In this document: in pieces, positions 1 to 64,000 of the stretch
How positions within the stretch are numbered: position 1 is the stretch's first letter
How the letters are laid out: every line of letters begins with the position of its first letter
Source: Squalus acanthias
Lineage: Eukaryota
Reading direction: 5' to 3'
DNA: 64,000 nt
Assembly (NCBI GenBank): GCA_030390025.1
Contig: CM059431.1
Coordinates: forward strand, 152,212,001 to 152,276,000
The notes under the pieces: generated by a model
Told to the model about the DNA's origin: nothing
Databases searched by the model: none
Seen by the model: only the letters and a program-made list of their open reading frames with translations
Translations under genes and position numbers: made by a program

Positions 1-272
1 CACAACATATCGCGACATAGCGGTCGAATGTGAAGGTGACGGTAAACCACATGAATATACTGATGACAGCACTATTCAAGTATATAAGCAACCTACAGAC
101 GGCAGTGTAACTGAGGAATGAATGTGGAAAGTGATATGTAAAAACGCGATACAGCAGCACATTGAAGAAGATGACCAGTAGAGCTGCTGTTGCCATGGCC
201 ACCATGTAGACCGAGATACCTTTGGAAAGACCGCATTTTCTCCGACGAGAATCACGATTGTCAGTAGGTTCG
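1..272 (-). pseudogene. GPR139-like GPCR pseudogene (copy A), 5' part of exon 2, runs off the window edge
   Basis: Colinear with 58790-59062. Same acceptor (tccctctttcttacag|CG). 1-nt deletion near 237-246 (10 nt between ccgcat and gagaatc versus 11 in the intact copy). Corrected frame reads ...MATAALLV...FTFDRYVAIC, with the TM2 Asp lost. Exon 1 is deleted. Confidence 0.85.
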
Positions 273-934
273 CTGTAAGAAAGAGGGACAAGCGGTCAGT
301 AACGGGCACACTCGGATAAATCTCAAACCAATTGTGGGGAAATGTGCAGATGGTTCACTATGCAAGTGGATTTTTAATTATATATGCGAGCGTTAACGAA
401 GAGATTTAAAAAAAAAAACATGGAACCCTCAATATAAAGCGACTGCAAATCCGCCTCTCTTCCCTGCAGACTTCAGACAGACGTCGCCAGATATTAAATA
501 TAATTTCACAACAATTACTGCAAAGATATGAATTCAAACGAAACATTCAGTTGCGAGAATATCATTCAATTTAGATTTAAACTCTGCGCTTTTTCCATGC
601 ACAATCGACCTCGGAGGGAGGGGGGGGGAAGCTTCTCGGCAACAGAGCGGGAGCTGGTGGAGACGCGAAGGTTCTTTGCAGCCGAGGGGAGTAGGGCAGC
701 TCCCTGAGCCGCAACTGTTGCTCAAAGTATCTTTCAAAATCCCCTGTTGGGTGTAGGTGGCGGCAGTTCGAGCAATTATCAACGTGAAATAAATAGGGTA
801 GAACTGTACAACTGATGTGATTACTATCCACAGGAAGAAGCACATCCTGTAGTTACTGGTACCTTGTAATCATTCGTGAATTCTTAACTCATCCATTAGA
901 TAATTAAATTTAGCTTTGTACTATGATGATAAAT

Positions 935-2270
935 GGAGGTGATCCTACTCTAACCTTACTGGTGGTGATCCGACTCTAATATTACTGGTGGTGAAACTGC
1001 ACTGTCATTACTGGTGGTGAATCTGCACTAACATTACTGGTGGTAACTGTACTCTGACAATACTGGTGATGATTATGCTCTAAAATTACTGGTGAGGACC
1101 CTACTCTAAAATTACTGGTGTTGACCCTACTCTAACATTACTGTTGAGGTCACTAATTAACGTTACTGGTGATGACTCTACTCTAACATTACTGGTGGTG
1201 CCGATGATCTAACATTACGGGTGGTGACTATACACTAACATTACTGGAGGTGGCCCTACTCTAACATTACTGATGATGACCCTACTCTAAATTTATTGGT
1301 GATGACAATACTCTGATATTACTGGTGGTGATAATACTCTAAAATTACTGATGGTTATCAAAAGCTAACATACTGGAGGTGACCATGCTGTAACATTACT
1401 AATGAAGACACTATTATAAAATTACATTAGTTAACATTACTGGTTGTGACTCTACTCCAACAATACTGGAGGTGACTCTACTTTAACATTACTGTTGAGG
1501 ACCCTATTCTAACATTAATGCTGGAGAGCATACTTTAAAATCACTGGATGTGACTCTGCTCTAACATTACTGGTGATGAGTCTAATCTAACTTAACTGGT
1601 GGAGGCAATACGCTAACCTTACTGGCAATGGTCCTACTCTAACACTACTGGTGGTGAACCGACACTAACATTACTGGTGGTGATCCTACTCTAGCATTAC
1701 TGGTGGCGAGTCTACTCTAACGTTATTGGTGCTGATTCTATGCTTACGTTAATGCTGGTGACCCTACTTTAACATTACTGTTGCTGTCCCCACTCTGACA
1801 TTTGTGATGGTGACGAGTCTACTCTAATAATACTGGTGGTGCTTCTAGTCTAACATTACTCGAGGTGACCCCGCTGCAACTTTACGAGTGGTGACTCTAC
1901 TCGAACATTACTGGTGGTGAAACTAATTTAACAATACCAGTGGTGATCATAATCTAACATTACTGGTGGTGACTCTATTCTAACATTACTGGTGGTGACT
2001 CGACTCGAACATTACTGGTGGTGACTCTACTCGAACATTACTGGTGGTGACTCTACTCTAACATTACTGGTGGTGACTCTACTCTAAAATTACTGGTGGT
2101 GACTCTACTCGAACATTACTGGTGGTGACTCTACTCTAACATTACTGGTGGTGAGTCTACTCTAACACTACCGGTGGTGACACTACTCTAACTTAACTGG
2201 TGGTGACTTTATTGTAACATTCCTTGTTATGAGCCTAATCTAAAATTACTGGAGTTGAATTTGTGCTAAC
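935..2270. repeat. 26-bp satellite, consensus GGTGGTGACTCTACTCTAACATTACT
   Basis: Tandem 26-bp period read directly; near-perfect units at about 1960-2200. Confidence 0.95.
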
Positions 2271-2282
2271 ATTTCTTTAATA

Positions 2283-4745
2283 GTCCTCCATGGGATGTGG
2301 GCGTCACTGGCGAGCCAGCATTTATTGCCCATCCCTAATTCCCCTTGAGATGGTGTTGAGACGCGTTCTTGAACCGCTGCAGCCCGTGTGGTGAAGTTAC
2401 ACCCACAGTGCTGTTATGAAGGGAGTTCCAGGATTTTGACCCAGCGATGGTGACGGAACGGCGATATATGCCAAAGTCAGAATGGTTTGTGACTTGGAGG
2501 GGACCATGGAGGTGATGGTGTTCCCATGCGCCTGTTGCATTTTCCTTCTAGGTGTTAGAGGTCGTGGGTTTGGGAGGTGCTGCCGAAGAAGCAGTGGCAA
2601 GTTGCTGCACTGCATATTGTAGTTGATACAGACTAGAGCCACGGTACGCCGCTGGTGGAGGGAATGGAGGGAGGTGTTGGATGGAGTGCCGATTAAGCAT
2701 GCTAATTTGTCTTTGATGTTGTCGAGCGTCTTAAGTGTTGTTGGAGCTGCAGTCATCTAGGCAAGTGGAGTGTATTTCATCACACTCCTGACTTGTGCCT
2801 TATAAATGGTGGAAAATCTTTGGGTAGTCAGGAGGTGATACACTCGCCGTAGAATACCCAGCCTCTGACATGCTCTTGTTGAGACAGTATTTGTTTGGCG
2901 GATCCAGTTAAGTTTCTGGTCAATGGTGACCAACAGGATATTGATGGTGGGGTATTCGGCGATGGTAATGCCGCTGAATGCCAAAGACTGGCTGTTAGAT
3001 GCTCGCTTGTTCTATATGGTCATTACCTGGCACTTGTGTGGCGCGAATGTTACCTGCCACTTATCAACCCAAACCAGAATGCCGTCCAGGTCTTGATTCA
3101 TGCGGCCATCGACTGCTTCATTGTTTGACGAGTTGTGAATGGCACTGAAATCTGTGTAGTCATCAGCGAACATCCACACTTCTAACCTTATGATGGCCGG
3201 TAGTTCATTCATGAAGCAGCCGAAGAGGATTGGGGCTAGGACACTTCCCTGAGATACTCCTGCAGTGATGTCCTGAAGACGTGATGATGGATCCCCAAAT
3301 ACAACAGCCATCTCCCTTTGTGCTTGGTATGACTCCAGCCAGTGGAGAGTTTCGCCTCACCTCCCGATTCCCATTGACTTCATTACTTGGGCTAATTGAT
3401 GACACATTTGGTGAAACGGTGCCTTGATGTTAATGGCAGTCACTCTCGCCTCTCCACTGGAATTCAGCTCATTTGTCCATGTATGGACGAACGCTGTAAT
3501 GAGGTCTGGAGCCGGGTGGTCCTGGCGGAACCCAAACTGGGCATTAGTGAACAGGTTATTGTTGAGTAAGTGCCGCTTGCTAGCACTATCGATGACCAAT
3601 TCCATCACCTTGCTGATGATTGAGAGTTTATTGATGAGTCGGTAATTTGCTGGTTTGAATTTGTCTTGCTTTTTGTGGACACGACATACCTGGGCAGTTT
3701 TCCGCATTGTCGGATAGATGCCACGGTTGTAGCTGTACTGGAACAGCTTAGCTAGAGGAGCGGCTACTTCTGGTGCACAACTCTTCAGCACGACAGCCGG
3801 GATGTTGTCGGGCCCACCGACTTTGCTGTCTGCAGTGCGCTCAGCTGTTTCCTGACATTACGTGGAATGAATCGAATTGGCAGAAGAAAGGCTTCTTTGA
3901 TGGTGCGGACCTCAGGAGGAGGCTGATATCTATCATCCACTCGACACCTCTGGCTGAAGATTGTTGCACACATATCAGCCTTGTCTTTTGCACTCACGTG
4001 CTGGGCTCCACCATCATTGAGAATGGGGATAATAATGGCTCCTACTCCTTCAGTTAGTTGCTTAATGGTCCACCACAATTCACGACTGGATGTGGCAGGA
4101 CAGCAGCTCTTTGATCTGATCCGTTGATTGTGGGATCTCTTAGACGTGTCTGCAGCATGCTTCCGCTTTTTAGCGTTTGGACCAAGGCTGCAATGTGGTC
4201 TGGAGCTGAGTGGTCCTGCCGGAACCCAAAACAGATTCAGTGAGCAGGTTATTGGCGAGTAAGTGCTGCTTGATAGCACTATAGATGACAAAATTCATCA
4301 CTTTGCTGATGATTGAGAGTTTACTGATGAGGCGGTAATTGGCTGGATTGTATATGTCCTGGTTTTTGTGGACAGGACATAACTGGGCAGTTTCCCACAT
4401 TGTCGGATAGATGCCAGTGTTATAGCTGTACTGGAATAGCTTGGCTAGAGGAGCGTCTAGTTCTGATGCACAAGTCTTCAGCACGACAGCGGGATGTTTT
4501 CGGTTTCCACAGTCTTGGATGTATCCATTGCGCTCGGCCGTTTCTTGGTATCACTTGGAATTAATCGAATTGGCTGAAGACTGGCTTCTGTGATGATGGG
4601 GACCTCAGGAGGAGGCCGATATGGATCATCCACTCGGCACTACTGGCTGAAGATGGATGCACACGCTTCAGCTTTGTCTATTGCAGTCACGTGCTTGGCT
4701 CCACCAGCATTAAGGATAGGGATATTCATGGCGCCTCCTCCTCCC
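2283..4745 (-). mobile_element. Degenerate CR1/L2-group LINE (RT region and 3' end); 4173-4745 is a second overlapping piece
   Basis: ORF fragments GVSQGSVLAPILF...MFADD, PANYRLI and QFGFR. 4173-4745 repeats the segment at about 3480-4050. Confidence 0.9.
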
Positions 4746-4769
4746 GTTATATTGCTGGTTCTGACTATA

Positions 4770-6980
4770 TGATAACATTACTGGTGGTGACCCTACTCTA
4801 ACATTTCTGGTGGTGAACCAACTCTGCCATTACTCGTAGTGTTCTTACTCTAACATTACTGGTGGAGATCATAACCTAACATCCTAAAATTTATCGTGAT
4901 GACTTTAATCTAACATTACTGGTGGTGACTCTGCTCTAACATTAGTGGTGAAGACCCTACTCCAACATTAATGGCGGTGACTCTACTCTAACATTATTGG
5001 TGGTGAAACTAATCTAACATTACTGGTGGTGACTCTACTCTGTGGCCCTACTCTAACATTACTGGTGGTGGCCCCACTCTAGCATTACTAGTGTTGACTC
5101 TACTCCAACATTACTGGTGGTGACTCTGCTCTAACATTACTGGTGGTGGCTCGACTGTAACATTACTGGTGGTGACCCTACTCTAGCATTACTAGTGGTG
5201 ACTCTAATGTAACATTACTGGTGGTGACCCTACACTAACATTACTGGTGGTGACTCTACTGTAACATTACTGGTGGTGGCCCTACTTTAGCATTACTGGT
5301 GGTGACTCTACTCTAACATTACTAGTGGTGAATCTACTCGAACATTACTGGTGGTGACTCTACTCTGTGTCTCTATTCTAACTTTACTGATGATGACCTT
5401 ACTCTAACATTATTGCTGATGACATTACTCTGATATTAATGATGGTGATCATATTCTAACATTACTTGTGGTATCCTCTAACATTACCGCTGGTGACCCT
5501 ACTGTAACATTACTGGTAGTGATCTTCAACTAACATTACTGTTGTTGACCCTACTGTAACAATACTGGTGATGCTTCTACTCTAACATTACTGAATTTGA
5601 CCCTGCTCTAACAATACTGGTGAGGACCCTGCTTAACATTATTGGTGGTGATTGTGCACTAATAATACTGGTGGTGATTCTTCTGTAACTTCACTGGTGA
5701 GGACACTACTTTAACATTACTGGTGGTGACTCTACTCTATCATTTCCGGTGGTGACCCGACTCCAACATAACTGGTGATGACCCGACGCTAACTTTAATG
5801 ATGGAGACCATAACCTAACATTACTGGTTGTGGCTCCGCTCTAACATTACTGATGATGAGTCTAGTCTAACTTAACTGGTGGAGATAATACGCTAACGCT
5901 GCTCGCGATGACCCTACTCTAACATTACTGATGGTGACCCTACACTAACATTACTGCTGGTGAACTTCCTTTAACTTTACTGGTGGAGACCGTATTCTAA
6001 CATTACTGGTTGTGAATCTGCTCTAACATTACTCATGATGAGTCTAGTCTAACTTAACTGTTGAAGACAATACGCTAACCTTGCTGGTGGTGATCCTGCT
6101 CTAGCACTATTGCTGTTGACTCTACATTAACCTTACTGGTGCCGACTCTGCCCTAACATTACTGGTGGTGACTCTGCTCTCACATTACTGATGGTGACCC
6201 TACATTGACATTACTGGTGCCGAGTCTACTCTAACATTACAGGTCTTGACTCGACTGTAACATTACTGTTGATCCTTTTACTCCTACATTACTGGTGCCC
6301 AGTCTACTCTCACATTAACGGTGCCGAGTCTACTCTAACATTACAGTTGGTAACACCACTCTAACATTACAGGTAGTGACTCTACTCTAACTTTAATGTT
6401 GCTGTCCCGAGTCTAAAATTACTGATGATGTCCCGACTCTAACATAATCGTGATGACACTACTCTGACATTAGTTGTGGTGTCGCTACTCTATAAATACC
6501 GGTGGTGCTTCTACTATAACATTAGTAGAGGTGACCCTGCTCTAACTTTACTCTGACAATACTCGAACATTACTGGTGGTGAATCTACCTTAAAATAATA
6601 GTAGTGATCATAATCTAACATTACTGGTGCTGACTCTAATCCAACATTACTGGTGTTGAATCTACTCTCACAATACTGGTGGTACTTCTCCTCTCACATT
6701 ACTGGTGAGGACCCTACTTAACATCACTGCTGGAATCTCCACTCTAACTTAACTGTTGGAGAATCTACTCTACAATAACCGGTGATGACCCTACTCAAAC
6801 ATTTCTGGTGATGACCATACTCTAACACTACTGCTTGTGAACCTACACGAACATTACTGCTGGTGATCCTACTCTCGCATTACTGCTGGTGACCCTACTT
6901 TAACTTTACTGGTGGAGACCATATTCTAACATTACTGGTTGTGAATCAGCTCCAACATTACTGGTGATGAGTCTAGTCTA
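4770..6980. repeat. 26-bp satellite
   Basis: Same monomer as 935-2270. Confidence 0.95.
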
Positions 6981-8226
6981 AACATAGAAGCATAGAAGGT
7001 AAGAGCAGGAGTAGGGCATTCGGCCCCTCGAGTCAATCCGCCATTCAATGCGATTATGGCTGATCATCCAAATTCAGTACCCTGTCCCTGTTTTCACCCC
7101 ATATCACTTGATCCCCTTAGCCTTAAGAAATATATCTAACTCCTTCTTGAATATATTTAATGAATTGGACTCAACTGTCTTCTGTGGTAGAGAATTCTAC
7201 AGGTTCACCACTCTCTGGGTGAAGAAATCCCTCCCCATCTCAGTACTAAATGGATTATCCCTTAACCTTAGACTGTGACCTCTGGTTCTAGACACCCCCA
7301 CCATCGGGAACATCCCTCCTGCATCTGCTCTGTCCAGTCCTGATAGAATTGTATAAGTTTCAATGAGATCCCCTCTCATTCATCTAAACTATAGCGAATA
7401 CAAGCCCAATCGACCCAGTCTCTATTCATACGTCATCCCTGCCATCCCAGGTATCCGTCTGGTTATTCTTCGCTGCACTCTCTCCATGGCAAAAACATCC
7501 TTCTTCAGATAAGACGACCAAAACTGCACACAATACTCAAGGAGTGGTCTCAAAAAGGCCCTGTACAACTGCAGCAAGACATCCTTGCTCCTGTACTCGA
7601 ATCCTCTCGCTATGAAGGCCAACATACCATTTGCTTTCTTCACCGCCTGCTGCACCTGCAAGCTTACCTTCAGCGACTGTTGCACAAGGACACCCAGGTA
7701 TCGTGGCACTTCTCCTTCTCCCAATCTATTGCCATTCAGATAATATTCTGCCTTTCTGTTTTTGACGCCAAAGCGGATAACTTCGCATTTATACACGTTA
7801 TATTGCATCTGCAACGCTTCTGCCCACTCACCCAACCTGTCCAAATCATCCTGGACTTTCTCAGAATCCCCCTCGGAGCATACATGCCCACCCAGCTTTG
7901 TGTCATCTGCAAACTTGGAGATATTACATTTAGTTCCCTTATCCAGATCATTATTGTATAATGTGAATAGCTGGGGTCCAAGGACCGAACCCTGCGGTAC
8001 TCCACTAGTCACTGCCTGCAACTCAGAAAAAAAACACATTAATTCCTACTTTCTGCTTTCTGTCCGCCAACCAGTTATCTATCCAAGTCAATACCTTGCC
8101 CGCAATCCCATGTGCCTTAACTTTACACGCTACTCTCTTATGCGGGACCTTATCGAAAGCCTTTTGAAAGTCCAAATACACCACATCTACTGGTTGTCCC
8201 TTATCTATTTTCCCAGTTACATCCTC
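6981..8226 (-). mobile_element. 5'-truncated CR1 LINE inserted in satellite
   Basis: ORF 7422..8039 [14 protein letters not shown]...KFADDTKLGG, plus RGDLIETY. Tail aacatagaagcatagaa at 6981. Confidence 0.92.
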
Positions 8227-8227
8227 C

Positions 8228-8600
8228 TCTACTCTACTCTACTGGTGACCCTGCTCTAACATTATTGGTGACGGGTCTATTCGAACATTACCAGTGGTGA
8301 GTCAACTCGAACATTACTGGAGGTGACTCTACTCTAACATTACTGTTGGTGACCCTGCTTTAACATTAGTGGTGAAGACCTTACTCCAACATTACTGGTG
8401 GTGACGCTACTACCCCATTACTGGTGGTGAGTCAACTTGAACATTACTGGAGGTGACTCAACTCTAACATTACTGGTGGCGACCCTACATTACCATTACT
8501 GTTGAAGACCCTAATTAACATCACTGGTGGTGATTCAACTCGAACATTACTGTTGGTGACTCTACTCAAAAAATACTGGAGTTGATTCTACTCTAACATT
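8228..8600. repeat. 26-bp satellite
   Basis: Same monomer. Confidence 0.9.
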
Positions 8601-9297
8601 GGGCCAGAAATTTGGTTTTCCGGCTTCCTGCTGGTGCAAGCATCGCACGCATACTTACCTACCGGGCCTGCAGTTGTGTTTTGGGACCACGACAACTTCG
8701 GGTTCTGGGCCTCCTCCAGCTGCCGGCGCGCAGTGCTTGCATGTCCCAGAGAAGGCAGTCAGTTCGAAGCGGGATCACGTGGGCCATGGAGAGCCAATCC
8801 TAGCAGGGCATTTTCAACAACAACTAAACTTCAAATAAATGAAAAAAAATCACATTTTTAAAATAACTATAAGTTAAATAAATTAAATACTTTAAAAAAA
8901 AATTAAATTTAAAAAAAAATTAAAATACTCTTTCACGTTGCTAAAAATAAACTTACCTTTCTTTAAAATATCTAAAAAAAATAAACCTGTTGATAAAGTT
9001 TTAAAATTGTAATTAATTAACCACTTACCTTGTAAAAACGGGTCTTGCGCCTCCTTTTTCAAAGCGCAGCTTCTTCCATACTTACCCTCCGGGTAAAAGC
9101 TGAAAAAAACCTGAAGTTCGCTGCATGCGTGCAGCCTCTCCCATGCACCTGGTTCTCCTCTGAACCCCTCCCTTCCCGAGACCGGAAGTTCCAGTTACCC
9201 GCGCATGCGCAGTGCATGAAGGAAAACGGCACTTCGAGTGGCGTTGCGGTTGAGTACACAGTGCGTACTCACCCGACAAGCGCCGAATTTATGTGCC
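8601..9297. mobile_element. Non-autonomous DNA transposon (MITE), PIF/Harbinger-like
   Basis: Imperfect TIRs GGGCCAGAAATTTGG / rc GGCACATAAATTCGG. 3-bp TSD ATT at 8598-8600 and 9298-9300. Satellite resumes in register. AT-rich core. Confidence 0.7.
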
Positions 9298-10270
9298 ATT
9301 ATTGGTGAGGACTGTACATAACATTGCTGGTGTTGCTTCTACTCTACTGTACAGGTGATGATCAACCTTCTCCAACATTACCAGTAGCGACTCTACTCTA
9401 ACCTTACTGGTAGTGCCACCGCTCTAAAATTACTGGTGGTGATTTACTCTAATATTATTGTTGGTGACTCTACTGTATCATTACTGGTGATGTCACTGAT
9501 CTAACATTATTGGTGCTGTCACTAATCTAACATTACTGGCGGTGCCTCTACTCTAACATTACTGGTGGTGATGCTATTCTTACATTACTGGTGGAGACTC
9601 TACTCTAACATTGGTAGTGTTGACCCTACTGTAACATTACTGGTGGTGTCTCTACTCTAACATTACTGGTTGTGACCCTAATCTAATATTAGTGGTGATG
9701 ATTCTACTCTAACATTACTGGTGGTGACTCTACTCTAAGATTACTGGTGGTGACTCTAATCTAATATTAATGGTGGCGACTCTACTCTAACATTACTGAT
9801 GATGACCCTACAGTTACATTATTGGTGATTATATTACTCTGATATTAATAGTGGTGATCATACTCTAACATTACTGGTGGTATACTGTAACATTACCGAA
9901 GGTGGTCCTACTCTAACAATACTGATGTTGATCAAAAACTATCATTACTGGAGGTGACACAACTCTAACAATACTGGTGTTGCTTCTAATCTAACATTAT
10001 TGGAGGTGACCCTTCTCTAACATTACTGGTTAAGACCCTACTCTTAAATTACTGGTGTTGACTCTACTCTAACTTTATTGGTGGAGACAATCCTCTAACA
10101 TTACAGGCTGTGACTCCACTCAAACATTACTGTTGATGAGTCTAGTCTAACTTAACTGGTGGAGACAATACACTAACCTTACTCTCGATGACCTTACCCC
10201 ACACTAATGGGGGTGACCCTACACTAACATTACAGTGGTGATCCTACTCTAGCATTACTAGTGGTGACTC
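9298..10270. repeat. 26-bp satellite
   Basis: Same monomer. Confidence 0.95.
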
Positions 10271-10289
10271 ATAGTTTCATAGAGTCATC

Positions 10290-11049
10290 GGGCTGTATTT
10301 TGATACTGGGGCGGGTTGGGGTCGTGTCATCCGCATTTCGTGTTTTTTCCCGCCCGCAATTGGATGTGGGAGATTGATGCAATTTTCACATCATTGGGCA
10401 ATTGAGTTCTAGCATGTGGGAACCCATGAACCAATTAGTTGTTTCAGTCTGAAAGTCGACTCTGATGATGTCATCTTTGCAGGTCAGAGACTGCCTGGTC
10501 TCAGAGATTGCCTGGCCTTTTGCTGTGAGAGGACCTGGATGCAAAATGAGCAGCATCTCATAGAGACAGAGAGAGAGAGAGATAATTTTTTTTGCAACCA
10601 AGTCTTCACAGGCAGTCTCTGAAGACATTCAATGCAGCAGCATCAGAGGCGACTTTCAGTCCTAATACTACTACTACCTTCATCACAATACTACTACTAC
10701 CTTCATCACATCTCCGTTGTAATAGTGGACCTGCAGCTGATAGTCAGCTTGTGCTCCCACCAGGTTTCACTGGCGTGTTTCACATCAGGCGTACTTCATG
10801 TTGGAAAAGTATTAAACTAGCTAACACGTTTCAAAATAGCATTACAGTGCAAATTTAGGGCTTGTTAAGGGCTTTAATGGCCTCTCCCGCCTCTTGGAGG
10901 CAGGACGGATTCGGGAACCCCGCGACCGATTTTGTCAAAATTGCGTGGAGGCGGATTGGTTTCGGGATGGTGTCGGGACCCCCAAATCTGCAACTTTAAA
11001 CCCCACAAGCCTCCAAACCCGACTCAACGTGTCATTGAAAATCCAGCCC
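10290..11049. mobile_element. MITE-like element nested in a short CR1 3'-tail fragment (10270-11145)
   Basis: TIRs GGGCTGTATTTTG / rc GGGCTGGATTTTC. Flanks join into a CR1 tail (catagagtcat...ttatacagcacaaaaagaggcccttcg). TSD is not clean. Confidence 0.65.
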
Positions 11050-11149
11050 AAAGTGTTATACAGCACAAAAAGAGGCCCTTCGATCCATCTATCTGCGCCT
11101 GCCAACAAGCCCTGTCTATTCTAATCCCATTTTCCAGCACTTGGTCTGG

Positions 11150-14100
11150 TGATTGTATTCCAACATTACTGCTGGTGACCCGTCTCTCTCAATACTGGTG
11201 GTGCTCATACGATTCCATTACTGGTGATGAATCTAGTTTACCATTTCTGTTGATTACACTGGTCTAACATTAATTGTGTTGATACTACTTCAACATTACT
11301 GGTGATGAACCTGCTCTAACATTAATGGTGGTGACCTGCTATAACATTAAATATGGTGATCCTACTCAAACATTGCTGGTAGTGACCCTGCTTTATCGTT
11401 ACTGGTGGTGACATTACTCTAAATGGTGTGTTAGTGACTCTACTCTAACAGTACTGGCGATGACTCTACCCTAATTTTACTAATTTTGACTCCAATCTAA
11501 CGTTAGTTTTGGTGTCTCTACTCTAACATTACAATTGAATACGCCAATCTAACATTACTTGTGGTGAATCTACTCTAACATTACTGGTAGTGACCTTCCT
11601 GTAACATATCTGGTGATGACCCTACTCTAACATTACTGGTGGTGACACTACTCTAACATTACTGTTGATGACACTGCTCTAATATTACTGGCCATGGCTC
11701 CACTCTAACATTTCTGGTGATGACCCTACTTTAACATTACTGATGATGACCCTACTTTATCATTACCGTTGTTGATCATAAACTGACATTTTACTTGATG
11801 ACCCTACTCTAACTTTATTTTTGGTCATTACTGTCTAACATTACTTGTGGTGTCTAAACTATATCATTACTGTTGGTGACCATACTCTATCATTACCAGT
11901 GGTGACCGTACACTAATATTATTGGTGGTTACCCTAATCTAACATTACTCATAGTCTCTCTATTGTAGCATTACTTGTCATGACGCTACACAGACATTAC
12001 TTCTGTTTACCCTACTCTAACACTAATTGTGATGACACTACTCCAGCATTACTGGTAATTACCGAGCAGTAGCATTACTGGTGGTGCTTCTACTCTTACG
12101 TTACTGGTGTCGAGTTTACTCGAACATTACTGGTGGTGAATCTACTAGAATATTAATGATGGTGAGTCTACTCGAACATTACTCGTGATGACTCTACTCT
12201 AACATCATTGGTGGTGAAACTACTCTAACATTACTGTTGGTGTCCCAACTCTAAAATTACTGATGATGTCCCCAGTCTATCATTATTGGTGATGACACTA
12301 CACTGACATTAGTTCTGGTGACCCTACTCTAACAATACTGGTGGTGCTTCTACTCTAACATTATTGTTGGTGACCGTGCTCTAACTTTAATAGTGTTGAA
12401 TGTACTCGAATATTACTGGTGGTGAACCTACTTTAACAATACTGGTGGTGATAATAATCTAATTTTGGTGGTGGTGCTTCTTCTCTCACCTTACCAGTGA
12501 GGACCCTACTCTAACATTACTGGTGATGACCCTATTTTAACATTACAGTTGGTGGCAGTACTCTTACATTACTGGGTATGACCCTACTCTTAACTTAATG
12601 GTGGTGAATCGACTTTAACAATACTGGTGGTGATCATAATCTATTGTTGCTGGTGGTGCTTCTCCTCTCACATTACTGGTGAGGACCCTACTCTAACATT
12701 ACTGGTGGTGACCCTATTTTAACATTACTGTTGGTGGCTGTACTCTAACATTACTGGTTATGACCCTACTCTTAAATTAATGGTGGTGAACCTACTCTAG
12801 AATTACTGGTTGAGACCGTACTATAACATTACTGATGATGACCCTATTCTAACATTACTGGTGATGACACTACTCTACAATTACTGGTGGTGCTTCCACT
12901 CTGACATTACTGGAGTTGACCCTGCTCTAACTTTACTAGTGGTGACTATACACGAACATTACTGGTGGTGAACCTACTTTAAGAATACTGGTGGGGATCA
13001 TAATCTAACATTTCTGTTGGTGAATCTACTCTAACTTTACTGGAATTGAATCTATTCTCACAATACTGGTGGTGCTTCTCTTCTCACATTACTGGTGACG
13101 ACCCTACTTAACATCACTGCTGTTGACCCTGCTCCAGCATTACTGATGAGGACCCTACTGCAACATTACTGGTGGTAACCCTGTTCTATCATTACTGGTG
13201 GTGACTGTACTCTAACATTACAAGTTATGAACGTACTCTTAAATTACTAGTGATGAATCTACTCTAAAATTACTGTTGGTGACCATGCTATAATATTACG
13301 GGTTGTGAGCCTACTCTAACATTAATGATGGTGATCCTACTCTAACATTACTGCCGATGACTCTACCCTAACTTTTCTGACAGTGATTCTGCTCTAACAT
13401 TACTGATGATAACTTTACTTTGACATTATGGTGTTGACTCTTCTCTACCATTACTTGTGGTGACCTTACTCTAACATTGCTGGTGGTGACCCGACTCTAA
13501 CTTTATTGGTGCCGACCGAACTCTATTATTATTGGTGTAGAGCCTACTCTAACATTACTGGTGATATCTCATCAGTAACATTACTTGAAGTGACTGTTCT
13601 CTAAAATTAATGTGGGAAACCATACCCTAAAATTACTGGTGGTGAACTTACTCGAACATTACTATTGGTGACCCTGCGCTAATATTACTGGTGGTGAACC
13701 TACTCTAACATTACTGGTGATGACGGTACTCCAACCTTACTGGTGAGGAGCCTCCTCTGACATTACTGCTGGTGACTGTATTCTACGATTACTGTTAGTG
13801 ACCAGTCTCTATCAATAATAGTGTTGAACACGCGATACCATTACTCGTGATAACTTTACTCTAACATTACATGTGATCACCCTTCTCCAACATTACCAGT
13901 TGTGATTCTACTCTACGGTGCTGACACCGTTCGATAATTACTGGTGGTGACCCCACTCTATCATTATTGATTATGATCAAGCTGTAATATTTCTAGTGGT
14001 GACCCTACTCTATCATGACTGATGGTGATCATACACTAACGTTATTGCAGTGGCTCTAAACTAATATAACTGGTGGTGAACGTACTCTATCTTTACTGGT

Positions 14101-14750
14101 GGTGGCCCGAGTCTAACATTACTGATGATGACATTAATCTAACGTTGCTGGTGGTGACCCTACTCTAGCATTATTAGTGGTGGCCTTACTCTAACATTAC
14201 TTGTGGTGACCCTACTCTAACATTACTTGTGTTGACCCTACACTAACATTACTGGTGGTGACGCTGCTCTAACATTACTTGTGGTGACACTATTCTAACT
14301 TTACTGGTGGTGACCCTACTCTAACAATACAGCTGGTGACCGTCCTCTAACATTAGTGTTGGCGACTCTACTCTAACATTACTGGTGGTGACTCCACACT
14401 AATATTACAGGTGGGGACTCTACTCTAACTTCAATGGTGGTGACTCTACTCTATCATTACTGGTGGTGATCCTCCTCTAACATTACTGGTGACGACTCTA
14501 CTCTAACGTTAATGCGGATGACACTTCAACAGCATTTCTGATACTTACCGTACTGCAACCTTACTGGTGGAGAGCTTTCTCTGGTTTTATTTCATGTGAC
14601 TCCACTGTAATGTTTTTCTGGAGATGATCCTTCTTTAACATTACTGGGTGTGCCAGTATACTAGCAATATGTGTGGAGACTGAACGCTGCATCTTCGTCT
14701 GGTGAACGCACTCTACCATTATTGATAATGACGCTGCGATAACATTACTT
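11150..14750. repeat. 26-bp satellite, increasingly degenerate toward the right end
   Basis: Same monomer. Confidence 0.95.
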
Positions 14751-15284
14751 TTGCCGAGGCTCGAGGTTTGTCTGGGTTTACTTGTATTCCCATTTCTATG
14801 TTTCTCGTCTATCGCAACATCCCTGAGCTCAGAGTTTACCCATCTATAAATATACTAGCTCTTTTCTGACATCTTTGAACAGCCAAACGTTACCTTTATG
14901 AAAGCTTTATATCTTTATCAACTTGAGTTTTGCCATATTTTCTGAATGAATTCCGTTTCCGCAGTTATCTTTAAAAAATGTTCCATATCGTCCTCTGATA
15001 CGGCTTGATTCTCACTTCCACCATCATTTTTATTATAAACCCAAGGCAAATATTACATATATAAACCATGCCTTCATGTCCTCAATCATATCGCCACCGT
15101 CACTGCCCAGCAATCCTATCCATTCTCTCATGGAATGTGGAGCGTAACTTCCACATGCGATGTGGTTGTAAAACTGGCGGTAGATGATCGACCGCCCATA
15201 CACACCACGCCCGATTTTACATTGTGATCGTCCAAAGCCATTTTCTGATCTTTCCGCAGTTGAAAAGTATAAAATCCACTTACT

Positions 15285-15367
15285 GGGGAAAATTCTAGCT
15301 TTCGACGATTATGTAAAATGGCCGAAATAGAAATTAACGCCTATTTTACACCCCGCCGAATTTTCCC
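15285..15367. mobile_element. 83-bp miniature inverted-repeat element
   Basis: Perfect 10-bp IR GGGAAAATTC / GAATTTTCCC, inner IR TGTAAAAT / ATTTTACA, flanked by ACT on both sides. Confidence 0.55.
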
Positions 15368-15814
15368 ACTGCATTCAAGTCAAAGGGAAGACACATCGAC
15401 CCTAGTGTATAACGAGCGGCCAATTCGATATCGTTGATGTTGACCACCGCTTAAAGTTAAAATCACCCCTTTATTTATATCAACCTTTATAACAACAGCA
15501 GTGATGCCAATGACTATTACAGCTGAATCAATTCTCCATGTATTTTGTCTTATTATCCCATTACGTTGTGTACATTTACCAAGTGCTTCTTTGCTCCCAA
15601 ATGACACAATAGCCTGCATGGATTGGGCGTTTTTCGGATTTTTCAGTGACTGATTTTTAGATCGATATGTATTGGAAAGAAAATATTCACTGGTACTTGT
15701 ATAATGAAAATTTCAGTTTTGAAATGCAACATGATTAATTATATTAAAATAAAACTCCAGCATTTTAAGATGGCGTGCACTGTCTGCTTGGAAGTATAAG
15801 AAAAATCATTCATT

Positions 15815-17337
15815 AGAATATTTCCCTAATTGAGAAATTAATGGGTCTGAAAGCCGATAACTCCCCAGGGCCTGATAATCTGAATCCCAGAGTACTAAAA
15901 GAGGTAGCCATGGAAATAATGGATGCATTGGTTATTATCTTCCAAAATTCTACAGATTATGGAATAGTTAATGCAGATTGGAGGGTGGCAATATAATCCC
16001 ACTATTTCAAAAAGGAGGGAGAGAGAAAACAGGGAACTACAGATTGGTTAGTCTAACATCAGTAGCCGGGAATATGCTAATGTCTATTATAAAGGATGTG
16101 ATAACAGGACATATAGAAAATATCAACGGGATTAGACAAAGTCAACATGGATTTAAGAAAGTGAAATCGTGCTTGACAAACCTACTGGAGTTTTGGATGA
16201 TGTAACTGGTAGAATAGACAAGGGAGAACAAGTGGATGTGTTTTATTTGGATTTTCAGCATGCCTTTGATAAAGTCCCACATAAGAGGTTAGTGTTATAA
16301 ATTAAAGGACATGGGATTGGGGGTAATATACTGGCATGGAGTGAAAATTGGTTAACAGACAGGAAACAGAGAGTAGGAATAAATGGGTCTTTTTCGGGAT
16401 GGCAGGTGGTGAATAGTGGTGTACCACAGGGATCAGTGTTTGGGCCCCAGCTATTCACAATATATATCAATGATTTGGATGAGGGAACCAAATGTAATAT
16501 ATACAAGTTTGCTGAGAACACGGAACGTCGTGGGATTGTGAGTTGTGGGGAGGATGCAAAGAGGCTTCCAGGCCATTTAGACAAGTTGAATGAGTGGGCA
16601 AATACATGGCATATGCAGCATAACGTGGATAAATGTGAATTTATCCATTTCGGTAGGAAAAACAGAAAGGCAGAGTTTTATTTAAATGGAGATAGATTAG
16701 GAAATGCTAATGTACAAAGGGAATTGTGTGTCCGTGTACACCAGTCCATGCAAGCGAACATGCAGGAGCAGCAAGCTGATAGAAAGGCAAATTATATGTT
16801 GGACTTCATTACACGACACTGGGAAATATAGTAAACAGTGAGGAGGATAGTAACAGACTTCTGGAGGACACAGACTGGTGAACTGGGCAGACACATGGCA
16901 GATGGAATTTAATGCAGAAACGTGTTAATTGATTCATTTTGGAAGGTAGAATGAGGAGAGGCAATATAAACTAAATGGTACAATTTAAATGGAGTGCAGG
17001 AACAGAAAGGTGGACGTACACACATCTTTGAAGCTGGCAGGACAAGTCGATAAAGCTGTTAAAAAAGCATACGGGAATCGTTGGCTTTCTACGTAGAGGC
17101 ACAGAGTAAAATAAGTAAGGAAGTTATGGTAAAACATTATAAAAAACTGGTTAGCCCTCAAATGGAGGTTTGTGTCCAGTTCTGGGCACCACACTTTAGG
17201 AAGGATGCCAAGGCTTTAGAGAGGGAACAGAAAAGATTCAGTGGAATGGTACGAGAGATGAGGGACTTTAGTTGTACGGAGAGACTGGAGAAGCTGGGGC
17301 TGTTCTTCTTTAAAGAGGGAAGGTTAAGGGGAGGTTT
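15815..17337 (+). mobile_element. Two joined degenerate CR1 ORF2 (RT) fragments, junction near 16835
   Basis: ORF-track motifs [25 protein letters not shown] and CVQFWAPHFRKD. Confidence 0.88.
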
Positions 17338-17820
17338 CATTCTACAAAATCTCTCCACTATGAACTGTCCTCCCATACCAGGAATCAATCTAGTGAACCT
17401 TCGTTGCACGCCCTCTAAGGCAAGTATGATCTTCCTTAGGTAAAGAGACCATAACTGTACACAGTACTCCAGGTGTGGTCTCACCAAAATCCAATAATAT
17501 TGCAGCAAAACTTGCTTACTCTTATACAACAACCGTCTTGCAATATAGCCTAATATAACATTTTTCTTCCTAATTGTTTGCTGCACCTGTGTGTTAAATC
17601 TCTGTGACTCATTTACAAGAACACCCAAATCTCTCTGAATAACAACATTTACTGATCTCTCACCTTTTTAAGAAAATGCTTTTCGATTCTTCCTACCAAA
17701 GTAGATAATTTTCATATTTCCTCTCATTATACTCCAGACACCACCTTCCTGCCCAATCATGTAACTTATCTATGTCCCTTTGCAGGAACTCTGTGCCCTC
17801 CTCAGAGCTTACTTTCGCAC
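17338..17820 (-). mobile_element. CR1 fragment, continues at 21253-22015 (split by a nested insertion)
   Basis: LVRPHLEYCVQLWS motif. Sequence before 17821 is continued after 21252. Confidence 0.8.
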
Positions 17821-20800
17821 ATGTCAGTGAACGGCTGCAGGGCATTCTGAAGGGGGAGGGCGAACAGTCAGAGGTCGTGGTTCACATTGGTACCAAGAGA
17901 CATGGGTAGATAGAGGGATGAGGTCTTGCAACACGAATTTAGGGAGCTAGGTAGCAGATTAAAAAGCAGGACCTCAATGGTTGTAATCTCTGGATTACTC
18001 CCAGTGCCACGTGCTAGTGAGTATAGGAATAGGAGGATAGAGCAGATGAATGCGTGGATAAAGAATTGATGCAGGAGGGAGGGCTTTAGTTGCCTGGATC
18101 ATTGTGTCTGTTTCTGGGGAAGGTGGGACCTGTACAAGGCGGACGGGTTGCACCTGAATCGGAACGGCACCAACATCCTTGCGGGAGGTTTGCTGGTACT
18201 GTTTTTTTTGAGGGTGGGGGGTTTAAACTAATTTGGCAGGGGGTTAGGATACTGAGTGGAGCTATAGTAGGGGGTGATGCACAGCCAAATAAAGAAGAAA
18301 AAAGAAGTCAGCCTGGAAGGCAGAGCAAATATGTAACGGCACAAGGGAGTATGGCAAGGCTGGATGGCATTTCTTTTAATGCAAGGAGTCTTGCCAGTAA
18401 GGCAGATGAATTGAAGGTGTTGATGAACACATGGGTGTATGATATTGTTGCCATCACAGAAACATGGTTGAGGGATGGGCAGGACTGATAGCTCAATATT
18501 TCGGTGTATAGAATTTTCAGGCGAGAGTGAGGTGGGTGTTAAAGAGGAGGGGGTGTCGCAATATTAATCAAGGAGTCAATTACTGCTGTAAGGAGGGATG
18601 ATATCTTAGCAGGTTCCTCTAATGAGGACATATGGGTAGAACTTAAAAAAACAAAATGGGGGCAAGCACTTTGCTGGAAGTGTACAACAGGATTTCAAAC
18701 AGTCAGTTGGAGATAGAAGAACAGATATGTAGGCAAATCTCAGAGAAGTGTAGAAATAATAGGGTAATAATAGTAGGGGATTTCAACTTCCCCAATATTA
18801 ACTGGGATAGTCAGAGTGTGAAAGGCTTAGAGGGTGCGGAATTCTTAAAGTGCATCCAGGAGAGCTTTTTGAGCCAGCATGTAGAAATTCCTACAAGAGA
18901 GGGGACGGTACTGGACCTAATTCTGGGGAATGTAGCCGGGCAAGTGGTAGAAGTGTGATTTGGAGAGCATTTTGGTGACAGTGACCATAATTCGGTGAGA
19001 TTTATGACAGTCATGGAAAAGGACAAAAATGGATCGGAAATAAATGTTCTAAATTGGGGGAAGGCCGATTTTAATATGATAAGGCAGGATCTGGTCAAAG
19101 TGGACTGGGATCAGCTACTTGTAGAAAAATCCACATCAGAGCAATGGGAGTCTTTCAGAAAGGAGATATAGAGAGTACAACGGCAACATGTTCCCATAAA
19201 GGTCAAGGGTTAGACCAACAAGCCCAGAGAACCCTGGATGTCAAGGGATATACGAGAATGGATTAGGAAAAAAAAGGGAGGCCTTTGGCAGATATAAAAG
19301 AGTAAAAACATTGGAAGCCCTAGAGGAGTATAGAAAGTGCAGGGGAAGTACTTAAATGAGAAATTAGTAGAGCGAAGAGGGGGCATGAAATAACACTGGC
19401 GGGCAAAAAATAGGAAAATCCCAAGGTGTTTTATATGTTTATTAAGGGCAAGAGGATAACCAGGGAAAGAGTGGGCCCCATTAGGGACCAAAGTGGCAAT
19501 CTTTGTGTAGAGCCAGAAGATGTAGGTGGGGTTTTATATTAATATTTTGCATCTGTGTTCACTACGGAGAAGGACGATGTAGGCATATAAATTAGGCAGG
19601 GGGATTAAGATATACTTGAACAAATTAGTATTGAGAGGGAGGAGGTACTAGCGGTTTTAGCGGGCTTAAAAGTGGATAAATTCCCAGGCCCAGACGAGAT
19701 GTATCCCAGGCTGCTGTGTTAGGCAAGGGAGGAGATTTCAGGAGCTCTGACACACATTTTCAGGTTCTCTCTGGTCACAGGGGAAGTGCCAGGGTACTGG
19801 AGAACAGGTAATGTAGTACCATTATTCAAGAAGGGTAGCAGGGATAAACCAGCGTATTACAGGCCAGTGAGCCTAACATCAGTGGTAGGGAAATTATTGT
19901 AAAACATTCTGTGGGACAGAATTAGTCTCCACTTGGAGAGGCAAGGATTAATCAAGTATATTCAGCATGGCTTTGTCGGTTGGAGAGCATGTCTAACCAA
20001 TTTGATTGAATTTTTCGAGGGCGTGACTAGGTGTGTGAATGAGGGTAGTGCAGTTGATGTGGTCTACATGGACTTCAGTAAGGCTTTTGACAAAGTCCCG
20101 CATGGTAGACTGGTCAAGAAGGTAAGAGCCCATGGGATCAAGGGCAACTTGGCACTTTGGATCCAAAGTTGGCTTAGTGGCAGGAGGCAGATTGTGAGGG
20201 TCGAAGGTTGTTTTTGTGACTGGAAGCCTGTGTCCAGTGGTGTACCGCAGGGATCGGTGCTGGGTCCTTTGCTGTTTGTAGTGTACATTAATGATTTAAT
20301 ATGAATGTAGGAGTTATGATCAGTAAGTTCGCAGATGACACGAAAATTGGTGAAGTGGTAAATAGCGAGGAGGGAAGCCTCAGGCTACAGGACGATATAG
20401 ATGGGTTGGTGAAATGGGCAGAACTGTGAAAAATGGAATTTAACAATGAAAAGTGCGAGGTGATGCATTTTGGGAGGACTAACAAGGAAAGAGAATCCAC
20501 AACGAATGGTAGGACCCGAGGAAGGACAGGGGATCAGAGGGACCTTGGTGTGCATGTACATGGATCCCTGAAGTAAGCAGGACAGGCAGATAAGATGATT
20601 AAAAAGTCATATGGGATACTTGCCTTCATTAGCCGAGGCATAGAACATAAGAGCAGGGAGGTTATGATGGAGCTGTACAAAACGGTAGTTAGGCCGCAGC
20701 TGGAATACTGTGTGCAGATCTGGTCGCCACACTATAGGAAGGATGTGATTGCACTGGAGAGAGTGCAGAGGAGATTCACCAGGATGTTACCTGGGCTGCA

Positions 20801-21252
20801 GCGCTTCAGCTATGAAGAGAGACTGGACAGGCTGGGTTTGTTTTCCTTCGAGCAGAGCAGGCTGAGAGGGGACCTGATTGAGGTGTACTAAATTATGAGG
20901 GACATAGATAGGGTAGATAGAAAGGAACTTTTCCCCTTATTTGAGGGTTCATTAACCAGGGGGCTTGGTGTCAAGGTAACGGGCAGGAGATTTAGAGGGG
21001 ATTTGAGGAAAAACTTTTTCACCCAGAGGGTGGTTGGAATCTGGAACTCACTGCCTGAAAGGGTGGCACAGGGAGGAACCCTCACAACATTCAAGAAGCA
21101 TTCAGATGAGCAATTGCAACGATAACATACAAGGCTACGGAACAAGTGCTGGAAAATGGGATTAGATTAGACTGGGTTTGATGGCCGGTCCGGACATGAT
21201 GGGTCGAAGGGCCTCTTTCTGTCTGTATAACGCTATGACTCTATGACTCTAT
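17821..21252 (+). mobile_element. 3.4-kb CR1 LINE: ORF1 esterase end, endonuclease, RT and 3' tail; many stops
   Basis: NARSL...[28 protein letters not shown] and [10 protein letters not shown] motifs; (CTATGACT)n tail at 21233-21252. Confidence 0.93.
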
Positions 21253-22015
21253 AGCTTGCTATCGTCAGCAAACCTGGATATATTACACTCAGTCCTCTCA
21301 TTTAAATCATTGATATACATTTAAATAGCTGAGGCCCAAGCACTGATCCTTGCGGCATTCCACTATTTACATCTTGCCATTCCAAAAATGACCCGTTTAT
21401 TCCTACTCTCTGTTCTCCGTCCGATAACTAATCCTCAATTCAAGCCAATATAGTACCTCCAATACCATGGGCCCTAACTTGGTGTAACAGCCTCTTGTTT
21501 GTTATCTTATCGAATGCCTTCTGAAAATCCAAATATACTACATTCACTGTTTCTCCCTTATCTACTCTATCAGTTACATCCTCAAAATACTCCGATCGAT
21601 TTGTCAAACACAATTTCCTTGTCATAAAACCCTGTTGACTCTGCCTAATCATATTATGATTATTTTAAGGTTCCCTGTTACCATTTCCCGAATAATAGAT
21701 TCTAGCATTCCCCCTACTACCGATGTCAGGCGAACTGGTCTTTAGATCACTCTTTTCGCTCTCCCTCCTTTCTTGAACAGCGGGGTTAGATTTGCTGCCT
21801 TCCAATCCACGGCGATTGTTGTAGAATCTGGGGAATTTTGGAAGATCCATACCAATGCATCCACTATCTCTGCAGCCACCTCTTTGGAAACCATAGTTTG
21901 TAGGCCATCAGGTCCAGGGTATTTTTCGGCTTTTAGTCTCTTTAATTTATCCAGTATTTATAATTTACTTATATTAACCACTTTAATATCCTCACTCTGG
22001 TTTGCCTTGCCCCTT
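21253..22015 (-). mobile_element. CR1 RT fragment
   Basis: YLDFQKAFDK motif in ORF 21440..21652. Confidence 0.85.
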
Positions 22016-22029
22016 CCTGAAATATTATG

Positions 22030-23222
22030 AGAGAAACCCTGCACGGATTTGTAAAAGTTAAGTTATGTCTAACGAAGCTAATTGATGTTCTTTGAGGAGG
22101 TAACTAACTTTGTCGTTAATCATGTTGCTATGGATGCTATTTATATGAACTACAGAAGGTATTGGCAAGGTTGCACATAATAGACTGTCAACTAAGATGA
22201 GTGCGCATGGACTTGGTGGCAAACTTTTGTCTTGGATTTGTTATTGGACAGGAGATTCAGCTTTTCAATATATTTATAAATGACTTGGACGAAGGAATAG
22301 AGAGCCATGTATCTAAGTTTGCTGAAGTCGCTAAGTAAGGTCCCACAATAAATAATGCAGATGGAAGGAGAAAGTTGCAAGGGGTCATTGATAAATTAAG
22401 TGAGTGGGCAAAACTGTGGCAGATGGAGCTTAACGTGGGAAAATGCGAAGTCATCGACTTTGGACCAAACAAAGGCAAGTCAGAGTTTTTTTCTAAATGG
22501 TGAGATGTTAGCAAACTAGCAAATGTAGATGATCAGAGAGATTTAGTGGTCCAAGTACAGAAATCAAGAAAAGCTACTGGACAGGTACAAACAATAATTA
22601 AAAAGAATAATGTAATTTTGGCCTATATCTCAAGCGGTCTGTATTACAATGGGTGGCGGTTATGTTGCAGCTGTAGATAACTCCAGTAAACTCCATGTGG
22701 AGCACTGTGCGCAGTTCTGCGCATCGCACCTCAGGAAGGATATATTGGCCTTGGAGGGGCCGCAGCGCAGACTCACCAGAATGATACAAGGGCTAAAAGA
22801 ATTAAATTGCATTTAATGCAGAAGATTAAGGGTAGACGCAAGTGAGGTGATTTAGATGATCAAAGGAGTTGATAGGCTAGATAGAGAGAAACTCTTCCCT
22901 CTGGTGGAGGGAGTCTCGAACAAGGTGGTTAATCTTTAAATTAGAGCTCGGACGTTCAGAGGTGATGTCAGGAAGCAGTTCTTCAGACAGAGAGTAGTGG
23001 AAATCCGGAACTCTCTCTCCCAATATGTAGTTGAGGATAGTTGAGGTGAATTGAAAATGTAAAAAAAAACTGAGGTTTATAGATTTTGTTATGCAGTGGC
23101 ATAAAGGTGTACTTAACCAAGTTGGTATCATGGAGTTAAGATGCAGATCAGCCATGCTCTCATTGAATGGTGGAACAGGCTCGAGGGGCTGAATGGCCTC
23201 CTTCTGTTCCTATGTTCCTATG
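22030..23222 (+). mobile_element. Old CR1 RT fragments and 3' end
   Basis: Degenerate RT sequence; tail ggctcgaggggctgaatggcctcc...cctatgttcctatg at about 23178-23222. Confidence 0.8.
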
Positions 23223-23225
23223 TCC

Positions 23226-23578
23226 AGAGAGTGAGAGAGAGATGGAGAGTGATTAAAAGTGAGAGAGAGAGAAAGTGCGGGAGAGAGAAAAATAGACTGA
23301 GACAGAGAAAGAGAGGGAGAGAGAGAAAGAGGGAGAAGCAGAGAGGGTGAGAAAGAGAGAGAGACAGAACGGTCAAGAAAGAGTGAGAGTGGGAATAAGA
23401 AGGAAGGGCGAGAGAGGAATAGAGAATGAGCGAAAGAGGGAGGTAAACAGAGAGAGATCGTGGGAGAGACGAAAAAAGAGAAAAAGGAGGAGAGAGGAAG
23501 AGAGAGGGAGAAAAAGAGAGAGAGATGAGAGAGAGAGAGTGAGAGAGCAAGGAAGAAAGAGAGGGGGAGAAAAAGAGT
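23226..23578. repeat. Purine-rich (GA)n low-complexity tract
   Basis: About 350 bp, almost all A/G on the + strand. Confidence 0.9.
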
Positions 23579-23690
23579 AAATGCACTTTGCGCTTTATTT
23601 GAAGCCAACTCGTCAAACTTAAGGAAAGTGTCTGAATTATTTCCACATTATGTCTCTCCTCAGAGTGCAGATGTTACCCTGTTCTTTATG

Positions 23691-23912
23691 GGTTATATTG
23701 CAATGCAGATTCTAGAGGGTGCAAGGGCAGGATCTGACCCACTCCACCAACAGAGAGGGAGAGGGTTGTATTGCACTACAGATACTCGGAGGTGAAAGGT
23801 CAGGATCTGACCCACTCCACCATCAGAGACAGATAGAAGGTTGTATTGCACTACAGATACTCGGAGGTGAAAGGTCAGGACCTGACCCACTCCACCATCA
23901 GAGAGAGAGAGG
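23691..23912. repeat. ~75-bp tandem repeat, 3 copies
   Basis: Unit starts at 23691, 23764 and 23839 (ggttgtattgcactacagatactcggaggtgaaaggtcaggatctgacccactccacca). Confidence 0.9.
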
Positions 23913-24409
23913 AGCTTTAATTCCACTGGCTGCACTGGATATGAGCCCAAGTGTCATGACAAACAAACAATACATTTGATATTTCCACGGTTTGATGTTA
24001 ATACAGGTTCCAATAAATATTCTTTATCTATTTTCTGTATTCGAGAAAGCACTGAGTTCTTTGCAAAGCTCACCACAGTCAACAGATATCCGGTAACATT
24101 TATTTGTGCATTTGGCTGAGGAACTACGAGATCTTACTTGTGATACCGGCTTCACATGCTCACCACAACCGATCAGCAAAGCTGTGACTATTTGCCTGTG
24201 AACCGTCCGATTCATATCTGACGAAGCACACGGGGAAAATTAGCATCCCTACGATAAACAGATCGCTGTTAAATTTTGACACCAGCACCAACAACAGACA
24301 CGGACAACAACAGAGCAAAGACCTTTAGAGCTGGTATGTGTTTGAAAAAAAAACCACACATAAACTTTCAAGTAAGAAATCCAATGCGCTGCTTCAAGTG
24401 ACGCAGGGA

Positions 24410-26085
24410 AGTGTGAAGTGATGCATTTTAGTAGAAAGAATTAGCAGAGGCAATATAAATTACATGGTTCAATTTGAAAGGTGCTGCAGGAAAAGAGAGA
24501 GTTGAAGTTGCTGATACACAAGTCTTTGAATGTGACAGGACAATTGATGAGGCGTACTGGATCCTTGACTTTATTTATAGAGGCACAGTAGTACAAAAAC
24601 AAGCCAGTTATGCTGAACCTTTATAAAACACTGGTTGGGCCCCAGCAGTGGTATAGTGTCTAAATCTGGGCTCCACATTTCAGGAAGGATGTTGAGGCCT
24701 CAGAGAGGGTGCAGAGGAGATTTAGGGATGAAAGACTTCAGTTAGGTTTAGAAAATGGAGAAACGGGGGTTGTTGTCCTTAGAGCAAAGAAGGTTCAGGG
24801 GAGATTTGAGAGAGGCGTTCAAAATCTTTTGCTCCAAAGAAAAGAAATCAAACTTCTCCAACCTGTCCTTGTACCTGAGATCCCCCATCCCTGGAATCAT
24901 TCTGGTAAATCTCCTCTGCAAACTCTCAAGTGCCTTCACATTCTTCCTAAGATGTGTTGACGAGAACTGAACCCAATACTGCAGTTGTGGTCTAACCAGC
25001 GCTTTATAAATTTTCAGCATAACTTCTCAACTTTTGTACTCAATACCTTTATTTATGGAGCCCAAGATCCCATATGCTTTGCTAACTACTCTCTCATATG
25101 TCCCGTCACCTTCAGGGACCGATGCACATTAACTCCCAGGTCCTTCTTTCCCTGCACGTTCTTTGAAACTGTGCCATTAAGTGTATATTGCCTCTCACTG
25201 TTCCTTCTGCCAAAATTCATCACCTCACACTTCTCTGTATTAAATTCCATTTGCCAATTGTTTGCCCATTCTGCTAGCCTTTCTATGTCCTGTTGCAGTC
25301 GATTGCTATCGTCATCATTGTTTGCCACACCCCCAAATTTGGTGTCATCGGTAAATTTAGAAATTCTACTTCGTATTGCAATATCCAGTTCAGTTATATA
25401 TATCAAAAAAAGCAGTGGCCCCAGCACTGACCCTTGGGGAACAGCACTGTCGACCATGCTCCAGTCTGAAAAACAGCCATTCACCACAACTCGCTGTTTA
25501 CTGTCCTGAAGCAAATTCCGTATCCAAGCTGCCACTGACCCACCTATTCTATGAGCATCAATTTTCTTAACCAGCCTTCTATGTGGTACTTTGTCAAACG
25601 CCTGCCGAAAATCCATGTAGCCAACATCCATTGCATTCCCTTCATCAATCCTCCCTGTTACTTCTGAAAAAATTCATTTAGATCAGTCAAACACGATCTG
25701 ACTTTTACAAATCAGTGTTGGCTTCCTTAATTAGCTTAAACCTCTCCAACTGCACGTTAATTTTTTCCTTGATTATTGTTTCTAAAACTTTACCCACCAC
25801 TGATGGTAAACTGACCGGACTGCAGTTACTGGTATTCAGAGGCCACTTGAGGAAAAATAACTTTATGCAGCTAGTTGTTGTGACCTGGCATGCACTGCCT
25901 GAAAGGATGGTAGAAGCAGACTCAATCGTAACTTTCAAGAGGGAATTGAATAAAAAACCTGTAAAGGAAGATCTTGCAGTTGCTATGAGGATGTGGGACT
26001 AATTGAATAGCGCTTTCAAAATGCCGGCACAGGCACGATGGGGGAATAGCTTCCTTCTATGCTGTATCATTCTATGATTCTATCT
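24410..26085. mobile_element. Plus-strand CR1 3' part interrupted by a minus-strand CR1 RT fragment (about 24825-25830)
   Basis: ORF 25086..25631 DFRQAFDKVPH...[12 protein letters not shown]; tail ttctatgattctat near 26070. Confidence 0.85.
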
Positions 26086-26454
26086 CAAGCCCTGGGCATC
26101 TGTCTTTAACCTGTTTATATTGCTTCAGGATCGCTGAACCGCTTTGTACACCGCGACTCCTGTGCTGAAATGATCAATTAATCCCACAGTGAAAAACAAC
26201 AGACTGGAACCCGAATTACTCAATCGGTCTGAGTGATCTCGCCTGGAGATAACAGAATAAGGAAACAATGCAGCTTGTGGTTTACATCGTGCTTGTCTCT
26301 TTGTGTTTGGACAGTAAGTATTTTCATTCTGCATTTGCGATTAAAAGGAAAGCTGCCTCGTAATGTACCCAATTTTCCAAATATAATTCACGTCTCCAGC
26401 TGCAGAAGGAAATAGAATGGAGAGATTTACTTGGCACGTTAGGGTGCAGCGTGA

Positions 26455-27445
26455 ACATTGGAACAGGAGGAGGCCATTCAGCCTATTCAGCCTGTTACAT
26501 TAGGGACAGGAAGAGGCCATTCAGACCCGAGAGCCTGTTACTTTAAGGAAAGGAGGCGGCCATTCAGCTCCTTCGATCATGCCACATAGGAAGAGGTGTA
26601 GGCCATTCAGCCCATGGAGCCTGTTACATTAGGAACAGAAGGAGGCCATTCGACTCCTCGAGCCTGTTACATAAGGGACAGCTGGAGGCCATTCAACCCC
26701 TAGAGCCTGTTTCATTTCCAACAGGAGTTGGCCGTTTAGCCCCCTTGAGCATGTCACCTCTGAACAGGATGAGGCCATTCAGCCGCTGGAGCCTGTGACA
26801 TTAACAGGAGGAACGCATTCAGACTTCAAGCCTGTTACATGAGGAACAGTAGGCTGAACATTTCCCTCGAGTTTTTTACACAGGAACAGAAGGAGACCAT
26901 TCAGTCCCGCAAGCCGGTTTCATTTGGAACAGGAAGAGGTCAATCGCCCCCACCCACAATCCAGCCTGTTACATTAGGAACATGATGAGTCCATTCAGTT
27001 CATAGAGCCTGTTATATTAAGAACAGAAGGAGGTCATTCAGTTTATCGAGACATTTAAATTAGGAATATGAGTAGACCATTCAACACCTACGAGCATATC
27101 ACATCGTAACATTAATAAGCCATTCAGCTCATCGAGCTTGTTCCATACGGAAAAGGAGGAGGCAATTCAGCCCATTCGATACTGTTACATTAGGGTCAGG
27201 AGGTCATTCAGTTCCCTCGAGCATGTTATACAGGTACATGAGTAGGCCATGCAGCTCATCGAGCCTGTCACTTTAAGAACAAGAGGAGGTCATTCAGCTC
27301 ATCGAGCCACTCAGATAAAGAATTGGTGGAGGCCTTTCAGCCCCTCGAGTCTGTCACATAAGGAACAGGAGGAGGACAAACAGTCCCTGCAGCCTGTTAC
27401 ACAATAACAGGACGCGGCCATTAAACCCCTGGAACCTATTACATA
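26455..27445. repeat. ~43-bp minisatellite (about 23 copies) derived from the CR1 3' terminus
   Basis: Unit GGAACAGGAGGAGGCCATTCAGCCCCTCGAGCCTGTTACATTA is the reverse complement of the CR1 tail at 23173-23211. Confidence 0.88.
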
Positions 27446-27449
27446 AAGA

Positions 27450-28080
27450 AGACGATGAAGGAACGGCGATGTAATTCCAAGTCAGGATTGTGTATTACTG
27501 TCTTGGAGGAGAACCTGGAGATGATGGTGTTCCCATACGAATGCTGCCCTTGTCCTTCCAGGTGGAAGCGGTCGCGGGTTTGGGAGGTGCCGCTGGAGAA
27601 GCCTTGGTGGGTTGTTGCGGTGCATCTTGTAGATGGTACACACTGCAACCACGGTACGCCGGTGTTGGAGGTAGTGAAGGTTTAAGGTGGTCGAGGGAGG
27701 GCCAATCAAGTGGGTTGCTTTCTCCTGGATGATGGTGAGCTTCTTGATTGTTGTTGGAGTTGCACTCAACCAAGGAAGTGGAAAGTATTCCATCACAATC
27801 CTTACTTGTGCCTTGTAGAAGGTGGAAATTCTTTGGGGAGTCAGGAGGTGAGAGACGCGCCACTGAACACCTAGACTCTGATCTGCTCTTGTTGCCACAG
27901 TATTTGTGTGGCTGGCCCAGTTAAGGTTCTGGTCAATGGTGATCCCTAGGATGTTGATGGTGGGGGATTTGACGATGGTAATGCCATTTAATTTCAAGGG
28001 GCGGTCGTTGGCTCTCGCTTGTTGGAGTTAGTCACTGTTGGCACTTGTGTGGCGCGAATGCTACCTGCCACTTATCAGCT
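27450..28080 (-). mobile_element. CR1/L2-group LINE 3' fragment, same family as 2283-4745
   Basis: ORF 27482..27997 INILGITIDQNLNW...YKAQVR. Confidence 0.85.
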
Positions 28081-28196
28081 CTGTAAGTAGCAGACCCATT
28101 AAAAAATCCTTTCAAATGCATGCACTGTGAACTGGGTGAGCAAAATTAAACACGGACGGAAGACAATGCAAAAAAAGCTTCAAAACAGACCTGTGC

Positions 28197-29571
28197 TAAG
28201 CGATCCCACAATCAACGGATCATATCAAAGCTCTGCAGTTCTGCTACATCCAGTCGTCAATGGTGGTGGATCATTAATTTACTAGCGGGAGGAGGATGCT
28301 CCATGAACATCCCCATCCTCAATGATGGCAGAGGCCAGCACGCTGTGTAAAAGTCAAGGCTGAAGAGTTTGCAACTATCTTCAGCCAGAAGTGCAAAGTG
28401 ACATGCTCCAACTCCGGCTCCTCCTGAAGTCCGCAAAATCAAAGAAGCCAGTCTTCAGCCAGTTCGATTCACTCCACGTGATATCAAGAAAGGGCTGAAC
28501 GCAGTGGATACAGCAACGTGTATGGGCCACGACTTCATCCCGGCTATCGTGCTGAAGACTTGTGCCCCAGAACCAGCCGCACCTCGAGCCAAACTGTTGC
28601 TATACAGCTACAACACTGGCATCTACTTGACAATGTGGAAAGCTGCCCAGGTATGTCGTGTCCACAAAAAGCAGGACAAATCCAATCCAGCCAAATCCAA
28701 TCCAGCCAAATCCAATCCAGCCAAATCCAATCCAGCCAAATCCAATCAGTCAATGTTGAATCATCGGAAAAGTGATGAAAGGTGTCGCCGTCGGTGCTAT
28801 CAAGAAGCACTGACTCGCCAATAACATGCTCACCGATGCTTAGTTTGGGTTGAGCCAAGTCCACTCGGCTCCAGACATCATTACAACCTTGGACCAATCA
28901 TGGACGAAAGAGCTGAATTCCAAAGGTGAGATCATAGTGACTGCCCTTGACATCAAGGCAGCATTTGTCAGTGTGTGGCATCAAGGAGAGTTAATAAAAT
29001 TGAAGTCAACGGGAATCAGGGGGAAAACTGTCCACGAGCTGGAGTCATACCTAGCACAAAGGAAGATGGCTGTGCTGACTGGAGGCCATTCATCTCAGCC
29101 CCAGGATATCGCAGCACGAGTTCCTCAGGGCAGTGTCCTAGGCCCAACCATCTTCAGCTGCGTCATCAAAGAAATTCCCTCCAACATAAGGTCAGAAGCG
29201 AGGACGTTCGCTGATGGTTACACAGTATTCAGTTCCATTCACAACTCCTCAGATAATGAAGCAGTCTATGTCCGCATGCAGCAAGTCTTGGACGACATTC
29301 AGGCTGGGGTTGATATGTGACAAGTAACATTCGCGCCACACAAGTGCCAGGCAATGAATATATCCAACAAGAGAGCGTCTAGCTACCACCTCTTGATATT
29401 CAATAGTGTTACCATTGCCGAATCCCTCCAGATCAACATTTTGGGGATCAACATTGACCAGAAACTTAACTGGATCAGCCACATAAATACTGTGGCTACA
29501 AGAGCAGGTGAGAGGTTGGGTATTCTGAATGCGAGTGTCTCACCTCATGACTCCCCAAAGCATTTCCACCA
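28197..29571 (+). mobile_element. CR1/L2-group LINE RT fragment with an internal 15-bp tandem expansion
   Basis: [20 protein letters not shown] and FADG motifs; (AAATCCAATCCAGCC) repeated at 28678-28747. Confidence 0.88.
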
Positions 29572-30261
29572 TCTGCTAATAAAGGCAAGCACTTCCTATG
29601 CATTCTTAACCGCCTTATCCACCTGGCCTGCTACCTTCAGGGATCTGTGGACATGCACTCCAACGTCCCTTCGTTCCTCTACCCTACTCAGTGTCCCACC
29701 ATTTAATGTGTATTCCCTTTCCTTGTTAGCCCTCCCCAAATGCATTACCTCACACTTCTCTGGATTGAATGCCATTTGCCACTGTTATGCCCACCTGACC
29801 AATTTATTTATATCTCCCTGCAGTATACAGCTTCCTTCTAGAGTATCAACCACACAGCCGATTTTAGTATCATCTGCAAACTTCTTAAACATACCCCATA
29901 TATTCAAGTGTAGATCATTGATATATACCACAAAAAGCAAGGGACCTAGCACTGAGCATTGCGGAACCCCACTGGAAACAGCCTTGCTGTCACAAAAACA
30001 ACTTTCAACCATTACTCTCTGCTTCCTGTCTCCGAGCCAATTTTGAATCCAACTTGACCCTTTGCCCTGGATCCCATGGGCTTTTAACTTCGTGACCGGT
30101 CTGCCATGGGGAAACTTAACAAAAGCCTTGCTAAAGTCCATATAAAGGACATCAAACGCATTACCCTCATCTACACTCCTTGTTACCTCCTCAAAATATT
30201 CAATCAAGATTGTCAGGCACGACCTTCCCTTAACAAATCCGTGCTGACTATCCTTGATTAA

Positions 30262-30348
30262 AGTGAGAAGTCGCACAACACCAGGTTATAGTCCAACAGC
30301 TTTATTTGAAATCACAAGCTTTCGGAGCGCTGCTCCTTCGTCAGGTGA
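30262..30348 (-). mobile_element. 87-bp Penelope-like pseudo-LTR fragment
   Basis: Flanked by ATCCTTGATTAA / ATCCTAGATTAA (30250-30261, 30349-30360). Absent at the paralogous site near 52220-52240. Contains a hammerhead motif followed by AATAAA. Confidence 0.75.
30312..30348 (-). ncRNA. Minimal type I hammerhead ribozyme motif
   Basis: Minus strand UCAC CUGACGA A GGAGC AGC GCUCC GAAA GC UU GUGA: both core boxes, a 5-bp stem II, palindromic AAGCUU stem III, and a 4-bp stem I. Confidence 0.75.
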
Positions 30349-30841
30349 ATCCTAGATTAATCCATGTCTTTCTAAATAATGATTTATCCTGTCCTTCAGA
30401 ATTCTTTCCAATAATTTTCCCAAAACCGTGGTTAGGCTGATTGACCTGTAATTACTCGGTCTCCCCTTTCACCCTTTTTAAACAGGGGCACCTGAAGCCA
30501 GAGAAGATAGAAAAATGATGTTCAGGGCCTCTGCTATTTCCTCTTTTGCTTTGCTTAACAGACTGGGATACATTTCATCCGGGTCTGGGGATTTAACAAC
30601 TTTTAAAGCTGTTAAACCCCTTAATACTTCCTCTCTCACTATGTTTATTTCATCTAATATTTCACACGCCTCCCCCCTGACAGTAATGCCTTCTTAGAAC
30701 CTCTCCTTTGTGAAAACAAATGCAAATTATTCATTAAGAACCACACCGACGTCTGCCGTCTCGACACACAGATTAGCCTCATGATCTCTAATAGGCCCTA
30801 CCCTTTCTTTAGTTATCCTCTTACACTTAATATATTTATAA

Positions 30842-31840
30842 TGCATCTGTCATCGGATTACAGTATGCAGACGGCGATTGCGTCTGCGCTCACTCGGAGG
30901 TGGAACTCCAAACGATCGTCAACACCTTCACCGAAGCGTACGGGAGCATGGGCCTTACACTAAACATCCGTAAGACAAATGTCCTCTACCAACCTGCCAC
31001 CGCCACAGAGTACTGCCCCCCGATTATCATAATCCACGACAAGGCCTTGGACAACGTGGACCACTTTCCTTACCTCGGAAGCCTACTGTCAACAAGGGCA
31101 GACATCGATGACGAAGTCAAACACTGCCTTCAGTGTGCCAGTGCAGCTTTCGGTCGCCTGAGACAGAGAGTGTTTGACGACCAGGACCTCAAACCCGGCA
31201 CTAAGCTCTCCCTGCTGTATGCCTCAGAGAGGTGGGCCATGTACAGTAAGAACCTCAAAGCACAGGTGAGGTACCACCAACGCTCCCTCCACAAGATCCT
31301 ATAAATCCATTGGCAGGATAGGCGAAGCAACGTCAGTGTTCTCGCTCAGACCAACATCCCCAGCATCGAAGCTTTGACCACGCTCGATCAGCTCCGATGG
31401 ACGGGCAACATTGTCCGCATGCCCGATATGAGACTCCCAAAACAAGCGCTCTACTCGGAGCTCCGGCAGGGCAAGAGAGCACCAGGTGGGCAAATAAAGG
31501 CTTCAAGGACACCCTTAAAGCCCCCTTGAAAAAGTGCAACATCCCCACTGACACCTGGTAATCCCTGTCCCAAGACCGCAGAAAGCGGAGGAGAAGCATC
31601 CAGGAAGGCGCCGGACACCTGAAGTCTCTTCTCTGGGAGCAAGCAGAAGCCAAGCGCAAGCAACGCAAGGAGCGCACGTCAACCAACACCACTCACCCGA
31701 CCCTTCAACCACCGTCTGCCCCATCTGTGACAGAGAGTGCAGGTCCCTCATTGGACTCATGAATCACCTGAGAACTAATTTTTAACGTGGAAGCAAGTCA
31801 TCCTCGGTTCCGAGGGAGTGCCTAAGACTGCCTAAGGAAG
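30842..31840 (+). mobile_element. 5'-truncated RTE-clade LINE
   Basis: QYAD, GLTLNIRKTNVL and VDHFPYLGS...ASAAFGRL motifs; C-terminal CPICDRECRSLIGLMNHLRT. 17-bp TSD ACTTAATATATTTATAA at 30825-30841 and 31841-31857. Confidence 0.92.
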
Positions 31841-34825
31841 ACTTAATATATTTATAAAACATCTTTGTGTTTTCCTTGATTTTACTGGCCAAGAATTTTT
31901 CATGCTCTCTCTTTGCTTTCCTAATATCCTTTTTAATTGCACCGCTGCACTTACTGAACTCCTGTAAAGATTCTGGAGTATTTAGCCCTCGGTATCTGTC
32001 ATACGCCTCATTTTTTTTCTTTATCCTTCCATGTATGTCCTTAGATATCCAGGGGGCTCTAGATTTGTTATTCCCACCTTTTTTCTTTAAGTGCACATAT
32101 TTGGTCTGAAACCTCCGGATCTCCTCTTCGAATGCCTCCCACTGCTCAGACACTGATTTACCTTCAAGTAGCTGTTTCCACAATGGCTAAATCAGCTCTG
32201 AGCTGAGCAAAATTTGCGTTTCTTCAATTTCGAATCTTTATTCCTGTACTAAACTTGTCCTTTTCCATAATTACCTTAAATCTAACATAATTATGGTCGC
32301 TAGCAACACAATGCTCCCCAACTGATTGACCTTACACCTGCCCAGCTTCATCAAAAAAATTAAGACCTGAACCGCCCCCACCCTTGTTGAGCTTGCTACA
32401 TACTGGATAAAAAATTCTCCTGGGTGCATTTTACGAATTCCGCACCCTCTCTACCCTTCACACTAATTTTAACCCTGTTAATATTTGGTAGTTGAAATCC
32501 TCTACTGTTACTGCCCTATAGTTTTTGCCCTTCTCCGAAATTTGTATAACAATTTCTTCTCTCTCCCACTCACTGTTTGGGGGTCTGTAGTACACACGCA
32601 GCTGTGTGATCGCCCCTTTTTTGATTTTCAATTTGACCCATATGGCCTCCTTTTGGTGATCCCTCCAACATATCATCCCTCCTCACAGCTGCAATAGTTT
32701 ATTTAATCAATACCGCGACACTTCCAGCCTTTTTAACTCCCGCTCTAACCTGTCTGAAAATCCTGTAACCAAGAAAGTTGAGCTGGCATACCTGCCCCAC
32801 TTTTACCCACGTCTCTGTAATAGCTATAATATCATAGTCCCAAGTATCTACCTGTGCCCTCAACACATCTTTCATTTTCGATATATTCCTTGCATTGAAG
32901 TACACAGCATTTAGTAGAGGCAAACCTCCTTGTTGACGACTATCTAGCCCTTGATTCTCTGTCCTTCCAATTTACTTTCAACGTTTTTGTTTGCCAATTC
33001 CAGTTTTTCTTCCCTCCCTATTGACTCTATACTTAGGTTCCCATCCCCCTGCCAAGCTAGTTCAAAACCTCCCCAACAGCACTGGTAAACCCTCCCGCGA
33101 GGATATTGCTCCCGTTCCCGTTGAGGTGCAACCCTTTTGGCTTGTAGAGGTCCCACCTCCCCCAGAAACGGTTCATATTCCTCAGAAACCAAAAGCCCTA
33201 CCTCCTAAATCATCTCTCCAGCCACGCATTCATCTGCTCTATCTTCCTATTTCTGTACTCAGTCGCACGTGGCTAGTCCGGAGATTACTACCATTGAGGC
33301 CCTGCTTTTAAACCACTTTCCTTCCTCCCTAAACTCTGCCTGCAGGACCTCATCCCGCATCCTACCTATGTCGTTGGTACCGATATGGACCTCTACCTCT
33401 ACCTCTGGCTGTTCTCCATCCCCCTTCAGAATACCCTGCAGCCGTTCAGTGACATCCTTGACCCTGGAACCAGGGAGGCACAATACCATACTGTAGTCAC
33501 GTCTGCGACCAAAGAAACGTCTGCCCAGCTTAATTCCCTAAAACTAAGTCCTGAATCGCCCCCGCCCTTGTTGGGCTTGCTACATACTGGCTAAAAAATT
33601 CTCCTGGATGTATTTTAGCAATTCCGCACCCTCTATACCCTTCACACTAATTTTATCCCAGATGATATTTGGGGATCTGAAATCCTCTACTATTACTGCC
33701 CTATAATTTTTGCACTTCTCAAAAATTTGACGACACATTTTTTCTTCTGTCTCACTCTCACTGTTTGGGGGTCTGTAGTACACTCCCAGCAGTCTGATCT
33801 CCCCTTTGTTGTTATTCAATTCGACGGATATGGCCCCTTTTGATCATTCCTCCAACATCTCATCCATCCTCACAGCTGTAATAGTTTCTTCAATCAATAC
33901 CGCGAACCCCCACCCATTTTAACTCCCTCTCTATCCTGTCTGAAAATCCTGTAACCAGGAATGTTGAGCTGCCATACCTGCCCCTCTTTTAGCCACGTCT
34001 CTATAATAGCTATAATATCATAGTCCCAAATATCTACCTGTGTCCTCAGCTCATCTGCCTTCTTCGCGATACTCCTTGCATTGTATTTTATAGCATTTAG
34101 TAGAGGCAAACCTCCTTGTTGACGACCATCTAGCCCTTGATTCCTCTGTCCTTCTAATTTACTTTCAACGTTTTTGTTTTCCAATTCCAGTTTTGCTTCC
34201 CTCCCTATTGACTCTATACTTAGTTTCCCATCCCCCTTTCAAACTAATTTAAACCCTCAACAACAGCACTGGTAAACCCTCCCGCGAGGATATTGGTTCC
34301 GTTCCCGTTGAGGTGCAAGGCGTCTGGCTTGTAGAGGTCCCACCTCCCCCAGAAACGGTCCCAATTCCTCAGGAGTCTAAAGCCCTCCCTCCGACACCAC
34401 CTCTCCAGCCACGCATACGTCTGCTCTACCTTCCTATTTCTGTACTCACCCGTACGAGGCTAGTCGGGAGATGTCTGCCTTTGAGGTCCTGCTTTTTAAC
34501 CACTTTCAAAGCTCCCTAAACTCTGCCTGCAGGACCTCATCACTCTTCCTACTTATGTCGCAACGACATGGACCACGACCTGTGGCTGTTGAACGTCCTC
34601 CTCAGAATGCCCTGCAGCCGTTCAGTGACAGCCTTGATCCTGGAACCAGGGAGGCAACATACCATCCTGGAGTCACGTCTGCGGCCGCTGAAATACCTGT
34701 CTGCACCCACAACTATTGATGTAACTAGCAAGTTAAATGAAGGGGAATCAGTGGATGTTGTACATTTGGATTTCCAAAAGGCATTCGATAAGGTGTCACG
34801 TAAAATTTATTGCACCAGATCAGTT

Positions 34826-36168
34826 TGAACATACGAACATAAGAGCAGGAATGGGCCAATCGGCCCCTCGAGCCTGCTAAGCCATTCAATAAGATCATGG
34901 CTGATCTGATCCTAACCTCAAATCTAAAGAACACAAGAAATAGGAGCAGGACCCGGCCACTCAGCCCCTGGGCCCGCTCCGCCACCCACAGGGCCTTGAC
35001 CGATCCGAACTAAGCCTCATGTCCAATTTCCTGGCCGCTCCCCGTAACCCCTAATTCCCTTTACTTCGAGGAAACTGTCTATTATTGTTTTAAATGTATT
35101 TAATGATGTAGCTTCCACAGCTTCCTGGGGCAGCAAATTCCACAGACCTACTGCCGCCTGAGTGAAGAAGTTTCTCCTTATGTCAGTTTTGAAAGAGCAG
35201 CCCCTTATTCTAAGCGTATGCCCCTTAGTTCTAGTTTCACCCATCCTTGGGAACATCCTTACCGCATCCACCCGATCAAGCCCCTTCACAATCTTATATG
35301 TTTCAATAAGATCGCCTCTCTTTCTTCTGAACTCCAATGAGTAGAGTCCCAAACTACTCAAACTCTCCTCATATGTCCACCCGCTCATCCCCGGGATTAA
35401 CCGAGTGAATATTCTTTGTAATGCCTCGAGAGCAAGTATGTATTTTCTTAAGTCTGGACACCAAAACTGTATGCAGTATTCCAGGTGCGGTCTCACAAAT
35501 ACCTTATATAACTGCAGCAATACCTCCCTGTTTTTATAACCTATCCGCCTAGCAATAAAAGCCAACATTCCGTTGGCCTTCTTTATCACCTGCTGCACCT
35601 GAATACTAACTTTTTGATTTTCTTACACTAGGACCCCCAGACCCCTTTGTACTGCAGTACTTTCCAGTTTCTCGCCATTAAGATAATAACTTGCTCTCTG
35701 ATTTTTCCTGCCAAAGTGCATAACCTCACATTTTCCAATATTGTATTGCATCTGCCAAATCCCCGCCCACTCACCCAGCCTGTCTATATCCCCTTTTATG
35801 TTTTTTATGTCCTCCTCACTTTCTACTTTCCCTCCCATCTTTGTATCATCTGCAAACTTTGATATGTTACACTCGGTCCCCTCCTCCAAATCATTAATAT
35901 AGATTGTAAAGAGTTGGGGAGCCAGCGCCGACCCCTGCGGAACACCACTGGCTACTGGTTGCCAGTCCGAGAATGAACCATTTATCCCAACTCTCTGCTT
36001 CCTGTTAGAGAACCAATCCTCCACCCATGCCAGAATATTAGCCCCAATCCAGTGATTTTTTATCTTGAGCAATAATCTTTTATGTGGCACCTTGTCGAAT
36101 ACATTCTGGAAGTCTAAATACACTACGTCCACTGGTTCCCCTTTATGCACCCTGCACGTTATGTCCTC
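34826..36168 (-). mobile_element. 5'-truncated CR1 with a doubled 3'-tail motif, inserted in another CR1
   Basis: ORFs 35017..35598 and 35623..36414. Absent from the paralogous site near 54530. Confidence 0.9.
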
Positions 36169-37284
36169 ATGGTTTTTGTGTAATATGGTTGCATGGATAG
36201 AGGATTGGTTAACGGACAGAAAACAGCGAGTAGGAAAATAAATCTTTTTCAGGTCGGCAGGCTGTACCAACTGGGATACGGCAAGGTTCAGTGCTAGAGC
36301 ATCAGATACTTGAAATCTATGTTGTTGACCTAGATGAAGGGACTGAGTTGAATGCATCCAAGTTAACTGACGATACAAAACTAGGTGGGATAGTAAACTG
36401 TGAGGGGAACACAACTAATCTGCAGAGGGATATAGATAGACTGAGTGAGTGGGCAGTAAGTTGGCAGATGAAGGATAATGTCGGGAAATGTGATGTTATT
36501 CACTTATGTAGGAGGAATAGAAAACCATAATATTTTGTAAATGGTGAGAATCTTTGAAATGTTGGTGTTCAGAGAGATTTGGGTGTTCTCGCGCAAGAAA
36601 CACAGGAAGCTAGCATGCAGGTACAGCAAGCAATAAGGGAGGCAAATGGCATTTTCGTCTCTATAGCAAGGGGTTTGGAGTAAAGAGTAAAGAAGTCTTG
36701 CTACAATTGTACAGTGCCTTGGGAGTACTGTGCACAGTTTTGGTCTCCTTAACTAAGGAAAGATATACTTGCCTTGGAGGCGGTGAAACAAGAGGTTCAC
36801 TAGATTGATTCCTGGGATGAGAGGGCTGTCCTATGATGCGAGATTGTGTAGAATGGGCCTATACTCTCTGGAGTTTAGAAGAATGAGAGTTGATCTCATT
36901 GAAACACACAAGATTCAGAAGGGGATTGACCGGGAAGATGCTGAGAGGTTGTTTCCCCTGATTGGAGTGTCAAGAACTAGGGGGCGTAGTCTCAGGATAA
37001 GGGTAGGCCATTTAGGACTAAGACGAGGAGGAATTTCTTCACTCAGACGGTTGTGAATCTTTGGAATTCTCTGCCCCAGAGGGCTGTGATTGCCGCGTCT
37101 TTGAATATATTAATGGCTGAAATAGATAGATTTTTGGTCTCTAGGGGAATCAAGGATATGGAGATAGGTCGGGAAACCGGAGTTGAGGTCGATGATCAGC
37201 CATGATCTTGTTGAATGGCGGAGCAGGCTCGAGGGGCCATAGGGCCTACTCCTGTTCTCATTTATTGTGTTTCTATGTTCTTAT
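36169..37284 (+). mobile_element. CR1 RT and 3' end; begins at 34713-34825 before the insertion
   Basis: KLTDDTKLGG and GLYSLEFRRMR motifs; tail ttctatgttcttatg. Confidence 0.88.
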
Positions 37285-37903
37285 GGTATTCCCGGTGTAT
37301 TGCAATGACACAATAGTTACCTTTCCCTCGGGATGCAGATTATGTGGGGCAAAGCTTTCCTACAAATATTTTCATGTTGCGGTTCCATTGTATCCCATCC
37401 CAATCAAATCCACATGCAGGTGCTGCGTGTTCAACCTCGTCATAAGGGCAGATGAATGTATCCCGAGCTTGAGCACACCCGGTAAGATCTGGAGCCCCCC
37501 ATGTGGTCCCATCCACATGGGTCACATACAGCGGGGTTTCGTCATACCTTATTAAGCATACTGCTACATTCTCAACGCGGAACAGAGGATTTGGGTTTGC
37601 CTTTTCATGCAGAATGGGATAATACAATACCATCCCTAATAAGGTGATGTCCTTCTGTTCCTGCAAATGGCGGTAATGTTTCATGGTACACCTGTACCAA
37701 CTCCCTGACTTTACACATATTCATGGTAAATTGTGGTGTACTTTGCCATCAGCTTTCGATCAGTCACCCACAAGAGGAGTTCTCCTGAGCAGGTTTTCAC
37801 GGGCTTGTTCCACTAACCAAATTCCATACATTACACAAACATTATTTCGTACGGCCTCACTAGAGGCATTCAGATTCTCCTTTAAAATTGTGTTTATCTT
37901 TTA
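37285..37903 (-). pseudogene. Frameshifted retroviral env-like (fusion glycoprotein ectodomain) remnant, spuma/loki-like
   Basis: Manual translation across frameshifts: KINTILKENLNASSEAVRNNVCVMYGIWLVEQARENL / GELLLWVTD / MCKVRELVQVY / LLGMVLYYPIL..LFRVENVAV..PDLTGC..DTFICP..PACG / GNYCV. Motif order recalls foamy-virus TM; recognised by eye only. Confidence 0.55.
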
Positions 37904-37909
37904 AGCTTT

Positions 37910-38430
37910 TACAAGGCCTTTCGGCTCATTGTGCCTGTGCCAGCTCTTTAAAAGAGCTATCCGATTAGTCCCAGTCCCCTGTCCTTTCCCCGTAGCACTG
38001 TAAAATGTTCCCCTTCAAGTATTTATCCAATCCCATTTTGAAAGTTACTATTGAGTCTGTTTCCACCACTCTTTCAGGCAGTGCATTCCAGATCATAACA
38101 ACTCACTGCACACAAAAAGTTCTCCTCATCTCGCTGCTGGTTGTTTAGCCAATCACCTTCTGGTTACCGACCCACCTGCTACTGGAAAGAGTTTCTCCTT
38201 CTTTAGTCTATCAAAACTCTTCATCAATTCAAACACCTGCACTAAATCTTTTAACCTTCTCTGCTCGAAGGAGAGCAAACCCAATTTCTCTGCTATCCCC
38301 CCGTAACTGAAGTCCCTCATCCCTGGGACCATTCCAGTAAATCTCCTCTGTATCCGACATCCTTCCTAAAGTGTGGTGCCCAGATTGGGACACAATAATC
38401 CAGTTGAGGCCTAAGCAGTATTTTTTAAAG
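37910..38430 (-). mobile_element. CR1 3'-end fragment; 38080-38430 is paralogous to 49500-49870
   Basis: Typical CR1 3' sequence (gcattccagatcataacaactc, gtgtggtgcccaga). Confidence 0.8.
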
Positions 38431-38864
38431 GTCTAGCATTACCACAAGAGGCCTCTGCTAAGAAAGACAACGATCTAATCGGCTCTTTTCCCATTTTCGC
38501 ACATAGTTGCTTTTGAAGCTTTGCTTGCATTCCCCCCTGTCCGTGTTCAGTCTTGCTCACCAGTTCCCAGTGCGTGCATTTGCAAAGATTTCCCAATTGG
38601 TCTGCTACTGACATGTTGTGTCCATCTTTGCCCTCACCTTAAAGTAGCAGTTAGCTCACGATTATCCATTTTTACTTTCACCCACACAGCCCCAGAAAAC
38701 ATAAAACATTAAAGAGCGTGTAGATAGTGGTGGTGGGGCAGGGTATTGGTGAAGTGTGGGTGTGAGAGAAATGCGCTGTACAGACGGGATCTGTGCAGAA
38801 GTATGTGAACGATGTAATGTTGAATGTCAGTCAGTGAAGATCGCTGAATAGCTTACAGGCATGA

Positions 38865-38937
38865 TACCGTGTGATTCAGTCGGTCGGGCATCCGACTTTT
38901 AATCTGAGGGTTAAACGTTCAAGTCCCTGGTCGGGCG
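38865..38937 (+). pseudogene. tRNA-Lys(UUU) pseudogene
   Basis: Aligns to vertebrate tRNA-Lys-TTT: gacttttaatctgaggg and gttcaagtccctg.tcgggcg; stems disrupted. Confidence 0.85.
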
Positions 38938-39337
38938 CTGATTTTTACAGTGAAGACAACTCCTAAATTTATACTTGAAAGCAGGGACATTAGAAAATAC
39001 CCCATCAAAAGAATCATACGTTTACTTGCAACGGTTCAACATAGAGTAAGTAAATACTTGATAATGTAATATATTTCAAAATTCAGGTGTTGTGACAAAT
39101 ATGCAACAGATATTAAGAAGTTTTATTGAGACAACAGGGAAGAGCAGCTTGAAACGCTCGTGTTTCATGGAGCTGCATGAACATAGGAATTGATCATCTC
39201 GAAACTACTGCTCAATGTATCTTAAAGCACCGCCACTGAGACAAATCTTTCAAATACGTTAATGAGATCAGCATGAACGGTTTGTGCTTCAGGGGGTTGC
39301 CTGAAAGATGGAATTGAGAATTTTGATTTAAAAGCAA

Positions 39338-39409
39338 CGTTCGTACAGGAACTTGAACCCTGAAGCTCAGATTAAAAGCCTGATGTTTCACTGACTGATG
39401 TATCTTGGT
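39338..39409 (-). pseudogene. tRNA-Lys(UUU) pseudogene
   Basis: rc contains catcaggcttttaatctgag...cagggttcaagttcctg; D and acceptor stems broken. Confidence 0.8.
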
Positions 39410-39429
39410 TCGCGCCTTTTCTTATATCA

Positions 39430-41240
39430 CAGCGACTTTCAATTGGTTTCAACTAGCTTGGCAGAGAGATGGGCACAAATATGATGTTGTGGCAATACTG
39501 GAAACGTGGCTTAACAACGGCGAGGACAGGCCACTTAACATTTAAGGGCAAACGGTGTTCAGAAAAGATAGGGAAGGAAAAAAGGGAGGTGGAGTGGCAG
39601 TGCTGATTAAGGAAGACATTGTTGTGGTGGAGAGGGAGGATTTTCTTGAGGCGACTAGGAAATAATCCATTTGATTACATTTGAGTATAACGCTATTCGG
39701 AGTATTCTACAGGCCTCCAAATAGTCAGAGGAAGGTAGAGGAACAATTCTGCAGGGAAATCGCAGAGATATGCAAGAGCTATATAGTGGTGATATTGAGC
39801 GACTTTAATTACACAAATATAGATTGGGATAATGATAGGGTAAAGGGAAAGGTGGGGGAGGAATTTCTGAAATGTGTTCAGGAGATTTTACTTGACCAGT
39901 ATGTTTTTGGCTCAACTAGGGAGGAGTCATTGCTGGATCTGGTGCTGGGGAATGAGATGGGCCAGGTCGAACAAGTGTCTGTAGGAGAAGACTTGGGTCC
40001 GAGGAATTATCATATCATAAGATTTAGATTAAAAATGGAAAGGAGCAAAGAGCAATCTAGAGCGGAACTTCTAAACTGGAATAGGGCTAACTTCAATGAG
40101 ATGCGAAAAGTTCTAGCCAGGGTAAGACTGACAGGAAAAAATATAAGGGAACAATGGGTTATCTTTAAGGAGGAGATGTTCTAAGTACAGACTAGGTACA
40201 TTCCAACAAGAGGGAAGGGTAAGGGAAACAAAGCAAGGGCTCCTTGGATGACGAGGTAGATAGAGAATATGATGAAATAAAAAGAAGAGGATTTATGATG
40301 CATGTCAGGTGAATTCTTCAAGTGAGAACGAGACCAAATACAATAAGTTGAGAGGGGAAGTGAAGATGAAAATAAGATTGGCAAAGAGAGAATATGAGAG
40401 TAGAATGGCGGTTAACATAAAAGGGAACCCATAAATCTTCTACTGGCATGTAAAGATTAAGCGGGTAGTAAGAGGCGGTGTATGGACTATTAGAGACAAA
40501 GAAGGCGATATATGCTTAGAGGCGCAGGGCAAGGCTAGAATATTGAATGAGTACTTTTATCGGTGTTAACTTAGGAGGTGGCTGCTGACACAATATGGGT
40601 AGAAGTGGAAACGTTATAAGCGATGGAAGGAATGCGAATTAATAGACAGGATGTATTAGAAAGGCTGGGTATACTTGGAGTGGACACGTCGCCTGTTCCA
40701 GATGGCTTGCATCCCAGGTTGCTAACGGAATTGGGGAAGGAGTTAGCGGAAGGGCTTGCCATAAATTTCCAGACTTCCCTAGATGGGTAGAGGTGCCCGA
40801 GGAATGGAAAGTGGCAAATGTTATACCATTGTTCAAGAAATGGTGTAAGGACAATCCTAGTTACAACAGGCCAGTCAGCTGAACATCAGAGGTGGGTAAA
40901 GTACTAGAAACAAAAATGAAGGAAAACATTAACAGGCACTTTAAGAGAGGTTTAAGCTAATTAAGGTGAGCCAACGTGGATTTGTAAAAGGCTGAAGCTG
41001 TTTTACTAATCGAATTGAATTTTAAATGAATTAACAAAGAGGATTGATGATTGAATGCAATGGATGTTGTCTACATAGATTTTAGGAAGGCGTTTGACAA
41101 AGTACCAGAATGGTTTCGGGACTGGGTGATCTTATCTACAAGGACAGGTTGGAGAAGCAGGATTTGTTTTCATTAGTACACAGGAGGTTGAGGCCTGATT
41201 TGATAGAGTTGGACGAGATTATGACGGGTTTGGATAGGCT
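39430..41240 (+). mobile_element. Degenerate CR1 EN-RT with internal deletion
   Basis: GVFYRPPNS, DFNYTNIDW and LDLVLGNE motifs; paralogous to 55930-57965. Confidence 0.88.
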
Positions 41241-41407
41241 AGCAACGATTATGTACACCCGGGAAAAGCAGCAGACATCAAACACGAGGCACACAATGGA
41301 AGAAATGTTTCCTGATACCTGTTCAGTTTCGGTACAATAATTTGTTTTTCGTCCCAACTGAAAGAAGGCCATTCTAAAACGGAACTCGATCTGCAATTAA
41401 GCTCTAG

Positions 41408-42237
41408 TTAGGATAGGAAGCTCGGGTTTGATCTTCCTATTTTGTTAACCAAGTTCAGAATCAATGCCCAGGGAGATTTCACTAATCTCACCAACTCTTC
41501 CCTGAATCTGGTTTGGGTTGCTGCATAAATGCACGTGTTAGTACAGGAGCTCAAATACATGAGCATAAATCCGGTTGCAGAGGCGATGTATGCAGGAGAT
41601 GTATAATCGATTCGATCAAAAATGATCAGGGAGTTAATTGAATAACTAACGATACATGTCAGCCACAAAACCAAAAAACTGCCTGTTACACTGAACAGTA
41701 AAATGTGGGATTTCCTCCGGTTCGCCATCTCTGTATCGCTCTGATTCTCACTGCTGTGACCCCGGAGTCTCCTGCGGGCTCTACTGGACACTAAAAAACT
41801 TCTGATTGTCAAACAATTAAACAGTAATATCAAAGCGAAAGGAAGCCCTACAATCAAAAAACTTTCTAACCAGATGAATGCTGTACCAACAGACGTGGTA
41901 AAAAAGCCAATTTTCAAGCGGCAACCCCAGTGAATATTGTTAATTATTCGTTCAGTTTCATATGCAAACGAATAGGGGATATTATCTAAACAGAGCAGAA
42001 CAGAAACCGTTGTTATGACGGCGGCCGCCGTTCTCACTGTGCAATATTTCGTTTTAAACTTCTCAAAACTTATCGCGACATAGCGGTCAAATGTGAAGGT
42101 GACGGTAAAACACACGGACATATCGAGGGCAGCAGCATTCAAGCATATACGGAACCTACAGACGCAGTGTAGCTGAATAATGAATGTGGAAAGTGATATG
42201 TCAATACACGGTACAGCAGCACATTGACCATCATGAC
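41408..42237 (-). pseudogene. GPR139-like GPCR pseudogene (copy B)
   Basis: TM3-TM7 open (FTFDRYVAI, SCTNTCIY). 1-nt deletion near 42164 versus the intact copy. Homology stops at 42237, where CR1 sequence begins, so TM1, part of TM2 and exon 1 are missing. Confidence 0.88.
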
Positions 42238-42845
42238 GATCCTTAACTTCTTTTGATCGCCACAGATGGATCACATTTCCCGTGGAGTTCTCCATACTCA
42301 ATTGAATGTATTTCTGTTGAGAATTATGAAATATTTATTTAAATGCTAACCACTGCTTATCTCTACCTTTTAATCTATTTTTACAATCTACCTTTGCCAA
42401 CTCGCCCCTCATACGTATCTAATTGGCTTTATATCATTTTAAGATCTAGTTTCGAACTTAGGCAAATAAATCTCAAAATTAAAGTGAGTTTCTATCATAT
42501 TTTGACCACTCTGCCCTAGAGGATCCTTTACTATGAGATTGCTAATTAACCCTGTCTCATTACACAATACAAGATCTAAAATAGCCTGTTCCCTAGTTGG
42601 CTTCATGATGTACTGTTCTAGGAAATTTTCCCGAATGCATTCCATGAACTCGTCCTCCAGACTATCATAGCCAATTTGTTTTGTTCAGTCCATATGATGA
42701 TTAATGTCCGACACGATTATTGCATTACCTTTGTTGCAAGCTCCTACTATTTCGTGATTAATATTCTTTCCAACGGTATAGCTACTGTTTGCGGGCCAAA
42801 ATATTACTCCTACGAGTGTTTTCTGCCCCTTGTTATTCCTTAATT
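42238..42845 (-). mobile_element. CR1 endonuclease fragment abutting GPCR copy B
   Basis: ECIRENFLEQY...ILDLVLCNE in ORF 42439..42645. Confidence 0.85.
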
Positions 42846-43095
42846 TAGAATGACATCTCTTGAACAGTATTTGAAGTTCAACAGATTAAGATATGTGATG
42901 GGCGGCATATTTAACTTTAATTTCTGAAGCTAATAAACGGTAAAGGAAAGACTGTGCAGTAAAACTGAATAATAACAATGTCCTCAATGTATCTTATGAT
43001 GACTTTAACTTCTATAGCTAAAATCTAGCAAATGAGTCATTGTATGGTTCAAAGGAATGCACAGAATGTTGTAAAGTTGTTTAATGTTGAATAAA

Positions 43096-43483
43096 TTCTC
43101 ATTGAAACATATACAATTCTGACAAGTCTAGACAGACTGGATGCAGGGATGATGTTTCCACTGGCTGGGGGGTCTAGAACGATGTGTCACAGTCTCAGGA
43201 AACGGGGTAGGACATTTAGGACTGAGATGAGGAGAAATATCTTCACTCAGAGGGTGGTGAATCTGTTGAAATCTCTACCACAGAAGGCTGTGGAGGCCAA
43301 GTCACTGAATATATTTAAGAAGGGGATAGATAGATTTCTAGACACAAAAGGCATCATGTGGTATGGGGAGAGAGTGGGACTATGGGAATGAGATAGAGGA
43401 TCAGCCATGATCATATTGAATGTCGGAGCAGGCTCGAATGTCCGAAGGGTCTACTCTTGCTCTTATTTTTCTATGTTTCTATG
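43096..43483 (+). mobile_element. CR1 3' end
   Basis: FRTEMRRNIFTQRVVNL; tail ttctatgtttctatg. Confidence 0.85.
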
Positions 43484-43504
43484 CATCTAAATTCAATAAT
43501 TCTT

Positions 43505-43554
43505 TATCAGTCCTTTAATCTGATGAGTCCAGTGTTCAAGTTCCTGTTGGGGCG
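43505..43554 (+). pseudogene. tRNA-Lys(UUU) 3'-half remnant
   Basis: atcagtcctttaatctgatgagtccagtgttcaagttcctgttggggcg followed by the shared downstream flank (acttgaaagcagtg). Confidence 0.7.
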
Positions 43555-44263
43555 TTGCTTTTTTCAATGAAGACCACACTCACATCACACTTGAAAGCAG
43601 TGCCATTACAAAATGCCCTGACAAAGGAATCAGGGTTGCTTGCAAAAGTTGAAGATATATTAAGAAAATATTAGGAAATAAATTGTAATTGAAAAATCAG
43701 GTGTTGTGGTAAACATTTAACACGTAATAATGAGTCTAATTGCCACAGCAGGAAATGGACTGTTTCTGGGCCGTATATCGTATGTAAGATCAGCCATGAT
43801 CTTATTGAATGGCGGAGCAGGCTCGAGGGGCAGTCTTGCCTACTCCTGCTCCTATTTCTGGGGTTCCTTTTGAAGCTTTGCTTGCATTGTTTCCCCGTCC
43901 GTGTTTAGTCTTGCTCACCCAGTTCCCAGTGCACGCATTTGGACGGATTGCCTAATGGGTCTGCTACTGACAGGTTAAGCACATTTTCGCACTTACCTTA
44001 AAGTTGCAGTTAGCTCAAGATTACCAACTATTCCGTTCACTCGCTCAGCCCCGTTAAATGTGAAACATTAAAGTTTCTGCAGATGGTGGCGTGCGTGTGT
44101 GGAGGAGAGTCGTTGTGAAGTGATGCCTGTGGGAGGCAGAGAGAGTGGGTGTGTGAGTGAAATGCGCTTCACAGATCGGGTGACTGCAGAAGGAAATGCA
44201 GAATGTGAACAATGTAATTTTCAACATTAATCAGAGTAGGCCGCTGGTCAACGTCAAGCGTTT

Positions 44264-44327
44264 GCTCGTAGATAGCTGAATCGGTGGAACATGAGACATT
44301 TAATCTGATGGTCCCGTGCACAGGTCC
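44264..44327 (+). pseudogene. Highly decayed tRNA-Lys(UUU) remnant
   Basis: gatagctgaatcggtggaacatgagacatttaatctgatggtcc, lying within the shared flanks. Confidence 0.6.
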
Positions 44328-44849
44328 ATTTTATCTAATGAATCCGCAACCTAATTTACACTTGAAACCGTGCCATTGGAAAATACCCTGTCAAAAATCA
44401 AGTACGCCTGCAAAAAATTTAAATGTCGCAATAAAATATTAGAATATATATTATATTTTTTAAAAAACGGCTTTGTTGTGGCAAATCAAGGGATATCAGA
44501 ATCGGGCGTGAAAATGGAGTAGACGTCGAAGAGCAGCCATGATCTTATAGAATGGTGGAGTAGGCTCGAGGGGCCGTATGGCCTACACCTGCTCCTAATC
44601 CTTAGGTTTTTATGCTCTTTTCCCATTTTCGCACAGGGTTGCTTTTGTAGCTTTGCTTGCATTTGCCCCCCGTCCCTATTTAGTCTTGGTCACCCAGTTC
44701 CCGGTGCACGCATTTGGAAGGGTCTCTGAATGGGTCTCATACTTACATACATTGCATATCTTTGCACTGGCTCTAAAGTTTCACTTAACTCAAGATTATC
44801 AAATTTTACTTTCACCCACGTAACCCCATAAAACCCAAAACATTAAAGC

Positions 44850-47800
44850 GCAAATTAGTAATCATACTGTGAAGGAGGAATTCTTAGAGTCTATACGGGA
44901 TAGTTTCCTGGAGCAATATGTCGAGGAACCAACGAGAGATCAGGCCACCTTAGACTGGGTATTATGTAATGAGAAAGGATTAAGCAGCAATCTTGTGTAG
45001 AATTCGCAATTATCGCGATTTGATTAATAAGGAGAAAACACAAAGTTTCGTTCAAACAGCTTTTATTTCAGCAGAATGCTGTCAGGTTTAAATTGGACAC
45101 AAGCAGCCTGTAAAATGGCCGCCGCACCTCGTGACAGAACATTCTAGACTTTTCAACAGGCAGACAAGATGGCGTTCCATTAAACATTTTTGCAAGATCG
45201 ATAACGATTCAGCACAGTGAAGATAATACACGAGACATTATGGGTTTGCAGTATAAACATGGATACTGGAATCGGTTTTCCCAGGTACAAAGGAAAGCCA
45301 TTGTACCGAGTAATCAAGGGCCCATCCAAAGACATTAATATGTAAACTCCCAACGGCTCTACGATGAGAGAGCCGTTAGCAGGTAGTTATACAGGACACT
45401 TGGAAGCCCCAAACCCCTCCAGGGAGAACACCGACCGATTTAACAATGGGAGAAATATTAACAGGTACTCAAACATTCATGAGTAGCCCCGAAACCCATT
45501 AAGGACGGAGATCACCCATACAAGACATTTGGGCGCCAAACCCTAAACAAAAGAATGGACATTATAGTTGGGCGGGAAACGGAAGATTTTTGCACTATAA
45601 TTGCAGGCCCCAAACCGTCCATTCGCTCTCTTGACTCTTGTTCTTGCTCCTGCATTCGCTCGCTTGCTCCTGTGTTTTATCCGGTCGATTCGTAACCTCG
45701 TGGCTGCTCCTGTGTAAAAGACTGTTGAACTTTCTGATCCGTTCGGATCTACCTCGTGTCGCGTAACGAAGACCTATGTTGGTAACTGGCAGCGGAACCA
45801 AAGGCCCGAGATGAGATGAGATGAGATGAGAGGAGAAGAGAAGAAGACCATATCCATCGCCACGGTCAGTAAATCCCGACCGCGCCTGTAGGTCGATCAG
45901 CCAAGTCTTCTCGACAGGAAGTTTTCTTCTTTAAACTTCTAACAAGACATATTGCATCAATGATAACTGGACTGTGCAATCACATCGTATCAGTGATATT
46001 GACAACGGTGCTCCTCAACTAAACTGTGAAGTCAACCAACAGAGGTCTTCACTACAGCAGACGGTCCAGCCTACTAGCCCGAGCAGCAGGAAAGCCAGTA
46101 AACAAGTGGGACCAGGAGATCTCCTGACCGACACGTGGGTGCTGCGGTGAAAAACATCCGATCAGCTATTCGGGATTTCTCCGAGTTATTACGAGTGGTG
46201 AGCATGAGTCTCGAGATCCTACGAAGCTAGTTTAGGATAGATATTGATAGGGGAGGGTTTAAAGATTAAGGATATTTGTAATGTGTGCCCTATTTACGTT
46301 GTGCCGTTCGTTCCTCGTTTCCCTAAGAGTGATTATAACCGTTTGTAAGATTGTACTGTCATTAATCTGTGCGTATGACATGTATTTCATAATCTTAAGT
46401 ATCATGCAATAAAGATTTTCCATTTCGTACCGTTCAAACCAAGTCTACATGAGTTTTATCTCCATTACTGCTCTCGCATCTAAGTCCAGTGTCTCGAACC
46501 GTAAGGGAGAGTGATTCGAACCACTCACAGGTGTGTCTAGTGTTCCCAGACTGGCTGGAGACCAGGCCTAGACCCGCACTGACATACAGGCTGCACAGAG
46601 CCGCGTGAATCTCACAGGCTACGAGACACGCAGGGTCAGGAGAGAATCCCTTACACTTGTTGTGCGAGGCCCCTTGGGGAGGAGCATCATAATAGGATAG
46701 AATTCTTCATTAAGATGGAGAGTGAAGTAGTTGACTCAGAAGATAGGATCCTCTATTTAAATAAAGGAAACAACGATGGTATGAGGCCCGAGTTGGTAGG
46801 ATGGATTGGGGAACGTTACTTAAAGGGTTGACGTTGGATAGGCAATGGCACACATTTAAAGATCACATGGATGAACTACAGAATTTTTTCAACCCTGTTT
46901 GGCATAAAAATAAAACAAAAAAGGTGACTCATTCGTGGCTAACAAGGGAAATTAGGGATAGCAAAAGATCCAAGTAGAGGACATATAAATTGTCCAGAAA
47001 AAGCAGCAAACCTGAGGATTGGGAACAGTTTAGGATTCAGCAAAGGAGGACAAAGGGATTAATTAAGAGGGGGAGAGTAAGCTTCAGGGAACATAAACAC
47101 TGACTGTAAAATCTTCTATAGATATGTGAAGATAAAAAGATTGGTGAAGTCAAGCGTAGGTCCCTTGCAGTCAGAATCAGAGGATTTTATAATGGGGAAC
47201 AAAGAAATGGAGAACCAATTAAATACATTCTTTGGTTCTGTCTTCACAAAGGAGGACATAGATAAACTCCAAGAGATATCGGGGTACATAGGGTCTAATG
47301 AGAGGAAGGAATTGAATGAAATCAGTATTTGTAGGGAAATGGTTTTGGAGAAATTGACGGGATTGAAGACCGATAAATCCCCAGTGCCTGATAAACTGCA
47401 TCCTCGGGTACTTAAGGAAGTGGCCCTAGATATAATAGATGCATTGCTGGTCATCGTTCAAAATTCGATTAAAAAAATTGGAAGAGAAAAGACGCGGAAT
47501 AATAGACCGGTAAGCCTGACATCTGCAGTGTGCAAAATGCTCGAGTCCATTATAAAAGATGTAATAGCAGAGCACTTTGAAAACAGTGACAGGATCGGAC
47601 AAAGTCAACATGGATTTACAAAAGGTAAATCATGCCAGACTAATCTACTGAATTTTTTTGAGGATGTAACTGTTAGAATAGATCAGGGAGAACCAGTGGA
47701 TGTGGTGTATTTGGACTTTCAGAAGGCTTTCGATAAGGTCCCGCATAAGAGATTAGCGTGCAAAGTTAAAGCAAATGGGATTGGGGGGTAAGGGACAGAT

Positions 47801-48903
47801 TTGGATAGAGAACTGGTTGGCAGACAGGAAGCAAAGAGTTGGAATAAACGGTTCTTTTGCCGAGTGGCAGGCAGTGACTAGTGGGGTACTGCAGTGATCG
47901 GTGCTAGTACCCCAGCATTTCGCAATATATATTAATGATCTAGACGAGGGAACTAGATGTAATATCTCTAAGTTTGCAGACGACACAAAGCTGGGTGGGC
48001 GTGTGTGCTGTGAGGAGGATGCAGAGAAACTCCAGTATGATTTGGACTGGTTGGTTGATTGGGCAGATGCATGGCAGTTGCAGTATAATGGGCATAAATG
48101 CGAGGTTATCCACTTTGTTGTCAAAAAATAGAAGATTGATTATTATCTGAATGGCAATAGATTGGGAAAAGGGGAAGTGCAACGAGATCTGGGAGTCATT
48201 GTGCACCACTCGCTGAAGGTAAGCATGCAGGTGCAGCAGGCGGTGAAGAAGACAAATGGTATGTTGGCCTTCATAGCGAGAGGATTCGAGTACAGGAGTA
48301 AAGATGTCTTGCTGCAGTTGTACAAGGCCTTGGTAAGACCACGCCTTGAGTATTGTGTGCAGTTTTGGTCGCCCTTTCTGAGGAAGGATGGTCTTGCCAT
48401 GGATGGAGTGCAGCGAAGATTTATCAGATTGATACATGGGATGGCAGGAATGACGAATGAAGAGCGATTGGGTCGATTAGGCTTATATTCGCTAGAGTTT
48501 TGAAGAATGAGAGGGGATCTCATTGAAACATATACAATTCTAACAGGACTAGACAGACTAGATGCAGGAAGGATGTTCCCGATGGCGGGGGAGTCCTGAA
48601 CCAGAGGTCACATTTTAAGTATAAGGGGTAAGCCATTTAGGACTGAGATGAGAAGGAATATCTTCACCCAGAGAGTGGTGCACCTGTGGAATTCTCTACC
48701 ACAGAAGGCAGTTGAGGCCAATTCATTACATATATTCAAGAAGGAGATAGATATATTTCTTAAGGCTAAAGGGATCACGGGAAATGGGGAGAAAGCAGAG
48801 ACAGGGTACTGAATTTGGATGATCAGCCATGACCTCATTAAATGTTGGAGCAGGATCGAGGGGCCGACTGGCCTACTCCTGCTGCTATCTTCTATGCTTC
48901 TAT
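44850..48903 (+). mobile_element. CR1 EN-RT and 3' end, interrupted by a solo LTR
   Basis: ORFs 47126..47791 and 47901..48131 (KFADDTKLGG); tail tctatgcttctatg. Confidence 0.9.
44996..46655 (+). mobile_element. 1660-bp solo LTR (ERV or Gypsy type)
   Basis: TGTA...TACA termini; 4-bp TSD CTTG (44992-44995, 46656-46659). Removing it restores the CR1 sequence. TATAAT at 45596, AATAAA at 46408. Confidence 0.85.
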
Positions 48904-49099
48904 GCGTCTATGCGTGTAGATTCTGGGGAAGGGTGGGTGAGAGTATATATGAAGTAAAGCCTCTGGGAGACAGTGAGAGTGGGTGTATGAGAGAAAATCC
49001 CGGGACACAAGGGATTACTGCAGCAGCAAATGCAGGATGTGAATTATGTAATGCCAAATGTCAGCCAGTGAAGGTCGCTGTGTTATACTAAGGGTGAGA

Positions 49100-49172
49100 T
49101 ACCAAATCGCTCAGGCGGTATAACATCAGACCATTAATTTGAGAATCCAGGGTTCAAGTTCCTGTTTGGGCG
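49100..49172 (+). pseudogene. tRNA-Lys-derived pseudogene
   Basis: gctcaggcggtataacatcagaccattaatttgagaatccagggttcaagttcctgtttgggcg; anticodon loop mutated. Confidence 0.75.
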
Positions 49173-50328
49173 ATGCTTTTACATCAAAATTCTTAATTTC
49201 ATCTTTCATGCAACCCCTTAAAAACAAGCAATTCACGTGGATCCGATTATCACACCTTGATTATTTAAATAGAGCTTATTTTCAAAGAGCGGTGCTTTAA
49301 GGTACATTGATCAGCATTTTCGAGATGATCAATTCTTATTTTCATGCAGCCTCACGAAACACCAGTATCATAGAATCTTAGAGGGCACAGATTGAAGATG
49401 ATTGTCAGTTTTTTTTACACAATGAGTTATTGTGATCTGGAATGCTCTGCTTGAAAGTGTGGTGGGAGCAGATTCAATGATAACATTCAAAAGAGAATGA
49501 AGTGCATTCCAGATCATAAAAACTCACCGTGTACAACAAGTTCTCCTCATCTCGCTGCTGGGTCTTCTGCCAATCAACTTACGTCTGTGTCCCGTGGAGT
49601 ACCCACCTATCGACCACTGGAAACAGTTTCTCGTTATTTTCTCTATCAAGACGCCTCATAATTTTGAACATTGTGATTAATTTTTTAACCTTCTCTGCTC
49701 GAAGGCGAGCAACCCCAATTTCTCTCGTCTCCCCACATAGCTGAAGTCCCTCATCCCGGGTACCATCCCCGTAAATCTCCTCTGTACCCTAAATCCTTCC
49801 TAAAGTGTGGTGCCCAGAATTGGACACAATACTCCAGCTGGGGGCTAAGCAGTGTTTTATAAAGGTTTGGCTTGTCTGCAAGACGTCTCTGCCAATAAAG
49901 ACAAAGATCCCATATGCTCGTTTCTCATTATTGCACAGGTCTGCGTTTCAAGCTTTGCTTGCATCCCCCCCACCCCCACGCCCCGCCTTGTCCGTGTTCA
50001 GTCTAGCTCTCCCAGTTCCCAGTGCATGCTTTTGGAAAGATTTTCTAATGGGTCGATTACTGACATGTTGTGCACATCTTTGCAGTTACCTTAAGAGTAG
50101 CAGTTAGCTCAAGATCATCAATTTTTCCTTTCAGTCACGCAGACCCACAAAACAACACATTATAGAGCATGTAGGTGGTGGCGGTGGTGCAGGGGCTCTC
50201 AGGGTATTTGTGAAGTGTGGGTTTGCGAGAGAAATGCGCTGTACAGACGTGTTCAATAGAGAAGGATGTCAACGATGTAATGTTCACTGTCGGCTAGTGA
50301 ATGGCGCTGTGTTAGCTTCTGTGCGTGA

Positions 50329-50401
50329 GACCGGATAGCTCAGTCAGTGTAGCATCAGTCTTTTAATCTGAGGGAAGGGTGCTCAAATCCCTGTTAAATC
50401 G
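50329..50401 (+). pseudogene. tRNA-Lys(UUU) pseudogene
   Basis: gaccggatagctcagtcagtgtagcatcagtcttttaatctgaggg; 3' half decayed. Confidence 0.8.
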
Positions 50402-50565
50402 TTCCCTTTTGCCAATGAATACAACAAATAATTTACACTTGAAAGCTGTGACTTTAGAAAATACCCTATCAGAAGAATCAGGCTTGCTTTCACATTTTTC
50501 GTATATATTAGAATTGTATTTGAAAAATTTGGTGTTTTGGCAAACATTTATCAAATATTATGTTA

Positions 50566-50703
50566 TGTTGGTTGCGGGATAAATATTAGTCAGGACACCG
50601 GGGATAACTCCACTGCTCTTCTTCGAAATAGTACCATGGGATCATTGACGGCCACCTGAGAGAGCAGACAGGGCCTCCGTTTAACGTCTCATCTGAAAAA
50701 CGG
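50566..50703 (-). mobile_element. Deu-domain SINE fragment (SacSINE1/AmnSINE-like)
   Basis: rc matches the remembered Deu core (gatgagacgttaaac...ctctcaggtgg...gatcccatgg.actatttcgaagaagagcag...gtgtcctg). Confidence 0.7.
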
Positions 50704-50989
50704 AAGATGGGCTTTCATCTTCCAAAATTCTGTAGATTCTAGAACTGACTCAGTGGTTTGGAAGGTAGCAAATGTAACACCGCTGTTCAAGAAAGGAGGG
50801 TAAGAGAAACCAGGGAACTACAGGGCAGTTAGCCTGACATCGGTTGTTGGGAAAATGATGGAATCCATTGTTAAGGAAGTGGTATCAGGGCATTTAGAAT
50901 ATCATAACATAACTAGGTAGATTCAACATGGTTTGATGAAAGGGAACTCGTGTTTGACAAATTTATCAGAGTTTTTGAGGAATACATAA

Positions 50990-53900
50990 TCATAGAATCA
51001 TCGAAAGTTACAGCACGGAAGGAGGCCATTTCGGCCCATCGTGTCCACGCCGGCCGACAAAGAGCTATCCAGTCTAATCCCACTTATCAGCTCTTGTTCC
51101 GTAGCCCTGCATGTTATAGCATCCCAAGGACACATCCAATTACTTTATTAATGTGGTTAGGGGTCCTGCCTCGACTACCCATTCAGACAGTGAGTTCCAG
51201 ACCCCCACAGTCCTCTGGCTGAAGAAATTTCCCCTCAAATCCCCTCTTAACCTTCCACCAATTACTATAAATCTCTGCCCCCTGGTGTTTGACCGCTCTG
51301 CTAAGGGAAATAAGTTCTTTCTATCCACTTTATCTATGCCCCTCATAGTTTTGGACACCTCAATAAGGTCTCACCTCAGCCTCCTCTGTTCCAATAAAAC
51401 AGACACAGCCTATCCAATCTTTCGTCATAGCTAAGATTATTTACTCCCGGCAACATCCTTGTAAATTTCCTCTGTAACCTCTCTAGTGCAATCACATCTT
51501 TCCTGCAATATGTTTACCAGAACTGCACGCAGTACTGTAGCTGAGGCCTAACTAACGTTTTATAAAGTTGAAGCATAACCCCCCTGCTGTTGTATTCTAT
51601 GCCACGGCTAATAAAGGCAAGCATTCCATATGCCTTCTTAACCATATTATCTACCTGGCCTGCTAACGTCAGGGATCTGTGGAACTGCACTCCAAGGTCC
51701 ATTTGTTCCTCTGCACTACTTAGTGTCCTACCAGTTAATGTGTATTCCCTTTCCTTGTTAGACCTCCCCAAATGGATAACCTCACACATCTGCGGATTGA
51801 ATTCCATTTGCCATTGTTCTGTCCACATGTCCAATTTATTGATATCCACCTGCAGTCGACAGCTTCCTTCTTCAGTATCAACATCAAGGCTAGATCATTG
51901 ATATCTGCCACAAAAAGCAAGGGACCTAATAATGAGCACTGCAGAACCCCACTGGAAACAGTCTTCCAATCACAAATACACCCATCAACCATTAGCCTCT
52001 GCTTCCTGTCTCCAAGCCAGTTTTGAATCCAACTTGACATTTTGCCCTCGATCCCATGGGCTTTTAACTTCGTTTTTCAGTCTGCCATGTGTAAAATTAT
52101 TAAAAGTCTTGCTAAAGTCCATATAAATGCACTAACCTTATCGACCCTCCTGTATTCTCCTCATAAAATTCAATCAAGTTTGTCAGACAGGACCTTCCCT
52201 TAACAAATCCGTGCGGACAATCCTTGAGTAATCCGTGTCTTTCTAAATGAAGATTTATACTGTTAGTCAGAATTATTTCCAATGATTTACCCACCACGGA
52301 GGTTAGGCTGATGGCCTGTAATTAATTGGTGTATCCTTTTCCCCTTTTTTAAACAAGGGTACCACATTAGCAGCCCTCCAGTCCTCCGGCACCACACCTG
52401 AAGCCAGAGAGGATTGAAAAATGGTGGTCAGGGCATCTGCTATTTCCTCTTTTGCTTCGCTTAACAGCCTGAGATACATTCTTCCGGGCTTGGGGATTTA
52501 TCCACTTTTTTAAAGCTCCTAAACCCCTTAATACCTCCTCTCTCACTATGTTTATTTCATCTAATATTTCACACTCCTCCCCCCTGATACCAATGTCTGC
52601 TTCGCCCCTCTCCTTTGGGAAAACAGACGCAAAGTAATCAGTAAGAACCCGACCGACGTCTCCCGCCTCCGCACGCAGATTACCCTCATGATCTCCAATA
52701 GCCCCAACCCTTTCTTTAGTTATCCTATTGTTCTTAATATATTTATACAACATCTTTGGGGTTTCCTTGATTTTACCTGCATAGAATTTTTCATGCTCTG
52801 TCTTTGCTTTCCCAGTATCCTTTAAAATTGAACCCCTGCACTTGCTGTAATCCTCTAAAGATTCTGTAGTATTTAGCCCTCGGTATCCGTCATACACCTC
52901 CCTTTTTTTCTTTATCCTACCCTGTGTGTCCCTAGATATTCAGGAGGCTCGAGCTTTGATAGTACCACTTTTTTTCTTTAAGGGCACATATTTGGTCGGA
53001 CCCCTCCTGATCTCCTCCTTGAATGCCTCCCACTGCTCTGACACTGATTTTCCTTCAAGTAGCTGTTTACAGTCCACAATGGCAGCATCCCCTGTGAGTT
53101 TAGCATAACTTGCTTTTCTCCAATTTAAATTTTTCATTCCTGGTGTATCCTTGTCCTTTTCCAGAACTACATTCAATCTAACAGAATTATGGTCACTAGC
53201 AACAAAATGCTCCCTCCCACAGATACGCCTTCTTTATTCCGTAAAACTAATTCCAGAACCGCCCCCTCCCTTGTTGGGCTTGCTACATACTGACTAAAAC
53301 GTTCTCCAGGATGCATTTTAGGAATTCCTCTATACCCTTCACACTAATTTTATCCCATTTAATATTGGGGTCATTGAAATCCCCTACTGAAACTGCCTAT
53401 ATATTTTGCAATTCTACGAAATTTGTTCCCATATTTTTCTTCTATCTCCCTCTCACTGTTTTGGGGGCTGTAGTACACTCCCAGCAGTGTGATCGCTCAT
53501 TTTTTTTCAATTCGACACATATGGCCTCCTTTGATGTTCCCTCCAACATAACTTCCCTCCTCGCAGCTGTAATAGTTTCTTTAAACAATACAGGGACCAG
53601 CCCTCTCCCTTTTCACCTCCCTCACTATCCAGGCTGAAAATCCTGTAACTAAGAATGTTGAGCTGCCATACCTGCACCTCTTTTAGCCACGTTTCAATAA
53701 TAGCTATAATATCATAGTCCCAAGTATCTACCTGCACCCTCAGCTCATCTGCCTTTTTCGCTATACTCCTTGCATTTAAATATAAACCATTTAGTACAGG
53801 CAAACCTCCTTGTTGACTACTTTCTATCCCTTGATTCCTCTGTCCAACCAATTTACTTTCTATGTTTTTGTTTTCCATTTCCAGTTTTTCTTCCCTCCTT

Positions 53901-54423
53901 ATTGACTCTGTACTTAGATTCCCATCCCCCGGCCAAGTTAGTTTAAACCCTCCCCAACAGCACTAGCATACCCTCCCGTGAGGATATTGGTCCCGTTCCC
54001 GTTGAGGTGCAACCCGTCTGGCTTGTAGGGGTCTAACCTTCCCCAGAAAATGTCCAATTCCCCAGGAATCTAAAGCCCTCCGTCCGACAACATCTCTCCA
54101 GCCACGCATTCATCTGCGCTATCTTCCTATTTGTGTTCTCACTAGCACGTGGCACTGGTAGGAATCCGGAGATTACTGCCTCTGAGGTCCTGCTTTTTAA
54201 CCTCTTTCCTAGCTCCCTAAACTCTGCCTGCAGGACCTCATCCCTCTTTCTACCTATGTCGTTGGTACTGATATGGACCACGACCTCTGGCTATTCACCC
54301 TCCCCCCTCAGAATGTCCTGCAGCCGTTCAGTGATATCGTTGACACTGGAACCAGGGAGGCAACATACCATCCTGGAGTCACGTCTGCAGCCGCAGAAAC
54401 GCCTGTCTGCTACCCTAACTATT
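50990..54423 (-). mobile_element. 3.4-kb degenerate CR1 (esterase ORF1 end, EN, RT, tail)
   Basis: Tail catagaatcat at about 50990; VHISTNDIGRK...ISGFLPVPRA and NARSI...IIETWL motifs. Confidence 0.9.
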
Positions 54424-55357
54424 GATGTAACTAGCAGCGTAGATAAATGGGAACCAGTGGATGTAGTATATTTGGATTTGCAAAAGGCATTCGATGAGCT
54501 CCCACATAAAAGGTTATTGCACAAGATACGTTCTCATGGGTTTGTGGTAATATAGTAGCATGGACAGAGGATTGGTTTACTGACACAAAACAGAGAGTCG
54601 GAAAGACGGTTCTTTTTCAGGTCGGCAGGCTATAACTAGTGGGTTTACCGCAAGGTTCAGTGCTGGAGCCTCAGCTATTTGCAATCTATGTTATTGACCT
54701 AGATGAAGGGACCGAGTGTAATGTATCCACGTTTACCGACGGTACAAAGCTAGGCAGGACAGTTATCTGTGAGAAGAACACAACGAGTCTGCAAAGGGAT
54801 ATAGAAAGACTAAGTGAGTGGGCAGTAAGTTGGTAGAAGGAGGATAATGTACGGAAATGTGATGTTATTCACTTATGTAGGAAGAATAGAAAAGCATAAT
54901 ATTTTTTAAATGGTGAGAATCTTTTAAATGTTGGTGTTCAGAGAGATTTGGTTGTTCTCGTGCTGGAAACACAGAAAGCTAGCATGCAGGTACAGCAAGC
55001 AATAAGGAAGGCTAATGGCGTGTTGGTCTTTATTACAAGGGGTTTGGAGTAAAGAGTTAGGAAGTCTTGCTACAATTGAAAAGGCCTTGGTGAGACCACA
55101 CCTGGAGTACAGGGCACAGTTTCATTCTCCTTATCTAAGGAAGGATATACTTGCCTTGGAGGCGGTGAAACAAAAGGTTCACTAGATTGATTCCTGGAAT
55201 GAGAGGGCTGTCCTATGATGATAGATTGTGCAGAATGGGCCTATACTCTCTGCAGTTTAGCAGAATGAGAGGTGATCTCATTGAAAAACACAAGATTGAG
55301 AAGGGGATTGACAGGGGGGTAGATGTTCCCCTGAGTGGAGAGTCTGAAACTAGAGGA
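54424..55357 (+). mobile_element. CR1 RT fragment
   Basis: YLDLQKAFDELPH and PQGSVLEPQLF motifs. Confidence 0.85.
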
Positions 55358-55362
55358 GCTTG

Positions 55363-55435
55363 TCCCGGATGGCACAGTCGGTAAAGAGTCCGAATTTTAA
55401 TCTGAGGGTCCAGGGTTCAAGTCCCTGTTCAGGCG
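55363..55435 (+). pseudogene. tRNA-Lys(UUU) pseudogene with the best-preserved 3' half
   Basis: ttttaatctgagggtccagggttcaagtccctgttcaggcg, with an intact T arm and B box; D stem and acceptor stem mismatched. Confidence 0.85.
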
Positions 55436-55835
55436 CTGCGTTTAACAGTGAAGAAAATGCCTAAGTTTAAACTTGAAAGCAAAGACCTCAGAAAATACCC
55501 CATCAAAACAATCATGCGTTTATTTGCAACGGACTAATATAGATTAAGTAAAAACTGGAAAATGTAATATATTTCATACTTTAGGTGTTGTAACAAATAA
55601 GCAACAAATATTAAGAAGTTTTATTGTGACAATAGGGAAGAGCAGCTTGAAATGCTCGTGTTTCATGTGGCTGCATGAACATAGAAATTGACCATCTCGA
55701 AACTACAGCTTAATGTATCTTAAACACCGCCACTATGACAAATCTTTCAAATACGTTTATTGGGATCAGAATGGACGGTTTTTGCTTCAGGGGGTTGCCT
55801 GAATGTTGGAATTGAGGATTTTGATTGTAAAGCAG

Positions 55836-55908
55836 CGTTTGGAGAGGAACTTGAACCCTGAAACCTCAGATTAATAGCCTGATGTTTCACCGACAGAGCT
55901 ATCTGGGT
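55836..55908 (-). pseudogene. tRNA-Lys-derived pseudogene (anticodon loop CTATTAA)
   Basis: rc acccagatagctctgtcggtgaaacatcaggctattaatctgaggtttcagggttcaagttcc; paralogue of 39338-39409. Confidence 0.8.
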
Positions 55909-55929
55909 TCGCACTTTTTTTTATAAGCA

Positions 55930-57965
55930 AGCGACTTTCAGTGTGTTTCAACCAGCGTAGCAGGGAGATGAGCACCATCATGTAGGAGTCGAATAGAGGA
56001 GTAAGGTGCATAAAAGATTGAGTGTGTTGGAGAAGAAAGTAGTACGGGAGGCGGAAGTACTACCATATTATATTGTAGCAGACTAAGAAATACTACCAAA
56101 AATTCCAAAATGATTTTAGAATGCATTTACTTAAACGCAGAAGGTGTGATGAATAAGGTTGGTGACCAATAAGCAGAATTAGTCGTGTGGCAATACGATG
56201 TTGTGTCAATAATGGAAACGTGGCTTAACAACGGCGAGGACAGGCCACTTAACATTTAAGGGTGCACAGTGTTCAGAAAGATAGGGAAGGAAAAATGGAA
56301 GGTGGGGTGGCCGTGCTGATTAAGGAAGACTTGGTCGTGGTGGAAAGGGAGGATGTTTTTGAGGCGACAAGGACAGAATCCATTTGCTTAGAGTTGAGGA
56401 GCAACAAGGGTATGATCACGCTATTGGGGGTATTCTACAGGCCTCCAAATAGTGAAAGGGAGCTAGAGGAGCAAATCTGCAGGCAAATCGCAGAGATATG
56501 CAAGAGCTGTAGAGTGATCATATTGTGCGACTTTAATTACACACATATCGATTGGGTTAATGCTAGGTTAAAGGGAAAGCTGGGGGAGGAATTTCTGAAA
56601 TGTGTTCAGGAGATTTTCCTTGACTAGTATGTGTTTGGCCCAACTAGGGAGGAGGCATTGCTGGATGTGGTGCTGGGGAATGAGGTGGGCAAGGTAGACC
56701 AAGTGTCTGTGGGAGAACACTTGGGTCCGCGTGATTATCATATCATAAGAATTAAATTAGCAATGGAATGGAGCAAGCAACAATTTAGAGTGAAACTTCT
56801 CAATTGGATTAGGGCTAACTTCAATGGGATGCGAAATTTTCTAACCAGGGTAAGACTAAAAGGAAAAACTATAATGGAACAATGCGTTATCTTTCAGGAG
56901 CAGATGATCCACGTACAGGCTAGGTACATTCCAACAAGAGGGAAGGGTAAGGGGAACAAAGCAAGAGCTCATTGGATGACGAGGGAGATAGAGATGATGA
57001 AACAAAAAAAAGAGGTTTTATGATGCAGGTCAGGTGAATTCTTCAAGGAGGAACGAGACCAAATACAATAAGTTGAGAGGGCAAGTGAAGATGAAAATAA
57101 GATTGGCAAAGAGAAAATGTGAGAATAGAATGGCGGTTAACATTAGAGGCAGCCCAAAAATCTTCTTCTGACATATAAAGAGTAAACGGGTAGGAAGATG
57201 GGGGGTGTGGCGTATTTGAGACAAAGAAGGCGATATATGCTTAGTGGCGCATGGCAAGGCTAGAATATTCAATGAGTACTTTGTATCGCTGTTTACTAAA
57301 GAGGTGCATGCTGACACAATATCGGTAGAAGTGGAAAAGTTGTAAGCAATGGAAGGGGTGCGAATGATCAACATGATGTACTAGAAAGGCAGGGTATACA
57401 TAGAGTGGAAAAGTCAACTGATACAAATGGCTTGCATCCCTGGTTTTACAAGAGAATTGCTGTAGGAGACAGCGGGAGGGCTTGCCTTAATTTTCCAGTC
57501 TTCCCTAGATGCGGAGGAGGTCCCTGAGGATTGGAAAGTGGCAAATCTGACATCATTGTTCAGGAAAGTGTGTAAGGACAGTCATAGTAACTACAGGCCG
57601 GTCAGTTTAACATCAGTGGTGGGTAAAGTTTGAGAAACAATAATCAAGGAAAAAAATAACAGGCACTTGGAGACGTTTAAGCTAATTAAGGAGAGGCAAC
57701 AGGGATTTGTAAAAGGCACATAATGTTTGACTAATACAATTGAAGTTTTTGATGAAGTAACAGAGAGGATTGATGAAGGAAATGCATTGGATGTTGTCTA
57801 CATTGATTTTCGGAAGGCGTTTGACAAAGTACCATAATGGTTCCGGGAATGGGGGATCTTAACTACAAGTGGAGGATGGAGAAGCTGGATTTGTTTGCAT
57901 TAGAGCAAAGGAGGTCGAGGGGTGATTTGAAAGAGGTGTTCACGATTATAACGGGTTGGATAGGC
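55930..57965 (+). mobile_element. Degenerate CR1 EN-RT with internal deletion
   Basis: ORFs 56262..56627 and 56631..57023. Confidence 0.88.
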
Positions 57966-58160
57966 TAGAAACCACTATGTTCACCCGAGGAAAACAGCAT
58001 ACATCATACACACGGCACAAAATGGAAGAAATGTTTCCTGATACCTATTCATTTTCGCAACAATAATCTGGTTTTCGTCCCAACTGAAAGAAGGCCATTC
58101 TAAAACGGAACTCGATCTGCAATTAAGCTCTAGTTAGTATAGGAAGCTCTGGTTTGATCT

Positions 58161-59062
58161 TCATATTTTGTTATACAATTTCCGAATCAATGTCCAGGGA
58201 GATTTCACTAATCTCACCAGCTCTTCCCTGAATTTGGTTTGGGTCGCTGCATAAATGCACGTGTTTGTACAGGAGCTCAAATACATGAGCATAAATCCGG
58301 TTACAGAGGCGATGTATGCAGGAGATGTATAATCGATTCGGTCATAAATGACCAGGGAGTCAATTAAAAAACTAACACTAGCTGTCATCCACATCAATAA
58401 AATACTGCCTGATACACTGAACAGTAAAATTATGGATTTCCTACGGTTCGCCATCTCTGGATCGCTCTGATTCTCACTGCAGTGACCCCGGATTCTCCTG
58501 CGGGCTCTGCTGGCAGCTAGAATCCGGCTGACTGTCAAACAATTGAACAGTAATATCAAAGCAAAAGGCAGCCATGGAGTTAAAAGAGTTTCTATCCAGA
58601 TGAATGCTGTACCTGCAGGCGAGGTAAAAAAACTCAATTTCAAGCGGCAACCCCAGTGAAAATTGTTAATTATTCGTTCAGTTTCATATGCAAACGAATA
58701 GGGGATATTGTCTAAACAGAGCAGAACTGAGATCGTTGTTATGATGGCGGCCGCAGTTCTCACTGTGCAATATTTCGTTTTAAACTTCTCACAACATATC
58801 GCGACATAGCGGTCAAATGTGAAGGAGATAGTAAACCACACGGATATATCGAGGACAGCAGCATTCAAGTATACAAGCAACCTGCAGACGGCAGTGTAAC
58901 TGAGGAATGAATGTGGAAAGTGATATGTAAAAATGCGGTACAGCAGCACATTGATGATCATGACCAGTAGATCTGCTGTTGCCATGGCCACCATGTAGAC
59001 CGAGATACATTTGGAAAGACCGCATGTTCCTCTGGAGAGAATCACGATTGTCAGTAGGTTCG
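58161..59062 (-). CDS. GPR139/GPR142-like class A GPCR (copy C), exon 2 of 2; spliced product 323 aa
   Basis: Open frame with ANLLTIVIL, MATADLLV, TM3 Cys, FTFDRYVAIC, ECL2 HWGC, WLPF and SCTNTCIY. Pyrimidine tract plus AG acceptor at 59063-59080. Phase matches exon 1. Confidence 0.9.
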
Positions 59063-59973
59063 CTGTAAGAAAGAGGGACAAGCGGTCAGTAACGGGCACA
59101 CTCGGATAAATCTCACACCATATTGTGGGGAAATGTGCTGATCAGTCCCTGTGCAGACGGATTTTTAATCATATAGGCGAGCGTTAACAAAGAGATTTTT
59201 AAAATAAAACAATGTACACTCAATATAGAGGGACTGAAAATCCGCCGTCATTCCTTGCAGACTTCAGACAGACATCGCCAAATATTAAATATAATTTCAC
59301 AGCAATTAATTTAAAGATATGAATTCAAACGAAACATTCAGTTGCGAGAACATCATTGAATTTAATTCGAAGTTATGCGCCTTTTAAAAAATCTACAATC
59401 GCCCTGTGGTGGGGTGGGGGACGGCGGTGGGGGTGTCGGAGTGGGGGGGGGGTGTCTGGGAGGGGTTGGTGGTGGGGCGGGGTGGGGGGGTGGTGTTGCA
59501 AGGTAACAGAGCGGGAGCTAGTGGAGACGCGAATGTTCTTTGCAGCCGAGGGGAGTGGAGCAGCTCCTGAGCGGTAATTATTGCTGAAAGTATCTTTCAA
59601 AGTCCCCTGTTGGATGGAGGTGGCTGCAGTTCGAGAAATTATCAACGTAAAATAAACAGAGTACAAGTGTACAACTGATGTGATTACTATCCACAAGAAG
59701 AAACACATCCTGTAGTGATCTCTATACTGTTGGAGGGGCCGGAGAATGTCAGCTTCGCCCTCCCTCAGTACAGGGAGGAAAGGCGAGCGCCCGGCACCCA
59801 CGAGCTACCGACCAGCCTCACCAGCCGAGTTGGCTATTTCGATTCCCACTGACATTCAACAACTTATCACAATGGAAAAGTGACTCTGCAATGAGGACAT
59901 TCTGGGAATCATTACATAATCATTAACACTGAGAGAGTCTGCAGCCATCAGACAACAGTATTCACTGACTTAC

Positions 59974-60043
59974 CGGGAATGCCAAAGGCTGCGAGAGCAG
60001 GATAGAAAATGATGCTGACCATTTGAACTGTTGGCAGTAACAT
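59974..60043 (-). CDS. GPR139-like GPCR (copy C), exon 1: MLLPTVQMVSIIFYPALAAFGIP + G
   Basis: ATG at 60043; 70 nt ending CCCG|gtaagt. Joins exon 2 as GIP-A-NLLTIVIL and completes TM1. 911-nt intron. Confidence 0.88.
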
Positions 60044-60121
60044 TTTTTAAGAAGGATATGTGACTTCTGTCCGGCAGTATGGTTAGCGTCAGAGTTTACA
60101 TGCGATCCATAAACACTGTCA

Positions 60122-60173
60122 TTTTATAGAAAACTCGGTGCCCCGTTGAGAATATTAGTCACAAGACAATTGG
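60122..60173 (-). promoter_or_regulatory. Candidate core promoter: TATAAAA (60128-60122) and CCAAT (60173-60169)
   Basis: Canonical motifs in the correct orientation, about 80 and 125 nt upstream of the ATG. Confidence 0.55.
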
Positions 60174-60454
60174 TGTTAGTTACAGTCACTTAACCAACAA
60201 GGCAAGATTTTCCGCTTCAGTGTGCCTGGGACACCAAATTGAATATTTTACAAATCAGTTCATGAAACTCCATGAATTCAAATAAATGAACGGGAACTCA
60301 TAGCAGATGGAATGTACTGGGCGCAAGCACCGTGATCCCCAAAGGGAACAGCCCACACAGGCACTGCGTTCGGTTACTGCTCCCTCGCAATAATTGGTGA
60401 AATCTTAACTCTCCATTAGACAGTTAAATTTAGCTTTGCACCATGATGAAAAAT

Positions 60455-62575
60455 GTAGTTGACCCAACTCTAACCTTACTGGTGGTGACGCAACTGTAAC
60501 CTTACTGGTGATGACGCTACTCTGAACTTAGTGGTGGTGACTCTACTCTAACCTTCCTGGTGTTGATCCTACTTTAACATTACTGCTGGTGGCTCTACTC
60601 TAACATTACTGGTGTTGAGTCTGCTCTAACATTACTGGTGATGACCCTACTCTAACGTTATTGGTGGTCACTCTACTCTAAAATTACTGGTGATGACTCT
60701 GCTTTTACGTTACCGGTGATGACGCTACTCTATCATTACTGGTGGTAATTCCACTCTATCCTTACTGGTGGTGACTCTACTCCAACATTTCTGATGGTGA
60801 GCCTACTTTAACATAACTGTTGATCACTCTACTCTTACAGTATTGCTGATGACACTATTCTGGCCTTACTGGTGGTGATCATAAACTAACATTACTGCGG
60901 CTGACTCTACTCTGGCATTACTGGTGGTGATCATAAACTAACATTACTGGTGGCGACGCTACTCCAGCATTACTAGTGATGAACCTTCATTAACATTACT
61001 GGTGGCGCTTCTATTCTAACGTTACTGGTCGTGGATCATCCGTAACATTATTGGTGGTGATTCTACTCTTGCATTACTGGTATTGACCAAAGTCTAACAT
61101 TAATGCTGGTGACTCTACTCTAATATTACTAGTGGTGACCCTACTCTGACATTTCTGTTGGTGTCCCTACTCTAACATTACTGATGATGACCCTGCTCAG
61201 ACATTATTGGTGATGACACTACTCTGACATTACAGGTGCTGACCGTTCTCTAACAATACTGGTGGTGATCATAATCTAACAGTATTGGTGGTGACACTCC
61301 TCTAACATTACTGGTGTTGAATCTACCCCAACAATACTGGTGGTGCTTCTACTCTATGATTACTGGTGAGGGGCCTACTTAACATCACTGCTGGTGACAC
61401 CACTCTAACTTTAAAGATGAGGACTCAATACTAGCATTACCGGTGTTGACTCGACCCTAACATTACTGGTGATAACCCTACTCTAACTTTAATGGTGGAG
61501 ACCATATTCTAATATTACTGGTTGTGACTCTGCTCTGGTGTTGAGTCTAGTCCAACGTAACTGGTGGAGACAATACGCTAACCTTACTGGCGATGACACT
61601 ACTCTAACGCTACTGGTGGTGACCCTACTTTAACATGACTGGTGGTGCTTGTACCCTAACATTACTGATGGTGACTCTACTCTAACACTACTTGTGGTGA
61701 CCCTACTTTAACATGACTGGTGGTGCTTCTACTCTAACGTTACTGGTGGTGACCCAACTGTAACATTACTGTTGATCTCCCTACTCTAACATTACTGATG
61801 ATGACCCGACTCAAACGTTATTGTTGATAACTCTACTCTAACAATACTGCTGGTGCTTCTATTCTAACGTTGCTAGAGGTTACCCAACTCTAACTTTATT
61901 AGTGGTGACTATAATAGAACATTACTGGTGGTGAACCTACTTTTACAATACTTGTGGTGTTCATAATCTAACATTACTGGTGTTGACTCTACACTAACAT
62001 TACTGGTGTTGAATATACACTAACAATACTGGTGGTGCTTCTACTCTAAAATTACTGTTGAGGACCCTACTTAACTTCACTTCTGGTGACTCCACTCTAA
62101 CATTACTGGTGAGGACTCAATACTATCATTGCCGGTGGTGACACGATTCTAACATTACTGGTGATGACCCGACACTAACTTTAATGGTGGAGACCATATT
62201 CTAAAATTACTGTTGTGACACAGCTCTGTGATGAGTCTAGTCCAACTTAACTGGTGGAGACAATACGCTAACCTAAATGGCGATGACACGACTCTAGCCT
62301 TATTAGTGGTGATGCTACTTTAACATGACTGGTGATGCTTCTACTCTAACATAACTGGTGGTGACACTACTCTAACATTACTGATGGTGACTCTATTACA
62401 ATATTACTGGTGGTGACTCTACGATAACATTATTGATGTTGACTCTGCGCTAACATTACGGGTGGTGACTCTACTGTAACATTACTGGGGGAACACAAAT
62501 CTAACATTACTGGTGGTGACTCTACTCTAACTTCACTGTTGATGACCCTAAACTAAAATTACTGGTGGTGAATTT
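60455..62575. repeat. 26-bp satellite, paralogous to 935-2270
   Basis: Same monomer and same flanks on both sides. Confidence 0.95.
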
Positions 62576-62594
62576 ATGCAGACATTTTTTAAAT

Positions 62595-64000
62595 ATTCCT
62601 TCATGGGATATGGGCGTCACTGGCGAGGTCCGCATTTATTGCCCATCACTATTTGCCGTTGAGAAGGTGTTGAAACACTTACTTGACCCGCTGCAGTCCG
62701 TGTGGTGAAGGTACTCCCACAGTGCTCTTTGGGAGGCAGTTCCCGGATTTGGACCCAGTGATGATGAAAGGACGGCGATATATTCCAAATTCAGAATGTT
62801 GTGTGAGCTGAAGGGGAACCTGGAGGTGATGGTGTGCCCATGCGTCAGCTGCTCTTGTCCTTCTAGTTCGTAGAGTTCATGGGATTTGGGGGGTGCTGCC
62901 GAAGAAGCCTTGGCGAGTTGCTGCAGTGTATCTTGTAGATGGTACACGCTACAGCCACGGTACTCCGATGATGGAGGGAATTAATTACGGTGTTGGAAGG
63001 GACGCCAATTAAGCGGGCTACATTGACTTGCACGGTGTCGAACTTCTTTAATCTTATTAAAGCTGCACTCATCCAGACAACTGGAGAGTATTCCATAACA
63101 CTCCTGCATTGTGCCTTGTAGATTGCAGAAATGCTTTGGAGGGTCATGTGTTCATGCACTCGACGTAGAATACCCAGCCTCTGACAGGCTCTTGTTGCAG
63201 CAGTATTTATGTAGTTTGTCCAGTTACGTTTCTGGTCATTGGTGACCCTTAGGATATTGATGGTGGCTAATTCGGCAATGGTAATGTCGTTGAACGCCAA
63301 GGGACGGTTTATTAGATGCTCGCTTGTTCGAGATGGTCATTGCCTTTCAATTGTGTCGCGCGAATGTTACCTGCCACTTATCAGCCCAAGCTTAAATGCC
63401 GAAAAGATCTTGCTGCATGTGGGCATGGACTGCTTCATTTTCTTAGGAGTTGCGAATGGTACTGAACACTCTTCAGTCATCAGCGAACATCCGCACTTCT
63501 GAACTTATGATAGAGGGCAGGACATTGATGAAGCAGCTGAAGATGGCTGGACCAACACCCTTCCCTGAGGATGTCCTGCAGCGATGTCCTGGGGCGGTGA
63601 TGATTGACCCCCAATCACCACAATCATCTCCCTTTGTGCTCGGTATGACTCCAGTCCAGTGGAGAGATTCCCCCCTCCCGATTCCCATTGACTTCAGTAT
63701 TACTGTGGCTCCTTGATGCCACATTCGCCCTAATGCTGCTTTGATGTCAAGCACAGTCACTCTCACATCACCTCTGGAATTCAACTCCTTTGTCGATGTT
63801 TGGACAAAGGCTGAAATGACGTCTAGAGCCGTGTGGTCCTGGAAGAACACAAACTGAGCATCAGTGAGCAGGTTATTGGCGACTAAGTGTTACTTGATAG
63901 CTCTTTCGATGACATATTCTATCACTCTGCTATTGATTGAGAGTTTACTGATGAGGACGTAATTGGCTGGATTGTATTTGTCCTGCTTTATGTGGACAGG
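62595..64000 (-). mobile_element. CR1/L2-group LINE, paralogous to 2283-3683
   Basis: VRMFADD in ORF 63473..63850; same junction with the satellite. Confidence 0.9.

Follow-up and report, generated by a model that had tools for sequence, protein, structure and literature searches.

The window analysed here, i.e. the whole stretch of 64,000 nucleotides at C7:152.21-152.28 Mb of the 3.71-Gb Squalus acanthias assembly, holds a receptor gene together with broken paralogues, and thereby raises the question of what this receptor is, how many of its kind the genome contains and what they could serve. A preliminary description had taken the gene for an intact, two-exon relative of GPR139 in a tandemly expanded, fast-turnover family that behaves like a chemosensory or immune repertoire.

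The gene and its surroundings

All parts of the proposed two-exon model could be reproduced. The gene lies on the minus strand at 58161-60043, with its ATG at 60043, a donor GT at 59973 and an acceptor AG at 59063, and the spliced frame of 972 nt encodes 323 amino acids with a terminal stop only (Table 1). Across the splice junction the protein reads GIP-A/NLLT (the slash marks the junction), and the N-terminus offered by the open reading frame track, PVTDRLSLFLT, is indeed intronic, as had been claimed, for it is the 3' end of the 911-nt intron. The same 23-codon exon is found about 0.8-0.9 kb upstream in seven of the nine closest paralogue loci, and by this sequence comparison the exon 1 call is therefore more than chance; it was not seen within 1.5 kb at the paralogue loci L004 and L010, and the same type of exon 1 peptide opens many annotated homologues of sharks and rays. 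We infer splicing of the window gene from its sequence and from the conservation among paralogues, and its transcription from the intact frame, the splice sites and the promoter. No AATAAA occurs within 1.1 kb downstream.

Table 1. Features of the intact receptor gene, its promoter and its neighbours (positions within the window)
Feature	Position	Strand	Remarks
24-bp promoter element	60176..60199	-	TGTTKGTTMARTGACTGTAAYTAA; ~47-51 nt upstream of TATA; common to divergent subfamilies
CCAAT box	60169..60173	-	At -130; kept in 9/9 aligned local-subfamily promoters
TATA box	60123..60128	-	TATAAA, 85 nt upstream of ATG; kept in 9/9 aligned local-subfamily promoters
Coding exon 1	59974..60043	-	70 nt (23 codons + 1 nt); encodes the N-terminus, which is very short, and TM1 as far as its middle
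Intron	59063..59973	-	Phase 1, GT-AG, 911 nt, inside TM1
Coding exon 2	58161..59062	-	Remainder of the 7-TM receptor; stop at 58161-58163
26-bp minisatellite array	60460..62571	.	Directly upstream of the intact gene's promoter
Dead paralogue B	41438..42237	-	5'-truncated; LINE-like sequence abuts; frameshift near 42163
Dead paralogue C	1..950	-	Acceptor at 272; exon 2 continues beyond the window edge

Three runs from the same species, which are only presumed to be RNA, contained no exon junction at the window gene and only short paralogue contigs. In the case of the paralogue L050, their summed depth was ~15-500 over exon 2 and 0-45 in non-repeat intron bins, and contigs ran across the intron-exon boundary and within the intron, much as low-coverage DNA would give. 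In one of these runs a single contig links the beginning of exon 2 with the region of exon 1, with 29 letters on its short side and ends that are not GT-AG.

The encoded protein matches the Pfam family 7tm_1 (E=1.3e-18, 67.8 bits versus a cut-off of 30.5) and a predicted model of exon 2 only shows seven long helices (mean pLDDT 71), by which sequence and model it is classed as a class A (rhodopsin-like) GPCR. The DRY and NTCIY motifs singled out in the preliminary description are both present, but neither has the significance that might be attached to it: DRY is an exception within the family, where 58 of 59 sequences have DRF, and NTCIY is no novelty because human GPR139 likewise lacks NPxxY (it has NFFLY).

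The two dead paralogues reported in the window turned out to be real, both being broken by 5' loss and frameshifts. What remains of paralogue B starts ~98 nt into exon 2, its promoter and exon 1 being gone; in paralogue C a deletion has removed promoter and exon 1, and the reading frame of exon 2 shifts at about codon 9. The 26-bp minisatellite, of which there are further arrays at 934-2252, 4896-6981, 8243-8600, 9297-10270 and 11263-14511, adjoins the promoter side of both the intact gene and paralogue C; the 3' side of another subfamily is flanked by a different short-period repeat. The neighbouring paralogue L062, ~15 kb to the right of the window on C7, has an intact promoter element, exon 1 and an open exon 2; at L062:5293-5300 TT replaces the GT donor, and L009 looks similar. 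Most other open reading frames across the window look like decayed LINE fragments, which we take to be of the CR1 type; two short ones at 37196-37720 do not have this character.

Relationship to GPR139, GPR142 and their low-copy relatives

The preliminary description had also assigned the receptor to the GPR139/GPR142 clade. A short GPR139 motif has one match in the genome, on C18; the gene there shares 88% identity with human GPR139. GPR142, at 57% identity, is also present once. The window protein is 19-22% identical to these two (~21% to GPR139), and orthology with GPR139 was rejected on account of this low identity and of the genome's own GPR139 elsewhere. Conclusions on phylogeny were drawn from a carefully made tree of 34 rows, with 45 rows of a 79-row quick-search tree left out; the smaller tree has two outgroups and contains long branches. 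In it, GPR139 and GPR142 form one clade (100/99) and the expanded family another (99/99), to which a salamander protein is sister (100/100). The family and the salamander protein join a conserved low-copy lineage at 92/91 and then a second low-copy lineage at 99/98, and amphioxus and other invertebrate proteins are placed at only 84/70 and 80/54. A tree that holds the family together with GPR139/142 has a p-AU of 0.0025, and membership of that clade was rejected, the family falling into a separate lineage; this is the placement that had been named beforehand as speaking against the assignment, and the replaced pocket residues described below point the same way.

Activation of GPR139 requires F3.33, H5.43, W6.48 and N7.38, and R6.51 lines the modelled site (PMC5430874). 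At F3.33, H5.43, W6.48, R6.51 and N7.38 the window protein has A, E, W, A and F, so that four of the five are replaced (as mapped on an alignment of ~21% identity); the genome's GPR139 and GPR142 keep all five. Because the family stands outside the GPR139/142 clade and does not keep the Trp/Phe pocket, an amino-acid ligand cannot be transferred to it from GPR139.

At a wider level the family does appear to be GPR139-related, as judged by the phase-1 intron before the TM1 Asn and by GPR139 being the best characterised match. Mammalian GPR139 has a two-exon structure, and in four single-copy relatives (GPR139, GPR142 and two others) an AG stands two bases before the same TM1 Asn codon, the donor being seen for one of them; the shared acceptor is consistent with one ancestral intron. 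When the family profile is compared with the PDB, GPR139 comes out best (E=1.1e-16 versus 6e-12 for the next); for the window protein alone it ranks below the ghrelin, motilin and PrRP receptors.

The first low-copy lineage includes sharks, sturgeon, teleosts, coelacanth, amphibians and reptiles; birds and mammals are missing from those of the 120 listed rows that carry a name. The spiny dogfish loci L029 (C17:37413200-37415300) and L028 (C9:120525700-120527800) are two conserved low-copy GPR139-related orphan receptors, the former with coelacanth, sturgeon, teleost, amphibian and reptile relatives and the latter with one anchovy and one caecilian protein. Two relatives in the L029 lineage are annotated as TMEM183A isoforms, a name that seems to point to a neighbouring gene. 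The two lineages probably correspond to GPR210A and GPR210B, which Rinne et al. (2019, PMC6504862) set alongside GPR139/142 as additional orphan receptors from fishes and coelacanth; the text of that paper contains neither 'shark' nor 'cartilaginous' and describes no expansion. Salamander sister sequences come from Pleurodeles, Ambystoma and Lissotriton (P0209, P0269 and P0272). No bony-vertebrate sequence other than this salamander protein was found directly beside the expanded family, and its gene may, from its position in the tree, be an unexpanded orthologue of the shark genes.

Copy number, promoters and constraint across the family

Counting of the genomic copies, as the preliminary description had proposed, gave far more than one window suggests. 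Exact degenerate coding motifs for TM3 and TM7 have 2,302 and 1,948 genomic matches, respectively, and their reversed controls none; by comparison, V1R has 5 matches in the same assembly, in which GPR139 and GPR142 are single genes. A protein search of the genome returned 4,764 first-look candidates, 131 of which were scored; all of these are at least 66% identical, 18 have an internal stop and many lie in C7:137-153.6 Mb. As a sample we took the first 100 of the 2,302 sites, which are all on the large contigs C1-C7 and hence not random. The TM7 motif is also present in 60 of these 100, which implies roughly 3,200 copies if the two motifs decay independently. By profile coverage, 58 sampled copies have a full open exon 2 and 42 do not; extrapolated, about 1,300 of the 2,302 would be open, a number that is an upper bound for the working genes among them because only exon 2 was scored and L062 has an open exon 2 yet has lost its GT donor. 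The 58 open copies and the window protein fall into 36 groups at 90% identity and 13 at 70%. The tandem expansion and fast turnover that had been proposed are thus borne out by these counts, and, as far as the genome sequence tells, this is a large clustered family with birth and death as in chemoreceptor repertoires.

Many copies lie on small contigs. For one of two unplaced copies that were checked the best twin is 98% identical, and the other has five 99% twins, three on its own contig and two on other small contigs; some copies may be redundant in the assembly. Wholesale assembly duplication was rejected, given that GPR139 and GPR142 are single, that the best paralogue of the window gene is 96% identical and that the best twin of one unplaced copy reaches only 98%. 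Regular arrays of near-identical copies at 25-50 kb spacing occur at C1:98.88-99.68 Mb and C6:85.09-85.34 Mb; the pairs compared in them have 96-99% protein identity, in most with a higher dN in the outer than in the inner half, and the arrays look like very recent amplification.

A protein-cluster search yielded 1,566 clusters at E<=1e-10. All 120 that were listed are elasmobranch (sharks and rays), most at 56-75% identity, and most carry the automatic RefSeq/UniRef name 'probable G-protein coupled receptor 139'; matches in the ESM Atlas were likewise auto-named clusters only. Of 16 divergent representatives of the family, 15 proved to come from chondrichthyans, skates and Callorhinchus among them. 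Since members are present in sharks, rays, skates and Callorhinchus, the family is, by this distribution of sequences, older than the split between chimaeras and elasmobranchs, and subfamilies are common to the shark and ray lineages in the 79-row tree.

The TATA and CCAAT boxes claimed for the window gene were recovered on the minus strand, starting at 60128 and 60173; the CCAAT box is not part of the promoters examined in other subfamilies. The 24-bp element upstream of them has 778 exact matches in the genome (reversed control 0), the 100 listed ones lying almost all inside receptor clusters, and one match in the window, against none in 100 shuffles. It was first seen in promoters that had not been chosen for it and occurs at eight of the nine such family loci with a known exon 1; it is absent at L067 and upstream of the single-copy relative L058. 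The identity of the element across groups is partly circular, many sites having been picked by the pattern itself, but further upstream the sequences of six groups agree at only 28% of positions. Among the 47 loci examined, TATAA stands at the expected distance in 23 and a recognisable exon 1 within 330 nt in 29. At some genes (L066:5716-5835, L052:707-781 and L174) the element forms two or three tandem repeats with a period of 48-51 nt.

The first seven bases of the element vary only within the forkhead consensus. A homeodomain-like TAATT/G site follows it in 28 of the 47 promoters (a looser pattern, chosen post hoc), and strict O/E sites are found in none of the 47. NF-kB-like 10-mers, again a post hoc pattern, stand just upstream of TATA in 7 of the 47 promoters and 3 of 11 groups, and are absent from the window gene. 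In the mouse, OR promoters show an enrichment of both O/E and homeodomain sites (PMC3247239).

Across 36 non-redundant paralogues the eight inner segments have mean entropies of 0.4-0.9 bits and the nine outer ones of 1.5-2.5 bits, several pocket positions reaching 2.4-3.4 bits. A set of 22 close, disjoint pairs gives a dN/dS of 0.43 overall, 0.32 in the inner (cytoplasmic) and 0.52 in the outer parts, with several inner segments at 0.15-0.23 among recent pairs; by both measures the inner face is conserved and the side turned to ligands variable. PMC5430874 supplied 17 pocket positions, fixed before the comparison; their dN of 0.094 is about twice the 0.044 of the other positions (Fisher p=4e-9, with codons treated as independent). 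Pooled over the pocket, dN/dS is not above 1 (0.90 when dS is taken from the whole gene, 0.72 when it is taken from the pocket itself), and that of the window gene against local paralogues is 0.39-0.75. These values describe a family that works, its signalling face constrained and its pocket free or diversifying, and relaxed constraint would fit the dN/dS of the pocket as well as positive selection does. The combination of a diversified predicted pocket and a conserved cytoplasmic face is, at the level of coding sequence, that of a chemoreceptor repertoire.

Possible roles and comparison with known systems

We consider it an evenly balanced proposition that the window gene is one copy of a chondrichthyan family of more than 2,000 copies that likely serves as a chemical-sensing (chemosensory-type) repertoire. 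Duplication of a small cassette would spawn receptor copies, and by drift or selection the pocket of each would come to suit other small molecules or peptides; all copies would be coupled to one G-protein pathway by their conserved inner face, and the shared promoter would drive them in one cell class, most likely in a sensory epithelium (chemosensory cells of nose, taste or skin, or the gut). More tentatively, chondrichthyans could possess a chemoreceptor family of their own from a GPR139-related orphan lineage that is low-copy in bony vertebrates, co-regulated by one 24-bp element. A minimal N-terminus is typical of odorant-type receptors, and the very short one of the window protein was counted in favour of the chemosensory reading, together with the size and turnover of the family, its asymmetry between inner and outer face, the shared promoter with its homeodomain-like site and the wide distribution among chondrichthyans. 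Counted against it were the zero of 47 promoters with strict O/E sites, the 7 of 47 with NF-kB-like sites, a pocket dN/dS not above 1, the overestimate of intact genes by open exon 2, the possible redundancy of some copies in the assembly and the expression in the catshark nose, which is dominated by V2Rs with no missing class reported by a study that probed only the four known families (Syed et al., PMC10116579). The catshark top-50 olfactory list in PMC11979771 contains no GPCR at all and is thus non-discriminating.

The same birth-and-death pattern and variable outer face would also suit an immune or barrier repertoire on leukocytes, mast-like or epithelial cells that senses microbial or damage-derived peptides, for which the formyl-peptide receptors and MRGPRs are the model. 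Known vertebrate immune GPCR families are far smaller, and the kB-like site, which in three groups would agree with such a role, is missing from most promoters, including that of the window gene. The wider clade has been related to peptide receptors, GPR139 itself being linked to those of invertebrates in a review (PMC12208981), and MAS1-related receptors are reported absent in cartilaginous fishes, which would leave the niche open (PMC8455134); we regard this immune role as a minor possibility, yet as the main rival of the chemosensory reading. Somewhat less probable is a mostly neutral amplification of satellite- and LINE-rich segmental duplications, under which most copies would not work, the rest would overlap in their ligands and the outer face would simply be less constrained. 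About 40% of the sampled copies are broken, near-identical copies form tandem runs as on C1 and C6, satellite arrays adjoin genes, and neither the pocket dN/dS nor that of the window gene against its local paralogues exceeds 1, all of which such amplification would produce; it accounts poorly, however, for the overall dN/dS and the still lower values of several inner segments among recent pairs, for the 13 or more subfamilies (70% identity) among 59 sampled sequences, for a promoter element kept while the flanks diverged and for subfamilies common to shark and ray lineages.

Thousands of diversified copies and many pseudogenes would be unexpected if each receptor recognised a fixed endogenous peptide, as it would in endocrine or neural signalling within the body or, in reproduction, in the recognition of gametes and pheromone peptides; although the characterised receptors closest to the family are those of brain and gut and the neuropeptide receptors of invertebrates, and the single-copy sister lineages are conserved across vertebrates, we think such a role improbable. 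That the family consists of GPR139 co-orthologues sensing L-Trp and L-Phe, as the database names, the best PDB match of the family profile and the intron position might suggest, is scarcely tenable and as orthology largely refuted: true GPR139 and GPR142 are present as single genes, the AU test and the replacement of F3.33, H5.43, R6.51 and N7.38 speak against it, and the window protein by itself ranks three other receptors above GPR139.

Searches of the literature on GPR139/GPR210 in sharks and on shark GPCR expansion, mostly without subscription papers and supplements, found no paper on the family. Cartilaginous fishes are described as having the smallest olfactory repertoire of vertebrates (mean 43.8 genes, range 20-62; PMC10869828) and a paucity of GPCRs (PMC8455134), and yet a keen sense of smell (PMC10116579). 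More than 2,000 family copies in one genome contradict the claim of paucity whatever their function, and the puzzle of keen smell with few receptors becomes directly testable with existing shark RNA data; the 24-bp element, in turn, offers a handle on the co-regulation of so many genes. If the chemosensory reading is true, some species would have about a thousand working genes or more, a number to rival the odorant repertoires of mammals, and it would no longer hold that a few dozen receptors account for the sense of smell in sharks.

Compared with known systems, the family is like the L-Trp/L-Phe receptors GPR139 and GPR142 (PDB 7VUG, 9M42) in the position and phase of the TM1 acceptor, the missing Pro at the NPxxY position, the retained W6.48, the short N-terminus and the best solved-structure match of its profile; it differs from them in that it is ~20% identical, forms a separate clade, does not keep the pocket and comprises more than 2,000 fast-turnover copies, whereas they are single conserved genes. 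GPR210A and GPR210B are likewise orphan subtypes near GPR139/142, of which the expanded family is a further branch with the salamander gene as its nearest outside relative. The RefSeq/UniRef entries from sharks, rays and chimaera that are called 'probable G-protein coupled receptor 139' belong to the same family, under names that are machine-given only. With the OR, TAAR, V1R, V2R, T2R and FPR/MRGPR repertoires it has in common the tandem clusters, birth and death with many pseudogenes, a variable pocket over a conserved signalling face and a shared proximal promoter motif; unlike these vertebrate repertoires, the shark family has no strict O/E site in the promoters examined, carries a coding intron in TM1 and stems from another GPCR lineage.
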